DNA from: a virus
Taxonomy: Duplodnaviria > Caudoviricetes
Direction: 5' to 3' (one strand)
Virus record (IMG/VR): IMGVR_UViG_3300036762_000065
Coordinates: 177,707-241,706 of that record
DNA length: 64,000 nucleotides
This document shows, in pieces, positions 1 through 64,000 of this stretch; the first letter of the stretch is position 1, and each line of letters opens with the position of its first letter. Position numbers and translations under genes: made by a program. The notes under the pieces are model-generated. The model saw nothing but the letters and a program-made list of their open reading frames with translations. It did no database searches and was not told the origin of the DNA.

Positions 1-348
1 TCCTGCTGCTGCCCCTACGTTAGAGCCTACTCCAAACCAAGTATCGCTTTTTGCTTGTATATGATTGTAAGTGTACGGAAATACAGTACCGCTGAGTGTT
101 TTTCCGCGAGTAGGGTCTTCATACATAGGCATTGTTTGGCTTGAACCGCCTACATTAACCAGAGAGGCTACGCCTACAGACTGCCACTCAGTATTTATAA
201 ATAAGTACAGACCGTCTTCAATAGTCGCGTGACCTTTAAGTACAAACAACTCTCCTTCTTGAGGAATAGGAAACACGCTGCCCATAGGGCAACCTAGGTT
301 TTCTATACTACTGCCATCAACTAGAGTAAGCTTGCCGTTAACTTTCAT
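1..348 (-). CDS. Probable virion structural protein (partial, runs off window start)
   Basis: Not in ORF track; ATG at 348 overlaps the upstream stop (ATGA); reads MKVNGKLTLVDGSSIENLGCP... open to position 1; lies in the structural operon. Confidence 0.7.
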   Translation of the reverse strand, partial: MKVNGKLTLVDGSSIENLGCPMGSVFPIPQEGELFVLKGHATIEDGLYLFINTEWQSVGVASLVNVGGSSQTMPMYEDPTRGKTLSGTVFPYTYNHIQAKSDTWFGVGSNVGAAAG

Positions 349-629
349 TTCCTCACTCTCCTTATCCGCGAACGCTTAGGTGCAGGCTCGCGTTCCATAC
401 GTCCTAGCCAGTTTGTTTTAGTAACTTTTATATCTACTTCATCAGGGTCGATTGTAGAACGTTCTGGAACTTTCTCCCTACGTCTGAGTTTCTTACGGCC
501 TTTCTTACGCTGTCTAAACTGTTCTGTAGTTTCTGTATAGGCACCATCCTCATCCGCGTACCTAGGCAATCTAGCACCGGCGTGTTTGTCTATATGGGAC
601 CTAGATACACTAATAAGAATCTTTATCAC
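345..629 (-). CDS. Small basic hypothetical protein
   Basis: GTG start with AGAGG SD; N-terminal IxISVS motif like neighbours; R/K rich. Confidence 0.7.
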   Translation of the reverse strand: MIKILISVSRSHIDKHAGARLPRYADEDGAYTETTEQFRQRKKGRKKLRRREKVPERSTIDPDEVDIKVTKTNWLGRMEREPAPKRSRIRRVRK

Positions 630-638
630 AGTAAGCCT

Positions 639-3419
639 CTACTTAGACTGAACAAGATATGTTTTATTGCCTAAAGAACTAAAATCAGTTCTATATACAT
701 ACCAGTCTTGGGTAATGTTGTCTACTGTCATGCTTATAGTAACAGGCCCTATTTCTTGCCCGATGTTACCGTCGTTTGGCCATGAAGCACCGTCCCAAGC
801 ACCTTCGTAGTAATTACTCTTATCCGTAAACTTGACTTGGCCTTGAGCAACAGGTATAGCAAAGTATGCGTAATTACCAGCAGTAATTGTTACACCTAGG
901 CTAATTCCATTAACAGGCATGAGCGTAGTGTTGGTAAGTACTGTAAGTGCTTGAGTTCCGTCAAATCCTGTAACTAGATTACCAACACCGTGCCTAACAT
1001 TTTGTATTTTATTAACTACTTTTACTTCGATGTTTAAATTTTCGGTACTAACCAAGTCAACAAAACTACCCAGAGCCAGTATTGTAAGTCCGTCAGAAGT
1101 AATATCACAATATCTTGCAAAACTGTCTTGTAATGCAGGTGCGCTTGATGGAGTTTTTATAGAGCTTGCTACTTGCCACACGTTATTTATTTTCTTTATA
1201 ACGTACACATCACCATCACCATCATCACCTCTAATAGAAGAAGTTACAATAGTATTATCCTGCGATATACTTAAACTAAATCTAAAACCAAATCGAGCTC
1301 CTGCGAAAGGATCTGGATTATCTATCTCCGCAGCATTATTCCAAAATGTATGATCGTTAGTTGTGTATATAAATATAGAACCGCAATTTACAAAACTTCC
1401 TACCTGTTTTCCAGATGCCCCTACACACAATAACTTACCATCGTAGTTTAGTCCTGTGGAATAACCAAACTTATCTATAAATTGCACAGGAGTAATAGTT
1501 GCAGTTCGAAGCCAAGAGCTAATTTTCTTATATATACGAACTCTCTGGTCTGACAGGTTAGAACTAACTGCAATTACCTTACCGTCACCGGACATAGATA
1601 CAGAATACCCGACATTCGCATTAAGTATAGGAGCTTCTGACGCCTCTAAAAGACCTGTATTAATCCAAGAGCCTGAAAATTCAAACACATAAGCAGCACC
1701 TGAGTTTGAAACCTCGTCCTTATCTTTATACACAGCACCGGACACGAATGAGTTACCTGAGGCTGAGCAGGCTACGCTATAGCCTAGTCTATCTGCTCCT
1801 GCGGTGTTAGCCACTCCTACCTTTGTCATAGTGTAGTTTTCTGCAGCCAAGTCTATAACATACACAACGCCGCTGGCGGCTCCATTACCGTCTAAGTTAT
1901 CTCCGTGAGCGCCTACAAAGATTCTCGATCCGTTTGCGTTTATAGCAACAGAAGCTCCGAATCTAGGGTTAGTTCCAGAAACGGTTGGAGCGAACTGTAT
2001 TAAATGCTTCTCTTTAAAGAATCCGTTTTCTTTTACAAAAATATATAACGCTCCGGAATGTCCGGTATCAGGTACTTGAGAAGCCGGAGCACATACGGCT
2101 ATAGTATTTCCGTCATCTGATATACAACCTAACTCACCAAATGTAGAATCTTGTGTAAGTATAGAAGGTACCAACATTGTACTTTGAATCCACTCTAGGG
2201 TTTCCGCACTATAATTGAATACAAACCCGGCACCTACATTTGATACATTAGGGACAGACACATTACGTACAACAATGTAAGCATCGTCTTTCAAGTTTTC
2301 AGGACCAGTTGTTAGTTTATTAAGAACGAGTCCATTGCCTATTTCGTCTTGACCGCCAGGTCCGTTGTTTGCGCTAATAGGACCGTATACAGAAACATTA
2401 TCTTGATAAATCTCATACTCTACATTCTGGTGACCGTCAGCAATAACACGGAATTCATGTTCTCTATTGTCAGACAAATCAAACTTGAAAGCAGCAAATT
2501 TACTTTCAGACAACGTAAAATCAAGAGGAGTATTAATAACTATGTCTGTCGGACTTGCCAGTGCAGTCAATGCATCGTCTTGGCCTGTTACTAATGCCGA
2601 GAAAGCTTCTGTAACAACGTTGACACTAAAATCGGTTATTGTACTTGCAGAAGCCTCTGTATCGTTAACGAGTAGGTAGTGGAAATTATCTCTTGAAGCG
2701 TGTCGGAAGTTTATCTCATCTGTTCCATTCGGCCCATTGTTTGAATCTATAATACCAGTTACAGGTAATAAACTACTACCGTATAGACGTAATGTAACTG
2801 CGCCTGTTCCTATAGCATTATGTATGTGATCCCTACCGCTTTTAGGCATATATTTAAACGCAAGATACTGCTGGCCCTGCATCTTAGCAACATACGCAGG
2901 GCCGTCTGGTACTATAGTAATAGCATTGGCAATCGCTGTAGTTATGTCAGCATAGCCGATGCCCGGGTCAGGGTCTGCTTCTTGTCTTAGGCTTACAGGA
3001 GTACCGTCAAAGTTTATACGATAGGTCTTTGTACCGAGCGAACTAAAATCAGTTCTATATACATACCAATCGCGAGTATCTCCGTCAAACGTTAATGATA
3101 CTGTAATAGGACCTGTTGTCTGTGCTGTAGTACCATTTGTTGGCCATGTAGCACCGTCCCAACCGCCTTGAAGGCCAGTACTCGTGTCAGTGAAGCTGAT
3201 AGCTCCGTTCTCAACAGGAGTAGCAAAATACATATAACTAGAATTGTCATCGTTTATAGTAAACGTAGAGCCTGACACACTCTTTGTCATTGTATTGGCA
3301 AGTAGGTTTATATAGTCGTTATTGTTAGGACTTCCTGGTAATATACCAGCTCCGAACCTAGGGTAAGGAATAGCAGGAATAGGTGCTCTTTTATAAACCG
3401 GTGTTAGAAAAATAGTCAT
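639..3419 (-). CDS. Virion fibre/adhesin-like protein with FG-GAP beta-propeller and two GGWDGAxW domains
   Basis: FG-x-S-V-A-I...GA repeats (RFGASVAINANG, RLGYSVACSASG, KFGYSTGLNYDG, SGAAYVF); terminal domains GGWDGATWP...WYVYRTDF and GAWDGASWP...WYVYRTDF. Confidence 0.75.
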   Translation of the reverse strand: MTIFLTPVYKRAPIPAIPYPRFGAGILPGSPNNNDYINLLANTMTKSVSGSTFTINDDNSSYMYFATPVENGAISFTDTSTGLQGGWDGATWPTNGTTAQTTGPITVSLTFDGDTRDWYVYRTDFSSLGTKTYRINFDGTPVSLRQEADPDPGIGYADITTAIANAITIVPDGPAYVAKMQGQQYLAFKYMPKSGRDHIHNAIGTGAVTLRLYGSSLLPVTGIIDSNNGPNGTDEINFRHASRDNFHYLLVNDTEASASTITDFSVNVVTEAFSALVTGQDDALTALASPTDIVINTPLDFTLSESKFAAFKFDLSDNREHEFRVIADGHQNVEYEIYQDNVSVYGPISANNGPGGQDEIGNGLVLNKLTTGPENLKDDAYIVVRNVSVPNVSNVGAGFVFNYSAETLEWIQSTMLVPSILTQDSTFGELGCISDDGNTIAVCAPASQVPDTGHSGALYIFVKENGFFKEKHLIQFAPTVSGTNPRFGASVAINANGSRIFVGAHGDNLDGNGAASGVVYVIDLAAENYTMTKVGVANTAGADRLGYSVACSASGNSFVSGAVYKDKDEVSNSGAAYVFEFSGSWINTGLLEASEAPILNANVGYSVSMSGDGKVIAVSSNLSDQRVRIYKKISSWLRTATITPVQFIDKFGYSTGLNYDGKLLCVGASGKQVGSFVNCGSIFIYTTNDHTFWNNAAEIDNPDPFAGARFGFRFSLSISQDNTIVTSSIRGDDGDGDVYVIKKINNVWQVASSIKTPSSAPALQDSFARYCDITSDGLTILALGSFVDLVSTENLNIEVKVVNKIQNVRHGVGNLVTGFDGTQALTVLTNTTLMPVNGISLGVTITAGNYAYFAIPVAQGQVKFTDKSNYYEGAWDGASWPNDGNIGQEIGPVTISMTVDNITQDWYVYRTDFSSLGNKTYLVQSK

Positions 3420-3428
3420 TGCTCTTCC

Positions 3429-3611
3429 TCATGCGTTAGGAGACTTGTTGTTAGTGGTATCTGTGTCCATCTCAACACCTTCCTCTTCATCGTCATCCAC
3501 AACATCGTCTTTCGGTTTCTTAGTGCGGTTAAACTCTATAACTCCTAGTTGATCAAACTTTAAATCGGTTTCGTGCTTTGTGCTCGCTATAGCTATTTGT
3601 ATGGGTATCAT
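3429..3611 (-). CDS. Small hypothetical protein
   Basis: Fills the gap between two genes; MIPIQIAIAS N-terminus like neighbours. Confidence 0.6.
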   Translation of the reverse strand: MIPIQIAIASTKHETDLKFDQLGVIEFNRTKKPKDDVVDDDEEEGVEMDTDTTNNKSPNA

Positions 3612-3614
3612 AAA

Positions 3615-5342
3615 CTATCTCCTTACGTTCTTAGCTATTTTAATTGCATTTAAAAATTTAGCATCTAGCCTAGCACCTATTTTATTAGCAAAGTTCTCTA
3701 CTAGAAAAGGATCAATGTAATTCTGAATAGCGGTTGTAGGTGTGATATTACCGTTAGACGTATGGCCTAACTGACCTCCAACCTTCTTAGCTTGTTCGAT
3801 CAACCAGTCGTTAACTTGCTTATCGTTCCATTCACCGCCTTTTGTATACGGGCAATTTTTTATTGCTTCGACAAACATACCTGTAGCTTTTGCAGTTCTC
3901 AAGTTCTTTGTCTTGATGTTTGCAGGGAATCCTTTGCTTGTCATGTATTTTTTCAGGGCTGCGCTAGTTAAAGGAGCTCCTAGATAATCAAACAGTATGT
4001 CTTCTTTGCCTTTACCTTCTACAAGTGTACGTATAGCATTACCAAACTTCTTATTTCTAATAGTATTAAACTTAATAGTGTAGTCGGTATTTTCAGTAGA
4101 CTTACCTCCGGTGTAGCGTATATGCACAGAATGGTCATCTAGTTTTATAACATGCTTGACCCTAAGTGAGGTTGCGCCGAACGTAGCACTACCCTTTGTA
4201 GCTTGCCCTTCTGCTCCCGGACGTGCTCCTGTCTGATACACAAACTCTAGTAATGTAGCCAATACGTTATCTTTAGTGTACGCTTTAGGTAACTTGCCTA
4301 CATCAACTATCCACTTGTTAGACAGTGCTTTTAGTTTAGGCAGTATATTATTGACTGTTTTAAAATTCTTCTGTTTGTTGGCAGAGACTCGCTTGGTAGA
4401 GTATGCGCGTAAAAATACCTTACCTCCTATTGCTTTAAAACTACATACATAAGCATTATCTTTCTTAGGGTCATATGAAGGATTCATTACGACCTCGCCT
4501 GTAGGAGCTTGCTTTAACTCAAGTCCTGCAGTTGTATAAAACTTACCTTGATCGTCAATATTTCCTACAAAACCTAAAGGTAATGTGTGCGGAATAGAGT
4601 GCTCTTTAGCTGCACGTACAACCTCGTGAATAGGAAGATATGGCTTGCCGCTTTGACGTATAAAGCTTTCAAGAAATGTTTTAAAGTTTGCACGTAACTC
4701 TCGGTTAAGCTTCAAATACTCAACATGCTCTGGTAACTTGACGCCTTTCTTCTTTGCAATTTCCTGCCACTCACTCAGTTTATTAGCAGGCATTTGAATG
4801 CCGCCTACTTTACCGTGCTTTAACACAAGTGCTTCTACAGATTTCTGTATGTTGGAAACGTCTGGGATTTCCTCAATAAACATGTCTGTAATATCAGGCT
4901 CTCTAAACATAGAAGAGACTGTTCTCTTTATGTAGTTTAAAGCACTGGCGGATTGTCTTTGGCTATAAAGTCTAATGTTGTGGAACATTTTCAATTGTTG
5001 CTCATCAACATCCAATTCCGATTTCAGCAATACTTTATTTGTATTAAACGACTCTATTAAACTAGATACCGCATTATCAAACGCCTTATTGTTTTCGTTT
5101 GTGTTTGCTAGAATATGCTTAACTGCAATAGTTGCTTCCTTTTTCCCAAACTTAAAGCGTTTAAAAAATTCTTCACTGTCTGCTAACCACGTGCTCGCCT
5201 TACGTTTGGTATCAGCATCATAGTCATATTCATAACTCATGACCAGTAGTATGGCTAATTTAAGGAAAGCATCCGTTGTACCTTGAGACACCGCACTTAG
5301 CGAAGTCCAATCTATATTTTCTAATTTACGTACTGTTATCAT
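3615..5342 (-). CDS. DNA topoisomerase IB-like protein (C-terminal catalytic domain)
   Basis: TGARPG...TFGATSLRVKHV, KNLRTAKAT, QLGHT...AIQNYIDP match the topo IB R, K, R, H, Y catalytic motifs. Confidence 0.75.
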   Translation of the reverse strand: MITVRKLENIDWTSLSAVSQGTTDAFLKLAILLVMSYEYDYDADTKRKASTWLADSEEFFKRFKFGKKEATIAVKHILANTNENNKAFDNAVSSLIESFNTNKVLLKSELDVDEQQLKMFHNIRLYSQRQSASALNYIKRTVSSMFREPDITDMFIEEIPDVSNIQKSVEALVLKHGKVGGIQMPANKLSEWQEIAKKKGVKLPEHVEYLKLNRELRANFKTFLESFIRQSGKPYLPIHEVVRAAKEHSIPHTLPLGFVGNIDDQGKFYTTAGLELKQAPTGEVVMNPSYDPKKDNAYVCSFKAIGGKVFLRAYSTKRVSANKQKNFKTVNNILPKLKALSNKWIVDVGKLPKAYTKDNVLATLLEFVYQTGARPGAEGQATKGSATFGATSLRVKHVIKLDDHSVHIRYTGGKSTENTDYTIKFNTIRNKKFGNAIRTLVEGKGKEDILFDYLGAPLTSAALKKYMTSKGFPANIKTKNLRTAKATGMFVEAIKNCPYTKGGEWNDKQVNDWLIEQAKKVGGQLGHTSNGNITPTTAIQNYIDPFLVENFANKIGARLDAKFLNAIKIAKNVRR

Positions 5343-5355
5343 GGTAGCATCCTAT

Positions 5356-6219
5356 TTAAAAAGAACTAACTGGAGTGTCTTTCCATTTTTCTGAAATGAA
5401 CTCAAACATGCCGGCAGAATCTAGTTTATTTTTACGCATATACTCTACTAAGCTAGATACGGTCTTGTCAGGCATTGCTTTACTGTTGTGTATCATATTA
5501 TTTAGTTGGATAATGAAGTCGTCTTTTCTAAAAGGACGAGAACGTCTTAGCCAATTTAACCCGTCTCTGGTCAACCTATCTACATTTAGGCTGTCGTTGT
5601 AAATAAGTTCAAGCAAGCCTTTACCTGCTTTCATGGCATGCCTGTAGAAATAACGCTCGCGCTCACTACCTTCTAAATTAACTTCTTTTAAACTAAGCGA
5701 ATTACGTTTATCGAGTAGTTGTGCCGACTTATTGTCTCTATACAAGTAAATAGGTATATCCAACTTCTTTGCTAACATAACAAATTTTCTTGTCATACTG
5801 TTAGCACGCACATTAGGCTTTTCGTCTAATAAAAGATGGATTTCTTTTATATATTGTTTAGCATTAGGGATTTCAGGCTTGTTACTAAGTAGTCTGTCTT
5901 CCATCTCGTAAGCGCCTTTCTTGTGCTTACGGAAATCTTCGCCCCAGTAATCAACAGCTACTATTTTGTACTTATGCCCCAACTTATAGCCGTCTAACAC
6001 TAACTGTACACTATTCGCAGACATCTTATTGTAGTTGCCGTGTACACTACGGGCAGTGGAGAAATAATACATGTAGCCCTTATTCAACACAGAATCCGAC
6101 TGAGTGCCTCCTACAGAACTTAATCGCAGCTTATTTGATGCGAGCATAAGATTGGCATTATACATACTTGTGTAGTGGAAAAGTAAATCTGTACCGCTAA
6201 TAGATATTTGTATTTTCAT
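5356..6219 (-). CDS. Putative ADP-ribosyltransferase-fold protein
   Basis: LFHYTS, YFSTARS and YEMEDRL in the order of ART strand-1 H, S-T-x and ExE motifs. Confidence 0.45.
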   Translation of the reverse strand: MKIQISISGTDLLFHYTSMYNANLMLASNKLRLSSVGGTQSDSVLNKGYMYYFSTARSVHGNYNKMSANSVQLVLDGYKLGHKYKIVAVDYWGEDFRKHKKGAYEMEDRLLSNKPEIPNAKQYIKEIHLLLDEKPNVRANSMTRKFVMLAKKLDIPIYLYRDNKSAQLLDKRNSLSLKEVNLEGSERERYFYRHAMKAGKGLLELIYNDSLNVDRLTRDGLNWLRRSRPFRKDDFIIQLNNMIHNSKAMPDKTVSSLVEYMRKNKLDSAGMFEFISEKWKDTPVSSF

Positions 6220-7520
6220 AGCAAGTCCTTAATCTGCAAATAATCAAGTGCATAAGAATCTTCCAAGGTAGCAGCAATCGCGGACGCATCTACTTCTATA
6301 CCTATTGTGTTTAAGCGCCTAATGCGTATAGTTTTATTACTGCCAGATGCCTCAAGAACGAAACTATCTCCGTTAGTCAAAACAATATTTTTATTACACG
6401 AAGCAAGTACGGTATCCTTATCGCTAACATATGTGTATATACAAGAACTTGTTGATAATTTTCCTGAGACAATACAAACAGGATAGTAATCAGGTACAGT
6501 AAGCACCATGTCTTGTTTAATTAGTTTATACTTTCGTCCATTCAACGTAATCCCTACAACATGCATTCGTATAGCGACGTAATGGGATGTAGGATTAGTC
6601 ATTGCTTTGAACTGGCCGAACACCTCAAGAGATTGACTGTCTCGTTGTGCTTGGGTTATGCCGAATGATTCCAAAAACGCTTCTGTACCAACATCTAAAT
6701 ATACGTTCCTAGATAGCCGTATAGACATGTGTTGTTTTCGATCTGCATATGTTATGTAATCAGCACGTAATGATCTAAATGGGATATTTTCCTGCTCTAG
6801 GTAATCTGAACTAGGAGTGTACTGATCTGAAACAGAAGTGAACTCACTATTCGGAAGATGTTGTACGTTAGAAACAGACTCGGCGAACTCGGAAGCCATT
6901 TGAATTGTATCTTGTTCGTTTATAGCTCTCCATGTGCCTCTACCTAGTACTACAGGTTCTGTACGTTCACAATAGATTGTATCAACATTTTTCGAAGGGT
7001 CTGTATTTTCAGGAATAATGCTATACTTTATAGTGACTTCTGTTTTATCTTTATTTAAAACTATACTAAGGTCGCTATATTCACTGTAAGCAACGTACAA
7101 TGTGTCTAAATACTGTTCTACAGTTCTAGGTTTATAGTTACAGTCTCCTGGAACAACAGTATGCCCTATTTCAAAACCATACAGTGCTCTATGTGACCAA
7201 CCGTACCACTTATTATCAATAACACTCTTACCTATAGAACATGTTTTTGAGTCAGGTGTTCGTAAAATAGGTCTGATACCTTTTTCTTCGCACAAGTACT
7301 TGGCATCATCTACATTGCCTATATAGTCGCCGTTAAGGTTTAAGGCATAAGTCATCTCAAACGCTTCCGTACCGAGTCCGTAAGAACCGGGTGGAAACAC
7401 ACAAGTCTCAACAGTATATCCGTGTTCTAAATTAGGTACAGTAGAAACAACAAAGGCGTCAGGGTAGACGCTACTTTTCTTTTTGATTTCTATATTTATC
7501 TTTTCCATCATAAAACTCAT
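6216..7520 (-). CDS. Hypothetical phage protein (CSIG...KWYGWSHRA motif domain)
   Basis: 434-aa ORF; ATGA-type overlap with next gene. Confidence 0.75.
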   Translation of the reverse strand: MSFMMEKINIEIKKKSSVYPDAFVVSTVPNLEHGYTVETCVFPPGSYGLGTEAFEMTYALNLNGDYIGNVDDAKYLCEEKGIRPILRTPDSKTCSIGKSVIDNKWYGWSHRALYGFEIGHTVVPGDCNYKPRTVEQYLDTLYVAYSEYSDLSIVLNKDKTEVTIKYSIIPENTDPSKNVDTIYCERTEPVVLGRGTWRAINEQDTIQMASEFAESVSNVQHLPNSEFTSVSDQYTPSSDYLEQENIPFRSLRADYITYADRKQHMSIRLSRNVYLDVGTEAFLESFGITQAQRDSQSLEVFGQFKAMTNPTSHYVAIRMHVVGITLNGRKYKLIKQDMVLTVPDYYPVCIVSGKLSTSSCIYTYVSDKDTVLASCNKNIVLTNGDSFVLEASGSNKTIRIRRLNTIGIEVDASAIAATLEDSYALDYLQIKDLL

Positions 7521-7558
7521 TCTGTCAACACGGATAGAATTGAAATGTTCTGTATTAA

Positions 7559-8029
7559 TTAGGCTGCCATCGGACTTAGTTCGAGTATGTAGCTCATCCT
7601 GTCAAACAAGTTCAAGTACCTTAAGTTCTTTCTGTCCTCCATAGGCACTTCAAAACCTACATAGTGTGTGTCCTGTACATTCCACACTGCCATATCTGTA
7701 GGCTCGTAAACTCTATTGTTTTCTACACAGAACGAGTGCTCCTCTATTTTCCAAGGCTCTCCTGTTTTAGTTCGAGATATTACGTACCCGACATACAAAA
7801 GGGCTGCTGGGTGAGTTTCGCAGTATCGAATAGCATTCTGGTGAGGCGATGAAGGATTACCTGTAGCAACATGCTTACCTAGCTTTATCTCAGGTAATTT
7901 CCGCAAACGTTGTTGCAGATCGCGCCAAAAAGGACGAGCACTAACAACACTGTCTATAATAACAGATGGTAGGTGTGAATAATTAGTGGCTTGTGCTCTG
8001 GCCATACATATATCTATTGCGAACATCAT
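7559..8029 (-). CDS. Transglutaminase/papain-fold-like protein, probably degenerate
   Basis: HQNA...YVGYV...EHSFCV...VYEPT pattern; expected catalytic Cys absent. Confidence 0.4.
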   Translation of the reverse strand: MMFAIDICMARAQATNYSHLPSVIIDSVVSARPFWRDLQQRLRKLPEIKLGKHVATGNPSSPHQNAIRYCETHPAALLYVGYVISRTKTGEPWKIEEHSFCVENNRVYEPTDMAVWNVQDTHYVGFEVPMEDRKNLRYLNLFDRMSYILELSPMAA

Positions 8030-8080
8030 ATTAATCCTTATTAGATTTATGTGTGTAAATTACAAATCTTATTAGATTGT

Positions 8081-8746
8081 TTAACGTATGTGTAATATAT
8101 CACGAACAATATCAATAGATGTTTTTATCACTTCCTCTACAGGACGATTTGCATCAATGACAATAAACCTATCAGGCTCCCTACTAGCTCTATCCAAAAG
8201 GGTGTCTCTAACTTTAGTAAAATACTGCATACTTCTTTCTTCGAGTCCGTTAACTTCTTCGCCTACAACCATACCTCTAGCTGCCTTTCTTTCTATGTAA
8301 GTATCTATAGGTATATCATACAAAAGAGTTTTTGTAGGCTTGGGGATAAATCCTGCTTCTGCAACAACATCATGCAGTGCCATTAATCTGTATAGATCAG
8401 TAGTATCGGCAGAACCCGCACTTTGATAAGCAAATGTACTGTCGTAAAATCTGTCGGTCAGTACAACACTTCCTAGTCTTAGTAAAGGAATTATCTTATT
8501 AACGCAATGATCTATACGTGCTGAATAAAACAATAGTGCTTCGGCCAGTTGTGGAATATAAGCATACTTTGAAGTAGCTTCAAATATAAAACCTCGCAGG
8601 TCTTCTGCGAACGGAGTGCCGCCAGGCTCTCTAGTTTGATGATGTGGTATATCTAAGTCACGCAACATAGAGGTAATCGCGTTTAGGTTTGTTGTCTTGC
8701 CGCTACAATCAACACCTTCTATAGAAAAAAATGTGCCTTTATTCAT
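8081..8746 (-). CDS. tmk: Thymidylate kinase
   Basis: FSIEGVDCSGKTT P-loop, TREPGGT, LLFYSAR, LTDRFYDSTFAYQ, IDANRP. Confidence 0.95.
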   Translation of the reverse strand: MNKGTFFSIEGVDCSGKTTNLNAITSMLRDLDIPHHQTREPGGTPFAEDLRGFIFEATSKYAYIPQLAEALLFYSARIDHCVNKIIPLLRLGSVVLTDRFYDSTFAYQSAGSADTTDLYRLMALHDVVAEAGFIPKPTKTLLYDIPIDTYIERKAARGMVVGEEVNGLEERSMQYFTKVRDTLLDRASREPDRFIVIDANRPVEEVIKTSIDIVRDILHIR

Positions 8747-8751
8747 GACTC

Positions 8752-9093
8752 TCAGTCTCTTGTGTTGGGAAATAATGGAGCATAACGGTTTTGTATTCCT
8801 TGTATATCTTTCAACCTATCTGGAGTAATTAGGTATTCTATCTTCAATTCTCCGAACTCGTTGTATTCCTGCAGTATAACATGCCTACACGCAAACAGTT
8901 TAAGACACTCAACAGGCTCAATCTCATTCGTAGTATCTTCACACGAAAAATATAAATTTTTCAAGCTTAAATAGATACGTTCTTGACTGTTACACTTATC
9001 CACTTTTATTGTTTGGGTTATCCAAGAATCTGCACGGCATGACAGCCCAAACAATAAAAGCAAACACGTAAAAAGACGCATCGTAGACCTCAT
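8752..9093 (-). CDS. Hypothetical exported protein
   Basis: Hydrophobic N-terminus MRLFTCLLLLFGLSCRA suggests a signal peptide. Confidence 0.6.
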   Translation of the reverse strand: MRSTMRLFTCLLLLFGLSCRADSWITQTIKVDKCNSQERIYLSLKNLYFSCEDTTNEIEPVECLKLFACRHVILQEYNEFGELKIEYLITPDRLKDIQGIQNRYAPLFPNTRD

Positions 9094-9290
9094 TTCTTTA
9101 GTTCGTTGAGTTTTCGCAATAACTCTGCTTGGAAACTATCTCTTTGTTCATCGGTACACCTGCCTGCAACTACAGGATGTACTTTAATGACTCCTTGAAA
9201 TACAGATACAGCTCGCATCATACCTTCTGCTTGTTCTTTTGGTAGGTCAGGGTCTAGGGTTACTGTAAAACCCATAACATACATACTCAT
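9090..9290 (-). CDS. Hypothetical protein
   Basis: ATGA overlaps on both sides. Confidence 0.7.
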   Translation of the reverse strand: MSMYVMGFTVTLDPDLPKEQAEGMMRAVSVFQGVIKVHPVVAGRCTDEQRDSFQAELLRKLNELKK

Positions 9291-9793
9291 GCTCCTATAC
9301 TTACTCTTTGTATACGTTTAATGTTGTGTCTGGAGTCCCCTCCTCGCCACGCTAGTTTTACTATAAGCTTTCGTTTGCTGCTTATATCCGTATCCCTAGT
9401 TTTAGCATTGAGTACAACAGATATGGTACCAGTGTGTTCCATAAGTACCATAATGCCGACACCTTCTCGTTTTAAATCTTCTTTGATCGTGCTATAAAAT
9501 TTACTATCAAACAGCTTCTGAGGAATAACGAAATAGAACTTGTCAAACACTCCTATTTGTAAGTAATCGTACCACTTAGTATCTGCCTTGTAGTCGGAAG
9601 CACAACTTTTGATTTCGCAACCTACGAACATGCCTTTAGTATCAAACGTAACAAGGTCTACTCGCCTACTACCCCACGCCTTTACGCCTATTTCTCTATA
9701 AACAGAATAATTCTTCTTCACATAGTAATAGGTAGCAGCGAGTAATAGTTTGTCTGTTATTACTCGCCTAGTTACTTTAGGAACGTTAAGCAT
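9287..9793 (-). CDS. MmcB-like PD-(D/E)xK nuclease
   Basis: RVDLV...GCEIKSCASDYKADTKWYDYL...DKFYFV. Confidence 0.75.
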   Translation of the reverse strand: MLNVPKVTRRVITDKLLLAATYYYVKKNYSVYREIGVKAWGSRRVDLVTFDTKGMFVGCEIKSCASDYKADTKWYDYLQIGVFDKFYFVIPQKLFDSKFYSTIKEDLKREGVGIMVLMEHTGTISVVLNAKTRDTDISSKRKLIVKLAWRGGDSRHNIKRIQRVSIGA

Positions 9794-11426
9794 TGAGATT
9801 TATCCTTCTTTTTGCCTCTCTCAGCACATCGTCAACTTCTTGCAAGGTATTCAATTTCTGCCTTAATATTAGTTTTGTTATAAAACTAAAGGTTTCGTCT
9901 ATTGTCTTCCTGCCTTTAAAATAAAATTCAAATAGTGTTTGCATCTCCCTTGCTAGATCATTAAACACTTGATCGTGCTTCCCAGACAGGTTAGCGTAAC
10001 TACGTGCATAGTGCAGTTCCTTCAAAGGTTCAATACCTCTAACCAATGTTGTGATTTCCCGTTTAAACGCGGGTAATTTCATAAATAAGCTGTCAGGAGT
10101 GTCTTGCCAGAATTTAAACAGATACGCCCTATCGGCCTCTGTAAGCACATCTAACACAGACTCCTTTAGTAACCCGGAGGACGCGGATTTCTTGTATTCA
10201 GGCATTCCACTATTTAACATAACTATGGTTGCAAATCTCAAAAAAGACAAGACTCTAACTTTTTCAGTGTGTTGAACTATGGATTTTATATTTTCAGAAA
10301 CATCCATTGTATCGTGCTTTGGAACTATCTTTTCTGCTATAGTGCCTGTGAGATTTTTAATAATGTCATGTACGCGAGGATTTAATGTAAGATTAGTAAA
10401 TTTCTTACGTGTGTTATTCAACGTAAATTTCTTTGTCAGGGAAGGGAACTTAGTTACGAAAGGGTCTCGGGTTTTACCGTAAGCATAGTTCGTGTAAACA
10501 CCGTGACCTACTTTGGCACCGTATGCTCCTATTATGTCCTGTATGTGCTCTTTGAACGGAGCGTTTGAATAAACTCCTCTGAACGAATCGTTGTTATAAA
10601 CAATTAAAGTATATAAATCAAGGTCTAATTTATCAACAGGCATATCCGCTGTATATTCAGGTACTTCAAACCCTAGAGCATTAAGTCTCTTAACAGCCTG
10701 TACGAACAAAGGCCCGTGCCCATTACGTATATTATTCTCATCATACTCGGTCTTGCCTTGCTCCACAGCAAGTTTTTTATGATGTAGATGTACCATTTCA
10801 TGAAGAAGCGTATTTACAAGACGCTTCTTGTTTGTAGTAGCGTTTTTACTTATACGTATGGCTTGTTTAAGTATCCTATCTCCCATCCATTCTGTAAGTG
10901 CATTACCTGCTACTTTATATGCATTAATGATAATAAGCTTTGTTTGGACACTCAATACATTATTGAAATACTTTTTGTTTAATAAGTTGAACAACCTGTG
11001 CAGCTCAGGTCTTGTTACAGGCATGTTGACTTCTGGATAAATCTCGTTTTCTGGAACGTCTTTTGCAGGAACATGCTTTCTAGGTACTAAAGTGCTCTTC
11101 TTGGCAGGAACAAAACGCGCACGTATATTTTGAGGATCAAGACCGCCTGCACCTTTCTTGACATTAGTGCCGTTAACTTTCCCACCGAATCCTTTAGACT
11201 TCTTTATAAGAAAAGAAGCTTCTTTTTCTGTCAGAGTAAATAAAACGCTCACATCGGCAGAGTCAATCAACTTGAAGTTTGAACCTACTTTACGTATACC
11301 AAACTTATCTTTGGGTTCCAAATTTAGATCGTATTTACTGTGATGATTTTCAAAAGATTTTTTACGACCGTAGTATGTGAACCATTCATACAGTTCTACT
11401 TTAGCGGCAGATATGGACACAAGCAT
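9786..11426 (-). CDS. SprT-like zinc metalloprotease with extra N-terminal module
   Basis: LFNLLNKKYFNN, TLLHEMVH (HExxH), GHGPLF. Confidence 0.8.
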   Translation of the reverse strand: MLVSISAAKVELYEWFTYYGRKKSFENHHSKYDLNLEPKDKFGIRKVGSNFKLIDSADVSVLFTLTEKEASFLIKKSKGFGGKVNGTNVKKGAGGLDPQNIRARFVPAKKSTLVPRKHVPAKDVPENEIYPEVNMPVTRPELHRLFNLLNKKYFNNVLSVQTKLIIINAYKVAGNALTEWMGDRILKQAIRISKNATTNKKRLVNTLLHEMVHLHHKKLAVEQGKTEYDENNIRNGHGPLFVQAVKRLNALGFEVPEYTADMPVDKLDLDLYTLIVYNNDSFRGVYSNAPFKEHIQDIIGAYGAKVGHGVYTNYAYGKTRDPFVTKFPSLTKKFTLNNTRKKFTNLTLNPRVHDIIKNLTGTIAEKIVPKHDTMDVSENIKSIVQHTEKVRVLSFLRFATIVMLNSGMPEYKKSASSGLLKESVLDVLTEADRAYLFKFWQDTPDSLFMKLPAFKREITTLVRGIEPLKELHYARSYANLSGKHDQVFNDLAREMQTLFEFYFKGRKTIDETFSFITKLILRQKLNTLQEVDDVLREAKRRINLNA

Positions 11427-11587
11427 AGGTTCTCCAATTGCGATTGCTTAATATCGTCTTCGGTCAGCGTAAATTCTTTTTTATTGTTTAAAAAGGCAAC
11501 GTTAATTATATGTATTTCAGGATAGTTCAATGTCCTAAACTGCGTCTGTATACTTGTACTATTATCAAACAACTGTACAGTGTTCAT
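11396..11587 (-). CDS. Hypothetical protein
   Basis: Fills gap; overlaps start of next gene. Confidence 0.45.
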   Translation of the reverse strand: MNTVQLFDNSTSIQTQFRTLNYPEIHIINVAFLNNKKEFTLTEDDIKQSQLENLCLCPYLPLK

Positions 11588-11612
11588 ATAATTACCGGCT
11601 AAATAGGTGTTG

Positions 11613-12113
11613 TTAAAGAACTACAATCTCTTTAACGCCTGTGAGTTTATAATTCTTTGTAAGTGCTGGAGTTATTTTTGAGAAGTTAATTGCGTACATG
11701 CCACTGTCTGCTATTGTTACCGGAACGCTACAGGTGCCGTTAACTACAACAATTTTTAACATTGCTGCTAGGGTACCGCTTAATTTATTCATTAGAGGTA
11801 CATAGTAGGTACCGTTAAATGAAGTATCTATGTTGCTGTCATTGCGAACTTCAACAACGAAGTCTGAAGCCGAGCCTCTCACTAATTCAACAGGACCTGA
11901 TATGTCAATAGTATTTTCTACCAACACAGGAGGAATAAAATTAGTTCCATCAAATGTATAATCACAATCAACTATAACAGAAGAATCAACTACTTTTGTA
12001 AGAGGGTCAGTCTCATCGTATTGCAGAAGACCAGCAGACCCTGAGATAATAGTAATAACAAGGTTACTGTTGTCTAGTTTAACGTACTTTTTGTTTTCTT
12101 CTATCGGTAACAT
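11613..12113 (-). CDS. Fibre-associated structural protein (Ig-like, beta-rich)
   Basis: Position in fibre operon; YTFDGTNFIPP motif followed by beta-rich domain. Confidence 0.55.
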   Translation of the reverse strand: MLPIEENKKYVKLDNSNLVITIISGSAGLLQYDETDPLTKVVDSSVIVDCDYTFDGTNFIPPVLVENTIDISGPVELVRGSASDFVVEVRNDSNIDTSFNGTYYVPLMNKLSGTLAAMLKIVVVNGTCSVPVTIADSGMYAINFSKITPALTKNYKLTGVKEIVVL

Positions 12114-12114
12114 G

Positions 12115-12465
12115 CTACTGTACTCCTATATCTTCTATTATTAATATAGCATTAAGTGTTGTAGTCTGACCTTGCGTATTGAAGAGAATATTTTGACCAG
12201 GGCCAAGAAAATAACTTCTACGGTAAGGTGTACCATTATTATTACGAAAGCTATTATTTAGAGGTAGGGAGGACGTGCCGTTAGCTGCAAAATCCTCTAT
12301 TGATACCGTCCCACGTATAAGGTTTCCTCCAATAGTTATTGAGCCAGAAGCGGAAGGTATAGTAATTCCAGTTAATATTAATTCAGCTACTTTACCTACA
12401 GGTAAAGTATAAAGACTTTGATTACCCGACGAACCAATATTTAAATACTGTATTTCTTTAGACAT
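12115..12465 (-). CDS. Fibre-associated structural protein
   Basis: LYTLPVGKVAEL motif; translationally coupled to the upstream fibre gene. Confidence 0.55.
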   Translation of the reverse strand: MSKEIQYLNIGSSGNQSLYTLPVGKVAELILTGITIPSASGSITIGGNLIRGTVSIEDFAANGTSSLPLNNSFRNNNGTPYRRSYFLGPGQNILFNTQGQTTTLNAILIIEDIGVQ

Positions 12466-13445
12466 TAGAAGAGCCCTTTACTAAATAATCCTGTAGAACC
12501 ACCACCGCTTCCTGTAGGCAAGGGTGATCCGTTTTGTGAGATAGTGCCTATAACATTAAGATTTTTGTTTAATGTAACTGTAGCACCTCCGTCAATTCTC
12601 AAAAACGCATCACTGGATAAACCGTCCAACAAATCAGCATCTAGTCCTGAACCTGCACCGTCTACGGTTTTAATGGCAATTAACAATTCATTTGCTGTTG
12701 AATAGTGGTTTGTTTGAGAATGGTCATAGGCAATCTTACCCCGATCTCCCCTATATGCAGTAGAAGAGGTCTCACCTAGTGCTAAGTCTGACCCTGTAGG
12801 CACATAAGAAGAGCCTGACCATCGGTATGTAATGTTAGTGTCTATAGCTATATAAATTTTACTGCCTTCTCCCGTAACAGGAAACGCTGCTAAGTTAGCA
12901 TGTTCAATAACGTCATCCACGTAAGAAGGTAATTGAGAACTTGGTACACGTCCTTGTGCGTCTAATTGCGCTATACCGTTATTAGCTCCCACCAAGGTGT
13001 TATCGACTTTTAGGTTTAACTCTATTTGTGCAGCACTACTTACGGGCTTATCTGCATCGGAAGTATTATCAACGTTACCGAGACCTATATCAGACTTGGT
13101 ATGTGTATGGCTAATGTCCGAGTAGTCAGAATCATGGTTGTGTGTTAAAGTACTATATTCAGAATCATGGTTGTGTGTTAAAGGACTGTAAGCTGTGTCA
13201 TGATTGTGAGTAGAGGGCTGTACTGTGAATTCTGCCCATGTTGTTAAATCTGGACCAAGTTTGTAGTAAGTTGAATCCGCTATAACATAAACTAAAATAC
13301 CTTCTTTCCTAGAACCTAATACTATATCATCTCTATCAGTTGTAGTATTTACAACACGAAAGCCGCCTCGTAATTGGGTATCTTCTAGTATGAAAGGTAC
13401 AGAACCGGAACCGGGCAACATAAATGAAGATAGAAAAATTGGCAT
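12465..13445 (-). CDS. Tail/whisker fibre protein
   Basis: GLGNVDNTSDADKPVS, LDAQGRVPSSQLPSYVDDV, DGAGSGLDADLLDG and THNHD repeats are typical fibre motifs. Confidence 0.8.
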   Translation of the reverse strand: MPIFLSSFMLPGSGSVPFILEDTQLRGGFRVVNTTTDRDDIVLGSRKEGILVYVIADSTYYKLGPDLTTWAEFTVQPSTHNHDTAYSPLTHNHDSEYSTLTHNHDSDYSDISHTHTKSDIGLGNVDNTSDADKPVSSAAQIELNLKVDNTLVGANNGIAQLDAQGRVPSSQLPSYVDDVIEHANLAAFPVTGEGSKIYIAIDTNITYRWSGSSYVPTGSDLALGETSSTAYRGDRGKIAYDHSQTNHYSTANELLIAIKTVDGAGSGLDADLLDGLSSDAFLRIDGGATVTLNKNLNVIGTISQNGSPLPTGSGGGSTGLFSKGLF

Positions 13446-13524
13446 AGAAAAACCTCTTATATAAATAAACTTCTAAGAAACTGCACTAATTTGGATAACA
13501 TTGATACAGTGCTATTCATTTTTG

Positions 13525-15006
13525 TCACTGTAATGAAGCACTTATATCTAATATTCTATACATACCGCGTAGATTATAGAAAAATTGTGTTGAGTTAGTA
13601 CCGAGCTGGACCAAATCTTCTCTAAAGCCTAATTGACCTGTTGCAGCAGCAGGAACATAACTTGTATTACTATTGCTAGGTAAGTGTTGATTCATAAATA
13701 ATGAAGCTTCTGCCGATGCTAATGACGGTGATGTGCCGAAAGAATTTTCGTTGTATATAGCTCCAGCCGCAAAGTTATTAGTGTTGATGTTTGTCTCAGG
13801 TATGTTCGATACTCCTAAATCTCCGTATGTAAAATCTCCAAAAGCCCCAGAATGCAGACCTTGTAGGAATTTGCCTGATCCTAACGGAACTAAGAATTTA
13901 AAAAACTCAAACCCTATCGGCTGTACTGTGTCGTTAAATAACAAGGAACGACTAGGTGTTTCCATAAGACCGGAATTAACACTAGAAAAATCTGATGCTA
14001 TTTCTGTATAGGTTAATACGAAGCCTATATCATCCACTGTATCATACGCCAATAGGTGAGTACGATCTGTAACAACAATAGATCCATCCGAACGGGTATA
14101 ACTATAAGGGCTTTCTAGGTTGGAATTCACACCAACACTTCGTACCAGTGCAATTTCTTGAAGTGCAGTGGATTTATTTATCGAAACCGTACCTAACAAC
14201 GCAGGAACAGACAATGCGTTTATATAAAACTTCCTACAATATATTGTGGTAGACTTAATGCCATCAACAGCATAAAATACAGGACGTAAGGTTCCTGCGT
14301 CATCGTACATTTCATTGGCAAATACAGCATCGCAATACCATCCTGAAGTTGCGTTAGTGTATGCAGCACATTGAGAAGGCAGAGATATTATTCCTGTCTC
14401 ACTAACCCTAATCGACAGTAAGAAAGATGTACCGTTAACTATGACATTTCCATTGCCGTCGGTAGAGAACAAAGTGCCGAAAGACGTTGTACCTGTCCCA
14501 CCTGAAGTTGTCGAATAACTCTTAGATGACGATTTAGTGTCTATTAAAGTTATAGCCGAACTGGAGATTTCGTAGGAATACGCCAGTACAACAGAATATT
14601 TGTTTTTAGTCGAGCCTGAGGTTGATACTGTATAATCGTGACCTAGATAAACAAGTATCTGATTATCTCTAACTTGAACTGCACCGCCATATATAGGTCT
14701 AGTTAATCCTGTTGCGGATATATCTAAAGACGCTTCTAAAGTTAACGTCTGTCCACTAACACTGTATATTTCTATCATTCTTACGGTAGCAACAACCAGA
14801 CGGCTAACACTAGCGCACCAGAAAACAGTGTTGACGCCTTGTAGCTGCATCTTACGTATTGTGTTTGAACATGTGTGATACAGAACATATAAATCGCTAC
14901 TTGCTGTAGTTAGAGGAGTGCTCGGGTCAAAAAAAGTATCAACAGTATTTTGCTGTATATTCTGAATTTTTGCAAATGCAGGTTTAAACACCATATTACT
15001 AGACAT
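13525..15006 (-). CDS. Beta-rich S/T-rich structural or receptor-binding protein
   Basis: 493-aa ORF between fibre genes; composition. Confidence 0.55.
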   Translation of the reverse strand: MSSNMVFKPAFAKIQNIQQNTVDTFFDPSTPLTTASSDLYVLYHTCSNTIRKMQLQGVNTVFWCASVSRLVVATVRMIEIYSVSGQTLTLEASLDISATGLTRPIYGGAVQVRDNQILVYLGHDYTVSTSGSTKNKYSVVLAYSYEISSSAITLIDTKSSSKSYSTTSGGTGTTSFGTLFSTDGNGNVIVNGTSFLLSIRVSETGIISLPSQCAAYTNATSGWYCDAVFANEMYDDAGTLRPVFYAVDGIKSTTIYCRKFYINALSVPALLGTVSINKSTALQEIALVRSVGVNSNLESPYSYTRSDGSIVVTDRTHLLAYDTVDDIGFVLTYTEIASDFSSVNSGLMETPSRSLLFNDTVQPIGFEFFKFLVPLGSGKFLQGLHSGAFGDFTYGDLGVSNIPETNINTNNFAAGAIYNENSFGTSPSLASAEASLFMNQHLPSNSNTSYVPAAATGQLGFREDLVQLGTNSTQFFYNLRGMYRILDISASLQ

Positions 15007-15034
15007 ATATAAACCTATATGTAGAAAATATAAA

Positions 15035-15062
15035 AGGATGGATTAGCGGACTAATCCATCCT
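15035..15062 (-). terminator. Intrinsic terminator
   Basis: AGGATGGATTAG-4nt-CTAATCCATCCT 12-bp stem, followed by T-rich tract on minus strand. Confidence 0.8.
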
Positions 15063-15067
15063 ACGTA

Positions 15068-15463
15068 TTAGAAGAACATTACGTTAGCACGACCGTCTTG
15101 AGGAATCGAGAAAGTGATGGTAATTGTGTTAGGCTCGATCTTAATATTATTCGCATGAATAACATCATCGTTCTCGTCCACAAGTTGAACAACACATTTA
15201 ATATTGTTCTTGTTGTGAGTGATTGTCCACGTTGCCGAAGCAGCACCTTGAACATGCTCTACACCTTCGGCAGTTGTAGGAACAACGCCTTGTAACACAC
15301 CGCCTACTTTACCTAACACTTCGCCGTCATTAAGTGAGATAGTTGCCATTTGTCGTGGGGCAACACCTCTACGTACAAAGACTGTTTCCTCTGCACTGTC
15401 TGTCTCTAAGAACGGGCGTTTAGGTAATTCTAACTGGATGAAATCCTGAAAGGGATTAGCCAT
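15068..15463 (-). CDS. Virion structural protein
   Basis: HVQGAASATWTITHNKN...GRA motif (WTIxHN fibre-type domain). Confidence 0.7.
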   Translation of the reverse strand: MANPFQDFIQLELPKRPFLETDSAEETVFVRRGVAPRQMATISLNDGEVLGKVGGVLQGVVPTTAEGVEHVQGAASATWTITHNKNNIKCVVQLVDENDDVIHANNIKIEPNTITITFSIPQDGRANVMFF

Positions 15464-17092
15464 TTACACTACCTCCTCGAAGTCTAACTTCAGAGTGCCA
15501 GAAGTGTTTGATCCTGCGAAAGCCGCATCAGATATAAACAAATGCGTACCTACAGGGTCGTACAAACCACTAGCATCAACGATAGTGTAAGAAGCTACAA
15601 CATCATTCGTATCATTACGTAAGGTCAAAGGATCCTCTGCGCCGCTATAACGAGCATCCGTCTTGTTGATATCGAGTACAGCACTACCTATAGCAGCAAA
15701 GCGAGCAAATGCAGGGAAAGTGATTTCCCTAAACACAATACCACCTACAGTGTATCCTGAACCGCCTGTAATAACAGTACCTGCAACAAGAGCTTCGTTT
15801 GTCATGCTTAACGTGTTGAATGTGCCAGCACCTTTAGCATCTGCATCTGTAATACGTAAAGTTCTACGCCAGTTGTTACCGCTAGATGTCCAGCTGCCTT
15901 GCCACGTACCAATAGACGCTTCCATTGTGGGTGCACCAGACAGTACTTGCGTAGGTGCAATTTGAACAATGTAATCTTCTCCGGCAGCAGAACTACGCAG
16001 ACGGCTAGGGTTACCAATGATAGTAACAGCAGCAGTTGGTGCTGTATCCGCAATTTTAACACTACCATTACGCACAGTTGTAGCATTGTTAGATGCTTTT
16101 GTTGCTGTGATGGTATAGTTGTTTGAAGTTACATAAGTACCGCTTGTGCGGGTAGCTGTTTTGCTTGGGAATATAGTTGTAGGGTTATTAACAGTACCGT
16201 TTGAAAATTCATACAGAACGGTGTCTGCATTTGTAATAGTACTTACAACCGTAGCACTCTCACTTCCTTTCAATGCAGACTGACCGCCAGGATAGGTAAC
16301 AGCAATAGCAGGCACTGTTGGGAAAGTCTGGTTCAACGTAGCAGTATTAGAACTGTCTACAGCCGCTCCTTCTGTACCTAAGAAGTTTGTTGCACTTACA
16401 CGAACTGCAAGAACACCACTTCTGTTAGATACTGTAGCAGTACCGCTGAATGTTTTAAATCCAGCACCACCGCTGTCACTAGCACCTAGAGATAAGCTAC
16501 CGCTTGCAGCAACTCCTACGTTCTTCACTATCATTGCAGTAGCATCGTTAGCTACAACACCTGTAACAGGAACAACGTCACCTTGTTTCAGTTCTGTTTG
16601 TGTTCCAGGCAGTGCTCCAATGACAACACTTTGAACGACAGGACCTTCTGTAGCAAGTGTAATTGTAACAGTAGCACTTGCACCTGTAGAGGATACTACT
16701 GTAAAATTACCACTAGCACCTACTACTATATCACGATAACCTTCAAAAACACGCTTATCGCCTACTACTTCAGATATGCTGTCTGCCGCGCTACCGTCAA
16801 CGGTAATGGCAGGGCTATACGTACTAGGTCCACCTTCTGCTAAGAAGTGAATTCGCACGTTTGCCGTATCCGTAATACAAGAAGTCATTACTGCATTGAC
16901 CGGAACTACACCTGCTTGATATTGTTTAGCTGCCACAATACCGCTAGAAGTTGGAGTTACGTTGGTGATGAAAACCGGATTACCATCACCTGTTAACGCA
17001 GAAAGATCCTGTAAACGGACAGCATCGTCTGGATTTTGCGGGGTATAGTTGAGAGTCAACTTACCCAAAGCAACACCATTATGAATGTCCAC
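15464..17092 (-). CDS. Virion structural protein with Ig-like beta domains
   Basis: GTG start with AGGAG SD; T/S/A/V-rich; PQNPDDAVRLQDL fibre-type motif. Confidence 0.7.
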   Translation of the reverse strand: MDIHNGVALGKLTLNYTPQNPDDAVRLQDLSALTGDGNPVFITNVTPTSSGIVAAKQYQAGVVPVNAVMTSCITDTANVRIHFLAEGGPSTYSPAITVDGSAADSISEVVGDKRVFEGYRDIVVGASGNFTVVSSTGASATVTITLATEGPVVQSVVIGALPGTQTELKQGDVVPVTGVVANDATAMIVKNVGVAASGSLSLGASDSGGAGFKTFSGTATVSNRSGVLAVRVSATNFLGTEGAAVDSSNTATLNQTFPTVPAIAVTYPGGQSALKGSESATVVSTITNADTVLYEFSNGTVNNPTTIFPSKTATRTSGTYVTSNNYTITATKASNNATTVRNGSVKIADTAPTAAVTIIGNPSRLRSSAAGEDYIVQIAPTQVLSGAPTMEASIGTWQGSWTSSGNNWRRTLRITDADAKGAGTFNTLSMTNEALVAGTVITGGSGYTVGGIVFREITFPAFARFAAIGSAVLDINKTDARYSGAEDPLTLRNDTNDVVASYTIVDASGLYDPVGTHLFISDAAFAGSNTSGTLKLDFEEVV

Positions 17093-17187
17093 AGATTAAT
17101 CTCCTGTAAATTTTAACACACTTATAAATGTATGTGGATAGCTCCACACTGTTAAATTACAAATTTATAGTGTATTTATACGATTGA

Positions 17188-17216
17188 ACAAAAAAATCGG
17201 ACAACAAGTGTCCGAC
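17188..17216 (-). terminator. Intrinsic terminator
   Basis: TCGGACA-5nt-TGTCCGA stem followed by T7 on minus strand. Confidence 0.75.
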
Positions 17217-17222
17217 ATTATA

Positions 17223-17498
17223 CTAAATATTCTGGATAAACTCGTATAGTTCTTTATAGGATCGCGAGGCAATAACAGTTCGATTGTTGTCCAACATGTG
17301 CATTACGCAACCTACAACGCTAGTACACGGGCGGCGCTCAGGCAAAACAGACCACGCCGCATCCACAAAAAGCATCATACTAACAAAACTGTATCGACCG
17401 CTCGCTTCAACAAGAACAAACAAATGAGGTGCTTCAAATACTGCAACAATATGTTTTGTAAGATCAATTGATCCAATGTTGTCTTTTGTTACCAACAT
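17223..17498 (-). CDS. Hypothetical protein
   Basis: ORF in tightly packed minus-strand array. Confidence 0.65.
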   Translation of the reverse strand: MLVTKDNIGSIDLTKHIVAVFEAPHLFVLVEASGRYSFVSMMLFVDAAWSVLPERRPCTSVVGCVMHMLDNNRTVIASRSYKELYEFIQNI

Positions 17499-17505
17499 AA
17501 GGCAC

Positions 17506-17874
17506 CTACTTTATACTGGAAACTATTGTCACTCCGGATTGTGTAAACTGCTTCGGCACAACAGAAGTGATTTGAGCTTCTTGATTTTCAATTTCAGTTA
17601 GTGCATCAAAGAATGCTTGTTGCTCCAACCTATACTGCGGCAACTCTTGATTATTGCGAAGTGCTTTAACCTTACCGCTACACCTATCCAATTTTTCTAA
17701 GCGCGGTATAATATATTCCGGTATAACAGATATAGCTTTATGGCTATTCACGATAGCCTTCATCTCGGAACGAGAAACTTCTATGTGTTTAACTCTACCT
17801 GCAGGCAGTTTACTTGCTTCTGCCAAAAGTTTTTCTAATTCGTCTATCGGCTCTACATCTAATACAAGTCTCAT
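17506..17874 (-). CDS. Hypothetical protein
   Basis: ORF with AGGA SD. Confidence 0.7.
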   Translation of the reverse strand: MRLVLDVEPIDELEKLLAEASKLPAGRVKHIEVSRSEMKAIVNSHKAISVIPEYIIPRLEKLDRCSGKVKALRNNQELPQYRLEQQAFFDALTEIENQEAQITSVVPKQFTQSGVTIVSSIK

Positions 17875-17883
17875 AATAATTTC

Positions 17884-18189
17884 CTAGTGGATTACTTGGC
17901 GGGCGTGTTTGTTAAAAATTCTACCTTGTTCGTCTACATCAACATATTCGTTATCTACTAAATAAGCTAAGGTATCAAAAACATTATCGTAGGATTCTAA
18001 TGTTTCACTGTATTTGAGTGCATACAGCAAATCATCTATCTGTATAACAATATCATCTGAAATATGTGCAGGCTCACACGATACTAATAGGAGAAGTCTA
18101 TGTAACATGATTCCATTAGCATCTGTTAGAAAATCAACCAACCGCTTTGGCGATCTTCCTAAACGAGTGAGTACGCAATGAATACACAT
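17884..18189 (-). CDS. Hypothetical protein
   Basis: ORF in packed array. Confidence 0.65.
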   Translation of the reverse strand: MCIHCVLTRLGRSPKRLVDFLTDANGIMLHRLLLLVSCEPAHISDDIVIQIDDLLYALKYSETLESYDNVFDTLAYLVDNEYVDVDEQGRIFNKHARQVIH

Positions 18190-18203
18190 AGTTTATATCT
18201 CTT

Positions 18204-18398
18204 CTATGTTAAATAAGTGCTCGGATTTGGAGATAAAAATCTCGATTTAGGCTGCTCTGGAAAATAAACTTTCTCGTTATCTATTCTACGTACATGGTGA
18301 GGATGTACGCTTTTTAAGTGCTCTGTTCCAAACGGATCATGTTGCCGCACACCCCAAACAGATAACGGGTTTAAGTAACTCCGTTCACTAATAATCAT
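18204..18398 (-). CDS. Hypothetical protein
   Basis: ATGA overlap with upstream gene. Confidence 0.6.
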   Translation of the reverse strand: MIISERSYLNPLSVWGVRQHDPFGTEHLKSVHPHHVRRIDNEKVYFPEQPKSRFLSPNPSTYLT

Positions 18399-19213
18399 CC
18401 ATTGGTCTCCGATCTAGTAGCTTGAATCCTGTGTAGCATACCTACAGTTTCAAATCTGTTCATGTTCACTTTCGTTATATCATTACCGTATATTACTGTC
18501 ATACGGTTACCTTCTATCAATGTAGTTTGATTACCTTTTACGTGTGTATGCATATTGCCTTTATCACCTCCACCTAACAGACCTTGAAAAGGAATTTTCT
18601 TAGCTGACTTGGGTGATAATTGACTAATTATAGAACCCGGCATGCCTGTAAGATATCCGGGTATCAGACCTTTTGAAGAATGTATTACTTGCTGTTTATT
18701 ACCTATAATATACTCATTAACATCGCCTAGTATTGTTATATCAACATCGCCAGGGTTATTTAAAAATACTTCATTTGTTTTCGAGTCGATTATCATATAC
18801 GTGCCGTTGCTGAATCTAAACACAGCCCTATCAGGATAATTGACTTTAGTTTCAGGTAAAATACCCTGTTCGTCCAGTGTATATGATGTCCATATAGGTC
18901 TATGCGGATCGGCAGTAGGGAATCGTATACTAACTTTATGTTTGACTTTAGGTACATGAAAAGAACCGCTACCACTATCTTCCGGGTTTGATGAATACCC
19001 TCCGCCTTTAGAGCCGTCACAATGATTATAAAGAGGTATAGCCCAAGGTAAATCATCATCTGGAATATTATCGAATATACCTTTTATCCTTGCTTTAATT
19101 CTGCCTAAGAATCTAGGATCGTTGTTTTTAACGACTTCAGCCTCGTACAGCATATCAGAATCAAGGCCTTGGCGTTTCATATACTTTGTGGCATTGATAG
19201 TTCCGGACGACAT
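18395..19213 (-). CDS. Baseplate hub/spike, T4 gp5/VgrG-like N-terminal OB domain plus short beta-helix
   Basis: EVVKNNDPRFLGRIKARI...DLPWA...FHVPK...DPHRP; VKGNQTTLIEGNRMTVIYGN repeats. Confidence 0.8.
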   Translation of the reverse strand: MSSGTINATKYMKRQGLDSDMLYEAEVVKNNDPRFLGRIKARIKGIFDNIPDDDLPWAIPLYNHCDGSKGGGYSSNPEDSGSGSFHVPKVKHKVSIRFPTADPHRPIWTSYTLDEQGILPETKVNYPDRAVFRFSNGTYMIIDSKTNEVFLNNPGDVDITILGDVNEYIIGNKQQVIHSSKGLIPGYLTGMPGSIISQLSPKSAKKIPFQGLLGGGDKGNMHTHVKGNQTTLIEGNRMTVIYGNDITKVNMNRFETVGMLHRIQATRSETNG

Positions 19214-19215
19214 AA

Positions 19216-19491
19216 TTAATCTCCTAGAGCATTACACTTGTCTACATTATATATACATTCCAGCAACTCTAATACAATAATATAAGAGTCTTGATCTAGG
19301 CTGTCCTTGATATGGTTTAAAAAAATACGTGCTTCTGGCATAGTTTTGAAGTGGTCTGCTATTATACCTGACGCTAAACTTAAAGAACCGTTATCCAGCA
19401 TTGTGAGTACAACTCTTCTAAGTTCCATGTGTGTGTATAACGAATGGACATTTAAAGAAGCTAATTGTTCGGAAGACTTATACATAATCAC
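19216..19491 (-). CDS. Hypothetical protein
   Basis: ORF in packed array. Confidence 0.6.
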   Translation of the reverse strand: MIMYKSSEQLASLNVHSLYTHMELRRVVLTMLDNGSLSLASGIIADHFKTMPEARIFLNHIKDSLDQDSYIIVLELLECIYNVDKCNALGD

Positions 19492-19960
19492 TTTTCATCG
19501 CATAATAAAGGCACTTTGCTTTAAGTGCTTTCGGTGCATGTAGTACATTAAAATAATAGGCATTAGTAGTTTCAGGCAACTGTATCTGGGACTCACTTAA
19601 CCCCTTATATGTCTGTACACTTATTTCGCTAGTCAGGTTTTCTATATAAATTGACTTAGCCTGTGTATCTAAATTACTTTCTAATTCGTGTATAAGGTCT
19701 AAATCTATCTCGCCTGTAACCGCTTTATTTTCACATAAGAAAACACCATTTTCTTGCACTACATTCTTTTTAGCACAAAACATAAGGAGCCACGCATGTT
19801 GTTCTACACTACTCAACGTATTCCAGTTATAGGAATAAAACTCTTGCTTATCCATGACTGACCTCATATTCGTAGTTGGCCAACACATCTGAAAACGTAT
19901 ATCCAGAATTTGTATCTCGGTTCCAGTTAAATAAATTGCGTCTAATTTCTTTATAAGCAT
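19478..19960 (-). CDS. Hypothetical protein (true start probably the internal MDKQEF near 19855)
   Basis: GAGG SD precedes the internal ATG, which would remove the long overlap. Confidence 0.6.
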   Translation of the reverse strand: MLIKKLDAIYLTGTEIQILDIRFQMCWPTTNMRSVMDKQEFYSYNWNTLSSVEQHAWLLMFCAKKNVVQENGVFLCENKAVTGEIDLDLIHELESNLDTQAKSIYIENLTSEISVQTYKGLSESQIQLPETTNAYYFNVLHAPKALKAKCLYYAMKSDYV

Positions 19961-20252
19961 CTAGCACTTTGTCACTCACTAAGGAAGCATCTGTGTGGGA
20001 TGTAATAGTATTACCGACACTCAGAAACTTTAGACGTATGTTAGGTTTTAATAGCTCGTTATCAACTACAGATACTATATTAATGCCTAATGCTTTAACG
20101 CCATCTACCTTAATTGCAATTAAATAGCTGTCCAGTAGTGTCTTTCGTGCAACTATCTCAGGCTCAGTTCCATAAGAAACTATCTTACTGCCTTTTATAA
20201 CCATACCTTTGTTTAATTCACGAACAAAATCTACATATGTTAAATTGTGCAT
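19848..20252 (-). CDS. Hypothetical protein
   Basis: AAGGA SD; TGTAAAT motif 34 nt upstream. Confidence 0.7.
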   Translation of the reverse strand: MHNLTYVDFVRELNKGMVIKGSKIVSYGTEPEIVARKTLLDSYLIAIKVDGVKALGINIVSVVDNELLKPNIRLKFLSVGNTITSHTDASLVSDKVLDAYKEIRRNLFNWNRDTNSGYTFSDVLANYEYEVSHG

Positions 20253-20303
20253 AATAAATCCTTTAGTGCCGTATTAATACATGGTATTTACACTATTTTT
20301 GAC

Positions 20304-20339
20304 AAAAAAAAGGCCTGCTGTGAAAATCACAAACAGGCC
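20304..20339 (-). terminator. Intrinsic terminator
   Basis: GGCCTG...CAGGCC stem followed by T8 on minus strand. Confidence 0.75.
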
Positions 20340-20368
20340 AAACGATGACAAAAAACAATAACGAAGAT

Positions 20369-20529
20369 GTGTCGAGTTAACCAATCCTAGTATACGAAAC
20401 GACTCAAACACTATTACCGGGCCCACAAGAGGAATCTATTCCAACCCGATATCGGACATAACGAGCTACCACACTATAGCACCTGAATCAGCATTAGCGG
20501 TAATGCAGACTCAGCGGTTAACTCGACAC
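20369..20529 (-). ncRNA. Candidate structured ncRNA (~160 nt) downstream of the portal gene
   Basis: Perfect 14-bp closing stem GTGTCGAGTTAACC/GGTTAACTCGACAC; four internal hairpins; no ORF; GTAATTT motif just upstream and terminator downstream. Confidence 0.6.
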
Positions 20530-20544
20530 TACTAGAAATTACTA

Positions 20545-22422
20545 TTATTTTTTACTTGTACTTGTTGTTCTCGATAAAGGTGTCGATTTATTTTTACTAA
20601 TGTTCTTTAAAGCCTTCTCTATGTTTCTATTAGCACGTTCATTGGCGCTCTTTTGATTATAAACCCACTTCTTCTTGCCTGTTTTAGTAGAATCGGTTAT
20701 TTCGGATTTATCGCCGTAATCCCGTTGGCTTAAACTAGGACGCCGGCCTCCGTTCGTTGCAAGAACATCGCTGTGTGTGTTATTAGATAGTCCAACCAGC
20801 CGATCAATAGAGTCTGAGGCAAACCCTCCCATACCACTAGCATCCTCTTCGACCTTAGGGCCGTACTTCTTGTTTATCTCTGCCATACGCTTTCTATACT
20901 CAGAAACACGTTTTAGCAGTTCTTCGTCATCTTCGCCGTCTGCGAGCAGGGAGTCTAAATTGAAGCCTCCTGCTGCCGCCATAGCCCTTAGAGGCACAGG
21001 TACACCCTTCTCTGTGAGTTGCTGTAGCATATCCATGTACTGCATATCACCTTCAGGCTTAAGTTGCTTGGCCCAGTGTACGTTAGGTATTAGTAACTTA
21101 GAGCCGTCTTGCATGATGTTTAGATAGTCTTCAGTATTACCTGAATCCATCAAATTGTTTTTACGAATTAATTTGCCGGATTTGTTTACAGTAAACCCGT
21201 TTACTAGACTTATAAGAGGGAATAGTTTATTGTAAAACAATTTACGTGTAAGCATATCTCGATATGCACGTATATAATCAATGAATACAGTCAGCCCGGT
21301 ATCGGCAGTGGCATAATTAGCCTCCCCGCTAAGGAACGCCTCACTTATTCCCATAGCTCTTAGTTTAAACTGGGCAGTGCTGTCCCATATGTCAGTTACT
21401 TTCCAGAAATCACCGCCTTGGCGTAGTTCTTCTGCACTGACACCAATGCGTGTAGCAATAATTGCTCCTAGAGGGTCTGCATCCGCATTATTGAACAGGT
21501 CTGTCATGAAATCCATGTCAGCAATAGTAGGTTCCCACTGATCGCCGTCACCTAACGTTAGGTGCAATATTCCGCGTTGTCGTCTACTGCTCTCGACTAA
21601 TGTTCCTCTAAACAAGTTCTTTTCTATTAAGTAGATAGGAAGTATACGTCTAAACCAAGAAGTGCCTTCACCTGTACTAAAACTTCTACGAGGGAGAAAT
21701 ATAGTACTAACAGGATCAAGCTCCAATGCAGGCTCAGAAAGTGATTTAAGCAAATCAGGGCCTAAGCGTTCCCTAAGTTGTCGTATACGTACACTGTCTG
21801 TAGCATCTGCTAGTAGTGCTCTTGTGGATTCCGGAAAAGCTACTGTAATAATAGGATCTTGGGAATATAGAGGAAGAGATTCTACTTTAGCATTATCGCC
21901 TTGATGTGGCATAATGTCGATGAATTTCTTAGAAGTAGCATTAAACAAAAGACTACCTATAAAATTACCTGTAACAAGGAAATCTGTACTTATATCAGGC
22001 AATATAGTCCTTATGTTTAAACGTTCTATAGTTTCAACAAATGCACTTAGTGCCTTCTTATCCGAAACACCACCGAGAGTAAAATCACTGAACGGAAGTG
22101 TTGACATCAGATCGACAGCACTACCTGCGACAGGATCGTTGTAGTAGATATCCCTGTACAAACGATATACGAGTTTCTTTTGCTCAAGGTCTTCCGAAAA
22201 GACTATATCTTTTAATAACGGGTCTATATCCACTTCTATAGGCATTGCAGACACACTGGTATTCTGCATACCTGCAGGAGATGCTGATTCCGAAGTCCAA
22301 TCGTTACTTGTGCGATTGCTTTTATTGCGTAAGTTTACCGTATTAGTACCGAGCTTCTTACTTGAACTTCGGCTCTCGATACCTTGATCAACAAAAGTCT
22401 TTCGCGCTTTAAACTTCATCAT
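20545..22422 (-). CDS. Probable portal protein
   Basis: 625 aa, helical; YRDIYYNDPVAGSAVD and AMGISEAFLSGEANYATA portal-like motifs; near terminase. Confidence 0.65.
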   Translation of the reverse strand: MMKFKARKTFVDQGIESRSSSKKLGTNTVNLRNKSNRTSNDWTSESASPAGMQNTSVSAMPIEVDIDPLLKDIVFSEDLEQKKLVYRLYRDIYYNDPVAGSAVDLMSTLPFSDFTLGGVSDKKALSAFVETIERLNIRTILPDISTDFLVTGNFIGSLLFNATSKKFIDIMPHQGDNAKVESLPLYSQDPIITVAFPESTRALLADATDSVRIRQLRERLGPDLLKSLSEPALELDPVSTIFLPRRSFSTGEGTSWFRRILPIYLIEKNLFRGTLVESSRRQRGILHLTLGDGDQWEPTIADMDFMTDLFNNADADPLGAIIATRIGVSAEELRQGGDFWKVTDIWDSTAQFKLRAMGISEAFLSGEANYATADTGLTVFIDYIRAYRDMLTRKLFYNKLFPLISLVNGFTVNKSGKLIRKNNLMDSGNTEDYLNIMQDGSKLLIPNVHWAKQLKPEGDMQYMDMLQQLTEKGVPVPLRAMAAAGGFNLDSLLADGEDDEELLKRVSEYRKRMAEINKKYGPKVEEDASGMGGFASDSIDRLVGLSNNTHSDVLATNGGRRPSLSQRDYGDKSEITDSTKTGKKKWVYNQKSANERANRNIEKALKNISKNKSTPLSRTTSTSKK

Positions 22423-22449
22423 AGCGTGTGTGCTCTTTAATTATAGGAG

Positions 22450-22612
22450 TAAAAATAGTATGGTACTGTATAAGGTCCGACGCGAGTAAGGTGCAGAATG
22501 TAACACCTTACTCTTGCCGCCTCCAAAGTCAACAAACATTACACTACGCCAGAATGGTTAGTAGCGAGATAGTTGGATCACCTCCTTCTACGAGTCTACA
22601 AAGTAGACTCTG
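22450..22612 (-). ncRNA. Candidate structured RNA or leader with 16-nt complement to the 16S rRNA 3' end
   Basis: Hairpins at 22592-22610 and 22484-22513; AAGGAGGTGATCCAAC at 22587-22572 with no suitably spaced ATG. Confidence 0.5.
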
Positions 22613-22626
22613 TTGTTGAAAATTCT

Positions 22627-23025
22627 TTAGTAATATTTGTATAATCTTTCCAAGCTTAATGTGTTACCTTTTATAACAACACTATATCCAATACGTTCAT
22701 TAGAAAAAACATCTTTATGGCAATCCCAGTCCGATTTATGTAGAGCAAATCGTACTTGTCTTGTTTGTGCTACAGTAAGGCACAAGGATGTTGTTACAGT
22801 ACCGAATTTGTTTGATACATTCCACTCTTTTATGTCTACTTTATTTAATCCACCTGCTGTTAAATAAAGTAGACATCCCATTAAAGCATCCAATGTCTCG
22901 CACTTACTGAGTAGCTCAATAACTGAAATAGGTACATAACCGTATTTGTCTTCTTGTTTAAGTTTACTATATAAATGTGCAGGTATTGCTTGAATTCTAA
23001 CAGCTTGTTGGAATTTAACTTCCAT
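22627..23025 (-). CDS. Hypothetical protein
   Basis: ORF in packed array. Confidence 0.65.
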   Translation of the reverse strand: MEVKFQQAVRIQAIPAHLYSKLKQEDKYGYVPISVIELLSKCETLDALMGCLLYLTAGGLNKVDIKEWNVSNKFGTVTTSLCLTVAQTRQVRFALHKSDWDCHKDVFSNERIGYSVVIKGNTLSLERLYKYY

Positions 23026-23039
23026 TTATGTTACTTCCA

Positions 23040-23501
23040 TTAATCAAATATTAAAGTTTTAATCTTCTTCTTTCTTTCTTTGGCAAGTTTTATCGTATGG
23101 GCAGTACCTTTTGAATGTCCGTCATACGCTGCAAACACATAATCACATATATTAATCATTTCAACATTGCGCCTATACCCAGCAGACTTGCCAAATAAAT
23201 CCCACTGTGCAGGCATAGCTAAAACATTGAATTGATTTTTACGTGCCCATATAGCAGCCATGTCGTCAGGACCTACAGCTTGCCCGTGAATAATAAGTAT
23301 ATTGTTCTTTGTGAACAAACTGTTATGCTTTTTATGTGTTTCTATAACACGACTTGTAAGTTTTGACATCCAATAACAAAAAATGTCCACATGTTCTTTG
23401 TTTGTGTAGTTACAAAACGGATCACTGTTAAAAACGTTTTTGTCGTAGTTTCCTACTGTCCTACTTCCACAAACAAGAAAGCCTACATAATCAAGTTGCA
23501 T
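23040..23501 (-). CDS. SLOG-superfamily (DUF2493/YspA-like) nucleotide-binding protein
   Basis: LVCGSR, IIHGQAVGPD, PAQWDLFGKSAGYRRNVEM, DGHSKGTAHTI. Confidence 0.8.
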   Translation of the reverse strand: MQLDYVGFLVCGSRTVGNYDKNVFNSDPFCNYTNKEHVDIFCYWMSKLTSRVIETHKKHNSLFTKNNILIIHGQAVGPDDMAAIWARKNQFNVLAMPAQWDLFGKSAGYRRNVEMINICDYVFAAYDGHSKGTAHTIKLAKERKKKIKTLIFD

Positions 23502-23538
23502 AAAAAACTCCTTGTGTATGTAGGCTATTTACACTTTA

Positions 23539-24087
23539 TTAAGCATGTTCAAATCGTTCGCTTTCCTTCTGACCTTTTATAAATCGGTTGAAGAAGGCGC
23601 CTTGAGATTTAGATCGTTCTAGTTTCTTAACTTCCAGTGCGCTAACGTCTTTATACGTCCACTCAGCACCATTCGGAAACTGCACAAGCAACTCACTCTT
23701 TTTACTGTTGTACCAAACGTTCTGTAACATAGAGCTATCAACGCGGACTTCAGTGAGTTCATCCTGAACAAGTCGCTTACGGTCTTTACCTGCGTCTTGT
23801 CCTGCAACTACGTTAACACGCCCAATCTTACCGCTGTATGATTTGGAGTTTGTTAGTATGCGCTTTGCATCAAAAGGTTTTAGCTTGAACTGTACATATA
23901 GATAAGAACCGTCTATTAAGAAGTAAGAGCCTGACGCCCGCTTAATACCGAACTTGTCTCCTTTCTTTAGCTCCATGTCATATTCAGGACCGACATCAAA
24001 CGTAGCAGTACGTCCGTCATAGACATACCACTTATATTTCTGAGGGTCCAGTTTAGTTTTTGAGGTTGCCGAACACGATGTAAACAT
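23539..24087 (-). CDS. KTSC-domain protein with N-terminal module shared with the SprT protein
   Basis: VDSSMLQNVWYN...LLVQFPNGAEWTY...SQGAFFNRFIK. Confidence 0.8.
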   Translation of the reverse strand: MFTSCSATSKTKLDPQKYKWYVYDGRTATFDVGPEYDMELKKGDKFGIKRASGSYFLIDGSYLYVQFKLKPFDAKRILTNSKSYSGKIGRVNVVAGQDAGKDRKRLVQDELTEVRVDSSMLQNVWYNSKKSELLVQFPNGAEWTYKDVSALEVKKLERSKSQGAFFNRFIKGQKESERFEHA

Positions 24088-24127
24088 AAGTTCCTCTTAC
24101 ATTATTTGCTAATAAATTAAATTACTA

Positions 24128-27100
24128 TTAGCTTCGAGTTCTGATCTTTCCGATAGCACCTCCGTAAGAAACAGAACCTGCTCCGCCAGTTCCTACATTG
24201 CCTCCGCCCCCGCTGCCTAGTCGTGAAAATCCGATTGCGTTAGGTCTAAACTTTTCAACATCGCCCGGGTCTAATACAAAGTACTCGGCAAGCTTATCGT
24301 CTTGAAGGCCCCAACAAGTTAAGGCAAATGCACGCCAAGTATCGTCCGTAAGTCCTTCGGCTTTTAATACTTTAGTGCCTGTATCTTGTACTGTAAGAAG
24401 TTGCACTACAAGATGATCCATTTCTTTATCTTGGAAACATGTAGGATAAGCCTTTTCCTCGAAGTCTATAACATCACGCACACTCATTCCCTTTCTTGAT
24501 AGTCTTGGGAAACTAACAGACTGTTGTTCAAGTAATGTCTTTGGCAGCCATAAATCCTTATACTTCAAACTATACTGTTGTGTGTATATGCCTAATTCTT
24601 CCTCTGCGTCCGACAGAATCTTTAAGCTGTTCCACCTATCAGCAAGAAATACTTTAACGTTCCTACTTTTTACTATAGGAATTATAACATGATCATATAT
24701 TTTTGTGTAGTTTAAAGGGAAGCCCGGACGCGGCATTATCTCTACTAATAGATCAACAGTTATAAGTCCGTTATCCGCATTTAAAGAACTAACACAACAA
24801 GCAAACGAGTTGTTGGTATGCCCTGCATCAATAGCCAAACAAGAAGGGCGTTTTGATTTTTTAATTTTATCAATGACGCCCCACCGACAGGCTGATTTCC
24901 TACCGCTTTCTTTGCGTATCTTATAGCTTAATTTTACAGGATTGGAGTGTTGCCCTATGCAATCTTGTATGCTCTGCTTATCTGTAATAAACGGAGATGC
25001 TGCTAGAGGAGGTACCGCCCCGTAGTCCCGTTCTGCACCTTCAGGATCGGTTCTGTAACGTTCTTGTATAACTTTCGAATTTCTCGGTAGGGTAGGGTTT
25101 ATTTCCCACGTAGGTCTGTGTACACCGTATACTGACTTAGATGTTTGGGCCGAATTAACTAAGCTCATAATCTTATCGCGACGGTGTGCCGGACTACTTA
25201 CGTTCATGCTCATACCGTTAAGTACGTCATCATATCCTGCTTTGACAAGTCGTTCCGCAGCACCTCTTACAGTCAACAAGCTACTATCGAGCGCATCATA
25301 AACACCGGCTGCGCTCATTTTTATTTTCTTGCTGTCTGCATCGTTATCGAAGTAGCCGATTTCATCAATGCCTCCAAATACGCGAGTTCTTCCTCGAAGA
25401 ATACGTTTATCAGGACCTGCCGGATACCACATTAGATTTCTACAACGATACGCTACAAAGGTGTCATTAAACTTAAATAACTTTTGTCCGTACTTCTCTT
25501 CATAGTAGTTTAGCATTTTGTGGTATTCACGAAACCAAGGGCTTTCAATGAGAGTTCCGTAATAAAATTCCCACAAAGTTTCTTTAGCTTGCGCGTAAGT
25601 TAAAGCACAAAAGGTCCCGTGAAGGACCGTAGAAGAGGATACGTTATACACCTGAGCAGGCTTCTGCATTTTAAGAAGCCTGTGTGTCATGTAAGGTGTT
25701 AGCATTCCGCCAACCGTCTGCGACTTACCGCTGTTGTGTGATATAATACCTCCTGTGACGAATTGGTGTGTTTTAGGGAGCGTAAAATCGTAAGTCTCAA
25801 ATTGTTTAGTTGATACTTGGTTTTTGGTCACTCGACAAAACACCACGTCATCCGAACAATATGTCAACAACTGTTCAAATTCAAACTTGACTTCTGGAGA
25901 CATATACTCTACTTTTTGTAAAGCTACGGTACAGATTTCCAGTAACTTGCGTTTTGTTAAACGAACGGCTTTGCTCTTCCTTAGTTTTCTTAGGGAAAAC
26001 GACAATTTTTCACTATTGCGTCCAAACACAGTACTTATTCCCATTGTGATCTTGGGTATACGTGTGCGAAACTTTTCGCTGGTAGCACGTTCGTAGTAAG
26101 GTAAAGGAAAAACATGTAGTTCTGCATTCCAACGATCAAGAAGTGATCGTAGTCTGGATTCAAGAAATTCCAAATTCTCATACCAGTACGGTACTAAGTT
26201 TGTGCGGGAATCCAGTACCTCAATAGCGTGATCTAGTTGGTTCTTTTTGCGTGACGACAAAAATCCAACCTGGTCTCGAAAACGCTTTAAATACATACCA
26301 CGAATCGAAATAAACCAGCTAGGTTTAGAAATCTGCTTATCGGTCCCGTTAGTTGCCCATGTCCACTTTCTACGAATCCTGTGCGCTATGCCTAAATTGT
26401 GCAACATAGCACTAAGCTGGTATGCCAGTTTTTGACTTATCGTGCAATAACTAACAGAATGACGTAGGTCTTTCTTTACATTCCTACTTACCCAACCATC
26501 ACCTTCGTAAAGACCTTGTAAAAAGGCACAAACGTTTTCTTTTGTAGAAGTACGGACAGACAACGGGATTTCTTTTAACGCAGAACCAGATGATAACCCT
26601 TCGCTTGATAACCCTAGTAGTTCTGCGAAAAACAGGCGGCCCTTGTGCCCACGTATTGAGGTGTAGGTGTTGCCATTTTCATCACAAGATACCCTAATGT
26701 GATGCTTGTTTATATATTTCATTAACGTTTTTAGGTAGAACGCATTGACTTCTGGACATTTGTTACAAACACCTGCACTTCGACCTTCTGCAACCCAAAG
26801 TCCTAACACCTTATACATATCAGAGCATATATCACCTGAATAGGCTTTGAATAACGTAGGGTATTTTTTTGCAGTGTAGTCCATAGATTTTTGATTAACT
26901 CGCAGCATAATATCTTCGAAATATAGATGCCGGTTACCAAACACCTGTTGATTTAGTCGAACCGGCACAATATCTGAAGGCGACACGTCCACTAGGCGCT
27001 TAAAAACTCCATCTAGTAGCTGTATAGGGTGATCCGAAGTACCTCTTATCCTTATACCATTATACAACGTAACAGATCGAATAAATTCGGGCTTTGCTCG

Positions 27101-27850
27101 ATAAAAATCTGTGGTCTGTTCAAACTCTGTCCCGTTATGTACGTTTAAATGGAATCGTGAAAAGCCGAAACGCTTGTTTTTTGTATACTCACCTATACTC
27201 ATAAGACCGTGTTCAGTCAATATACAAGTATCACCTGTGACACAACGCTGCCCTGCACACACCGCTAATTCTTGGTAAAAGTAAAGCTGTTCATTTGTTA
27301 TGAATGTAGATCGTCTTCCGCCGCAAGCAGGACAAACCCCATTTTCAAACAAACAAACGTTACGCTCAAACGTCAAGAACGTATCATCAACTTTGTGGTC
27401 ATAATACAACCACTCAACATTCGAACAAGCAGGACAGTAATCAGCAAATATTATTATGCCCCATATAAGTTGCTCCATAAACGGTGTAACTACTGTACCT
27501 GCAAACTCATCCCGAGTTACCCACTCATAAAAGTTTTTAGCTAGAGGCATAGCAGAATCATCTACCTTTGTATCTCTTGGCTTAAAAGAACCTTTTGAAT
27601 CCTCGATCATCTGTCTGACCATAGAAGCAACGTTTGCTTCGTTCACTATCTCTATGGCAACAGCTTCATCTTTACCTTTATCTAAAAAAGAAGTATCAAA
27701 CCCTTCACCTCTAACATGTTTAAGTTTAGTCAAAAACTTAAACGGGTCCCCAGTATCTTTGACTGTACTAATCAACAGATCGTAGTCGTCATAGATGGAA
27801 ATTTCCTTTTTCTTTGGCTTATTCTTTTTATCTTCCAAAGCTAACATCAT
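24128..27850 (-). CDS. terL: Terminase large subunit, intein-containing
   Basis: After intein removal Walker A reads GQRSGKS; Walker B GGIDEIGYF; nuclease motifs LAIDAG, DRWNS, DDTWRA. Confidence 0.85.
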   Translation of the reverse strand: MMLALEDKKNKPKKKEISIYDDYDLLISTVKDTGDPFKFLTKLKHVRGEGFDTSFLDKGKDEAVAIEIVNEANVASMVRQMIEDSKGSFKPRDTKVDDSAMPLAKNFYEWVTRDEFAGTVVTPFMEQLIWGIIIFADYCPACSNVEWLYYDHKVDDTFLTFERNVCLFENGVCPACGGRRSTFITNEQLYFYQELAVCAGQRCVTGDTCILTEHGLMSIGEYTKNKRFGFSRFHLNVHNGTEFEQTTDFYRAKPEFIRSVTLYNGIRIRGTSDHPIQLLDGVFKRLVDVSPSDIVPVRLNQQVFGNRHLYFEDIMLRVNQKSMDYTAKKYPTLFKAYSGDICSDMYKVLGLWVAEGRSAGVCNKCPEVNAFYLKTLMKYINKHHIRVSCDENGNTYTSIRGHKGRLFFAELLGLSSEGLSSGSALKEIPLSVRTSTKENVCAFLQGLYEGDGWVSRNVKKDLRHSVSYCTISQKLAYQLSAMLHNLGIAHRIRRKWTWATNGTDKQISKPSWFISIRGMYLKRFRDQVGFLSSRKKNQLDHAIEVLDSRTNLVPYWYENLEFLESRLRSLLDRWNAELHVFPLPYYERATSEKFRTRIPKITMGISTVFGRNSEKLSFSLRKLRKSKAVRLTKRKLLEICTVALQKVEYMSPEVKFEFEQLLTYCSDDVVFCRVTKNQVSTKQFETYDFTLPKTHQFVTGGIISHNSGKSQTVGGMLTPYMTHRLLKMQKPAQVYNVSSSTVLHGTFCALTYAQAKETLWEFYYGTLIESPWFREYHKMLNYYEEKYGQKLFKFNDTFVAYRCRNLMWYPAGPDKRILRGRTRVFGGIDEIGYFDNDADSKKIKMSAAGVYDALDSSLLTVRGAAERLVKAGYDDVLNGMSMNVSSPAHRRDKIMSLVNSAQTSKSVYGVHRPTWEINPTLPRNSKVIQERYRTDPEGAERDYGAVPPLAASPFITDKQSIQDCIGQHSNPVKLSYKIRKESGRKSACRWGVIDKIKKSKRPSCLAIDAGHTNNSFACCVSSLNADNGLITVDLLVEIMPRPGFPLNYTKIYDHVIIPIVKSRNVKVFLADRWNSLKILSDAEEELGIYTQQYSLKYKDLWLPKTLLEQQSVSFPRLSRKGMSVRDVIDFEEKAYPTCFQDKEMDHLVVQLLTVQDTGTKVLKAEGLTDDTWRAFALTCWGLQDDKLAEYFVLDPGDVEKFRPNAIGFSRLGSGGGGNVGTGGAGSVSYGGAIGKIRTRS
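25733..27244 (-). mobile_element. Intein (504 aa) with LAGLIDADG homing endonuclease in terminase Walker A
   Basis: Starts CVTGDT, ends TYDFTL...GIISHN followed by Ser; LAGLIDADG motifs LGLWVAEG and FLQGLYEGDG. Confidence 0.92.
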
Positions 27851-28719
27851 TACCTCCTAGACACTCGAACACCTTCCGCTTGGCGTTTATTGTATGCATG
27901 AATATCATCTGTACTCATATCTTTTTCGTTCTTCGTAGCAACGTCTTGGTGTGTTCGTAAAGTACCTATAGGTCTATCTGTATCGGTAGTAGGTTTAACT
28001 CTTGCAGCTAAGTTTCTTAACACAGTACTATATTTTTCAGAAGTGACGTCCTTCTTCATCTCTTCCACGGCCTCGCAGGCTATCTTGTGTGTTATTAAAC
28101 GCATAAATCGTTCTTTTATATCTTCAGGCAGTGAGGTCATTTTGTTAACGTAGTAATTCAACACGTTCAACTTAGTTAGTTGTGCAACACCTACCATAAC
28201 ACTACTGTCAATTTCAACGCTAATGCCGAGACCGTCCCTAAGAACGGCTTCTGTATAAGAAGTGGCTTTGTCATAACTCATCATCATGACAGCACCTTGT
28301 TGTATAAGGATTTCCGCAACATCGTCTGAAACGCTTTGGGAGTCAGTTAAAACCTTTGACAGCCTTTCCTCTGAAATTTCAACAAGATTCTCTATGTTTA
28401 AAGAAGCTACTTTTTCAGGAACTTCTTCATACGTTATGTCAGGATTCCTGCCGAATTTTGGATGTACAGGCTTATCATCGGGGATTTCTGTCTGCGTGAA
28501 GTTCGGTACAAATACAGGAACATCTTTAACTGCCGCTGTAACCGGGGTTCCTATAGAAAAGAAGCCTCGGTTAGATTGGAAGTTTTTCAATACCCAGTTT
28601 TTCTTCTGCTTGTGTGACTTCAAGTAGACTGCCTTTGGAACATGCGGAGTCATTCTACTTGAAGCATAAAGGTCTCCGAATATATATTCAGATCCTTCCG
28701 GTTCGTTATCGTTGAACAT
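27850..28719 (-). CDS. Hypothetical protein (positional candidate for terminase small subunit)
   Basis: TAATG-coupled directly upstream of terL; helical C-terminal half. Confidence 0.5.
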   Translation of the reverse strand: MFNDNEPEGSEYIFGDLYASSRMTPHVPKAVYLKSHKQKKNWVLKNFQSNRGFFSIGTPVTAAVKDVPVFVPNFTQTEIPDDKPVHPKFGRNPDITYEEVPEKVASLNIENLVEISEERLSKVLTDSQSVSDDVAEILIQQGAVMMMSYDKATSYTEAVLRDGLGISVEIDSSVMVGVAQLTKLNVLNYYVNKMTSLPEDIKERFMRLITHKIACEAVEEMKKDVTSEKYSTVLRNLAARVKPTTDTDRPIGTLRTHQDVATKNEKDMSTDDIHAYNKRQAEGVRVSRR

Positions 28720-28728
28720 GTTATGTCC

Positions 28729-30129
28729 TTATTCTAAGGCATATGCGTGGTCGGACTCTCCATCATCCTCATCTGTCTTGAGTGCAGAGCTGGATTTATT
28801 TATATGTATTACATTATTACCGAGTTCATCCTCTTCAGACCCTTCATAGTCATCGGACTCTTCAGAACTGACATTTTCAACGCGCATTATATCGAAACGT
28901 TCTCCAAGCTCAAAAGGAAACAATTCACCGTCACGGCATTTATCTTGTTTTACTGGAAGTATACGCAACTCTCGCTGTTCTTCCTTACTGTAGTTCCATC
29001 TCCACATAACATCGCAGTGTTCTTTAACGCCTCTGGAGTATCTGAGTTTGTCGGTATCATCATCTAATTGGCAAAGCAGAATAACAAGACAACTGTTATT
29101 TCTGCTGTACACTTTAGCTTGTCGAGCAATACCACTAAGCATCATCCATTGATTATCAACATCAACACCTTCGAACAGGCTTATGTAATCTACACCTACT
29201 ATATCAAACTGAAACGGTTTTATCCAACGCATAGCCTCGTCAAATTTCATAGGACGCTTCGGACTCCAACTGCAATAACTACAATCGTTCTCTTGTCCGA
29301 ATTTGATGAATTCAGCATGTGCTTTCTTAATGCGTTTTTTATCTACCATGGTAAGTTTATTGTGCTTAAACTTCCATAGAGGAACACCTGAAAGATTTGA
29401 AAGCAAGCGAGTTGTTTCTTGCCTGTCTCCCATTTCTAAACTAAGGCGTAAAACTTTCATTTTACATAACCTGTATATATTAATAAGCAGGTTCATAAGT
29501 ACAGCACTCTTACCTCCGGAAGTAGTTGCTGCTATTATCATTACACCTTCTTTAGGCAGTCCTCCAGCTTTGTTATCAAACTCAGTAAACCCTGTCTTAA
29601 GCAGAACCTCTGCAACAGAGTTTAATACCTCATCGACAATCTCATAGGAGTTGTCATTTTGTCCGAAAGATATTACTTTTTCATCGGCGTAAGTGTCAGA
29701 ATTGGCGCTAACGATTTGGGCAGTTATTTTATTTAACAACTGTTCAACATCCACATTACCTGAGTCTAACGCATCTATAGCATCGTTGGAAGTTTCATAA
29801 ATTATACGAATCTTCCTGTACTCATTTAAGCGTTCGAATAGTAGCTTCAAACTCTTTTTATTACCGCACGATTTTACATCAGAGTCTCGCAACACATCTC
29901 TAAAGTCTTCCTCCAAAGCAGGGTCTTCTAACAGGTCGTCATAATCTATAAGCTCGGTTCGCTTCTTAGCTATTACGCTTATCCTGTTAAAAGAGGCACT
30001 ACACGGGGGAAATCTGAAATGTGATTTATCAAGTTTCCCCAGCAACGTACTACGCACTGCTTCTGGAATTTTAGAATTAGTTAATGTTTTTATGCAGCGT
30101 ATCTCTGTTTCCTGAGAATACAGAAGCAT
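28729..30129 (-). CDS. DnaB-like replicative helicase
   Basis: LKTGFTEFDNKAGGL, IIAATTSGGKS, SLEM, VDYISL, LCQL, KCRDG. Confidence 0.88.
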   Translation of the reverse strand: MLLYSQETEIRCIKTLTNSKIPEAVRSTLLGKLDKSHFRFPPCSASFNRISVIAKKRTELIDYDDLLEDPALEEDFRDVLRDSDVKSCGNKKSLKLLFERLNEYRKIRIIYETSNDAIDALDSGNVDVEQLLNKITAQIVSANSDTYADEKVISFGQNDNSYEIVDEVLNSVAEVLLKTGFTEFDNKAGGLPKEGVMIIAATTSGGKSAVLMNLLINIYRLCKMKVLRLSLEMGDRQETTRLLSNLSGVPLWKFKHNKLTMVDKKRIKKAHAEFIKFGQENDCSYCSWSPKRPMKFDEAMRWIKPFQFDIVGVDYISLFEGVDVDNQWMMLSGIARQAKVYSRNNSCLVILLCQLDDDTDKLRYSRGVKEHCDVMWRWNYSKEEQRELRILPVKQDKCRDGELFPFELGERFDIMRVENVSSEESDDYEGSEEDELGNNVIHINKSSSALKTDEDDGESDHAYALE

Positions 30130-30131
30130 CG

Positions 30132-30521
30132 TTATGACCTCAAGGAGAGCTTAGTAGTTTCTAAGTCTGTAGGTAAATCACTTATCCATACTTTCCAAAA
30201 TTCCGTCCCGGAAGCCTTACTTCTTAAGTGGACAGGCTTTTTGTGTTTAAACTTCTCAACTTCAAAACGCGACACTGATCCAAATATATTTGGATTTGTT
30301 AATAACGCAACCGCGCTGTCTATGTCAGAATCATCGAACCCGAAGAGTGAGTTTAACCTTCGCTTTAAATTGTTTAAAGTTATTCCACTATCTGATCGGA
30401 TTGTAGAGTAGACTGTATTTATAACGGTCTTTTTATAGTCGTTCGTACTAGGTAGTCTAAACACACTATATATTACCTTTTCCATTTCCGCAGGATTAAG
30501 CTGCATGGTTACACCTCTCAA
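30132..30521 (-). CDS. Hypothetical protein (likely start MQLNP at 30506)
   Basis: GAGAGG SD before internal ATG. Confidence 0.65.
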   Translation of the reverse strand: MRGVTMQLNPAEMEKVIYSVFRLPSTNDYKKTVINTVYSTIRSDSGITLNNLKRRLNSLFGFDDSDIDSAVALLTNPNIFGSVSRFEVEKFKHKKPVHLRSKASGTEFWKVWISDLPTDLETTKLSLRS

Positions 30522-31695
30522 TTTTTTCAGGAAAAGAAGTTTCCCCTATATAATTTAAAAACCTTGAAGCTCTTTTTGTACACAAGTTTAAATAAGCACA
30601 AGTTTGTTTAAAGTAAATTCTACCTGCCACCTTGTTGTAGTGATCATTATTGTCTTTGTCTTCAGGCAACGCACAGTGTTTGTGCAAATAATCAGTGAAT
30701 CCGTTATGCTCTATTCCAGAAATAATAAGTATAAAGTCTCTGCGCCTCTTAGTTGTGCCGTGATACTTTAAGATGCTGCGGAAGTTCAACTTATGTTCTT
30801 GGTATTCTATGGAATCTCGTTTTGTTTCTGAGTTCTGAAGCGAGTCGTAACTAATGTTGCCGTCACTGTCTTTATTTACACTCATTTGATTTTCAGAAGT
30901 TACAACAAGATCGTAACTATTGCCTCCATATCCGTCTTTCTTTCCTTTAACCAATCTACCTCTTTTCTGAGTAGTGTAGCTCTTTATTATATTGTTTGTG
31001 TGGTTTGTGATGGCTCGTTTAACGTAGTTTTGTACGTACAAAGGATCACGGATAGTAGGCATCAGTTTATTGAATGTCGTTATTGCTTTACAAACAAGGT
31101 CACTGTGGAAGTCACTATCTACCAAGTTATTACTAAACGTGATAAATCGAAGCTTCTTGTTTGTTATCCCCTTTATATGCCACAAAACATTTGGGTATAT
31201 CTCATCAAACAGTTTGTACATAGAACAATAGGCTTCATAACTAACATTGTTTTTATTTAAGTTTAGTATACGCTCCGACTTCCTCACACGAGTTCTAAAC
31301 CCTGTAATACTAAACACTCTCTTCAGCAACACAACATCATTACGGTCCATTTCAAAGTCGGAGGCAAATTTACTAATATTTGCTTGATTGAAAGGATACA
31401 AAGCAAGCGTAAAACTAAAGTATTTTAATTTCAGGCTTAAGTAGCTTGTTTCCAGTAATTTCAGGCGAAAAGTTTTTGCACTATCTTCTAGTTGACTAAA
31501 ATCAACTTTAGCTTTAAGTGAGTGCTGTAACGCATATGCTCCTTTATCTCCGTTAACTCCGGTTAAATATAGGACTACATCGGACGCAACATCTACAAGA
31601 ACAGGATCATTTAATTTTAAATTTAAGTCATTCACCAGCAAATCGCATAGTGATCTTGATTTCAACATCGTAAAGGCTCCTTGAAAATTAAACAT
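30496..31695 (-). CDS. Divergent sigma-70-like factor (putative)
   Basis: SDFHSDLVCKAITTF...NYVKRAITNHTNNIIKSYTTQKR resembles sigma region 2. Confidence 0.4.
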   Translation of the reverse strand: MFNFQGAFTMLKSRSLCDLLVNDLNLKLNDPVLVDVASDVVLYLTGVNGDKGAYALQHSLKAKVDFSQLEDSAKTFRLKLLETSYLSLKLKYFSFTLALYPFNQANISKFASDFEMDRNDVVLLKRVFSITGFRTRVRKSERILNLNKNNVSYEAYCSMYKLFDEIYPNVLWHIKGITNKKLRFITFSNNLVDSDFHSDLVCKAITTFNKLMPTIRDPLYVQNYVKRAITNHTNNIIKSYTTQKRGRLVKGKKDGYGGNSYDLVVTSENQMSVNKDSDGNISYDSLQNSETKRDSIEYQEHKLNFRSILKYHGTTKRRRDFILIISGIEHNGFTDYLHKHCALPEDKDNNDHYNKVAGRIYFKQTCAYLNLCTKRASRFLNYIGETSFPEKIERCNHAA

Positions 31696-32539
31696 CTATC
31701 TCGATAACTTCACGATTAGTACTGCGCCTGTTATTGCTACGGCGTCTAGTGTTTAATGTTCTTCTGTCGCCGCTGTCGTCTGTATACGTTTCAGATACAT
31801 CCTTAGCCTTGAATCCTTTTTCAATGTTGGCAACTATTGTAGTCAGATCATTCAAGCTGCCTTTACGGGGTAGTTTGTTTTCTTTGAACACGGTATCAAT
31901 AGTCGTTATTAAGCCTCGCTTAGACTCGTTAGTTATACCGAGTTCGTAGTCTTCTTCTGCTCTAAGTTTTCTGCTTAATGTGCGAGATACATCAGGGTCG
32001 CATAGCCTGCCTTTATCTAACATTGAGGCCCTTAGTTCTTTAAACTCCACTCTTGACATTATATGCGGAGCACATCCTGCGTTAAACGTAAGTACACACT
32101 TACCGTCAACACTCATAAGCTTATAAACCTTACTGTCTACAAACATTATGCGAGCTTCCATGAAATTACTCAAGTAATTTGAACTAGCAAGACCTCTATA
32201 TCTAACATAAACAACTTGACCAATTTTGTAACCTGCCTGTCTCGTCCTGTCCTCTCGCATTATCATAGCACCGAGTGCTCGTAAACTACTATCTGGTAAT
32301 GTATCAACAACTTTGGCTAAAGCTACAAACCCGCCGTCTGTAGCTATCAAGTCCTTTAAGTTGTTTACATCGGGTTGAAAACTTGAACATATCTTTGACG
32401 TTTCAACAGTTCCGACTTCCGAGCATGTGGTTTTACTGCTCTTTAATCGTTCTGTACAGAATCCTACACAATCACCACAAACTGGCTTTAGTGATTTTAG
32501 TGTCTTGCGATTCTTTTGACGCTCTCTTGTCGTTTCCAT
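31688..32539 (-). CDS. Hypothetical protein with N-terminal Cys cluster
   Basis: CGDC...C...C pattern; 283 aa. Confidence 0.7.
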   Translation of the reverse strand: METTRERQKNRKTLKSLKPVCGDCVGFCTERLKSSKTTCSEVGTVETSKICSSFQPDVNNLKDLIATDGGFVALAKVVDTLPDSSLRALGAMIMREDRTRQAGYKIGQVVYVRYRGLASSNYLSNFMEARIMFVDSKVYKLMSVDGKCVLTFNAGCAPHIMSRVEFKELRASMLDKGRLCDPDVSRTLSRKLRAEEDYELGITNESKRGLITTIDTVFKENKLPRKGSLNDLTTIVANIEKGFKAKDVSETYTDDSGDRRTLNTRRRSNNRRSTNREVIEIDV

Positions 32540-32978
32540 TTTCTACACCTTTATTTTTTAGTGTGTATGCTATACAATATTTTAATGCAGTCTCAAGATT
32601 GCCTAGCGCATTATCAATCTTGATCAACTGCAAACCCCTATGCAGGTTTACATCAAGCTTAGCCATAACTTTTATCTCTTTATCTTCCGGTGCGATTGGA
32701 GGAGAAAGAATAGAGCCGACTAATATCTCAATATAAACTTTGGAATTATTTTCTTCTAAAGAAGTTTTCCAAAAAATCCTTTTTATTTTTCTTCCTGTAC
32801 GAATTTTAGCAACAATAGCCTCTGCGTGTGCATGAAGCGTATCGTGACAAGTAGGGCACAAAGGTATTTGAAGGCTAGACTCACCGCCTAACGCAACAGG
32901 TACTGTATGATGCCAGTTCAAGGCATTACAATAGACGGTACAAATAACACAGTATCCTGACTTGGGTTTATCAGACAT
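32472..32978 (-). CDS. HNH endonuclease-like protein
   Basis: CVIC...WHHTVPVALGG...LCPTCHDTLH; start reassigned to ATG 32978 (TAATG overlap with upstream stop). Confidence 0.75.
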   Translation of the reverse strand: MSDKPKSGYCVICTVYCNALNWHHTVPVALGGESSLQIPLCPTCHDTLHAHAEAIVAKIRTGRKIKRIFWKTSLEENNSKVYIEILVGSILSPPIAPEDKEIKVMAKLDVNLHRGLQLIKIDNALGNLETALKYCIAYTLKNKGVENGNDKRASKESQDTKITKASLW

Positions 32979-34270
32979 TATAGCACTTGAACCTTTTCGG
33001 ATTTCCAAGGAAAGTTCCATGTACCCTTAGTGTTAGATGAGCCTCGAATATATGCTTTATATTGGGAAGTCGGCATTAACCAAGCCAATCTTATATTTGG
33101 ATTTAATGGGTTTATAGCATAATGATCAGAAACAACCGTGTATTTAACAGAACTACTGGCATTCAATAATTCCATAAACTCCAACAGAAAGTTCTGAATC
33201 TGCTCTATGTCGTTTATAGCCTGCTTTCTTGAAGGCAATGTGCTACCAGAAAGCTTCCTAGTTTCTAGTGCTTGTATTTTTATCTTTATTTCACTTATAG
33301 CCTCTAAATACTCCTTGATAGCAGAAGTGTTCCTTGTTTTCGGATCGCGGGCAACTCGCAGCATATCCTTATAGTCTTCGAGTTGATTTTTAAGGGTGTT
33401 TAAACCACGTTCTTTGTTTGAAGTTTTACGTTCAATATCATGCACCAAAGAAGTACGTTTCTTGTTTGTAGAAGCAAAGTTTATATCAAAGGCTAACACG
33501 GTCTGATCTAACAAAATAGGTATGTCGTCTTCATAGCCTACGTTCTTAGTTACGCCGTTGCGCATACGAGACAGTCTGTGACCTGTAGCAAAACTGGCCA
33601 TTTTTATGCCGGACTTTCGTATGTGTGCGGAAGAGTTTAGTATAGGGGATTGGAAGTTTACAACTATAGGTACTCGAATTAGTTGAAACGCCTTACCTTT
33701 TAGGGAGTTTGGTAGTTTAGATTTTTGACGCTCTAAACTTGATAGGAGTTTTGCAGTTTCTTTGTCTTCTTTTGAAGTATCAACTTTTTCTTCGGCGTCT
33801 GCTTCATCGGATTCTTCTTTCACATTAGTAAGTTGCTGTATTGCAGCTTTGAACCCGTGTTCTTTAGAAGTCTTCTTTATGGCTTCGTTGGAAACGTCCG
33901 TAACTACTTCCTGCTCTTGCGAAAGAGAATTACGGAATAGTTTTAACCAGTTGTAGTTGCTTACTAAAGATGTTGCTACTGTTTTTCTATAATCAGAAAA
34001 CTTTAGCAGGTCTTGCTCTAACCCGTTTATAATCCCATTTAGAGATATTAGGGTTTTAGAAATTGCATGTTTTGCTGGACGTAGTCCTGGAGTTTGTTGT
34101 ACGAGGGTTAAAACATTTTCGTTTAGATAGGTTTCTAAACTTTTAACTTCGGATAGGATTTCAGATTTTCTTTTCAACTTTCTTTCTTTGACCGAACTTA
34201 GGTAATCTCTCATACGAGTTAACATTTCATCGTAATCAGAAAGCCGTCGGCCGCTAATGGCAGTAGTCAT
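32978..34270 (-). CDS. Hypothetical coiled-coil protein
   Basis: 430-aa ORF with AAGGA SD. Confidence 0.75.
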   Translation of the reverse strand: MTTAISGRRLSDYDEMLTRMRDYLSSVKERKLKRKSEILSEVKSLETYLNENVLTLVQQTPGLRPAKHAISKTLISLNGIINGLEQDLLKFSDYRKTVATSLVSNYNWLKLFRNSLSQEQEVVTDVSNEAIKKTSKEHGFKAAIQQLTNVKEESDEADAEEKVDTSKEDKETAKLLSSLERQKSKLPNSLKGKAFQLIRVPIVVNFQSPILNSSAHIRKSGIKMASFATGHRLSRMRNGVTKNVGYEDDIPILLDQTVLAFDINFASTNKKRTSLVHDIERKTSNKERGLNTLKNQLEDYKDMLRVARDPKTRNTSAIKEYLEAISEIKIKIQALETRKLSGSTLPSRKQAINDIEQIQNFLLEFMELLNASSSVKYTVVSDHYAINPLNPNIRLAWLMPTSQYKAYIRGSSNTKGTWNFPWKSEKVQVL

Positions 34271-34419
34271 TTTAAGTCCTTGTGATACAATCGTGTGGTT
34301 GATTATATAGGTGACGCTTGACTAAATTATTATATTAATCAGCGTAGGTAATGCAAAATAGGACTTCATGTTAACAAGTGTTTATCATAATACACCTCGC
34401 TAAACGTTTATTATTATAT

Positions 34420-34471
34420 GGCGAACGTTACTTAACACCGTAACCGGCGAACGTTACTTAACGCCGTTACC
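34420..34471 (-). repeat. Conserved leader hairpin, copy D (twin TAAGTAAC)
   Basis: GTAACGGCG-TTAAGTAACGTT-CGCCGGTTAC followed by a second TTAAGTAACGTTCGCC. Confidence 0.7.
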
Positions 34472-34532
34472 ACTTTTCATCGTGCTCTAGTTCTTTGATC
34501 GAGTATATCAAATTATAATAAAAATAGCAAAT

Positions 34533-34561
34533 ATTTTATTACGTCTTAGACGTAATAAAAT
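34533..34561 (-). terminator. Hairpin immediately 3' of the tRNA
   Basis: 13-bp perfect stem ATTTTATTACGTC/GACGTAATAAAAT. Confidence 0.6.
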
Positions 34562-34566
34562 TATTA

Positions 34567-34644
34567 TGGTGCCCCTCGGCGGACTTGAACCGACGACCTA
34601 CCGATTATGGGTCAGGTGCTCTAACAAACTGAGCTAAAGGGGGC
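34567..34644 (-). tRNA. tRNA with CAT anticodon (Ile2/Met-like), non-canonical
   Basis: GCCCCCTTTAGCTCAG...GAGC, CCCATAA loop, GGTTCAAGTCC T-arm, encoded ACCA end. Confidence 0.8.
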
Positions 34645-34658
34645 TAATTACAATAAGA

Positions 34659-34690
34659 GGAGGACACTTTATACAAACAAAGTGTCCTCC
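34659..34690 (-). terminator. Hairpin between the large structured RNA and the tRNA
   Basis: 12-bp stem GGAGGACACTTT/AAAGTGTCCTCC. Confidence 0.6.
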
Positions 34691-34694
34691 AATG

Positions 34695-35030
34695 TAGTTA
34701 CTGTATTTTTATAGAAGGTCTTGTCTACCACAAAGTTCCATCTTCTCGGCATATGGGAGCAAGAGGCGACAACGAAGAGGACTCCAATACACCAGTTTTG
34801 ACAAAAACACCTCTTCGTCGTGTTCTTAAATTAGATCCCCAACCCTGAGAGTACTCCCCAAATCGTTTTGACGTAACTTAAGTGGCTGCATCATAGCACA
34901 CTTGTAATATCAAATCATATCCGGGCACAGGGCCAGTTCCTCTTATTTAACGTAGGTTTTCTCGCTTTCGAATAAGCAACCTTACGATTTATAGTAGAGG
35001 CGACACTATAAATTCTTTTACAGGTAACTA
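34695..35030 (-). ncRNA. Candidate large structured ncRNA (~335 nt)
   Basis: Terminal stem TAGTTAC(C)TGTA/TACAGTAACTA enclosing at least five helices; no credible ORF. Confidence 0.55.
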
Positions 35031-35086
35031 AAGTCCTATTCGTTGAATCTTATATTCACACTTTTTAATCCGGTAAATCAACAAGG

Positions 35087-36607
35087 TTATTCATCATCAC
35101 CACCTTCTTCAACGTTCAACTTAGTCTTAGCGCCTTGTGCTTTAATCATAGCTTTATACAACTCAAGACCTTTACCTGAAGCCATCTGCCTGCGCACAAA
35201 AGTACGCAACAGTACCGGCTTAGGAAGTTTGTAGTCTATACACATATCTTTGATTAAATCCTTATCACCTTCGACAAGGGTTTTAAATTCTAACCAAGAC
35301 ATGGATATGCCTGCAAAAGGATTATCAAAAGAATAATGTTCTGTCTTTACTTCCCCAGTAAGTCTATCAATAAGTTCTAGTGACATACCTTCTAGGAATT
35401 TGATTTTCTTCCGGTTGCCTCCGATTTGACCTGTAGACTTCAAATACTGATAAGTGTCCCAAGTTTGACAGAACCCTGTTGCGTTACCTTCTGCGTTCTG
35501 CACAACAAGTCGCAACATTGTTTCAGAGCTAGGTCTACCGCCCAACTTGTTTTTAAATGTACGCACTTTTATGTAACGATAAACATCAACACCATCAACA
35601 CGCACAGAAGGTTCTTCTTCTACACTACCTTTCCCTTGCACACCGGCAGTAGATAACGAAACCGAACTTGTACGCAATCTAACGTCCGAGAAAAACTTTA
35701 GTGAGTTTCCACAAGGTTCATCTTCTGTAGGACCGTGCATTGCCATAGGTATAGCTCGCATCTGATTTATCCCTAGAACTACAACTCTCTTCGGACGCAT
35801 CTGACTCTTTACACGTTTGAGTCCGTCAGCAAACATACGCGCTTGACTGCCTAAAGATTTATCGCCTTCTTCTTTATCTTCTGTTTGTTTTGGCAGCATA
35901 GCAGGATAAGAATCGACTAAGATTATAGCTTGAATAGAGCCGTCTTTGGCAGGTACTCGCAACTTGTTTGCTTTCGTCAAATACTTAACATCGTAAAGAC
36001 CTTTAAGCATTTTCTTGTTCGGCACTGTGTGGTCGTAAACATAATACCAATTTTTTCCTATACGAACTTTGTCTGGTAATTCTTTTTCAAGCTTTGCTAA
36101 GTAGTTGAAAAAAGACTCTCCGTTACTTGGAGCGTAGTATCTAACTCTAGGAGGTATCAACCACTCGCCGTTATCTTCGTCTTTGACTCCGAACACATTG
36201 TCGATCTTTTGCTTGACACCCATGCTGTGCATGATGTTTTCAATATAATCTCCTTGGGTAGAACCTTCGTAGTCAAAATACGCTGCAGGTCCTAAGAATT
36301 TAGCCATAGACATTATACTGGCCAAAACTGTCATTGCTGTTGTAGACTTACAGGACTGCTCACCGCCTGCGAAAGTATACCAACCGCCTCCGAGCAGTCC
36401 TCCATTCAACATTAAATCAAGCCTAAGCAGTCCGGTACTGAATCTAGGCTCGTCTTTGTCTATAGACATTGCATTTACAGAGAACTTTTTTTCCATACTA
36501 TCGAGCGTGGAGTCCATTAAAGCGTAAGGATTGAAATCAGGTATAACTGCAGGTGTATCAGAATCGACAACACGTTTTCGCCTAGTAGTTCTTGTTGCTG
36601 TGACCAT
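35087..36607 (-). CDS. recA: RecA/UvsX-like recombinase
   Basis: STGLLRLDLMLNGGL, GGEQSCKST, YFDYEG, ILVDSY, LGSQARM, INQMR, GNSLKFFSDVRL. Confidence 0.88.
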   Translation of the reverse strand: MVTATRTTRRKRVVDSDTPAVIPDFNPYALMDSTLDSMEKKFSVNAMSIDKDEPRFSTGLLRLDLMLNGGLLGGGWYTFAGGEQSCKSTTAMTVLASIMSMAKFLGPAAYFDYEGSTQGDYIENIMHSMGVKQKIDNVFGVKDEDNGEWLIPPRVRYYAPSNGESFFNYLAKLEKELPDKVRIGKNWYYVYDHTVPNKKMLKGLYDVKYLTKANKLRVPAKDGSIQAIILVDSYPAMLPKQTEDKEEGDKSLGSQARMFADGLKRVKSQMRPKRVVVLGINQMRAIPMAMHGPTEDEPCGNSLKFFSDVRLRTSSVSLSTAGVQGKGSVEEEPSVRVDGVDVYRYIKVRTFKNKLGGRPSSETMLRLVVQNAEGNATGFCQTWDTYQYLKSTGQIGGNRKKIKFLEGMSLELIDRLTGEVKTEHYSFDNPFAGISMSWLEFKTLVEGDKDLIKDMCIDYKLPKPVLLRTFVRRQMASGKGLELYKAMIKAQGAKTKLNVEEGGDDE

Positions 36608-36624
36608 AAGAATTCCTCAAGAAT

Positions 36625-36648
36625 AAGAGGGTTGAAATCAACCCTCTT
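36625..36648 (-). terminator. Intrinsic terminator
   Basis: AAGAGGGTTGA/TCAACCCTCTT stem after the SSB gene. Confidence 0.7.
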
Positions 36649-36668
36649 TAGTTTAAGACTGCGGCTAT

Positions 36669-38162
36669 TTACTCATCATCCCAGTCATCATCCTCGTCTT
36701 CATCGTCATCGTCTTCTACCGGACGCCTTGATTTCTTGGCAACAGGTTTCTTGCGAGAACGCGGAGGTTCATCATCCTCGTCTTCCTCATCATCCTCATC
36801 GTCATCGTCCCATTTTGATGATTTCTTGGCAACAGGTTTCTTGCGAGAACTCCTAGACAGCTTAATATCTGCAATATCATCGTCATCATCCTCGTCTTCA
36901 TCATCATCCTCATCCTCATCGTCCCATTTTGATGATTTCTTGGCAACAGGTTTCTTGCGAGAACGTGGAGGTTCATCATCCTCGTCTTCATCATCCTCAT
37001 CGTCATCGTCCTCATCCCATTTTGATGATTTCTTAGCGATATGTTTCTTGCGAGAACGTGGAGGTTCATCATCCTCGTCTTCATCATCCTCATCGTCATC
37101 TTCTACCGGACGCCTTGATTTCTTGGCAACAGGTTTCTTGCGAGAACGTGGAGGTTCATCATCCTCGTCTTCATCATCCTCATCGTCATCGTCCTCATCC
37201 CATTTTGATGATTTCTTAGCGGCAGGTCTCTTGCGAGAACGTGGAGGTTCATCATCCTCGTCTTCATCATCCTCATCGTCATCTTCTACCGAACGCCTTG
37301 ATTTCTTAGCGACAGGTTTCTTCTTGCGAGAACGGTTAGACAGATCAATATCATCATCGTCTTCATCGTCATCGTCAGAATCAATCTCCTCGCCTCCAAC
37401 TATTTCCATACGTTTGAAATCTTCTTCGGCTTGTTTAGGGCTTAATCGGCCGGCCTGGTCGAGTAATTCTGACGGTAACTGCCAAGTCAAGTACTCTCGC
37501 TCCTCTTCTGTTATAGGAGTCCTACCGTCTTCTGCTTTGTCTGCACTGTACTTGTCACTGCCGCTGCCTTTAGGCTTAAACTTAATGTTTATATCAATGC
37601 CAAATTTCGGGTGTGATATATCAAAAGCTTTTTTAGCGCCTGTTTTGTTTTTAACTATATTATTCTCACCAAGCTCTTGCATACGAGCTGCAACAGTAGG
37701 TGGTATACGTAAAACTCTAACAGGTGTCCATGACTTAGAACGTATGTCTTTAAAACCTGTCTCTTGTTCTGTTTTCGTTGGACGTGCTTTTTTAGCAGGC
37801 TCTTCTTCTTGAAGTTCGCGTATGATTGCATTAACAAGATAGAAGTTTTCGTAGTTTGAACTACCGTGCTCTCCTGTAGACAAGTCACAGTAAGGACAAT
37901 GAACACCTGCAAGAGGTTCACTCTCATTTTGCGTGTCGAAAGCTACACAAAATCTAGGTACTCTAGTTTCTTTTTTGTCTTTGCCTGTTAATATTTTAAT
38001 CCAGTGTCTTTTTACAGCCAGAATATCCTCGTCAAGAAATCGAACCTGTAACCATTCGTCTTTGGGAAATTGATATACTTGTATAAGCTCATCCAAGCGT
38101 AAACTATCGTGTCCCCCTACTTTTGGCTTTAAGTTGCCAAAACCTTTTCTAGTTCCTGTCAT
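36669..38162 (-). CDS. gp32-like single-stranded DNA-binding protein with very long block-charged tail
   Basis: VRFL...HWI...FC...CPYC Zn motif, DISHPKFGIDI; next to RecA; tail alternates RSRKKPVAKKS and poly-D/E. Confidence 0.7.
   Translation of the reverse strand: MTGTRKGFGNLKPKVGGHDSLRLDELIQVYQFPKDEWLQVRFLDEDILAVKRHWIKILTGKDKKETRVPRFCVAFDTQNESEPLAGVHCPYCDLSTGEHGSSNYENFYLVNAIIRELQEEEPAKKARPTKTEQETGFKDIRSKSWTPVRVLRIPPTVAARMQELGENNIVKNKTGAKKAFDISHPKFGIDINIKFKPKGSGSDKYSADKAEDGRTPITEEEREYLTWQLPSELLDQAGRLSPKQAEEDFKRMEIVGGEEIDSDDDDEDDDDIDLSNRSRKKKPVAKKSRRSVEDDDEDDEDEDDEPPRSRKRPAAKKSSKWDEDDDDEDDEDEDDEPPRSRKKPVAKKSRRPVEDDDEDDEDEDDEPPRSRKKHIAKKSSKWDEDDDDEDDEDEDDEPPRSRKKPVAKKSSKWDDEDEDDDEDEDDDDDIADIKLSRSSRKKPVAKKSSKWDDDDEDDEEDEDDEPPRSRKKPVAKKSRRPVEDDDDEDEDDDWDDE
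36680..37330 (-). repeat. ~90-bp coding tandem repeat (about 7 units) in the SSB tail
   Basis: Repeated DDEDDEDEDDEPPRSRKKPVAKKS units. Confidence 0.9.
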
Positions 38163-38195
38163 CTATGTTCTCCAATCGTATTGTTTTTACACATA

Positions 38196-39233
38196 CTATT
38201 TACAATTTTCGTTTTTCATCTGAATACGCATTCTATTTAGTTCTTTATCCGAGAAAAACTCCCCTACATCTAAGTACAGTCTTGCACACCCGTGAGGATC
38301 AACACTCTTTGCCAAGTACTGAACTATCACGTTAAACTCTTGCTTTATATAATTGTCAGATAGTGTGATTTTATCCGACAATGTGGAGTGTAAGTTTTTA
38401 TCATTGTCATCATCGTCTCCTGAGGATAATGAATCCAAGCTTACACTGAAATTTATATCTCCTGTAGTGTGGTTTGCTATTTTCTTTCTGTGGGATTGTG
38501 GTATAGTGTACGCTATGCCATACTCGTGATCTGAGGTACTGCTAGTTTGTGCATTTAAAATCCACCAATTAACATACGAGGTTAAGGCTCCTTTGTTACT
38601 ATCATACTTATCAATAGCAACAAGGATACTTTTTAAAATAGACTGTCTTGCATCTTTGAAATCAAAATTTAAGGCGCTATTGGACCTTATATATTGTTTA
38701 GCTTGGTTTGAACTGTGTTTAACATAGTGTCCCAGTATGACTGCACGGTAGTTATAAAACTTAGTTAAATAGCTTTGCGTTATATTCATTATTCTATATA
38801 ACCCTTGCCTATCGCAACCGACAGACTCCGCTATCAAGTCTAATGAGTTTTTAAGAAATTTCCTGTCCTCTTTTGTTGATGTGAGGTACTGATTATATAT
38901 AGTTAAATAATCAGAATGGGTTGTTAGAAATTTAGATATGAATGTGTGTGTAAAGGAGCGTTCTATCCTAGTATCTCTTATTATACGGAACTTCTCTTGT
39001 CTGTCTTCAGGTCGTGTAAGCGCAAGATACTTACACAAATGTTGTATGGCTAAGTTACGGTCTAGTGAGCTTAGCCTACGTTTTCTATTTTGAGAAATAA
39101 CAGAAAGTACATATCTGACCTGTGAGTCGAAAACATTAGAGTTCAATACTATAGGTTCCAGCGCCTTATAAAGAAACAAATCTAAAGTTTGTTGTATCTG
39201 CTCTCCTGTAAGATTCTTGTCCGCTGCGCTCAT
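38196..39233 (-). CDS. RNA polymerase sigma-70-family factor
   Basis: DFKDARQSILKSILVAIDKYDSNKGALTSYVNWWI (region 2), YTIP, VSLDS (region 3.2). Confidence 0.75.
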   Translation of the reverse strand: MSAADKNLTGEQIQQTLDLFLYKALEPIVLNSNVFDSQVRYVLSVISQNRKRRLSSLDRNLAIQHLCKYLALTRPEDRQEKFRIIRDTRIERSFTHTFISKFLTTHSDYLTIYNQYLTSTKEDRKFLKNSLDLIAESVGCDRQGLYRIMNITQSYLTKFYNYRAVILGHYVKHSSNQAKQYIRSNSALNFDFKDARQSILKSILVAIDKYDSNKGALTSYVNWWILNAQTSSTSDHEYGIAYTIPQSHRKKIANHTTGDINFSVSLDSLSSGDDDDNDKNLHSTLSDKITLSDNYIKQEFNVIVQYLAKSVDPHGCARLYLDVGEFFSDKELNRMRIQMKNENCK

Positions 39234-39246
39234 AAAAACCTCAACA

Positions 39247-39963
39247 TCAAACTTCTACTGTAGTAGTGCCTTTTGCGTAAGGTCTAATATTGTTAGCAGG
39301 CGAACTACTCATATCATTTCTATTTACACTTTCGATAGAAAGCTCTTCCGGTATCTTGAGTACATCAATTTCTATATCAGGAAGCTGCTCTACCGTACAA
39401 GGAGAACTCTCCTTGTTAATAGTCTTGTCCGATCTATATAAAGTAATGATCGCTTCAGGTTTAATTTTCCCGTCAATGTTGATACGCTTCTTTAGTCCTG
39501 TACCAGCATCCCTTGAATTTAAAGTATATTCAAGTAAATATTCTATAGTGCAAAACAGTTCTTCTTTGTCTGCGTTCGCGGCTTTAAGCTCTGCTTCAAA
39601 CTTCTTTTTCTTGTGTTGGGACTCTCCGAAGTTTTTTCTACCCAAATCCAGGTCTACGGACATACTGTTTAATTTTGTTTCGTATTCCTTAGCATTGGCA
39701 TTCAACTTATTTTTCAACTGTATGTTTTCTACCATAGTATCGGCTTCAGATTCCATGAGTCGATTGCGCTGGATACGTACAGCTACCAAAGCAGCCTCTG
39801 CTTGATTTGCTTTAGACTCGGCAAACACCTTACCGTTATGTGCAAGTGCGGCCTTCTCGTCCAGTTGCTTCAACTTTACAAGAGTGTTTTGTAACTCTTC
39901 TTGCAACAGGTCTAGTTTGGTATGCTCTTTAGCAGACGCTTCTACTATTTCTTGTTCTGGCAT
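39247..39963 (-). CDS. Coiled-coil hypothetical protein
   Basis: Heptad-rich N-terminal half. Confidence 0.75.
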   Translation of the reverse strand: MPEQEIVEASAKEHTKLDLLQEELQNTLVKLKQLDEKAALAHNGKVFAESKANQAEAALVAVRIQRNRLMESEADTMVENIQLKNKLNANAKEYETKLNSMSVDLDLGRKNFGESQHKKKKFEAELKAANADKEELFCTIEYLLEYTLNSRDAGTGLKKRINIDGKIKPEAIITLYRSDKTINKESSPCTVEQLPDIEIDVLKIPEELSIESVNRNDMSSSPANNIRPYAKGTTTVEV

Positions 39964-39972
39964 TTCAAATCC

Positions 39973-41706
39973 TCACAGGTTTTCTTTTATGATTTTAACA
40001 GAGAGTGCTACCAAGTGTTTACATAAACCGTATGCAAATTGCGGATTTGTATAAACAGGAGCATCACCATTACCGTATATAATTCTACTAGCTCCATAAG
40101 AAGCGTTTGCCCACTCCCATCTGAAAACGTAGTCCTCGCAATTGTGGGCAACTACACCTCCGTTGACAACAAAACGATGTACTATAGGCACATTTATATC
40201 GTACACATCATGTTCTCCAGAATAGTGCTTCTTAGTTACCTTAGTTGTCAATACTCTAGGTCTAAAAGGCTTAAACACATACGTATAAAATCTTTCAGAT
40301 AGTTCTAAATAATCACGCAGTTCAAAAAAAGATTTGGCTGATATACTCAGACAATACATATCTTTAGAGGCTTTAAAGACACATCCTGTTTTTCTATCCG
40401 TATTTACTACAGTACCAGCTTTACGTTCTAGGCGTATCGAGGTATCCGAAAACCCGTACCTAATCAATGCTTCAAATATAGGTTTCAAATATAAACCACT
40501 GCCTCGCAATAATAATGATTTTATCATATTATTCTTACTAGACACACTAGCATCTGCACTAATTAAACCAGATAGATATCCGAAGAACTGTTCCTTAGTT
40601 TTAAAGCAAGGAACCCCTGTATTATCGTAGTTGTATCTCCAAGCTAACTCTTTGGCTTTATGGTTGAATGCGTATACCGCTGCTTTTTTACCACTTATTT
40701 TTCTACGGGCCATAGCTCTAATAAGTCCCATATCAATGAAGTGTTTACAGAAGTTAAACTTATCTGAATTAAAAACTTTTAAATCGAAGGTTTTAGAACT
40801 AGGACCTCCTGTAACAGTACCGTCACCTTGCATAAATCCAAGAAATCGCATGTTATAAAACTCTGATGTTTTATCAGGTAAAGCAGTATAGGCTCTAGTT
40901 AAAACCAAATTGTCTCCTTGATTTATATCTCGCAACTCTTTCCAAACAAGGCCACTCCTAGATTCTTTTACTAAAAACCTGTGATCTTCTGTAGCATCAA
41001 CGCTTTCTCCGTTGGAAAACTCAAGTTTAAATGTCGGCTTTCGTCCTGTGTAGAAAGGGGCAGTTCCTGGATAATACTTTCCATCTACCAAATACTTTAT
41101 TGGCGTGCTATTTAAGTTAAAATCCTCGGCTATTTCGTACACAGTCTTCCAGCCTTTGGAAGTTAATACTTTTGTTTTGCCTGAAATGCAATTGCATGAA
41201 ACTATAACGCGCTTGTGTTTATTAACAGGTACTTCTACTAAAGGATCGTGAGAAGGACTCGTATCGAGCCCTATAATAAAAGTATCGTGAGGGCGTTTTA
41301 CTTTAACCGGTCTCCAAGGATCATCTGTTAAAGTAACTGACTGAATAGCAGGCATACCAGAACGAGTATTTGTTTTACTTAGCTTAATGACGTTAACATC
41401 GGTTGCATTATTAATCATCAAACGAGGTGTGTTGCGTAACAACTTTCTAAGTGTTAGCCCCTTGAGCGTTTGAGAAGTTTCCGGTAATTGCTTAGGCTGT
41501 TGCGGATTTAATCCGCTTTTCTTGTACGGCAATCCTTTAGCTACTCGTTGTTTAGACTGTGTTGCTTTCTTTGCAGCAGGTTTAACGGAAGCTCGTTTAG
41601 CGGCACTAGGTCTTCCGCTAGTATTCTTACGTGATTTGGGCACAGTTTTTATTTTGCTTTTAGAGGGACTTAAACTTCCTCGTTTTGGGCGAGCCATAAT
41701 AACCAC
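39973..41706 (-). CDS. SWIM zinc-finger protein, intein-containing
   Basis: Spliced extein reads VSCNCEDY...GLCKHL (CxC...CxH); basic N-terminal tail. Confidence 0.8.
   Translation of the reverse strand: MVIMARPKRGSLSPSKSKIKTVPKSRKNTSGRPSAAKRASVKPAAKKATQSKQRVAKGLPYKKSGLNPQQPKQLPETSQTLKGLTLRKLLRNTPRLMINNATDVNVIKLSKTNTRSGMPAIQSVTLTDDPWRPVKVKRPHDTFIIGLDTSPSHDPLVEVPVNKHKRVIVSCNCISGKTKVLTSKGWKTVYEIAEDFNLNSTPIKYLVDGKYYPGTAPFYTGRKPTFKLEFSNGESVDATEDHRFLVKESRSGLVWKELRDINQGDNLVLTRAYTALPDKTSEFYNMRFLGFMQGDGTVTGGPSSKTFDLKVFNSDKFNFCKHFIDMGLIRAMARRKISGKKAAVYAFNHKAKELAWRYNYDNTGVPCFKTKEQFFGYLSGLISADASVSSKNNMIKSLLLRGSGLYLKPIFEALIRYGFSDTSIRLERKAGTVVNTDRKTGCVFKASKDMYCLSISAKSFFELRDYLELSERFYTYVFKPFRPRVLTTKVTKKHYSGEHDVYDINVPIVHRFVVNGGVVAHNCEDYVFRWEWANASYGASRIIYGNGDAPVYTNPQFAYGLCKHLVALSVKIIKENL
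40141..41190 (-). mobile_element. Intein (350 aa) with LAGLIDADG domain
   Basis: Starts CISGKT, ATEDHRF block B, ends VYDINV...VVAHN followed by Cys; FLGFMQGDG and LSGLISADAS. Confidence 0.92.
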
Positions 41707-41708
41707 CT

Positions 41709-42587
41709 TTACATTTTTTGCCTCTGTTTTGCTTTAGCCTTGCGCAAGAGCTTACTTTTCTTCCTGTTTTTAACTTTCTTTTTCCTAGCTTTTTCTATGT
41801 TTACAACACCTTTATAGTTACCTGCAGTGCGATTTTCCTTTATAGCACGAAACTGTTGTTGTGATATGTAGGTATCAACCTCTAATAAATAAGATCGGAA
41901 TAACTCATCCTTAACATCATCCGGCATATGCTTATTTAAACTAGACATGGAGTAGGCTAAACTATTTGTATCTATTGAACTATTAGAAAAGCTTTGCTGT
42001 AGTTTAATTACAGTCTCTTCCTCAGACAACCCACCTTCTGCTATTTTAGAGAAATCCTCAAGTACAGGATGTGTGTATAATTTTTCTCCTATGTGAGTAT
42101 CTTCATCCACACTCAACTCAAAAGTACCTGAACTCTCAAACGTAAACGCAACACATCCGGTTTCTTCAAAGGGGTTTTCCACTTCTGCTTTACGTAGTCC
42201 TTCAAACCAAGTTATGTGTAGATTATTTTCTTTGTCTATTTCGCGTAGGCTAAAACGTGAAGATTCTTGTTGTACTATATCAGAAAAAACATCAATTGCA
42301 CTATAACCTTCATAGGCGTTTATAGTTAACGCTCTACCTAGCTCTGTAATTACAGAATAAGGCACTTCGGATACAGACAACATAAGTAAATTACTTTCTA
42401 CTTTAACATCATGGACATACGGTAAATACTTTGACGTTATTAATGCTAAATTTATAGCGGCAAAATAATTAAAGTCTTGTTTATCGTAGTAATGTAAAAT
42501 AACGCCGTTGTTCTCTAGGGTTGACAGGTTATCATGCGTTAATCTTAATTCCCATGTCCACTTATCTTCTGTATGTGTTTGCATCAT
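41709..42587 (-). CDS. Hypothetical protein
   Basis: Acidic body with basic C-terminal tail. Confidence 0.7.
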   Translation of the reverse strand: MMQTHTEDKWTWELRLTHDNLSTLENNGVILHYYDKQDFNYFAAINLALITSKYLPYVHDVKVESNLLMLSVSEVPYSVITELGRALTINAYEGYSAIDVFSDIVQQESSRFSLREIDKENNLHITWFEGLRKAEVENPFEETGCVAFTFESSGTFELSVDEDTHIGEKLYTHPVLEDFSKIAEGGLSEEETVIKLQQSFSNSSIDTNSLAYSMSSLNKHMPDDVKDELFRSYLLEVDTYISQQQFRAIKENRTAGNYKGVVNIEKARKKKVKNRKKSKLLRKAKAKQRQKM

Positions 42588-42593
42588 TACATC

Positions 42594-43013
42594 CTATATA
42601 AGTTTAGCTTCATCACCGTTGTGTTTTAACTCATCTTGCATCTTTTGTCTAACAGTCGATGCGTACTCTTCTGGGAGTTTGCCAGAAAAAGCATGAAAAG
42701 GAAAAGGTGTAGTCCTATCAGCTTGCCACTTTTTTATAGTCTCCATAAATAAGCAGTAGCCTATAAGCACCTCAGAAGGTATTTCAACAAGTGCCTGCAA
42801 CTCATTCATATGAATATCGGTTATAGTGAACCGCATGTCGTTTTTATCTAAATCATAATAAGATATGAAATAATACAACGGTGTTTTAAATTCAGGGTGG
42901 TAGAACTCTTTGTCTTCGAATGGCTTTATAACATAAACGGCAGTTCTTAGGTCATTAAGCTTTCTCTCTATCTCAACAGCTTCCGTCTGTAATTCTTGAT
43001 ACGTTATGCTCAT
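42594..43013 (-). CDS. Hypothetical protein
   Basis: ORF in packed array. Confidence 0.7.
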   Translation of the reverse strand: MSITYQELQTEAVEIERKLNDLRTAVYVIKPFEDKEFYHPEFKTPLYYFISYYDLDKNDMRFTITDIHMNELQALVEIPSEVLIGYCLFMETIKKWQADRTTPFPFHAFSGKLPEEYASTVRQKMQDELKHNGDEAKLI

Positions 43014-43692
43014 AACTTAAAGTTCCTGTCTCTGATACTTTTAGGTTTGAAATAATAAGTAGATTTTTAGAAATATCTTTAGAAAATACTTGGCTCTTTG
43101 TTAATGCGTAAAACTCAAGAGGATTATGTCTGAGTTTTTCAGATAACCATCCGACCCTGTCTACCAGAGTGCCGCTGCTCGGATGCATTTTAATTAACAT
43201 CCAGTGATCTGCCGTAAGTCCTTGCATAGCACACATGTAGTTATACGCTTTCCACAGTAGGTCGTAATAATACTCCTCAGCTTGGCATAGTTGATGGGCT
43301 TCGTGTTCAAGATAATCTTTATATTTTCTGTAGGGATTTATAAGTCTCTTAAGATCGCGTATAAAAGAAAGTTCTCGCCTACATTCATCCAAACACGCTT
43401 GGGCAATAGGGGTTCGTGCAATAGTTTCTTGTATAAATGCGTTAGCTAGATGTTTGTTTCCTTCCGTTTCAAACATTAGACTATTGTTGATGGCAGAGTG
43501 TTTCTCAGTGTCGAGAATAGCTTTATTTCCTATGATCTTTGCTTGGGACCTTTCGGATTCTGCTTTAGATATGTTTATAGAAAATTCACGGTCTTCTTCA
43601 AGTTCGCATAGTATCCTATAAGCCTCGTCTATTGTGTGGCAATTACCCAGAATTTGATATACAACCTGATATCTACTATGTTTCCAGTGCAT
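42973..43692 (-). CDS. Hypothetical helical protein
   Basis: 239-aa ORF. Confidence 0.7.
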   Translation of the reverse strand: MHWKHSRYQVVYQILGNCHTIDEAYRILCELEEDREFSINISKAESERSQAKIIGNKAILDTEKHSAINNSLMFETEGNKHLANAFIQETIARTPIAQACLDECRRELSFIRDLKRLINPYRKYKDYLEHEAHQLCQAEEYYYDLLWKAYNYMCAMQGLTADHWMLIKMHPSSGTLVDRVGWLSEKLRHNPLEFYALTKSQVFSKDISKNLLIISNLKVSETGTLSYEHNVSRITDGSC

Positions 43693-43750
43693 TATATTAA
43701 CTCTGCTTTGTTATTAGATTAATATTTAATAGAATAAACGCTGATCTAAT

Positions 43751-43778
43751 AACAAAGGCGGCCAATGCCGCCTTTGTT
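43751..43778 (-). terminator. Intrinsic terminator
   Basis: AACAAAGGCGGC-4nt-GCCGCCTTTGTT 12-bp stem. Confidence 0.8.
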
Positions 43779-43811
43779 CTGTAGGTAAAACTCACGTACT
43801 ACAGCATATTA

Positions 43812-44444
43812 CTACATTTCGTCAAAGTCATCAAAGTCATCGAAGTCATCTGCGGCAGGTGCTGCTTTCTTTGCAGGACGCTTTGCACTTGCTTTCTTTG
43901 CAGGAGCTTCTTCCAAAGACTCACTACTACGAACCCGTCGAGTTTTACGAGCCGGAGCGTCTTCCGCTTCAACTTCTTTACGAATCCGTCGAGTTTTACG
44001 AGCTGGTGCAGCTTCCGCTTCAGCGGCTTTTGCTCGGCGAGACTTACGTGCTGGAGCCGGAGCGTCTTCCGCTTCAACTTCTTTACGAATCCGTCGAGTT
44101 TTACGAGCTGGTGCAGCTTCCGCTTCAGCGGCTTTTGCTCGGCGAGACTTACGTGCTGGAGCCGGAGCGTCTTCCGCTTCAACTTCTTTACGAATCCGTC
44201 GAGTTTTACGAGCTGGTGCAGCTTCCGCTTCAGCGGCTTTTGCTCGGCGAGACTTACGTGCTGGAGCAGATCCTGTTGTTGAAGTTCCGCTGTCAACAGC
44301 CTCTAACTGTGCGTCCGTACTTGATAAAATTTCTTCAAGTTTAGTACGTTGTGTATCGAGAGTTTTTAACGCGGCTTCTGCATTACGCTTTTGCTTTTTC
44401 AGCGCGGAAACAAGTGGTCGTTTTTGTAATTCAATCGTAGACAT
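43812..44444 (-). CDS. Histone H1-like disordered protein (coiled-coil N-terminus, ARKxRR repeats, acidic DDF tip)
   Basis: AAGGA SD; three 35-aa repeats; ends DDFDDFDDFDEM. Confidence 0.8.
   Translation of the reverse strand: MSTIELQKRPLVSALKKQKRNAEAALKTLDTQRTKLEEILSSTDAQLEAVDSGTSTTGSAPARKSRRAKAAEAEAAPARKTRRIRKEVEAEDAPAPARKSRRAKAAEAEAAPARKTRRIRKEVEAEDAPAPARKSRRAKAAEAEAAPARKTRRIRKEVEAEDAPARKTRRVRSSESLEEAPAKKASAKRPAKKAAPAADDFDDFDDFDEM
43935..44268 (-). repeat. 105-bp coding tandem repeat x3
   Basis: ARKSRRAKAAEAEAAPARKTRRIRKEVEAEDAPAP. Confidence 0.9.
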
Positions 44445-44496
44445 AATTAAATATTCCTTTGTTTAAAGAGTTTTTGTTCAAGCAAAACGGATCAGA

Positions 44497-44898
44497 CTAA
44501 ACCTCGTCATCTTCCCATTCATCATCATCTTCCTCATCATCTTCCTCATCATCTTCGAAGTCGTCATCTTCCTCATCATCTTCGAAGTCGTCATCTTCCT
44601 CATCATCTTCGAAGTCGTCATCTTCCTCATCATCTTCGAAGTCGTCATCCTCACCATCATCTTCGAAGTCGTCATCTTCCTCATCATCTTCGAAGTCGTC
44701 AGAATCGTCCTCATCTAGGAGATCATCTTCTTCGGATTCAGGAAGTTCTGTACTCAACTCCTCAACTAGAGAGTTTAAGGTGTACCCGCTCTCTTGGGCT
44801 TGGTATAAAAAACTCAACATGCTTTCAGCAGCAACAACAGAAAGATTAAGTTGTGGTTTTTTAGCGGATTTGCTGGATTTGCCGGACGTTCTAGTCAT
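44497..44898 (-). CDS. Highly acidic protein with FEDDEEDDD repeats
   Basis: AAGG SD, TGTAAAT motif upstream; 27-bp repeats. Confidence 0.8.
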   Translation of the reverse strand: MTRTSGKSSKSAKKPQLNLSVVAAESMLSFLYQAQESGYTLNSLVEELSTELPESEEDDLLDEDDSDDFEDDEEDDDFEDDGEDDDFEDDEEDDDFEDDEEDDDFEDDEEDDDFEDDEEDDEEDDDEWEDDEV

Positions 44899-44958
44899 TA
44901 TATAGCACCTTATGTGTATTGTATGGTTTGTGTTACTTCGTTATATTTACAGTTTTAA

Positions 44959-45699
44959 TTACAAATGGTCTTCATCGTCATCGTCTTCAAAGTCTTCCTC
45001 TTCATCGTCTTCAAAGTCTTCCTCTTCATCGTCTTCAAAGTCTTCCTCTTCATCGTCTTCATCGTCTTCAAAGTCTTCCTCTTCGTCTTCGTAATCTTCC
45101 TCGTCTTCAAAGTCTTCTTCTTCGTCCTCGTAATCTTCCTCGTCCTCGTCTAATTCTTCTTCTTCGTCCTCGTCCTCTTCATCCCGGCGCTTGCCGGAAA
45201 CAGGTTTATCATCTTTATGCCTAAACGTGTTTTTATTTTGCGAGTCTTCGTCGGAGAATATTTCGTACTCTACACCGTCTCGGTGATACAACGTTACAGT
45301 CTCGTCCGTAGCCGTATCGTTAATTACTAAATTTCCAAAATCATCGAAAGAAATAGTACCGGAATACGTAGCTATAACTTTTCTCTGAGGAATAATAATC
45401 TGAGAGGTCTCTCCTGCATCTCCGAATAAGGAAATGATATCGTCAGGATTAAACACACTTATACGCATTTTCTTTGAAGCTGCACTTTTCTTGTGTCGAA
45501 ACAAGATGGAAGTTTTTGACTTTGCTATAAGAAACCCGTTTATCTCTACAGGAACCTTTGTTATGACGTTAGCAATAAATGTAGATTTGTGCGGATTGAT
45601 TTTACCGACACCTTTATCGACACCTCTTAGTCGTTTGTTTATCTTGTCGGAACGCGACAGTCTATTACGAGAGGTTCTATTCTTATTTCGTGTAATCAT
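44959..45699 (-). CDS. Protein with basic N-terminus, beta-rich core and acidic repeat tail
   Basis: AGGA SD, TGTAAAT motif upstream; (F/Y)EDEEED repeats. Confidence 0.8.
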   Translation of the reverse strand: MITRNKNRTSRNRLSRSDKINKRLRGVDKGVGKINPHKSTFIANVITKVPVEINGFLIAKSKTSILFRHKKSAASKKMRISVFNPDDIISLFGDAGETSQIIIPQRKVIATYSGTISFDDFGNLVINDTATDETVTLYHRDGVEYEIFSDEDSQNKNTFRHKDDKPVSGKRRDEEDEDEEEELDEDEEDYEDEEEDFEDEEDYEDEEEDFEDDEDDEEEDFEDDEEEDFEDDEEEDFEDDDDEDHL

Positions 45700-45802
45700 T
45701 ACATTATATCCTGTTCAATTATGTTGTTACATTTACACTAAAATAAAATAGCAAGCGGGTTGTAACTTTCCAGGCGTAAATCAACCCGCCGCTAAGTAAG
45801 CG

Positions 45803-47044
45803 TTAAATAGCCTTAAGTGTTAAAATAGAACCGCCGTGTGCAAAAATTGTTCCTTTGATTTCTTGTCGAGTAAGCGAGTGCGGAAGGACTCCCAAATCAT
45901 CAGCTCCTTCGACAATCGAATTTTCGATATAATCATCGGACACAACTATAAAAGGATTCGAGCCGTCTTCTTCTATGTTCAACACCTCATCAAACAATCC
46001 ACGAACACTGTCATCAACTAAGGATTCCGCGCTTATGATAAAGCCAAAGTAGAACTCTACATTCTGTTTGTCTTTAGCGAGAAGCCTAAACGCATTGTAC
46101 ATAGACTTGATAGCTTTATCCTGTTTGTCAGAATCGGTCTGGCTGTACAGAATAGGAAACTGCATATTAAAGTGGAACACAGGACTAATAACAGTATCGT
46201 CACCTTGTTGTGAGTTGTTGTTCCAAGTACTCAACGCATACAGCCTTCTGATATCGAGTGCGTCATACTGTACTTCTTCGTCAATGTCGATACCATCTTC
46301 AGGATCAACCGTACGTTCTTGAGGTACAGAAACAATCGGCAAGTTTGCAGAATTAAGGTAGTTGCCATATAGCAGTTCGTACCCGCGCGTTTCTATTGCT
46401 GCGCGTACTTTTTCTGTCTGTTCTGCAACGTCTGAAGTTTTACCTAAAATAACGATATCTTGATTTGAAACCTCTTCCATGTAATCAACAAAGTTTGCAA
46501 GAGGCTGGCGCAATGCTCCAAAAGGATCTTTCTTGGTACCTGTACCTTTACGCATAAAGCTACTACAGCTAAAAAACGTATCACCGACTCGAACGTTTTT
46601 GATACGCTTAGACATGTCAAAAACTTCACCTGCTGGAATATATGAAATACTTAGGATGATTTTAGGTAAGACGCGAACTGTAGTATTGTCTGCCCCGACA
46701 AGGTCCATAAGATTAGGTAACTTCACTGCTACAGGTTCTTCCAAAGCCTCATCAATTTCAGAATCAAGTTCCGAATCAATTGAATCAATATCGTCTTCAG
46801 CCTCAAGTGCATCAACCGCATCTCTTAGATCGTCATTCATTACCGTATTCCCTTGTGTGTGTGTATTTACGCCTCGGAGTTGGTTACTCAAAACCCTCTC
46901 AAGTTTAGCATCGTGTGATTCTGAAACATGGTTTGCATCGCTCATTTTGTCACCTATATTTTTATGTGTGAACTTATTTACACTATTGGAAATAAGCTGT
47001 TGTCTTAGTCTATCTTTATCTGAAGTTAACTTATCATCTAACAA
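45803..47044 (-). CDS. Acidic hypothetical protein (start uncertain)
   Basis: 413-aa ORF; GGAGG before TTG start, alternative ATG near 46945. Confidence 0.7.
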   Translation of the reverse strand: MLDDKLTSDKDRLRQQLISNSVNKFTHKNIGDKMSDANHVSESHDAKLERVLSNQLRGVNTHTQGNTVMNDDLRDAVDALEAEDDIDSIDSELDSEIDEALEEPVAVKLPNLMDLVGADNTTVRVLPKIILSISYIPAGEVFDMSKRIKNVRVGDTFFSCSSFMRKGTGTKKDPFGALRQPLANFVDYMEEVSNQDIVILGKTSDVAEQTEKVRAAIETRGYELLYGNYLNSANLPIVSVPQERTVDPEDGIDIDEEVQYDALDIRRLYALSTWNNNSQQGDDTVISPVFHFNMQFPILYSQTDSDKQDKAIKSMYNAFRLLAKDKQNVEFYFGFIISAESLVDDSVRGLFDEVLNIEEDGSNPFIVVSDDYIENSIVEGADDLGVLPHSLTRQEIKGTIFAHGGSILTLKAI

Positions 47045-47057
47045 AAATACCTCCGTA

Positions 47058-48449
47058 CTACAATTTATATACGTAACGCTGCTTGTCTTTTCGGTTGTTT
47101 AAAGTTACATCTTTATTTGGTTGAATTAAAACACCGAAAAGCTTATATTCTCCATACAACTTAGACAGTAAATTAACGTAACTAGAAATACCCTTAACAG
47201 TCAACCTGTCTAGTGTTGTTGTAGACGCCTTAACAAGACCTTGGTGGCTAGTAGTCATAAATCCTAATACAGATAAATGACCTGCTTGGTCAGAAGGTTT
47301 CAAACTTAAACGATGGATGTTAAGCTGTTCCGTCACTCCTGCTATTTCAGTTCCAATGAACGACAAGTAATACTCAGGATACGAACACAACAACTCTTCT
47401 TTATTTACAGTATCCTTGAGTTTAACCGAATCTAATTCCTTTTTTATTGCGATATATTCGGTTTTTAGTTTTTTACTGTTTCTCTTATATTTTGTAAAAT
47501 ACGACCTAGCCTTTGCTTTAGTAGCAATACATCTCCTACTAAGTCTATCAATGGATTCACTGGCTATAAACTGCTTTCGTACAACAGATTTAAACTTCAA
47601 CAATTCATTAACCATATCAAATGTATTTTTTGCATTCGGAAAAGAAGTTGCTAGTTTTGCTTTCTTGGAGGCAGGCACTGCCAACACACCGCGAACAACA
47701 AAAAACTTAAAATCTATAGGCTGCTTTGAATGTTTTGCCATTCTAGCCGGGTAGTCTATTACAGTGCGCTTACCCCTAACCTCTCCTAAAAACATGGGCA
47801 CATCAAGAACGCTCATAACATCTAACGTAAACCTTATACTGTCAGTACCGTCTTCTACAAAAGCATCGTACATATGGCAATCTTTGCCGTCATCAGAAAT
47901 CTTATACACAACACTTATTCTAACTCCTGCAAATACCGGAGTTAAACTGACTGCGGTTGACTTGGTTCTACTTAGTTTAGTTTTTATTGTGTCTAAGTCT
48001 ATAACTTGATGGGACAGGTTTGAGTGTATAAGTTCTGGAAGTTCTGTCCTAAATTCAGGATAAACAAAAGCTTCCGAAGTATCTGTTATAAGTATGTCTG
48101 CAATGTCTGCCCGTAAAACAACTAAAGCTTCATCGAATGAAATATCGGTAGCTTCGAGTAGAGATAGAGATGACCATCGCACCGCATCAGTTTCGCTATG
48201 CGGTAAACCGAATCCTGTTATATACAACATAGAAACAGTGTGCATCGCTTCCCGACTTCCGCTCTTAACCTTGTTGTACAGACTTTTAAGTGTTTCTTTA
48301 TCTAATCGCGTCATGAAAAAAGACTCCGTGTTGCCGGAAACAAGTGTCATTGTTTCCGCTGTATTATGCAACTTATCAATACCTCGTTCTAGGATACCGG
48401 TTTTACATATACTCAACAGGCTATCGTTTTTAAACTTGCTACTCATCAC
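47058..48449 (-). CDS. Sel1-like repeat plus degenerate NAD-dependent DNA ligase adenylation-like domain
   Basis: EAMHTVSMLYITGFGLPHSETDAVRW; TPVFAGVRISVVY, VVRGVL, LSVLGF, YKLFGVLIQ, RYVYK in LigA motif order. Confidence 0.4.
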   Translation of the reverse strand: MMSSKFKNDSLLSICKTGILERGIDKLHNTAETMTLVSGNTESFFMTRLDKETLKSLYNKVKSGSREAMHTVSMLYITGFGLPHSETDAVRWSSLSLLEATDISFDEALVVLRADIADILITDTSEAFVYPEFRTELPELIHSNLSHQVIDLDTIKTKLSRTKSTAVSLTPVFAGVRISVVYKISDDGKDCHMYDAFVEDGTDSIRFTLDVMSVLDVPMFLGEVRGKRTVIDYPARMAKHSKQPIDFKFFVVRGVLAVPASKKAKLATSFPNAKNTFDMVNELLKFKSVVRKQFIASESIDRLSRRCIATKAKARSYFTKYKRNSKKLKTEYIAIKKELDSVKLKDTVNKEELLCSYPEYYLSFIGTEIAGVTEQLNIHRLSLKPSDQAGHLSVLGFMTTSHQGLVKASTTTLDRLTVKGISSYVNLLSKLYGEYKLFGVLIQPNKDVTLNNRKDKQRYVYKL

Positions 48450-48858
48450 CTACCCCTTCATACAGTCTCTTCAACTCCGTTTCATGTAATTCACTCGGAG
48501 CAAACCTTCGAATTAACCTAGAAGCCGTTTCAAAAGAAGTGCTTGTTATCATGGCATCATATACTTCGCAATATGTGCCGGATAACATCAGCTTTAAGTC
48601 TGTTAAAAGGAATACAGACACATCTAAACCGTCGCTTGTAGGCAACACAAACAAATCCGCATTCCTTTGTCTAAAGGCATTGTTCAACTCGAAACAAAGA
48701 TTTTCATTAACATCGGATTTCTCTAAACTTGTTTCGGATAAAAACTCTTTAGGTAACAACGTTACAGAAAGTAAGTACGGATACTTTAATCCGGAGGCTT
48801 CGATTTGTTCTGTTGTTTGTAACAATTGATTTAATTTATTTACTATAACATTCAGCAT
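48439..48858 (-). CDS. Hypothetical protein
   Basis: Overlap-coupled ORF. Confidence 0.7.
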   Translation of the reverse strand: MLNVIVNKLNQLLQTTEQIEASGLKYPYLLSVTLLPKEFLSETSLEKSDVNENLCFELNNAFRQRNADLFVLPTSDGLDVSVFLLTDLKLMLSGTYCEVYDAMITSTSFETASRLIRRFAPSELHETELKRLYEGVGDE

Positions 48859-49304
48859 CAGTGCGTCACCTTGTTATCTACTAACGCCTTTCGTTTAAGC
48901 TCTATAGCACGTTGTACCTTTGTAATGCCGTCGAAATCGCCAATATTTGGTTTGGTTCCTAACGCAACTCTACGTACTTTTGTTTCTGTATTACTTTTAA
49001 CGGACTTGTATTGGCAAAGTATGTTATTACCGCTACGTATTGTAAGCCCTACATTCAAGTACGCACAAACTCTAAACAAATCAATGAAATCCATTCTCGG
49101 GAATGTAGGGCTTAGTAGTAGTTTTATTGAATGCTGTGTTACGTTTAACGCGCTTGCTATTTGTTTGTAGTTTACTTTCTTCCTAGCAGAAGCTTTTAAA
49201 AGGACACTAACAATTGAGGCTTTAACACCAAGTGCAGAATCTTCCGCATTAGCTTTACTGATAATTGTCATAACATGCTCCTCTATACGAACACACCTAC
49301 ACAA
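48858..49304 (-). CDS. XRE-like helix-turn-helix protein (likely start MTIISK at 49271)
   Basis: VNYKQIASALNVTQHSIKLL...LFRVCAYLNV; GAGGAG SD before the internal ATG. Confidence 0.6.
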   Translation of the reverse strand: MCRCVRIEEHVMTIISKANAEDSALGVKASIVSVLLKASARKKVNYKQIASALNVTQHSIKLLLSPTFPRMDFIDLFRVCAYLNVGLTIRSGNNILCQYKSVKSNTETKVRRVALGTKPNIGDFDGITKVQRAIELKRKALVDNKVTH

Positions 49305-49332
49305 TTAGGTGTGTTATTCATAAAAACAAATA

Positions 49333-49863
49333 TTAAGCGGTGCGTCTACGTCTAGCGGGTGCGGCCGTATCTTTAACAACGCTTTTGCTAGGTCGTTTTT
49401 TAGTAGTACGTTTTGCTACAGGTACGGCCGCTGCTTCTCTGGCTACTTTGCGTTCAGCACGAACTTTAGCCAGTTCCCTTGCTCGAACTTTGTGGGATGT
49501 AATGCCACCCATAGCGATATCTTTAGATTTCTTCATTGGTATAATCTTAACGCGAACGCTGGCGTCTTTTGGCTTACGTGGCACCATCTCGCCAGATGCA
49601 GGAGATCGAACAAGCTCTCCTCCTTTGACTGCAGGTCGATACAAAGCTTTTATCGTAAATAGCCCAGGTACTGTAAACTGACCTGGGCAACCTTTCTCGC
49701 CTATATGCATTTCAACAAGTTCTTCAAACATTTCCATTTGAGCTTTTACAATTTGTTTAACAGTGCGCTCGTTTAACTCCTTACCTTCGAACTCTTCCAT
49801 CAATCCGTCAACGTAGAAATTCATGATTTCTGTTTTATTCATCTTTTTAGTTAATGCTGACAT
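49333..49863 (-). CDS. HU/IHF-like DNA-binding protein with basic C-terminal tail
   Basis: MNKTEI, FTVPGLFTIK...RPA...VRSPASGEMV...VRVKIIPMKKSKD. Confidence 0.8.
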   Translation of the reverse strand: MSALTKKMNKTEIMNFYVDGLMEEFEGKELNERTVKQIVKAQMEMFEELVEMHIGEKGCPGQFTVPGLFTIKALYRPAVKGGELVRSPASGEMVPRKPKDASVRVKIIPMKKSKDIAMGGITSHKVRARELAKVRAERKVAREAAAVPVAKRTTKKRPSKSVVKDTAAPARRRRTA

Positions 49864-49949
49864 AATTAATACCTCAAGGTTTTGTTGTGAGTACTATATT
49901 TACATTATTTATTTGAATAGTCGGCTTTTACACCGACTTTCTTAAACTA

Positions 49950-51161
49950 TTATAAATCTTCTTCGAAGTCGTCCCACTCAGAATCGGAAGTTTCTTCTAC
50001 TTCCTCTTCTACTTCAGCATCGCCATTTTCCGATACAGCATCATACTTAGCAATGTTGCCTATGGTCATACCTTTAACTTTACCTGCTTCTTCATCCCAT
50101 ACAACAATGCGCTTCTTATCTACAGAGTATCCTATGATGTAAACTGTGTGGCCTTCTTCGTTTTCTACAAGCATACCGACTTGCAACTCATCTCCGAACT
50201 TTTCTTCCATAAGTTCACTGTTTGCAAACCACCCTTCTACGTACTTGGTAGCAAGTGAGTGTGATATTGAAGTGTCGGCCACTACCATGTCGATAACATC
50301 ATCTAAGCTTTCTTCGGACTCGTCATCTTCTTCTTCGGACTCGTCATCTTCTTCTTCGGACTCGTCATCTTCTTCTTCGGACTCGTCATCTTCTTCTTCG
50401 GACTCGTCATCTTCCGCAAACTCATCAAATTCATCGCTTTCTTCTTCTTCGGACTCCTCGTTCGCGTCCCATGTTTGTTCGTAAAGCTCTTTATACTCAA
50501 ACTTATCTTCTTCTGTAGCGTTTGTTGGTAACAAACCAATCTCAACACTTAATGCGGTGTCGGTATACTTACAGCCTACAAGTGCTATCTGAAACGCATA
50601 TCCTGATTTTTTAATCAAAGCTTCTATGTTATTCAACATAAAAGTTTGAATAGTGTCGGACAGTTCTGCATCGACTTTGGCAACACGCTTCATCTTAACT
50701 TCCGAAGATGTGCGTCTGGTAACTTTCGCTGGAGCTTCTTCAACTTTTTCTTTACGTGATCTACGGGTAGCTCTTACTGGAGCTTCTTCAACTTTTTCTT
50801 TACGTGATCTACGGGTAGCTCTTACTGGAGCTTCCTCTTCTTTCGCAACTTTACGTGATCTACGGGTAGCTCTTACTGGAGCTTCTTCAACTTTTTCTTT
50901 ACGTGATCTACGGGTAGCTCTTACTGGAGCTTCCTCTTCTTTCGCAACTTTACTTTTACGTGCGGTCGTCTTCTTTGCAGCAGGTGCATTAATACTTGGA
51001 ATTTCTTTAAAGCCAGGTCCAGAAGGACCCAAACAATCAGGTGCAATTACGTAATTGTTTTCCATGACGTAACCGTCGCGGGTGACTTTTACAACAAGCA
51101 CACGCTTTCCGCTCAATAATCGAATCTTACGGCCTACTAATGTTTTGTCAATCTTAGTCAT
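49950..51161 (-). CDS. Block-charged protein (basic APVRATRRSRK repeats and acidic EEEDDES repeats)
   Basis: AAGGTG SD; downstream of promoter/leader copy A. Confidence 0.8.
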   Translation of the reverse strand: MTKIDKTLVGRKIRLLSGKRVLVVKVTRDGYVMENNYVIAPDCLGPSGPGFKEIPSINAPAAKKTTARKSKVAKEEEAPVRATRRSRKEKVEEAPVRATRRSRKVAKEEEAPVRATRRSRKEKVEEAPVRATRRSRKEKVEEAPAKVTRRTSSEVKMKRVAKVDAELSDTIQTFMLNNIEALIKKSGYAFQIALVGCKYTDTALSVEIGLLPTNATEEDKFEYKELYEQTWDANEESEEEESDEFDEFAEDDESEEEDDESEEEDDESEEEDDESEEEDDESEESLDDVIDMVVADTSISHSLATKYVEGWFANSELMEEKFGDELQVGMLVENEEGHTVYIIGYSVDKKRIVVWDEEAGKVKGMTIGNIAKYDAVSENGDAEVEEEVEETSDSEWDDFEEDL

Positions 51162-51176
51162 GATTTATCACCTTGT

Positions 51177-51277
51177 GTTGTGTGTTACTTAAATTCGGTA
51201 CCGACTGAACGTTTCTTACTGTCGGTACCAATATATGGAATTCATGGTTTTTCTGTTTCTACGCTTTCAGTATAACA
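51177..51277 (-). promoter_or_regulatory. Extended -10 promoter (TGTTATACT) and conserved leader hairpin, copy A
   Basis: ~100 bp near-identical to 56911-57011; stem TTGGTACCGAC/GTCGGTACCGA. Confidence 0.75.
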
Positions 51278-51293
51278 GGTTTCACTTAAACAA

Positions 51294-51944
51294 TCAACGT
51301 CTTTCTTTAGCGAACTTAGCAAGCTTACCTTCTGGCATAACTACAGTAGGTGAAGTCTTCAACTCGGTTATTTCTTGCATGTGTTCTTCGAGACTTAATG
51401 CAATGAGTTTAAACTGTGTTGTTAAAAGTTCATTGCGGTGTATATCGGCTAAACATCTGTTTTTTATATCTCTATAAGTGCCTCCGCGAACCTTACCTTT
51501 AGACATTACCTTATCTAAAAACTTATTGCTGCTAATTACAAGATTCCTGTGAGTAAGCATATTGTCACAAGCTACGGCATAGGCTATAGTTAATTTATTA
51601 TTTGTAGATGAAGGTCCTCTATTTAAGAACTCAGACTCATCCAACGACATTGGAATGTTTGTGTTAAACCGAATACTATTTGTACGTTCTATCACAAACT
51701 TACAAAATTCTTTTGAAGGGGTACCGTTATGCTCAAGTATGTAGTGGTATATCCACGACTCCCAAATAACCCCGAAGAACCTGTACTGCACTGTACTTAC
51801 TTTATCACAACCTAAACAAGTTGTAGAGTTTTCGACTTTACTAAGCTTTCTATTCTGCAACAAGTTTAGTCTACGGAGAAACATAATTTTAAGTTTACCA
51901 AATTCCTCAAACGTTTCTCCGTTTTTCAGTAAGATGTCGTCCAT
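51294..51944 (-). CDS. Hypothetical protein
   Basis: CLGC...WESWIYHYILEH...PSKEF motif. Confidence 0.7.
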   Translation of the reverse strand: MDDILLKNGETFEEFGKLKIMFLRRLNLLQNRKLSKVENSTTCLGCDKVSTVQYRFFGVIWESWIYHYILEHNGTPSKEFCKFVIERTNSIRFNTNIPMSLDESEFLNRGPSSTNNKLTIAYAVACDNMLTHRNLVISSNKFLDKVMSKGKVRGGTYRDIKNRCLADIHRNELLTTQFKLIALSLEEHMQEITELKTSPTVVMPEGKLAKFAKERR

Positions 51945-51965
51945 AGTAAATTTCCTATAAATAAG

Positions 51966-52376
51966 TTAAGAACGTTTTTCGTACTCGTATTCAGACTTAA
52001 TATTATGAGCAAAATAAGAACCTTGCGAGGATGCTGCGACTAACTCACCAAATACTTCTGCAGGTACATCAATGTATTTGTATACAGAACCATTTTTAAA
52101 CTTTATTAACAGTACTTCGTCTTCTTTATTGTACTTACCGGCACTCAATGAGGTGCTATCAAAATTAACACTTATAACGCCGGTGCGTTCCGCAGCAAGT
52201 GTTAATTTTTTACGAACATAGTAGAATTCTGGTCCGACACTATTAAGTTTATTAAGTTTCTTAACTTCTTTGTTAACATGCTTTAGGTCTGTATAATATA
52301 AACTGTCAAAAGATGTGTGGTAAACCTTACCATCAACCTCTTCTGCAATAACAATAATGTATATGGAAGTAGTCAT
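51966..52376 (-). CDS. KTSC-domain protein
   Basis: DSTSLSAGKYN...LLIKFKNGSVYKYIDVP...ASSQGSYFAHNIK. Confidence 0.85.
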   Translation of the reverse strand: MTTSIYIIVIAEEVDGKVYHTSFDSLYYTDLKHVNKEVKKLNKLNSVGPEFYYVRKKLTLAAERTGVISVNFDSTSLSAGKYNKEDEVLLIKFKNGSVYKYIDVPAEVFGELVAASSQGSYFAHNIKSEYEYEKRS

Positions 52377-52384
52377 ATAAACAC

Positions 52385-53134
52385 CTATAGTAAAAGAGTA
52401 CTCATGTGTGAAAAACGGGACAGTATATTACGCACTGCCTTATTGTGCCAGTTTTTTCTCGCATATGTAGTGTTGAATATATTGTCACGTTCAAGATAGT
52501 TTAACAAGAAACGTACATTACCTATAAAGAAAGGCATAGTAATTTTCCCACGAGCCAATCCTGTATACTCCTCAACAACAGAATCCGCGAGCTTAGAGTA
52601 GTTTTTTCCATCAACAGTAAAAGGATATAAATCCAAATCACACAATACGGAAGCAATCCTGTATTGTCTACTATCATACTTCAACTCACTGCAATTATGC
52701 ATGTAATCTACAGTATCGGTTGTTAAGATTGCATTAAAAATACACTTTATGTCTTCTTTACAAAACCAGCCGTTTTCTTCTGCATCTTTAGCGAACAGGT
52801 TTGCGGAATCTACTTCGTTTGAACGGCTGCCTATATCGTATACAACATCATGGTAAACAACGGCTGCTTTTATCATGTCGATTTCGTGTTGGTTATAATT
52901 GTTTGCTACCAACCAATCATACATAACACTCAGTCCTATAAACATAAGTTCTATATGTTCTAGGTTGTGGTACTTCCTGTGAGGTTCTTTATATCTAACT
53001 AAAGCATCCCTAAACTTCGCTATATCCAACGTTATATCAAGTGGCTCGAAATTCACGAGTATTCCTCCTATTAATAAACTTGTCAGAGGTTTCAAAAACA
53101 TACTGCATACTGTATAAAGGACTAATATCTTCAT
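52385..53134 (-). CDS. HD-superfamily metal-dependent phosphohydrolase (start uncertain)
   Basis: YKEPHRKYHNLEH, AVVYHDVVYD, NEVDSA, LCDLDL. Confidence 0.85.
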   Translation of the reverse strand: MKILVLYTVCSMFLKPLTSLLIGGILVNFEPLDITLDIAKFRDALVRYKEPHRKYHNLEHIELMFIGLSVMYDWLVANNYNQHEIDMIKAAVVYHDVVYDIGSRSNEVDSANLFAKDAEENGWFCKEDIKCIFNAILTTDTVDYMHNCSELKYDSRQYRIASVLCDLDLYPFTVDGKNYSKLADSVVEEYTGLARGKITMPFFIGNVRFLLNYLERDNIFNTTYARKNWHNKAVRNILSRFSHMSTLLL

Positions 53135-53522
53135 CGCTTACGTGGTAGTCGGCATCTGCCACGATAACTCTTAATATTTTTTCTGTGCGGTGTTTAACTA
53201 TACGGTACAGTTGCTTGCCTTCACATGTGTGTAAATAGCCGTGTCGATACTTACGCCCCGACACTACAGAGTCGGCTAAACTCTTAAGAATGAACACGGA
53301 GGATTTTATAGGCATAGGGAATACTATTTCAAATTCCCTATGTTTGAAATCAGTTAGGCCGTCCGTACGCATACAACTATTTGTGTAACTGTGCGCACAC
53401 TGATCGTCAATTTTAATTCTATAACTATTACCAAAGAAAATGGTCGTTTCCGAGCTACTTGTAGAGGTGAAATCAGAAGCTATATTTTCCAACAAAGCAG
53501 TAAGTACCTTATTCGTGTTCAT
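53037..53522 (-). CDS. Hypothetical protein
   Basis: GGAG SD; ORF. Confidence 0.65.
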   Translation of the reverse strand: MNTNKVLTALLENIASDFTSTSSSETTIFFGNSYRIKIDDQCAHSYTNSCMRTDGLTDFKHREFEIVFPMPIKSSVFILKSLADSVVSGRKYRHGYLHTCEGKQLYRIVKHRTEKILRVIVADADYHVSDEDISPLYSMQYVFETSDKFINRRNTREFRAT

Positions 53523-53525
53523 AGA

Positions 53526-53786
53526 TTACTCCAATAAATCCTCTGCAATAGCAATACGTTCGGCTTTTTCCAAAAGCTCAATCAATCTAGGAATATCTGT
53601 AACTTTGATAGTAAGTCCTTTTCCCGGACTATACGTATCATCACCTCGCTTTTTATACCAGTCTCGAATGTCCAAAACCTCGCGATCCTCAAACTCTTGA
53701 ATCTGAATTCGACGTTGTGTGGATGCTGTCTTTGACAGAATGCCTACTTTGTGTGTTGTGTGAGGTGGTGTAAATTCACGTGCCAT
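53526..53786 (-). CDS. PC4-like ssDNA-binding protein
   Basis: IQEFEDREVLDIRDWY...PGKGLTI. Confidence 0.85.
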   Translation of the reverse strand: MAREFTPPHTTHKVGILSKTASTQRRIQIQEFEDREVLDIRDWYKKRGDDTYSPGKGLTIKVTDIPRLIELLEKAERIAIAEDLLE

Positions 53787-53809
53787 GATAAATCTCCAAG
53801 TTTAAAGGA

Positions 53810-53844
53810 AAGAGTGTTTGAAGCGTGTAGTTTCAAACACTCTT
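53810..53844 (-). terminator. Intergenic hairpin
   Basis: AAGAGTGTTTGAA/TTCAAACACTCTT 13-bp stem. Confidence 0.6.
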
Positions 53845-53849
53845 GATTG

Positions 53850-54128
53850 TTATTTATCGTCTATACGACCTATCTTACCGTTCCATTCACCTACTTGTTT
53901 ATTATCAAGTAAGGCAACAACTAAATCCTTTTTTGGTTTTGCCATTTTTACGTCATTACCAAATCTTTCTTTTAACGCTTTTCGCCACTCTTTGTTAGAA
54001 GTTTGATGCGACATTTTCTTTACATTCCTCGTTCTGTGATTAAGTATGTTCCAAGCATTACATAAATACTTACAAGTAACCGATCCAATCAACGGTAGTA
54101 AATAATACCAGTAGAATAATAAGGACAC
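53850..54128 (-). CDS. Small hypothetical protein (probably only the C-terminal MSHQT... part)
   Basis: GAGGA SD before internal ATG near 54014. Confidence 0.5.
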   Translation of the reverse strand: MSLLFYWYYLLPLIGSVTCKYLCNAWNILNHRTRNVKKMSHQTSNKEWRKALKERFGNDVKMAKPKKDLVVALLDNKQVGEWNGKIGRIDDK

Positions 54129-54199
54129 CTTCAGTTGTTGTTTTAATGTTAGGCATGTGTGTCTCCTTAAGCGTGTGTGTGTATTGCATTTACATTATT

Positions 54200-56239
54200 T
54201 TAACGTCCAAAGAAGATTATAACGAGTTCAAAAAACTTCTCAATAGAATCGGCAAAATAGTTGATAGTTATTTTCATTTTTTTGATTAGTCCTGTACCTG
54301 ATACTTCTGTTTTAAATCGAACGATAGTAGGGTCGCTTATATCAATATGTTGTGTAAATGCTCCGTCAACTACCTGCATAGTAACAGGACCAATCGTTTG
54401 GTTTAAATAGGTATCCGTAACAAACAAATCATACATACCATCCTCTAACGCCGTTAGATTTACTTCTGCTATTTCCTTTCCTACAATAACACCACGAGCA
54501 ATCACATTCGATCTTTCACCTACATTTGTTATAGCGATTTTTGCATTCTCAGATAACTCTATTTTATCTCCTACAATAACATTTTTAACATCGAATGAGT
54601 TTAGACCTTCTTCTGCACAAGGACCGTATGCACCTAGTTCCAATCCTGCATTTTCAAACTTAACATTCCAAGTCTTACGGCCTAGTCCTGAAAAGTCTGT
54701 TCTATACAGATACCATTGTGTGTTATCTACGTATACAACTACAGGTTCGTATCTATCAAACACAACAGTTCCGTCGTCAGGCCATGTAGCACCGTCCCAA
54801 CCACCTTCAAAGTTATTATCTGTATCGACAAACGTTACTTTACCTAAAGCTGTAGGGTAAGCGAAGAAGCCGTAATCTTTTTCATTAGGCAGGTCTAACG
54901 TAATATTTTGACTGTGTGTGTTTGAATATTTAATAGTTAAAGAGCCCACATCATCTGAAGATGAAAAATTTGTTGTTCGCGTTCCGAATCGCGGATAATC
55001 AGAAACAACACACTCTCCTGTAATTACAGGTGTTTCTTCAACAGGTGTTTCTTCAACAGGCTCCTCATAAACAACAGCATCTTGAGTATCCAATGTCATA
55101 TCAAATTGATCATAACGAGTATAACTTTCTGTGTTGCAAGGAGCTTGTTCGCCTACACGCAATCCCGCATTAGCAAACTCGATCTTCCAGTTACGACTGC
55201 CTGTTTCTGGGAAATCTGTTCTGTACACTAACCAGTCAGTGTTGTTACGTGTAATTACAACAGGCTCATAGGTAGTGTGGGTAGTAGGGTCAAAAGCATA
55301 AGGTGTCCATGTAGCACCATCCCAACCCCCTTCACCGAGGCCTACAGTAAGATCATAAAAGAATGCTTTACCTAAAGCCGCAGGGTAAGCAACAATTCCA
55401 TACTCGTTAGTATTGAGAGTAAGTGCAAACTCCTGATTGTTTGTATTAGGAAGTTTGTAATCTAAGTCAATCGCGTTATTGTATATAACAACCGCTCCAT
55501 AGTGCGGAACATCTGTAACAGTACACATTGCTACAGGCTCAGGAGTCGGTGTAGGCTCAGGAGTCGGTGTTGGTGTAGGCTCAGGAGTCGGTGTTGGTGT
55601 AGGCTCAGGAGTCGGTGTAGGCTCAGGAGTCGGTGTAGGCTCAGGAGTCGGTGTAGGCTCAGGAGTCGGTGTTGGTGTAGGCTCAGGAGTCTGTGTAGGC
55701 TCAGGAGTCGGTGTTGGTGTAGGCTCAGGAGTCGGTGTGTATAAACTAATGTTAGTTATTGCAAACTCTGAGCCTGCTGTAACGCGAGTATAACTACTGT
55801 AGTCACAAGAAACAGAGTCGCCTAATGAAAGACTCTCGTTATCAAATTCAATTCTAATATCACGGTTTCCAATTCCAGGAAAATCTGTTCTGTAAATCAG
55901 CCAATCAGTACCTCCAATTTCCATAACAATCGGCTCGTAAACATAACCGAAAGATTCTTCAAACCAAGAAGCACCGTCCCAACCGCCTTCCCCGAATCCC
56001 ACAGACTCATCGTAAAAATAAGCTTCGCCCATAGCAGCAGGGTAAGCTATGAATCCGTGCTCGTTGGTTCCTAATGCAATACTAACAGTTTCAGATACAG
56101 GTGCAGCGAACGTTTTTGAAACAGCGAATGCACGAACATTTGTAGATTCTCCGTACTGTGGTAAACCGTTAACGGTACACTCAGCAGCGAACGTAACGGA
56201 ACTAACTAATGAGATAGCAACAGCAAGTAATTTTTTCAT
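54200..56239 (-). CDS. Exported protein with three GGWDGAxW domains and a Pro/Thr/Glu linker
   Basis: Signal peptide [20 protein letters not shown] (start reassigned, GGAG SD); three Cys-bracketed repeats. Confidence 0.85.
55533..55737 (-). repeat. 18/24-bp coding repeat (PTPE linker)
   Basis: TPTPEP / TPTPTPEP units. Confidence 0.9.
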
Positions 56240-56254
56240 CACGTACTCCAAAAA

Positions 56255-56665
56255 TTAAATAGTTATGCTTGGTGAGAAAATATCTAAACTAACAAAATTC
56301 TCCCACTTACTGATAAGCTGATTTCCTATAAACAATGTCGCGGCTTGTTCATGTGTACCTAGTTCAGGGCAAGTTGTGTTTGAAGTAAACTCCTCCATCG
56401 CTTCATCGGATTCTTGTCGATCACGAGAGTTTTCTATTATCGCCGTAACATGTTTTGCATATTCACCGTCACTTAAAATTCTTGTACGCTCTCCGTGATG
56501 CACATAGTTTATTTTAGCATCTGTACCTTTTCGAGAAAGGTCGTGGCGAATAACAACTTCAACAGAAAAATCATCAAGAGATAACATTAAAACCCACTCA
56601 CCTTTGAGATTCTGTCTAATGTTAGGAACTTCTCGCTTGTTCCAATACTTATCAACTACTGACAT
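56255..56665 (-). CDS. Hypothetical protein
   Basis: AGGAG SD. Confidence 0.7.
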   Translation of the reverse strand: MSVVDKYWNKREVPNIRQNLKGEWVLMLSLDDFSVEVVIRHDLSRKGTDAKINYVHHGERTRILSDGEYAKHVTAIIENSRDRQESDEAMEEFTSNTTCPELGTHEQAATLFIGNQLISKWENFVSLDIFSPSITI

Positions 56666-56675
56666 AATCTTACTC

Positions 56676-56894
56676 CTAGTTGGACTCTGGGAAATCTTGA
56701 TTAGCGGCTACAACTACCAACTCTTTCAATCTGTCTTGAATAGCATTCAACTCTTCATACAATTTAGCATCTGCTCCTATTAAAGGTATACCCAGACCTT
56801 TTAATTGATCAATGTGGTATCCCCAAACATTAATGTATTTTTGCTTGTCGGTAGTTGTAGTTGCATAGATTTGTTTTTCGTTGTTAGTTGTCAT
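56676..56894 (-). CDS. Hypothetical protein
   Basis: First gene after promoter/leader copy B. Confidence 0.7.
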   Translation of the reverse strand: MTTNNEKQIYATTTTDKQKYINVWGYHIDQLKGLGIPLIGADAKLYEELNAIQDRLKELVVVAANQDFPESN

Positions 56895-56910
56895 AATAGC
56901 TTCTCTTTAA

Positions 56911-57011
56911 GTTGTGTGTTACTTAGAGTCGGTATCGACTGAATGTTACTTAACGCCGATACCAAAATTTTGAATTCATGGTTTTTCTTCTCTTACGCTT
57001 TCAGTATAACA
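56911..57011 (-). promoter_or_regulatory. Extended -10 promoter (TGTTATACT) and conserved leader hairpin, copy B
   Basis: Stem TTGGTATCGGC/GTCGATACCGA with TAAGTAAC in the loop and again after the stem. Confidence 0.75.
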
Positions 57012-57057
57012 CATTATCAACTGTATTTATATAGCTATTTACAAATAGACACAAACA

Positions 57058-57087
57058 AGTAAGGGTAGCTAATTAGCTACCCTTACT
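57058..57087 (-). terminator. Perfect 30-bp palindrome, probable terminator
   Basis: AGTAAGGGTAGCTAATTAGCTACCCTTACT just after a stop codon, followed by TGTTTG. Confidence 0.7.
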
Positions 57088-57091
57088 GTCA

Positions 57092-57250
57092 TTACGTTGT
57101 ATGTTTATGCCTTTCAACTAAATAAAAACCATTAAGTTCAGATGTACGTACACAAACAACACACAACTTTATAGCTATACCTTTTTGCTCGTTATGGTAA
57201 AAACCTGTTACAGTTTCCAGGTGCCCGCAGGCTCCGCATTCTATACCCAT
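57092..57250 (-). CDS. 52-aa zinc-ribbon-like protein
   Basis: Below ORF-track cutoff; MGIECGACGH...LCVVCVR..., GAGGGG SD. Confidence 0.65.
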   Translation of the reverse strand: MGIECGACGHLETVTGFYHNEQKGIAIKLCVVCVRTSELNGFYLVERHKHTT

Positions 57251-57261
57251 ACATACACCCC

Positions 57262-57804
57262 TCACTTATTAGTGATATACTTAGCACGTCCGCACCCGCA
57301 AGGCTTAGGTAATACTGTTTTTCGTATTTCCATAAATACAATGTTATCAGAAGTAGGGTCCATGTATGCAGCACGGTTGTCCCCATACTTCTGTTTAAAT
57401 CTGTACTGTATCAAGCTAGTGTCAAACATGACTCCGTAAGGCCAACTTTGTTTTTGTGTATACTCCCACTCAGAAATATCAACAGCCTCTCGCAATATCT
57501 CACTAACACGAAAGGGTTGCAGTATCTTACCGGGCCTGCCTCTTGCAATCTTTGTTAGCTTGGCACTGTCCTCTGCAATAGACATAACGCTAACGAGTTC
57601 AAGATTCCCATTAACGCAAGTATATGTAGCGGAGCGTGGGTCAGAATAACGCTGACTCTTAACAGCAGGTACTCTTAACCAAGTATCGTTTTTTACAGGT
57701 TCTCCTATTTTAGTTGGCATGTACCAACTTCGCATAAACAACAACAAGTACGCATTGTATTTTATGTTTGATGGGTTGTTGTGTACGTAAATATCATCGT
57801 TCAT
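57262..57804 (-). CDS. Hypothetical protein
   Basis: AAGGAG SD. Confidence 0.7.
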   Translation of the reverse strand: MNDDIYVHNNPSNIKYNAYLLLFMRSWYMPTKIGEPVKNDTWLRVPAVKSQRYSDPRSATYTCVNGNLELVSVMSIAEDSAKLTKIARGRPGKILQPFRVSEILREAVDISEWEYTQKQSWPYGVMFDTSLIQYRFKQKYGDNRAAYMDPTSDNIVFMEIRKTVLPKPCGCGRAKYITNK

Positions 57805-57813
57805 TAGGACTCC

Positions 57814-58032
57814 TTAATCTATGTACTCTATTATATCGTTGACTGTTTCCCAGTGCTCAGATTCAGTGGCGTCAATGTCCATCCCAAATTCAGCCTCCAG
57901 CTCCATAATTATTTCCACTTTAGACAGTGAGTCTAATCCATACAAGTCTATAATGTCGTCCGGGGCTATGTCTTTCGGACGTGTGCCTACATGCTTTGAT
58001 ATTATACGACTGACTCTATTTTCAATACTCAC
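57814..58032 (-). CDS. acpP: Acyl carrier protein
   Basis: GLDSLSKVEIIMELEAEFG...ETVNDIIEYI; phosphopantetheine Ser in DSL; GTG start. Confidence 0.9.
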   Translation of the reverse strand: MSIENRVSRIISKHVGTRPKDIAPDDIIDLYGLDSLSKVEIIMELEAEFGMDIDATESEHWETVNDIIEYID

Positions 58033-58043
58033 AATATATTATC

Positions 58044-58235
58044 CTACAATAATAGTTTTATAGACTCGCTTATATCAACAAGCTTGACTTTCGGATGTTC
58101 TCTCTGCAATTCTAATAAGATAGAAGAGACTGCTTTTTTTCTCAAAGATTCGGATTTAAGTTCTTTAAATCCGAATTTCTTGGCTAAGGTATAAATACGT
58201 ACCGCGAGCGTTTCTTTTTCTAAGACTGCACTCAT
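58044..58235 (-). CDS. Hypothetical protein
   Basis: AGGAG SD. Confidence 0.7.
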   Translation of the reverse strand: MSAVLEKETLAVRIYTLAKKFGFKELKSESLRKKAVSSILLELQREHPKVKLVDISESIKLLL

Positions 58236-58269
58236 ACGAAATTTCTCCTACAGTTCAATGAAAAGTATA

Positions 58270-59901
58270 TCAAGGTTCTCCTAAATACTCCTTCTGAGGA
58301 TTCTTAGTAGCGTACTTCATATAGTCGGATATCTTAGTAGAGAACGTTCTTAGAATACGCAAATCAGGCTGTAAGTATTCCTTCTTAAGGAACTCAATCT
58401 CTGCTCGGATTTCTTTTATCTTTGTAATAATATTAGCGCGTTCTAATCCTGCTAACTGTTGTACCTGTAGCTTTAGTATATCGTTTATAAACTCTTCACT
58501 CTTGTCAGGCCACTTCTTAGCTAACGTTACTTTCGGAGCAACGTTCCTATTCTTAAGAGCATCTGCAATGTCATCTATATGGTCAGTACCCCACAACAGT
58601 AAATTTTGTCTATACAGCTTAGACTTTTCAACAGTAGTAAGGTATTTTATGGATGCTCTTTCTAAACCGAGCCTATACTTAGTCCAGTTCATTATGAAAT
58701 CACAAACACTCATACGACCGAACTTATTATCGTCTATTTTTCTGTGGATATACCCTATGTCATAACTAGCAGAACCGCTAACCAACTTTTCAATTTTATC
58801 GTAAGTTTCATTATACTTGTCTTCGGACAGACGTTTCAACTTAAACAAATAACGAATGCCGTAAAGACCTGCACCTCGTCCGCTTTGGTCGTGGACAGAA
58901 GCAACACCTTCTAAGTTCGCTACTTTCTCCAGCGTACTGTCTATCGACTTTTGGCTAGAAAATCCAGGAGCGCAACTTTCTACAATAAGGGATTTACAAT
59001 CGTCAGGTGCTTTTATTTCAGCAACAAAACGTAAGCTGCCTTTTCCTGTGCTGTACAATGTTTCATAATCTTCGTCTTCGGCTATACACTCACCTCCGTA
59101 ACGATTGTGTACAACTAAATATTTCTTACACAAAGCCGGTGTAATCTTCTTACCTTTCAAAGACAACTCAACAAGTTTAGCTACGCCTGGGAGTTTGAAA
59201 CTAGGTGTAGATGCAGCAACGCCGTACGCAATACCGCTACTTCCTATCAACAGTTGAATCGGCAATGTAGCAGGTAAGAACAGAGGCCACTTCTCAGTAC
59301 CGTCAAAGTTCTCTATCATAGGTACAACGTTTAAGTAATCCTTATCCAACAAAAACGTTTCTGTAAACTTAGATAACAAACATTCGGTATAACGATAGTG
59401 GGCAGCATTATCTACATGACTTCCCCAGTTGCCCTTACCGTCTATTAAGTTTGGCATAACTCCGTTGGCTATAGTAACCATAGAGTCGTAAGCAGCCGTG
59501 TCTCCGTGCGGGTGATATTTACCTATGATGTTACCGACGGTTCTAGCACTCTTCTTGTATGCGGTTCCTGGACGCATGTTATCTACATGCATTGCCCAAA
59601 GAGCAGCACGGAATACGGGCTTTAGGCCGTCACGAAAATCAGGCACTGCACGATTGCCTACAACATACTCTCCGTAAGTCTTACTATAATCAGCGACTAA
59701 ATTTTGAAGCTCGACAGGTTCAGTCTCACAAGACAGAGGCTCATGCGTCAATAAGTCTTCTTTAGTTCTTCGTGTAGTTGTAGGTTTAGTAGGCTGGGCT
59801 TCGGACACATCAATCTCAATGTCCCCTCTATTTAATTTTTGATCGCGTGTTGTCGTTCTAGTCGTTCGTGTTCTAGTCGTTCGTGTTCTTGTGCGTTTCA
59901 T
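58270..59901 (-). CDS. gyrA: Type IIA topoisomerase subunit A (GyrA/ParC-like, no C-terminal pinwheel)
   Basis: RAVPDFRDGLKPV, KKSARTVG, KYHPHGD, AAHYRYTE. Confidence 0.92.
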   Translation of the reverse strand: MKRTRTRTTRTRTTRTTTRDQKLNRGDIEIDVSEAQPTKPTTTRRTKEDLLTHEPLSCETEPVELQNLVADYSKTYGEYVVGNRAVPDFRDGLKPVFRAALWAMHVDNMRPGTAYKKSARTVGNIIGKYHPHGDTAAYDSMVTIANGVMPNLIDGKGNWGSHVDNAAHYRYTECLLSKFTETFLLDKDYLNVVPMIENFDGTEKWPLFLPATLPIQLLIGSSGIAYGVAASTPSFKLPGVAKLVELSLKGKKITPALCKKYLVVHNRYGGECIAEDEDYETLYSTGKGSLRFVAEIKAPDDCKSLIVESCAPGFSSQKSIDSTLEKVANLEGVASVHDQSGRGAGLYGIRYLFKLKRLSEDKYNETYDKIEKLVSGSASYDIGYIHRKIDDNKFGRMSVCDFIMNWTKYRLGLERASIKYLTTVEKSKLYRQNLLLWGTDHIDDIADALKNRNVAPKVTLAKKWPDKSEEFINDILKLQVQQLAGLERANIITKIKEIRAEIEFLKKEYLQPDLRILRTFSTKISDYMKYATKNPQKEYLGEP

Positions 59902-59906
59902 TATAA

Positions 59907-61919
59907 TTACCTCACCAGTCCTAGAAGCTCTTTACGCGGCGCAGACGCCTTTCCGGTTATAGCTAAGAAGTAATCCATACCGTAGTCATCTTGCGGCGGT
60001 TTAACTTTGTACAACATACGTGCTTTTGGATCAAAAGCAGTATCATACAACTCCTCAGGCTCTAGTTCTCCTAAACCTTTAGCCCGTGTTATGTGTGCGT
60101 TGGAGTTTGCAGGCAAATTAGCACGGCACTCATCCAACGTCATACCGAAGTAACGCTTGTCCTTATGTGTTGCTAAAAACAAAGGACTCTTCACAACAAA
60201 TACCCTACCTTGCGAATACAAGTCTGGTAACAGTCTTTGAATTGCACTCATAAGCAGTACCGAGATGTGACCTCCATCAGTATCAGCATCCGTTAAAATC
60301 ATCACTGTACCTACCCTAAGGTTAGCACAGCTAAACTTTATATCATTCAAGTTGTCTGCATCCAAATCGAGTGTACGTAAATCAACACCTAACGCAACAA
60401 GCAAGTTTTGAACAACAGGAGATTTCAACAAGCTGCCTATATCTGTGCGCACAGCATTAGTCAACTTACCTCTAAGTTTAAACACTTCTTGAAAACTAGG
60501 GTCACGCGCTTTGTTGGCAGTTCCGCCAGCCGAGTCACCTTCAACCAGATATATCTCACGTTCGTGCGGTCGTGCGCTATCCGCAGTTGTAAGAATATTC
60601 GGCAACAGCATACCACGTTGTGTCTTTTTAACTTCAGACACAGACTTCATAACTTTCTTCAGGTCTTCTCTGCCTTTAGATATTGTAGTTGCACGTTTGA
60701 TAACCGTCTTTGCTAACGTCTTGTTAACAGTGAAGTATTCCTCAAGAGGTTCGATCATAGCCTCTTCAACATCTTTGTTTACATGGCTTGTAAGTCTGTC
60801 TTTTGTCTGACTACTAAACTCCGGTTCCGACATTTTGAAGTTGAGAATGCCTACCATACCTGCAACAGCATCTACAGTCTTGAACTTATCTTTAGGGCCT
60901 TTAAGTTTCTGCAACACTCTACCCATTGCTGCCATAAAACCATCGTAGTGTTTTCCGTAGTCTCTTGTTGGGCTACAGTTTACATATGTCTTAAATAAAT
61001 CACTCTCATCGTGTGAAGTCCACTGTAGTGTACAATCAATCTTCTCCGACTGTAACATAAAGGGCTTTGCTACAGTAGACAATTCGTGTTCTTCCACAAT
61101 TTTGTCTATAACCGCACGAATGTCTCCTTTGTTGACAAATTTGTACTTCTTCCCGGTTGAAGTACAAACAACCATAACAATACCAGGATTCATCAAACTA
61201 ATCATTTTCATCCATTGAATAGTTTGACGTAACGGAAGTATTGCATCCTTCTTTTCTTTTATTCTTGCGTTAGTAGCGTCTTCAGAACATATAGTTTGAT
61301 CAGGAGAAAACTCTATTATAGTTCCGTAACTACTTTCCGACATATGAAGCCGAGACATAACATCGGCAGGAGGTGATTTAACACGCTCTAATTTAGAATT
61401 ACCTACAATTTGACCTTTAGCATATTCTCTAAAATGCCAAACTTTCTTCCAGTGTGTCCACACACGTAAACTCTTTGCAACAGCGTTGCCGCAGGCGGCA
61501 CCTACACCGTGAGTACCTGAACTATTCTTGTATGCCAAGTCATCAAACTTACCCCCTCCGTGCAGTTCTGTAAACACAACATCTACAGTACTCTTCTTCG
61601 CCTCTTCATTATATTCAGTTGGAATACCTGACGCAAAGTCTGCAATGTAATAAACATTACGTTCTATATCAACGTAAAGTTCGACAGTTGTATTACGGCC
61701 AGCGTAAAACTCATCAATACCGTTATCCAGAAACTCTTTCACAGCACGATAAACCATATGATCTCCGCGCTCGCCTAGATACATGCCAGGTTTCTTTCTA
61801 ACTCCTTCTAAACCGCGTAACACTTTTATACTTTCCGCAGAATACGCTTGGCCTTTTGCTTTACTAACAGGAGCCCCTTTCAAAGGCGCTGAAGCCCGCC
61901 TAGTTCTTCTAGTTGTCAT
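59907..61919 (-). CDS. gyrB: Type IIA topoisomerase subunit B (GyrB/ParE-like)
   Basis: GLEGVRKKPGMYLG, LHGGGKF, SGTHGVG, VEGDSAGG, LRGK, TDADTDGGHI, KGLGE. Confidence 0.95.
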   Translation of the reverse strand: MTTRRTRRASAPLKGAPVSKAKGQAYSAESIKVLRGLEGVRKKPGMYLGERGDHMVYRAVKEFLDNGIDEFYAGRNTTVELYVDIERNVYYIADFASGIPTEYNEEAKKSTVDVVFTELHGGGKFDDLAYKNSSGTHGVGAACGNAVAKSLRVWTHWKKVWHFREYAKGQIVGNSKLERVKSPPADVMSRLHMSESSYGTIIEFSPDQTICSEDATNARIKEKKDAILPLRQTIQWMKMISLMNPGIVMVVCTSTGKKYKFVNKGDIRAVIDKIVEEHELSTVAKPFMLQSEKIDCTLQWTSHDESDLFKTYVNCSPTRDYGKHYDGFMAAMGRVLQKLKGPKDKFKTVDAVAGMVGILNFKMSEPEFSSQTKDRLTSHVNKDVEEAMIEPLEEYFTVNKTLAKTVIKRATTISKGREDLKKVMKSVSEVKKTQRGMLLPNILTTADSARPHEREIYLVEGDSAGGTANKARDPSFQEVFKLRGKLTNAVRTDIGSLLKSPVVQNLLVALGVDLRTLDLDADNLNDIKFSCANLRVGTVMILTDADTDGGHISVLLMSAIQRLLPDLYSQGRVFVVKSPLFLATHKDKRYFGMTLDECRANLPANSNAHITRAKGLGELEPEELYDTAFDPKARMLYKVKPPQDDYGMDYFLAITGKASAPRKELLGLVR

Positions 61920-61955
61920 AATTATATGCTCGCATGAAAATTATTTTGTATATCT

Positions 61956-61962
61956 ATTTACA
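61956..61962 (-). promoter_or_regulatory. TGTAAAT putative phage-sigma promoter (one of about nine copies)
   Basis: Same heptamer at 20286, 23527, 38198, 44945, 45731, 49898, 54188 and 57037, mostly 26-47 nt before a start codon. Confidence 0.6.
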
Positions 61963-61985
61963 GTTGTAAACTACTATTTGTACAA

Positions 61986-62168
61986 TCAACCTAGTTTACT
62001 TATTAGTTGCTCGACCTGCTTTATAGACATATTCTTGGAATCGTCATACACAACAACCCCTTCTACTTTCACTACGCAAGTTCCATTTGCAAAAACTATA
62101 GAGCCTTCTGTTTTGTTGTACTTGGTTTTCAATCTCATAACATCAGAAAGGGTTGCTGTAGTATCCAT
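61986..62168 (-). CDS. Hypothetical protein
   Basis: GAGGAG SD. Confidence 0.6.
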   Translation of the reverse strand: MDTTATLSDVMRLKTKYNKTEGSIVFANGTCVVKVEGVVVYDDSKNMSIKQVEQLISKLG

Positions 62169-62175
62169 AGACGTT

Positions 62176-62403
62176 TTACTCCTCTTCGTCTATTGTATCG
62201 TCTTGTGAGTAGTATTCATTCAATCGGTCTTCTTCTTCAAGTGCCTCGAAATCTTTACCGGACTCCGTGTTAGCGTTACCTTCTTCATCGTAATAATATT
62301 CAGAACCGTCTTCAACATCATCATCGAACTCATCATCATGAAGGCTCATATTATTTATGTGTGTATTTATTGTATTGACATTAATTTCCATAGTATTCTC
62401 CAA
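62176..62403 (-). CDS. Small highly acidic protein
   Basis: GGAG SD before ATG at 62391; D/E rich with spaced aromatics. Confidence 0.7.
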   Translation of the reverse strand: MENTMEINVNTINTHINNMSLHDDEFDDDVEDGSEYYYDEEGNANTESGKDFEALEEEDRLNEYYSQDDTIDEEE

Positions 62404-62450
62404 GATTATAACTAGAAATAGTTTTCATAACTTTTCATTTTAACAGAAAC

Positions 62451-62478
62451 AACAAGAGCGCCTTCAGGCGCTCTTGTT
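62451..62478 (-). terminator. Intrinsic terminator
   Basis: AACAAGAGCGCC-4nt-GGCGCTCTTGTT. Confidence 0.8.
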
Positions 62479-62480
62479 TA

Positions 62481-62657
62481 CTATTTTGCGGTTGAATTAA
62501 GCTCTTCCAGTTCTATACGGAAAGCTTCCCGCTTTTCTTTACGTTTCGCACTACGATAAACTTCCTTACGCTTTCCCGGTGCTGGTGCGCAGCAAGGACA
62601 ATTCCATCCGCCTACACCAACACCTCTATCTGCATAACGCACACTACTTTTTCTCAT
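62481..62657 (-). CDS. 58-aa basic protein with CPCC motif
   Basis: Below ORF-track cutoff; AGGAG SD; MRKSSVRYADRGVGVGGWNCPCCAPAPGKRK... Confidence 0.7.
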   Translation of the reverse strand: MRKSSVRYADRGVGVGGWNCPCCAPAPGKRKEVYRSAKRKEKREAFRIELEELNSTAK

Positions 62658-62678
62658 GTTAGTTCTCCTAAATATGCA

Positions 62679-63005
62679 TTAACTTCTAAACTGCTCATAA
62701 GTAACTCTGTGAGGTTCTTGAAAGAGACTTATTTTAAAATCCGTTTCAAGTGAAGATATATACAAACAAGGTCTTATGCCTTCTACATATACAACAGAAA
62801 ATTCTATTGTGGCCGCATAAGGAAGTCCGTTCTCTATAGACAAACAAGTTCCTGTAAAACGTATTGTGTCTTTATTGAAGATACTAACATCAAAACCCAT
62901 CTTGTAAACTTCTTGTTTATCTGTATCCAACAAATAGCCTCGGACGTTAACAACAGTAAGAATCGAATCAAAGTGCTTTTCATTAAGTGCAACTAATCGA
63001 ATCAT
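62679..63005 (-). CDS. Hypothetical protein
   Basis: GGAG SD. Confidence 0.7.
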   Translation of the reverse strand: MIRLVALNEKHFDSILTVVNVRGYLLDTDKQEVYKMGFDVSIFNKDTIRFTGTCLSIENGLPYAATIEFSVVYVEGIRPCLYISSLETDFKISLFQEPHRVTYEQFRS

Positions 63006-63243
63006 AATGGTACTCCGCTAAAAAGCTTGGGTTGTTAAGAAACTAGGTATAGTGTCCGTGTTTGTTTGTGTTTCGTTGCTGAGTACTTGCGTTCGTAGTA
63101 AACGGGGAATTTCTCCAGAAGGTGCAGCAGACACCGCATAGAATCTGTTTGTATAGGAGCGCATATATATTTTACGGACACAGTTAAACAACATTGAATT
63201 AAACACAGAAAACATTATCATTACCTTGTAGTACAAAAAATGA

Positions 63244-63267
63244 AAATAGCGCCTTTTGGCGCTATTT
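63244..63267 (-). terminator. Intrinsic terminator
   Basis: AAATAGCGCC-4nt-GGCGCTATTT then T-rich tract. Confidence 0.75.
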
Positions 63268-63284
63268 ATTATAAGAAATCCCGG

Positions 63285-63584
63285 TTACCAACGCAAGCCT
63301 AGAATGAGATTTGCCATTTCTTCATACGTAAGTAAACCAGCGTCATGTCTTCTTATATAGTCAGATACTTCTGTTTTAACTTCCTCTTGTCTGGCGTACT
63401 CTGCATCGTGCATAGCTTTAATTTTTATGTACTCAGGGTCACTCTCAAACTCTTTTCTTGCAGCAGCTCTGGCGGTATACTCTGCTTCTGCTCTAACAGG
63501 ATCGAGCTTTTCAAGCTTTTTCAAATCACGCGCTGATATATGATAAACATAGCGGGGTAAATCTGGAAGTTTGTTTATATTCAC
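63285..63584 (-). CDS. Hypothetical early protein
   Basis: GTG start with GAGGA SD directly after leader copy C. Confidence 0.75.
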   Translation of the reverse strand: MNINKLPDLPRYVYHISARDLKKLEKLDPVRAEAEYTARAAARKEFESDPEYIKIKAMHDAEYARQEEVKTEVSDYIRRHDAGLLTYEEMANLILGLRW

Positions 63585-63596
63585 ATCTATTTCCTC

Positions 63597-63704
63597 GTGT
63601 GTTACTTAGAGTCGATACCGGCGAATGTTACTTAACGCCGATACCGATTTTGTTTAAGCTCACTGAGCTTAATTCATTATAACACATTACGTAAGGTATA
63701 GCAA
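63597..63704 (-). promoter_or_regulatory. Sigma-70 promoter (TTGCTA-17-TATAAT, extended TG) and conserved leader hairpin, copy C
   Basis: -35 at 63704-63699, -10 at 63681-63676; 12-bp stem with TTAAGTAACATT loop. Confidence 0.8.
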
Positions 63705-63728
63705 CCCTATCAATAGTCAAAATGCTCC

Positions 63729-64000
63729 CTACGCATCTTTGTCTTCCTCGTCTCCTCCGATGTCATCTTCTCCTTCGTCTTCTTCTGAGTCCTCATCCTC
63801 TGCATCTCCTTCTTCAGAAGCTTCCTCATCATTTTCCTCATCACCTTCTTCCTCTTCGTCTTCTTCATCACCACCTTCTTCATCACCACCTTCTTCATCA
63901 CCACCTTCTTCATCACCACCTTCTTCATCACCACCTTCTTCATCACCACCTTCTTCATCACCACCTTCTTCATCACCACCTTCTTCATCACCACCTTCTT
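63729..64000 (-). CDS. 3' end of an acidic protein (EEGGD repeats), partial
   Basis: 15-bp repeat read in the acidic frame ...EEGGDEEDEEEEGDEENDEE...DKDA-TAG, matching other acidic tails. Confidence 0.7.
   Translation of the reverse strand, partial: EGGDEEGGDEEGGDEEGGDEEGGDEEGGDEEGGDEEGGDEEGGDEEDEEEEGDEENDEEASEEGDAEDEDSEEDEGEDDIGGDEEDKDA

Follow-up and report, generated by a model that had tools for sequence, protein, structure and literature searches.

A start-less Shine-Dalgarno-like sequence upstream of a jumbo-phage portal gene as a partial copy of a widespread predicted phage RNA element

The sequence described here is found in the genome of a PaBG-like jumbo phage, an IMG/VR record of 241,706 bp with direct terminal repeats, of which a stretch of 64,000 nucleotides (the window) was analysed. 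The genes and other features of the locus, in their order from the terminase to the portal gene, are as follows:

24128-27850, minus strand: terminase large subunit, 1240 amino acids (aa), with an intein
23539-24087, minus strand: KTSC-domain gene
23040-23501, minus strand: SLOG/YspA-like gene
22627-23025, minus strand: ORF of 132 aa that matches no known family
between the 132-aa ORF and the portal gene, minus strand: spacer of 204 nt
22438-22453, minus strand: TTTACTCCTATAATTA, a candidate phage promoter, with TATAAT at 22445-22440 and 17 nt before the portal ATG
20545-22422, minus strand: portal gene (phrog_16240)

The portal protein is 47-63% identical to the portals of PaBG-like jumbo phages of Proteobacteria, viz. 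Pseudomonas phage PaBG and phages of Erwinia, Dickeya, and Yersinia. In the relatives of this phage the KTSC stop codon is directly coupled to the portal start, and hence the SLOG gene, the 132-aa ORF and the 204-nt spacer represent an insertion. Two contigs from other samples carry extra genes inserted at the same place, and the KTSC-portal junction (22423-23538 in the window; 1387-2524 in contigs L453 and L454) is a hot spot for insertions, up to three further small genes being located there in sister contigs. The 11 contigs from other samples in which this locus is found represent two haplotypes only, with the spacer inside an identical 950-nt block; the clustered differences between the haplotypes suggest mosaic recombination. 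Some other characteristics of the region may also be recorded. The terminase intein contains a LAGLIDADG endonuclease domain, and relatives also have an intein (L015, 1183 aa). The only tRNA gene of the genome, a tRNA-Ile (GAT), is located just before the window (176958-177052, minus strand). Positions 22616-22645 of the plus strand resemble a near-consensus sigma-70-type promoter (TTGAAA-18-TATAAT, 11 of 12 matches) that is directed antisense into the 132-aa ORF and adjoins a terminator-like hairpin of the plus strand.

The sequence of interest is located in the spacer, where the plus strand at positions 22572-22587 reads GTTGGATCACCTCCTT (both strands were read). Because all of the genes here are on the minus strand, the transcript carries AAGGAGGTGATCCAAC (22587 to 22572), and the view of the initial annotation that this is a 16-nt complement of the 16S rRNA 3' tail is borne out on the minus (coding) strand. 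The 16S tail sequence and numbering used here are textbook knowledge. The features in and around this sequence are:

22592-22610, minus strand: 8-bp hairpin upstream of the element, which reads as a weak terminator on the plus strand
22588-22590, minus strand: TAG, 1 nt before AGGAGG and in frame with the 132-aa ORF
22575-22587, minus strand: conserved core AAGGAGGTGATCC, which complements the single-stranded 16S 3' tail GGAUCACCUCCUU
22572-22574, minus strand: AAC, which completes the 16-mer and belongs to the 3-4-nt loop that varies among members of the family described below
22566-22571, minus strand: TATCTC, a putative cis anti-SD mimic, predicted to pair with GAGGTG (22584-22579) in a 6-bp helix (P1, -4.5 kcal/mol)
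22543-22565, minus strand: hairpin GCTAC/GTAGT at the position of the second family hairpin (P2), with a 13-nt loop lacking GGGTNA, aligned poorly by the covariance model
22484-22513, minus strand: 10-11-bp hairpin downstream of the element, without a T run

No usable start codon accompanies this Shine-Dalgarno (SD)-like sequence, as had been pointed out earlier: no ATG, GTG or TTG is located at a working distance, the sole GTG lies inside the SD itself, and the ATC that follows opens a frame of 8 codons only. The portal ATG (22422) is 150 nt downstream of the motif and is preceded only by AAAGAG. In a scan of all 241,706 bp, the next-longest complement of the 16S tail is 10 nt in length, and the longest SD before the 233 long ORFs of the same genome is 8 nt, half of the length of the motif, a 4-nt SD core being present before ~65% of these ORFs compared to 13% in the background. 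In this phage, the motif thus stands apart as an outlier. A lone 16-mer could still be a chance product of a scan over many thousands of windows; the motif is judged to be non-random because its context (TAG-A before it and T-ATCTC after it) is common to a large family.

Pattern scans have led to hundreds of elements that share one plan, and judged by its sequence the motif in the window is one partial copy of this widespread phage RNA element, for which we use the provisional name "orphan-SD hairpin." The plan consists of (A)AGGAGGTGATCC, 3-4 variable nt and (T)ATCTCC(C), capable of pairing with GGAGGT(G) to form P1, followed after a linker of 0-5 nt by P2, a hairpin with the loop NGGGT[T/G/C/A]A(N) and with stems that differ between members. 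A search of phage genomes for the start-less motif had been proposed in the initial annotation; the exact 16-mer is found in 61 IMG/VR loci, and in 26 of these it is continued by (T)ATCT, compared to ~0.5 expected by chance, in at least 12 unrelated contexts. The pattern AGGAGGTGATC(C)-N3-5-ATCTCC(C), in which four to five bases after GATC were left free, has more than 109 viral loci to its account, and a similar pattern has more than 120 loci in bacterial genomes. The free bases are diverse (viz. CGAT, CTTTT, CTGCT, CGACT, and others), and CAAC, the variant in the window, occurs in ~5% of 109 distinct genome copies. Thus, the exact match in the window does extend over 16 nt, whereas conservation in the family covers AAGGAGGTGATCC only (13 of the 16 nt), with AAC in the variable loop. 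Because the CAAC of the window is located in this loop, it lends no support to two earlier suggestions, viz. that pairing would continue into the 3' strand of helix 45 and that the motif hints at the host group. The core stops at GATCC, close to the end of the single-stranded 16S tail, and the 3-4 nt beyond it differ freely from member to member; as to the host, GGATCACCTCCT is universal, and the family is found mostly in Bacillota. The 8-bp hairpin (GAGTCTAC/GTAGACTC) at 22592-22610 and the 10-11-bp hairpin at 22484-22513 are both present where they had been described; neither is a feature of the family.

In a search that used only the core and the loop as anchors and did not impose ATCTCC, exact ATCTCC was present in 74 of 77 family-like matches, and the variants in the remaining three (ACCTCC, GTCTCC, and ATCTTC) all still pair with GGAGGT. 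A search anchored on TATCTCCC and the loop yielded core variants such as AAAGGCGGTGATCC and AAAGGACGGTGATCC, which identifies GGTGATCC as the most constant block. For P2, all five of the modelled pairs change on both sides in the covariance-model alignment on which covariation was measured, and the observed score is reached by 0 of 500 shuffles; G.U pairs in P2 on the AGGAGG strand place the structure in the coding-sense RNA. P1 is invariant in the main set, and so it receives no real support from covariation. Among the 4227 covariance models of Rfam 15 there was no relevant match in the window, where the initial annotation had proposed such a scan, or in 14 member loci, nor in one element searched at a relaxed E-value; elsewhere in the genome, positions 166400-168000 likewise gave no Rfam match at E<=1. 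A named-phage DNA search gave no match with a Clostridia-type element or with the window region. In the literature, which was searched for both motif and concept, only 16S primers and reviews of STAB-SD came up, with no description of the element, which is apparently undescribed.

The members of the family are found mainly in prophages of Bacillota, and they include Streptococcus phage SM1 and Pseudomonas phage PaBG. The matches listed for bacterial genomes are mostly from Lachnospiraceae and other Clostridia, with mitis-group streptococci and one Marinobacterium in addition. An important characteristic of the family is its placement relative to genes. In 70 of 129 distinct members, the stop codon of the upstream ORF ends -2 to +4 nt from AGGAGG, with a sharp mode at TAG-A-AGGAGG. 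The element is usually located just after a holin or a small ORF, the upstream genes often being holins, and the downstream genes are mostly those for head scaffolding proteins, endolysins or TerL. In a set of 77 members, the three commonest scaffolding PHROGs account for 24, 9, and 8, several endolysin PHROGs for 4-7 each, and two TerL PHROGs for 4 and 3, counts that may overlap since matches of a single protein to several PHROGs are possible. A distance of 31-330 nt separates the element from the start of the next gene, which has its own SD. Of 140 members, 41 have a terminator-like hairpin with a T run in the 170 nt that follow, compared to 11 of 280 controls. Exactly one copy is present in each of 100 loci, and one copy in each of five complete genomes, including those of SM1 and PaBG; no copy was found in the first 15 kb of SPP1.

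In SM1, AGGAGG overlaps with the gp37 stop codon, and TerL begins 64 nt later. The PaBG copy, which has a GGGTCA loop, lies 42 nt beyond gp206 with a canonical terminator at its end, in a gap between convergent genes, and so the element is in a 3' UTR with no gene downstream. A 277-kb relative of PaBG carries the orthologous element before the gp206 homologue, and hence the order has changed between PaBG (NC_022096, 235205-235277) and this relative (L097, 2894-3101). In the Clostridium prophage L279, a toxin cassette with its own promoter has been inserted after the element, which is still joined to the holin stop codon. Membership in the Fst/par type I toxin-antitoxin group was considered and rejected, because the 28-aa toxin gene of L279 has its own promoter and lies downstream of the element. 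The cassette of this prophage (Clostridium sp. AM22-11AC), inserted between holin and endolysin ~60-1370 nt after the element, is flanked by the palindrome TTGCGACGTCGCAA; it holds the Fst-like toxin gene, a CopG-like gene and an anti-repressor-like gene. The same palindrome is found in L084, L098, and L233, and it may mark a recurrent insertion site.

Comparison with a covariance model of the family that was built without the window sequence indicates that the window copy is partial, comprising the 5' half with P1 only. It scores 24.3 bits (E 4.5e-5) and is the sole match in the window and the whole genome; full family members score 38-61 bits, and scores in the low twenties arise from the sequence of the 5' half alone. 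The core (A)AGGAGGTGATCC is present on the coding strand in non-coding RNA at the only such site in the genome, and it is followed by AACT and then ATCTC-G, so that 6 of 7 pairs of P1 are retained, the final C having become G. P1 (GAGGUG with UAUCUC) is part of the minimum-free-energy fold of the window. At the place of P2 there is a hairpin whose loop is TAACCATTCTGGC in place of GGGTNA. The 25-nt stretch TAGAAGGAGGTGATCCAACTATCTC is common to the window and to unrelated members of the Clostridia type. The TAG-A-AGGAGG of the window is in frame with the 132-aa ORF, the TAA of which (22627-22629) comes 12 codons earlier, an indication that this ORF may once have extended to the element. The viral and metagenome collections searched contain no second copy of the window variant and no relatives of the 132-aa ORF.

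Independently of the mechanism of the family, the window copy could be a decayed or hitch-hiking remnant of the cassette of the SLOG gene and the 132-aa ORF that is now functionless, an explanation that we regard as somewhat unlikely. It accounts for the arrangement in the relatives, where KTSC stop and portal start are joined and the cassette with its spacer is thus an insertion, for the further insertions at the same spot in the sister contigs, for the match of the model to the 5' half only, and for the early TAA, which suggests a truncated ancestor of the ORF. Against this, the 25-nt stretch is intact and P1 still folds, exactly one copy has been kept in each phage of the PaBG lineage, and 5'-half-only variants are known from other phages, where ATCTCG types are found upstream of scaffold genes. 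The element lies at the tail of the inserted cassette and upstream of the promoter-like site. The 16-mer TTTACTCCTATAATTA recurs identically upstream of another minus-strand gene (genome position 113812); it is a candidate promoter, which would make the portal mRNA nearly leaderless, with a ~10-nt leader that lacks an SD. The earlier proposal that the motif limits the dosage of the portal protein has become less likely given that a promoter-like sequence, TTTACTCCTATAAT, separates the element from the portal ATG.

The reading that we favour, with a probability of about 0.4, is that the element may be a self-masked docking or "parking" site for the 30S subunit that acts in the manner of STAB-SD. 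The start-less sequence is complementary to practically all of the free 3' tail of 16S rRNA, and the cis anti-SD mimic UAUCUCC would keep this site closed in the short hairpin P1, which in full members is followed by P2 with its GGGUNA loop. P1 would be opened either by a ribosome that completes the upstream ORF, which would melt it, or through invasion by a free 30S subunit; the 30S would then pair with the 12-13-nt site and be parked without initiating, where it could protect or boost the adjacent late mRNA (as in STAB-SD), or the site could serve for standby or retention. This reading is favoured because the core matches the universal single-stranded 16S tail and stops at about the start of helix 45 while the bases beyond it vary, because ATCTCC resembles the anti-SD and would close the site in cis, because P1 is weak (-4.5 kcal/mol compared to -31.7 kcal/mol for the predicted duplex of the region of the window 16-mer with the 16S tail), and because P1 has to be unwound by any ribosome that stands at a stop codon 1 nt before the site. 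Ribosome tethering of the STAB-SD type had been the central proposal of the initial annotation. Its observed part, an extreme SD-like sequence without a start on the transcribed strand, extends to the whole family, and for this reason tethering stays the leading idea, its action being an inference; three features were missing from that account, viz. the conserved ATCTCC, which hides the SD in a hairpin, the proximity of a stop codon and the promoter-like TTTACTCCTATAAT. More speculatively, and with much more doubt than belief, the family in phages of Bacillota and Proteobacteria could be a device of a new kind, a single-copy module that captures the 30S subunit via the entire free 16S tail, in which the anti-SD mimic would shut out free ribosomes and the ribosome finishing the upstream gene would open the site.

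Some observations fit 30S docking less well. The common variants AAAGGCGGTGATCC and AAAGGACGGTGATCC break the GGAGG core and so weaken both the 16S pairing and P1; the position of the PaBG copy in a 3' UTR, with no gene downstream, is a misfit with a 5' stabiliser; and for the window copy in particular, the GGGTNA loop is absent and the score resembles that of sequence-only matches. The invariant GATCC and GGGTNA are unexplained by simple docking, which suggests a loop-loop or pseudoknot contact or another partner. Hence, the element could instead be a structured RNA with a non-ribosomal partner, viz. a nut/put-like antitermination site, a processing site or a protein operator, in which the likeness to an SD would follow from internal pairing of GGAGGU with AUCUCC, and of UGAUCC possibly with the GGGUNA loop. 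The nut site of phage lambda is laid out as a linear box followed by a hairpin with a conserved loop, and the family likewise combines a box with a conserved loop on free stems, located right after a stop codon as in nutR; the invariant GATCC, ATCTCC, and GGGTNA exceed the needs of SD pairing, core-breaking variants are tolerated, and terminator-like hairpins are enriched downstream. However, an exact complement of 12-13 nt to the universal 16S tail is an unlikely by-product of internal pairing, no conserved neighbouring protein gene was found among the flanking genes of the members, a downstream terminator is present in only 29% of them, and the element is located inside late operons rather than near a promoter. 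On balance we consider a non-ribosomal partner to be unlikely.

It is very unlikely that the element acts in trans, as a phage RNA that might stem from a 3' UTR and would titrate 16S tails, shifting translation away from SD-dependent mRNAs as a 30S sponge or channel plug. The single copy per genome, the strong conservation of single-stranded bases and the PaBG copy, whose 3' UTR would give a ~105-nt RNA ending at the terminator, are in keeping with such a role; however, blocking of ribosomes would require a very high copy number of the RNA, the bias of placement to scaffold and lysis genes and to stop codons argues for action in cis, and no promoter is evident. Least probable of all is a functional plus strand (a small RNA, with a 16S-tail or anti-SD mimic beside the 22592-22610 hairpin, which together with the following TGTTGTTG scores as terminator-like on that strand) or a tiny ORF with a non-canonical start at the ATC 9-10 nt after GGAGG, given that the G.U pairs of P2 and the adjacency to stop codons put the family on the AGGAGG strand, that a scan found no plus-strand promoter upstream of the motif, and that in 111 members the ATC frame is not open to a greater extent than the two others, for which reason a leader peptide from this ATC was also rejected. 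Two further candidates were tried and rejected: a split ribosome-binding site for the next gene, in view of the 31-330-nt spacing and the SD of that gene, and stop-codon read-through or frameshifting, which would call for a constant frame and a long extension, neither of which was found.

Start-less SD elements have so far been represented by a handful of cases, such as those of cry3A and SP82, and the family identified here comprises hundreds with a fixed architecture. Since phages that can be cultivated are among its carriers (SM1 on Streptococcus mitis, PaBG on Pseudomonas aeruginosa PAO1), the parking of ribosomes on late mRNAs and the role of a self-masked orphan SD are questions that are directly testable, as is the question of whether the end of translation of one gene can hand a ribosome to a non-initiating site. 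The family is also a candidate new entry for libraries of RNA families, and it aids the annotation of late-operon junctions.

Of the known systems, STAB-SD, which acts against RNase J1 on mRNA, provides the precedent for a start-less SD (PMC4113751). Like STAB-SD of Bacillus thuringiensis cry3A and the polypurine 5' stabiliser of SP82, the element is an untranslated SD-like RNA that starts no protein; it can likewise pair with the 16S 3' end, it is located upstream of very highly expressed genes, and its members are mostly in Bacillota, which have RNase J1 (PMC4113751). The sequence characteristics of STAB-SD, viz. an SD-like sequence in an untranslated region without a translation start and complementarity to the 16S 3' end, are found in the window as well. 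Unlike STAB-SD, the family, which is known here from sequence, has a complement of 12-13 nt instead of 9, a cis anti-SD mimic and a conserved second hairpin, it often abuts a stop codon, and its distribution extends to 3' UTRs and to phages of Proteobacteria. The SD-sequestering hairpins of MS2, the rpmI-rplT operon, T4 gene e and RNA thermometers resemble the element in the pairing of an SD with a C/U-rich strand and in that a ribosome ending the upstream ORF would melt the hairpin; they differ in unmasking a real start codon, whereas the family has none and the next gene uses its own SD 31-330 nt away. With lambda nut (boxA and boxB) and HK022 put, the family shares a conserved box, a hairpin with a conserved loop and variable stem, a position just after a stop codon and, often, downstream terminators, but it has neither a likeness in sequence nor an N-like gene, its position is not close to a promoter, and a nearby terminator is missing from most copies. 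Lastly, at ribosome standby sites, such as those of tisB and the MS2 coat gene, a 30S subunit can wait upstream of the true ribosome-binding site, as is proposed here; those sites are unstructured and not SD-like, whereas the family combines an SD-like core with structure and lies at long and variable distances from the start codon.

Follow-up and report, generated by a model that had tools for sequence, protein, structure and literature searches.

A mosaic intergenic region in a PaBG-like jumbo phage carries a small, rare family of structured RNA

The 336 nt downstream of the recombinase gene in a PaBG-like jumbo phage are, in our confident judgement, a composite of three adjoining elements, which we call unit A, hairpin H and unit B, rather than one closed RNA. 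Unit A, of ~190 nt, is a genuine and previously undescribed RNA family, small, rare and belonging to a few uncultured giant phages, and the pattern of conserved pairing makes it very likely to be a functional structured RNA. The account that best explains the data overall, and that we consider probable, is a mosaic of A, H and B in which A would be an autonomous small non-coding RNA gene, whose stable product would act in trans or bind a partner, and would pair with itself.

The window, by which we mean the whole 64,000-nt stretch of DNA analysed (G000:C1:177707-241706), forms the final 64 kb of a virus record that is 241,706 bp long and has direct terminal repeats; its source is a PaBG-like jumbo phage of 241.7 kb. 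A simple ORF call gives a coding share of 94% for the genome and makes the 816-nt gap at 34271-35086, which sits between the UvsX/RecA gene and the genome's only tRNA, its largest intergenic region. The long ORFs around 34695-35030 all lie on the minus strand, and ORF 35087-36607(-) encodes a RecA/UvsX-type recombinase (Pfam RecA, E = 1.4e-19) with 53% identity to the UvsX-like recombinase gp116 of Pseudomonas phage PaBG. Read along the minus strand, the gap runs from the 336-nt stretch through a 14-bp hairpin to the tRNA, and from there through a hairpin with 14-nt arms and an A/U tail and two tandem 26-bp repeats to the promoter region of a gene for a 430-aa protein. The tandem repeats lie 350 nt downstream, and repeats are also present in the equivalent spacers of L005 and L007, two related loci described below. 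ARAGORN missed the tRNA in the window and called the copy in a sister strain, where G replaces U at 34626, as tRNA-Met(CAT).

A sequence-only reading of positions 34695-35030 had proposed a single closed multibranch RNA of about 335 nt, its ends joined by a terminal helix. We distinguish the following elements between the recombinase gene and the tRNA.

34826 to 35014, minus strand: unit A, a conserved ~190-nt structured RNA (P1, P2 and a P3a-P3-P4 arm), recognised by covariance model R1.
34769 to 34821, minus strand: hairpin H, with a 12-bp stem and a 29-nt loop (-20.6 kcal/mol, z = -2.3).
34762 to 34771, minus strand: second copy of TGTCGCCTCT, just after hairpin H, identified by sequence match.
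34693 to 34757, minus strand: unit B, with a TCTATAAAA core, identified by sequence conservation and including the 3' arm of the proposed closing helix.
34659 to 34690, minus strand: hairpin with a 14-bp stem and a weak U-tail, located between B and the tRNA (-22.8 kcal/mol, z = -6.5).
34567 to 34643, minus strand: tRNA (anticodon CAU, CCA encoded), which scores 42.1 bits with the Rfam tRNA model.

Most of the individual pairings in the sequence-only reading are present. The ends of the minus strand of 34695-35030 are complementary at both termini (TAGTTACCTGTA/TACAGTAACTA), the internal segments ATTTATAGT/ACTATAAAT, CGTAAGGTT/AACCTACG, TTTGA..AAGTG/CACTT..TCAAA and ACGACGAAGAGG/CCTCTTCGTTGT can be found, and the 10-mer TGTCGCCTCT occurs in exactly 2 copies, at 34996-35005 and 34762-34771. 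The hairpin said to follow the stretch exists at 34659-34690, with a stem that counts to 14 bp and not 12. One proposed pairing, GGGAG with CTCTC, would need a 2-nt hairpin loop and cannot form; its bases make up a palindromic bulge and one strand of a long-range helix. The prediction that the stretch would fold better than dinucleotide shuffles was borne out, the minus strand of the 336 nt reaching -97.4 kcal/mol against -79.6 +/- 4.4 (z = -4.05, with 0/100 shuffles as stable) and the plus strand z = -2.9.

We gathered related contigs through RecA homologues and through the downstream 430-aa protein, compared them with the 816-nt gap by sensitive blastn and then read the sequences directly. 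RecA is 81% identical to that of the window in both L005 and L006, 76% in L007 and 70% in L031, and L156-L161 are strain variants in which the neighbouring 430-aa protein is 98% identical. The strain variants and L005 come from the WANG18-1 and XULI22-1 assemblies. Unit A, the 5' ~190 nt of the stretch, matches L005 at 6570-6746 (blastn match 6570-6669) and L007 at 1660-1851, and unit B, the 3' ~65 nt, matches L005 at ~5826-5885 and L031 at ~1965-2025. The arrangement differs from locus to locus: B lies ~700 nt upstream of A in L005, with a tRNA-like RNA and an 80-aa ORF in between; A stands alone directly after recA in L007; in L031, B is present and the examined part of the contig shows no A upstream; and L006 has neither A nor B in the 5.1 kb examined. 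At the level of sequence, this comparison establishes both the homology of the units and their modular rearrangement. Against 50,697 phage genomes, blastn of 34400-35200 matched the tRNA only.

These arrangements bear directly on whether 35030-34695 is one closed multibranch RNA of ~335 nt, comparable to GOLLD and ROOL as a new large ornate RNA. The excess stability of the whole stretch speaks for such a molecule, as does a minimum-energy structure that uses the terminal helix; the window has no terminator-like site between A and B, so that one transcript could hold both, and the duplicated TGTCGCCTCT together with two AAGAGG partners permits alternative pairings. However, the two elements that the terminal helix would link lie apart and in opposite order in L005, while L007 has A by itself and L031 has B without A beside it. 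The 5' arm of the helix has no counterpart beside A in either L005 or L007, the 3' third of the stretch folds no better than shuffles, and nothing in it matches GOLLD, ROOL or any other large RNA family. A single closed RNA is therefore very unlikely, and because A and B are split or reordered in the relatives, the closed 335-nt RNA is best described as a lineage-specific juxtaposition. The sister strain carries 0 substitutions in the terminal helix and is hence uninformative on this point. The 11-nt terminal complementarity is nevertheless real in the window and could still form in this lineage.

The case for unit A as an RNA in its own right is comparative. We built R1 from three sequences (the window, L005 and L007), whose separate minimum-energy folds have the same topology and in which the following features can be traced.

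34990 to 35010, minus strand: P1 hairpin, with a 6-bp stem and a 9-nt loop GUCGCCUC(U/A) at 34996-35004; GUCGCCUC is invariant and three stem positions have changed on both sides.
34951 to 34986, minus strand: P2, a variable hairpin of 33-36 nt in all three lineages, with unrelated sequences.
34936 to 34943, minus strand: single-stranded AGAGGAAC, invariant in three alignments.
34839 to 34936, minus strand: P3, of 11 bp (34926-34936 with 34839-34849), enclosing P4, with 3 two-sided changes and two invariant G-U pairs.
34919 to 34925 with 34857 to 34863, minus strand: base of P4, which also has a variable distal part; 5/7 base positions have changed on both sides with pairing kept.
34850 to 34855, minus strand: AGUACU, a 6-nt perfect palindrome in the 7-nt bulge between P4 and P3, a candidate dimerisation site.
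34826 to 34835, minus strand: 3' strand of P3a, UCUAAUUUAA, which pairs with 34941-34950 (9/10 pairs in the window) and contains a TAATTTA motif.

Alignments misplaced gaps of L005 and L007 in P1 and P4, and pairs were counted by script on explicitly located strands, with the following result.

P1 (10 positions counted): 3 invariant, 1 changed on one side, 3 changed on both sides and still paired, 3 broken in one sequence.
P3 (11 positions): 7 invariant, 0 changed on one side, 3 changed on both sides and still paired, 1 broken in one sequence.
P4 base (7 positions): 2 invariant, 0 changed on one side, 5 changed on both sides and still paired, 0 broken.

In total, both partners changed and still pair at 11 positions, while 12 were invariant, 1 changed on one side and 4 were broken in one sequence, in a set that comprises three independent lineages and few events. 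All three P1 breaks affect its lower extension and spare the 6-bp stem. One U-G and one G-U pair of P3 are kept in every lineage; the opposite strand would have C-A and A-C in their place, so that the RNA is RecA-sense. Helices equivalent to P3a form in the folds of L005 and L007, with the register shifted by two in the minimum-energy fold of the latter, and P3a is less well supported than P1, P3 and P4. The features that define the new family, namely the GUCGCCUC loop of P1, the AGAGGAAC strand, an 11-bp P3 with two G-U pairs, the 7-nt palindromic bulge and P4, are complete in the window, L005 and L007. The AGAGGAAC strand is complementary to CCUC of the P1 loop and both sides are invariant, which makes a pseudoknot between them possible.

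Taken alone, unit A exceeds the stability of shuffles only modestly (z = -1.5 in the window, -2.0 and -3.5 in the other two lineages), so that its support is comparative and not thermodynamic. No ORF of at least 30 aa lies within A on either strand. The weak thermodynamic signal in the window would suit a region that acts at the DNA level, as a replication origin or a set of protein-binding sites, or an AT-rich spacer that folds by chance, with no functional RNA at all; so would the surroundings of A, which lies amid replication and recombination genes in the largest intergenic region, and the repeats, tandem 26-bp copies nearby and others in the L005 and L007 spacers. Neither protein-binding DNA nor chance, however, is expected to yield 11 compensatory pair changes together with invariant loops. 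The conserved G-U pairs are strand-specific, moreover, and the helices keep their lengths and positions while the sequences of P2 and distal P4 change completely. We consider a DNA-level or chance origin of the pattern highly improbable.

Searches with R1 indicate that the family is narrowly distributed. The model scored 163.5 bits in the window (34821-35022), 182.1 in L005 (6568-6746), 194.3 in L007 (1659-1851) and 158.2 in the sister strain L157, with matches of 179-202 nt. It found no paralogue elsewhere in the 241.7-kb genome and no additional match over ten related loci including PaBG; neither PaBG nor seven more distant RecA-neighbourhood loci (L001, L002, L006, L031-L034) gave a match. 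The spacer that follows uvsX in PaBG is strongly structured in its own right (z = -6.4), with no detectable homology to unit A. Exact-pattern scans for A motifs returned 23, 0 and 46 loci in IMG/VR, of which the 23 looked like chance or coding matches and 0 of the 46 were matched by R1. The same kind of scan returned at least 119 loci in JGI metagenomes, all of them high-GC chance matches among those listed, and 0 in GTDB genomes. A C-terminal fragment of RecA, used as a query for genes at contig edges, recovered no closer relative.

We compared 34300-35300 by cmscan with all 4227 Rfam models (Rfam 15) at E <= 10, and the whole window at the gathering score. No family was found at either threshold except the neighbouring tRNA, and a search of L005, L006, L007 and L031 at E <= 0.1 likewise returned tRNA only. 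The sequence-only reading had recognised no tmRNA or RNase P consensus; no model of either RNA appears at E <= 10, and ARAGORN, run on the window, the complete genome and the relatives, detects no tmRNA in any of them. Group I introns gave no Intron_gpI match in the window, L005, L006, L007 or L031, and the element is intergenic; no aptamer model of the known riboswitch classes matched, and the downstream context differs in all three lineages; and the phi29-type pRNA model was not listed at E <= 10. A resemblance of GAGGAAC to the CR-I element of RNase P, GAGGAAAGUCC, is superficial, as the next bases form P3 with a covarying 3' partner and not a P4-type helix. This resemblance and that of the P4 loop to the L11-binding site of 23S rRNA were both dropped, neither being conserved in the relatives.

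GOLLD (RF01998) and ROOL (RF03087) were absent from the cmscan output at E <= 10. Like unit A, they are non-coding RNAs of phages or prophages, and they often lie next to tRNA genes. However, they span 500-800 nt in several domains with many conserved junctions, whereas unit A has ~190 nt and three stem-loops; the suggested likeness thus fails on size as well as on the covariance-model search. A structured RNA with covariation does occur in 3 lineages, but that RNA is ~190 nt long and not 335. Of the proposed 'new large structured RNA class' the structured RNA and the missing Rfam match stand, but the phrase overstates three lineages plus strain variants. What the evidence supports is a new family of small phage RNAs.

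Between P4 and P3, on the 3' side of the arm, lies a 7-nt bulge with the sequence G-AGUACU in the window, A-GACGUC in L005 and A-GAUAUC in L007. Its positions 2-7 are palindromic in the same register in each, and all three symmetric pairs differ among the lineages through compensatory changes. Each hexamer is present in a single copy within about 1 kb and so lacks a partner in cis. Palindromes of 6 nt occur in A sequences about as often as chance predicts, at roughly 3 per 190 nt, and the argument for dimerisation therefore rests on the shared position and the compensatory pattern, which we estimate roughly, by no formal test, to have a chance probability of 0.001-0.01. The simplest reading that the bulge suggests is intermolecular self-pairing in a kissing dimer; that A dimerises at all we hold as a tentative prediction, somewhat against the balance of probability. 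The palindrome also explains the impossible GGGAG/CTCTC hairpin mentioned above.

Systems in which RNA copies join through loops offer partial parallels. The pRNA of phi29 has 120-174 nt, and its copies join via intermolecular pairs that covary between related phages as the sequence drifts. It uses two different complementary loops and serves DNA packaging in small podophages, whereas unit A has a palindromic bulge and no evident link to packaging genes. The dimerisation initiation site of HIV-1 is a 6-nt palindromic kissing loop that varies between lineages and stays palindromic. That site is a hairpin loop in viral genomic RNA, whereas in unit A the palindrome lies in a 7-nt bulge of a small phage RNA for which dimerisation is a prediction. 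GOLLD and ROOL reportedly assemble into RNA-only homo-oligomers, which parallels the candidate dimerisation site of A.

The other two elements behave differently from A. Hairpin H, as far as the sequences compared go, is seen only in the window lineage: no sequence homologue was found in L005, L007 or L031, and L005 and L031 have unrelated hairpins at the equivalent place. In L005, a degenerate counterpart of the 10-mer, GTGCCCCTCCCATAG, could be made out by eye in a hairpin loop upstream of B. Unit B has a core of about 55-60 nt that has no second copy in the genome and is about 80% identical to L005 and L031. In the window, L005 and L031 it is always just upstream of a tRNA or tRNA-like gene, 8-12 nt from the 5' end of the tRNA-like RNA in L005 and L031 and about 50 nt before the tRNA in the window, and it travels with that gene and not with A. 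Relative to shuffles B shows no excess folding (z = +0.7, -1.5 and +0.4), on which grounds we rejected it as a structured RNA, and a pattern scan of IMG/VR returned 0 loci. A canonical sigma-70 promoter was rejected as well: the window has TAGACA-16-TACAGT, and L005 and L031 fail the same scan. B is probably a DNA-level promoter or leader element of the downstream tRNA gene. The 7-bp inverted repeat that flanks it shows two compensatory changes, and a small RNA hairpin or an operator is possible there.

Candidate promoters adjoin unit A. Intergenic k-mers enriched in this genome include TGTAAAT(A) (5.7-fold) and TAATTTA (7.1-fold), two -10-like classes found mostly about 20-70 nt ahead of start codons. 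The promoter motifs below derive entirely from this k-mer enrichment. The PaBG group encodes its own sigma factors (PMC7412058).

35053 to 35060, minus strand: TGTGAATA, a one-mismatch copy of the promoter-like TGTAAATA, about 40 nt upstream of A.
35015 to 35022, minus strand: TGTAAAAG, a second -10-like motif and putative promoter, adjoining A and overlapping the 5' arm of the proposed closing helix.

A -10-like motif lies directly before the conserved AGAATT in every lineage compared.

Window: TGTGAATA upstream of A (about 15-40 nt) and TGTAAAAG directly before AGAATT.
Sister strain: a perfect TGTAAATA upstream of A and TGTAAAAG directly before AGAATT.
L007: TGTAAATA upstream of A and TAATTTA directly before AGAATT.
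L005: no upstream motif seen, and TGTATAAA directly before AGAATT.

Pairing fails in the lower part of P1 in both L005 and L007, which fits a transcript start inside it. On balance these motifs tip us, by a little, towards A having its own promoter. What follows A differs in each lineage: a strong intrinsic terminator starts about 25 nt after it in L007 (-21.4 kcal/mol, then a U-run), a gene start lies 3 nt beyond its end in L005, and in the window A leads to hairpin H, unit B and the 14-bp hairpin. A consequently resembles an autonomous cassette set in different transcript contexts.

Some of these contexts could instead be taken to mean that A is a cis element of its neighbours, a riboswitch-like leader, a 3'-UTR stabiliser or a processing signal, and not an independent RNA acting in trans. 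In L005 the gene that begins 3 nt after A is of the T4_Y16D family and is followed by a phosphoribosyltransferase gene, with the 3' strand of P3a beside the ribosome-binding region; the terminator in L007 and the position of A directly after recA in both that locus and the window speak for such a role, as does the likeness to switch elements of two invariant motifs, the SD-like AGAGG and the anti-SD-like CCUC. However, the downstream partner varies, from a hairpin and tRNA to a terminator followed by 200 nt of repeats to Y16D and the phosphoribosyltransferase, which is unusual for a riboswitch, and no known riboswitch family matches. L006, with a RecA 81% identical to that of the window, has no A in the 5.1 kb examined, so that recA expression does not need it, and the promoter-like motifs beside A favour a 5' end of its own. 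We therefore regard a cis element as unlikely, although the differing downstream contexts make a cis role conceivable in some lineages. For action in trans as such, we rate the arguments for and against as evenly weighted; no complementary targets for the P1 loop were found near phage start codons.

Under the preferred account of a mosaic with an autonomous RNA gene, A would be transcribed from the adjoining -10-type phage promoter motif, and its transcript would fold into the P1 hairpin with the invariant C/U-rich 9-nt loop, the variable P2 and the long P3a-P3-P4 arm. The stable RNA would then act in trans or bind a partner, two copies may pair through the palindromic bulge, and the GUCGCCUC loop and AGAGGAAC strand would form its functional surface, either in a mutual pseudoknot or in partner binding. 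Promoter use, dimerisation and any function of A are what we infer from its conserved features. A bolder proposal, which we think improbable, is that A is a self-assembling phage RNA that forms a dimer or a higher-order RNA-only particle through the bulge, while the GUCGCCUC loop and AGAGGAAC strand bind or sequester a host or phage factor.

Unit A belongs to a known kind, the small structured RNAs of large phages that often lie beside tRNA genes. The species 1 and 2 RNAs of T4 (rnaC/rnaD) are small stable RNAs encoded within the phage tRNA gene cluster. Like unit A they are phage-encoded and structured, roughly 100-200 nt long, beside tRNA genes and from a large myophage; unit A differs in that it lacks a tRNA-like end and seemingly relies on a promoter of its own instead of being excised from a tRNA precursor. 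Grad-seq of the jumbo phage phiKZ revealed intergenic small non-coding RNAs of about 100 nt (PMC8545117). These come from a different phage lineage, and the sequence comparison with them is limited to the negative blastn search of the phage collection.

The largest non-coding gap of this jumbo phage is thus a region of shuffled cassettes, an RNA gene, a probable promoter or leader for a tRNA and the tRNA itself, and not one large RNA. This corrects the annotation and is a warning not to infer long-range helices when only one sequence is at hand. Structured RNAs encoded by phages are few, and for most of them no function is known. Unit A is compact (~190 nt), covaries clearly and has two invariant single-stranded motifs as well as a palindrome that differs between lineages, which makes it tractable in vitro and lets one test directly whether small phage RNAs associate with themselves in the way that large ornate RNAs do. 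If it does self-assemble, unit A would be a miniature counterpart, encoded by a jumbo myophage, of the oligomeric ROOL and GOLLD RNAs or of the phi29 pRNA.

The window phage has one tRNA that we regard as credible, located in the gap that follows its RecA/UvsX gene:

Window 34567-34643, minus strand: tRNA with anticodon CAU and an encoded CCA

At position 34626 this gene carries a U in place of the usual D-loop G18 (AGTTTGTTAG), whereas the same site in sister strain L157 reads AGTTGGTTAG, the canonical form. ARAGORN called a tRNA-Met in L157 but missed the window's copy, for which the Rfam alignment also showed a 1:72 mismatch (C-C). Another ARAGORN call, a 95-nt 'tRNA-Ile(gat)' at G000:C1:176958-177052 in the phage record, just ahead of the window start, is a probable false positive located within a long ORF (175919-177434).

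In two of the related phage contigs, L005 and L031, the normal tRNA of the window is replaced by a tRNA-like RNA of 190-280 nt:

L005:5890-6165: tRNA-like RNA
L031:2025-2205: tRNA-like RNA

Both RNAs have a 7-10-bp acceptor-like closing stem adjoining a canonical T-arm (GGTTCGAATCC), with 140-230 nt of extra structure inside, and neither was recognized by ARAGORN or Rfam. The L005 RNA, in which GCTCAGTTG stands at the start and GTTAGAGC resumes ∼125 nt further on, resembles a tRNA whose D-loop carries a large insertion.

The AAUAAGAGGA of unit A, the ∼190-nt structured RNA in the gap, is perfectly complementary over 10 nt to UCCUCUUAUU in the tail of the hairpin that directly precedes the tRNA:

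Window 34652-34661 and 34938-34947: complementary 10-nt segments

This complementarity is confined to the window lineage, and a match of this length is roughly as expected by chance in 816 nt. In Pseudomonas phage PaBG the same position, after the UvsX gene, is occupied by a 324-nt spacer (L004:5387-5710) that folds strongly (−124.6 kcal/mol, z=−6.4); no homology to unit A was detectable in this spacer.

The gene encoding the 430-aa protein is preceded by tandem or inverted repeats in every lineage (the window, L007 and L005), and by appearance these repeats look like iterons or operators:

Window 34420-34471: tandem repeat, 2 × 26 bp
L007:1968-2004: tandem repeat, 2 × 18 bp, GATCAAAAAACATACAAC
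L005:7766-7820: TGATCA-rich inverted pair

The RecA/UvsX homologues of several Erwinia jumbo phages match as two pieces over ∼2.4 kb, and the metagenomic relative L164 encodes a 944-aa RecA (L164:161-2995) with a faint LAGLIDADG match; together these observations suggest inteins or introns in the RecA/UvsX gene family.

Across the whole genome of the window phage, the −10-like motifs TGTAAATA and TAATTTA(A) are enriched in intergenic regions, both lying mainly ∼20-70 nt ahead of start codons. This enrichment is consistent with phage sigma factors driving a transcription programme.
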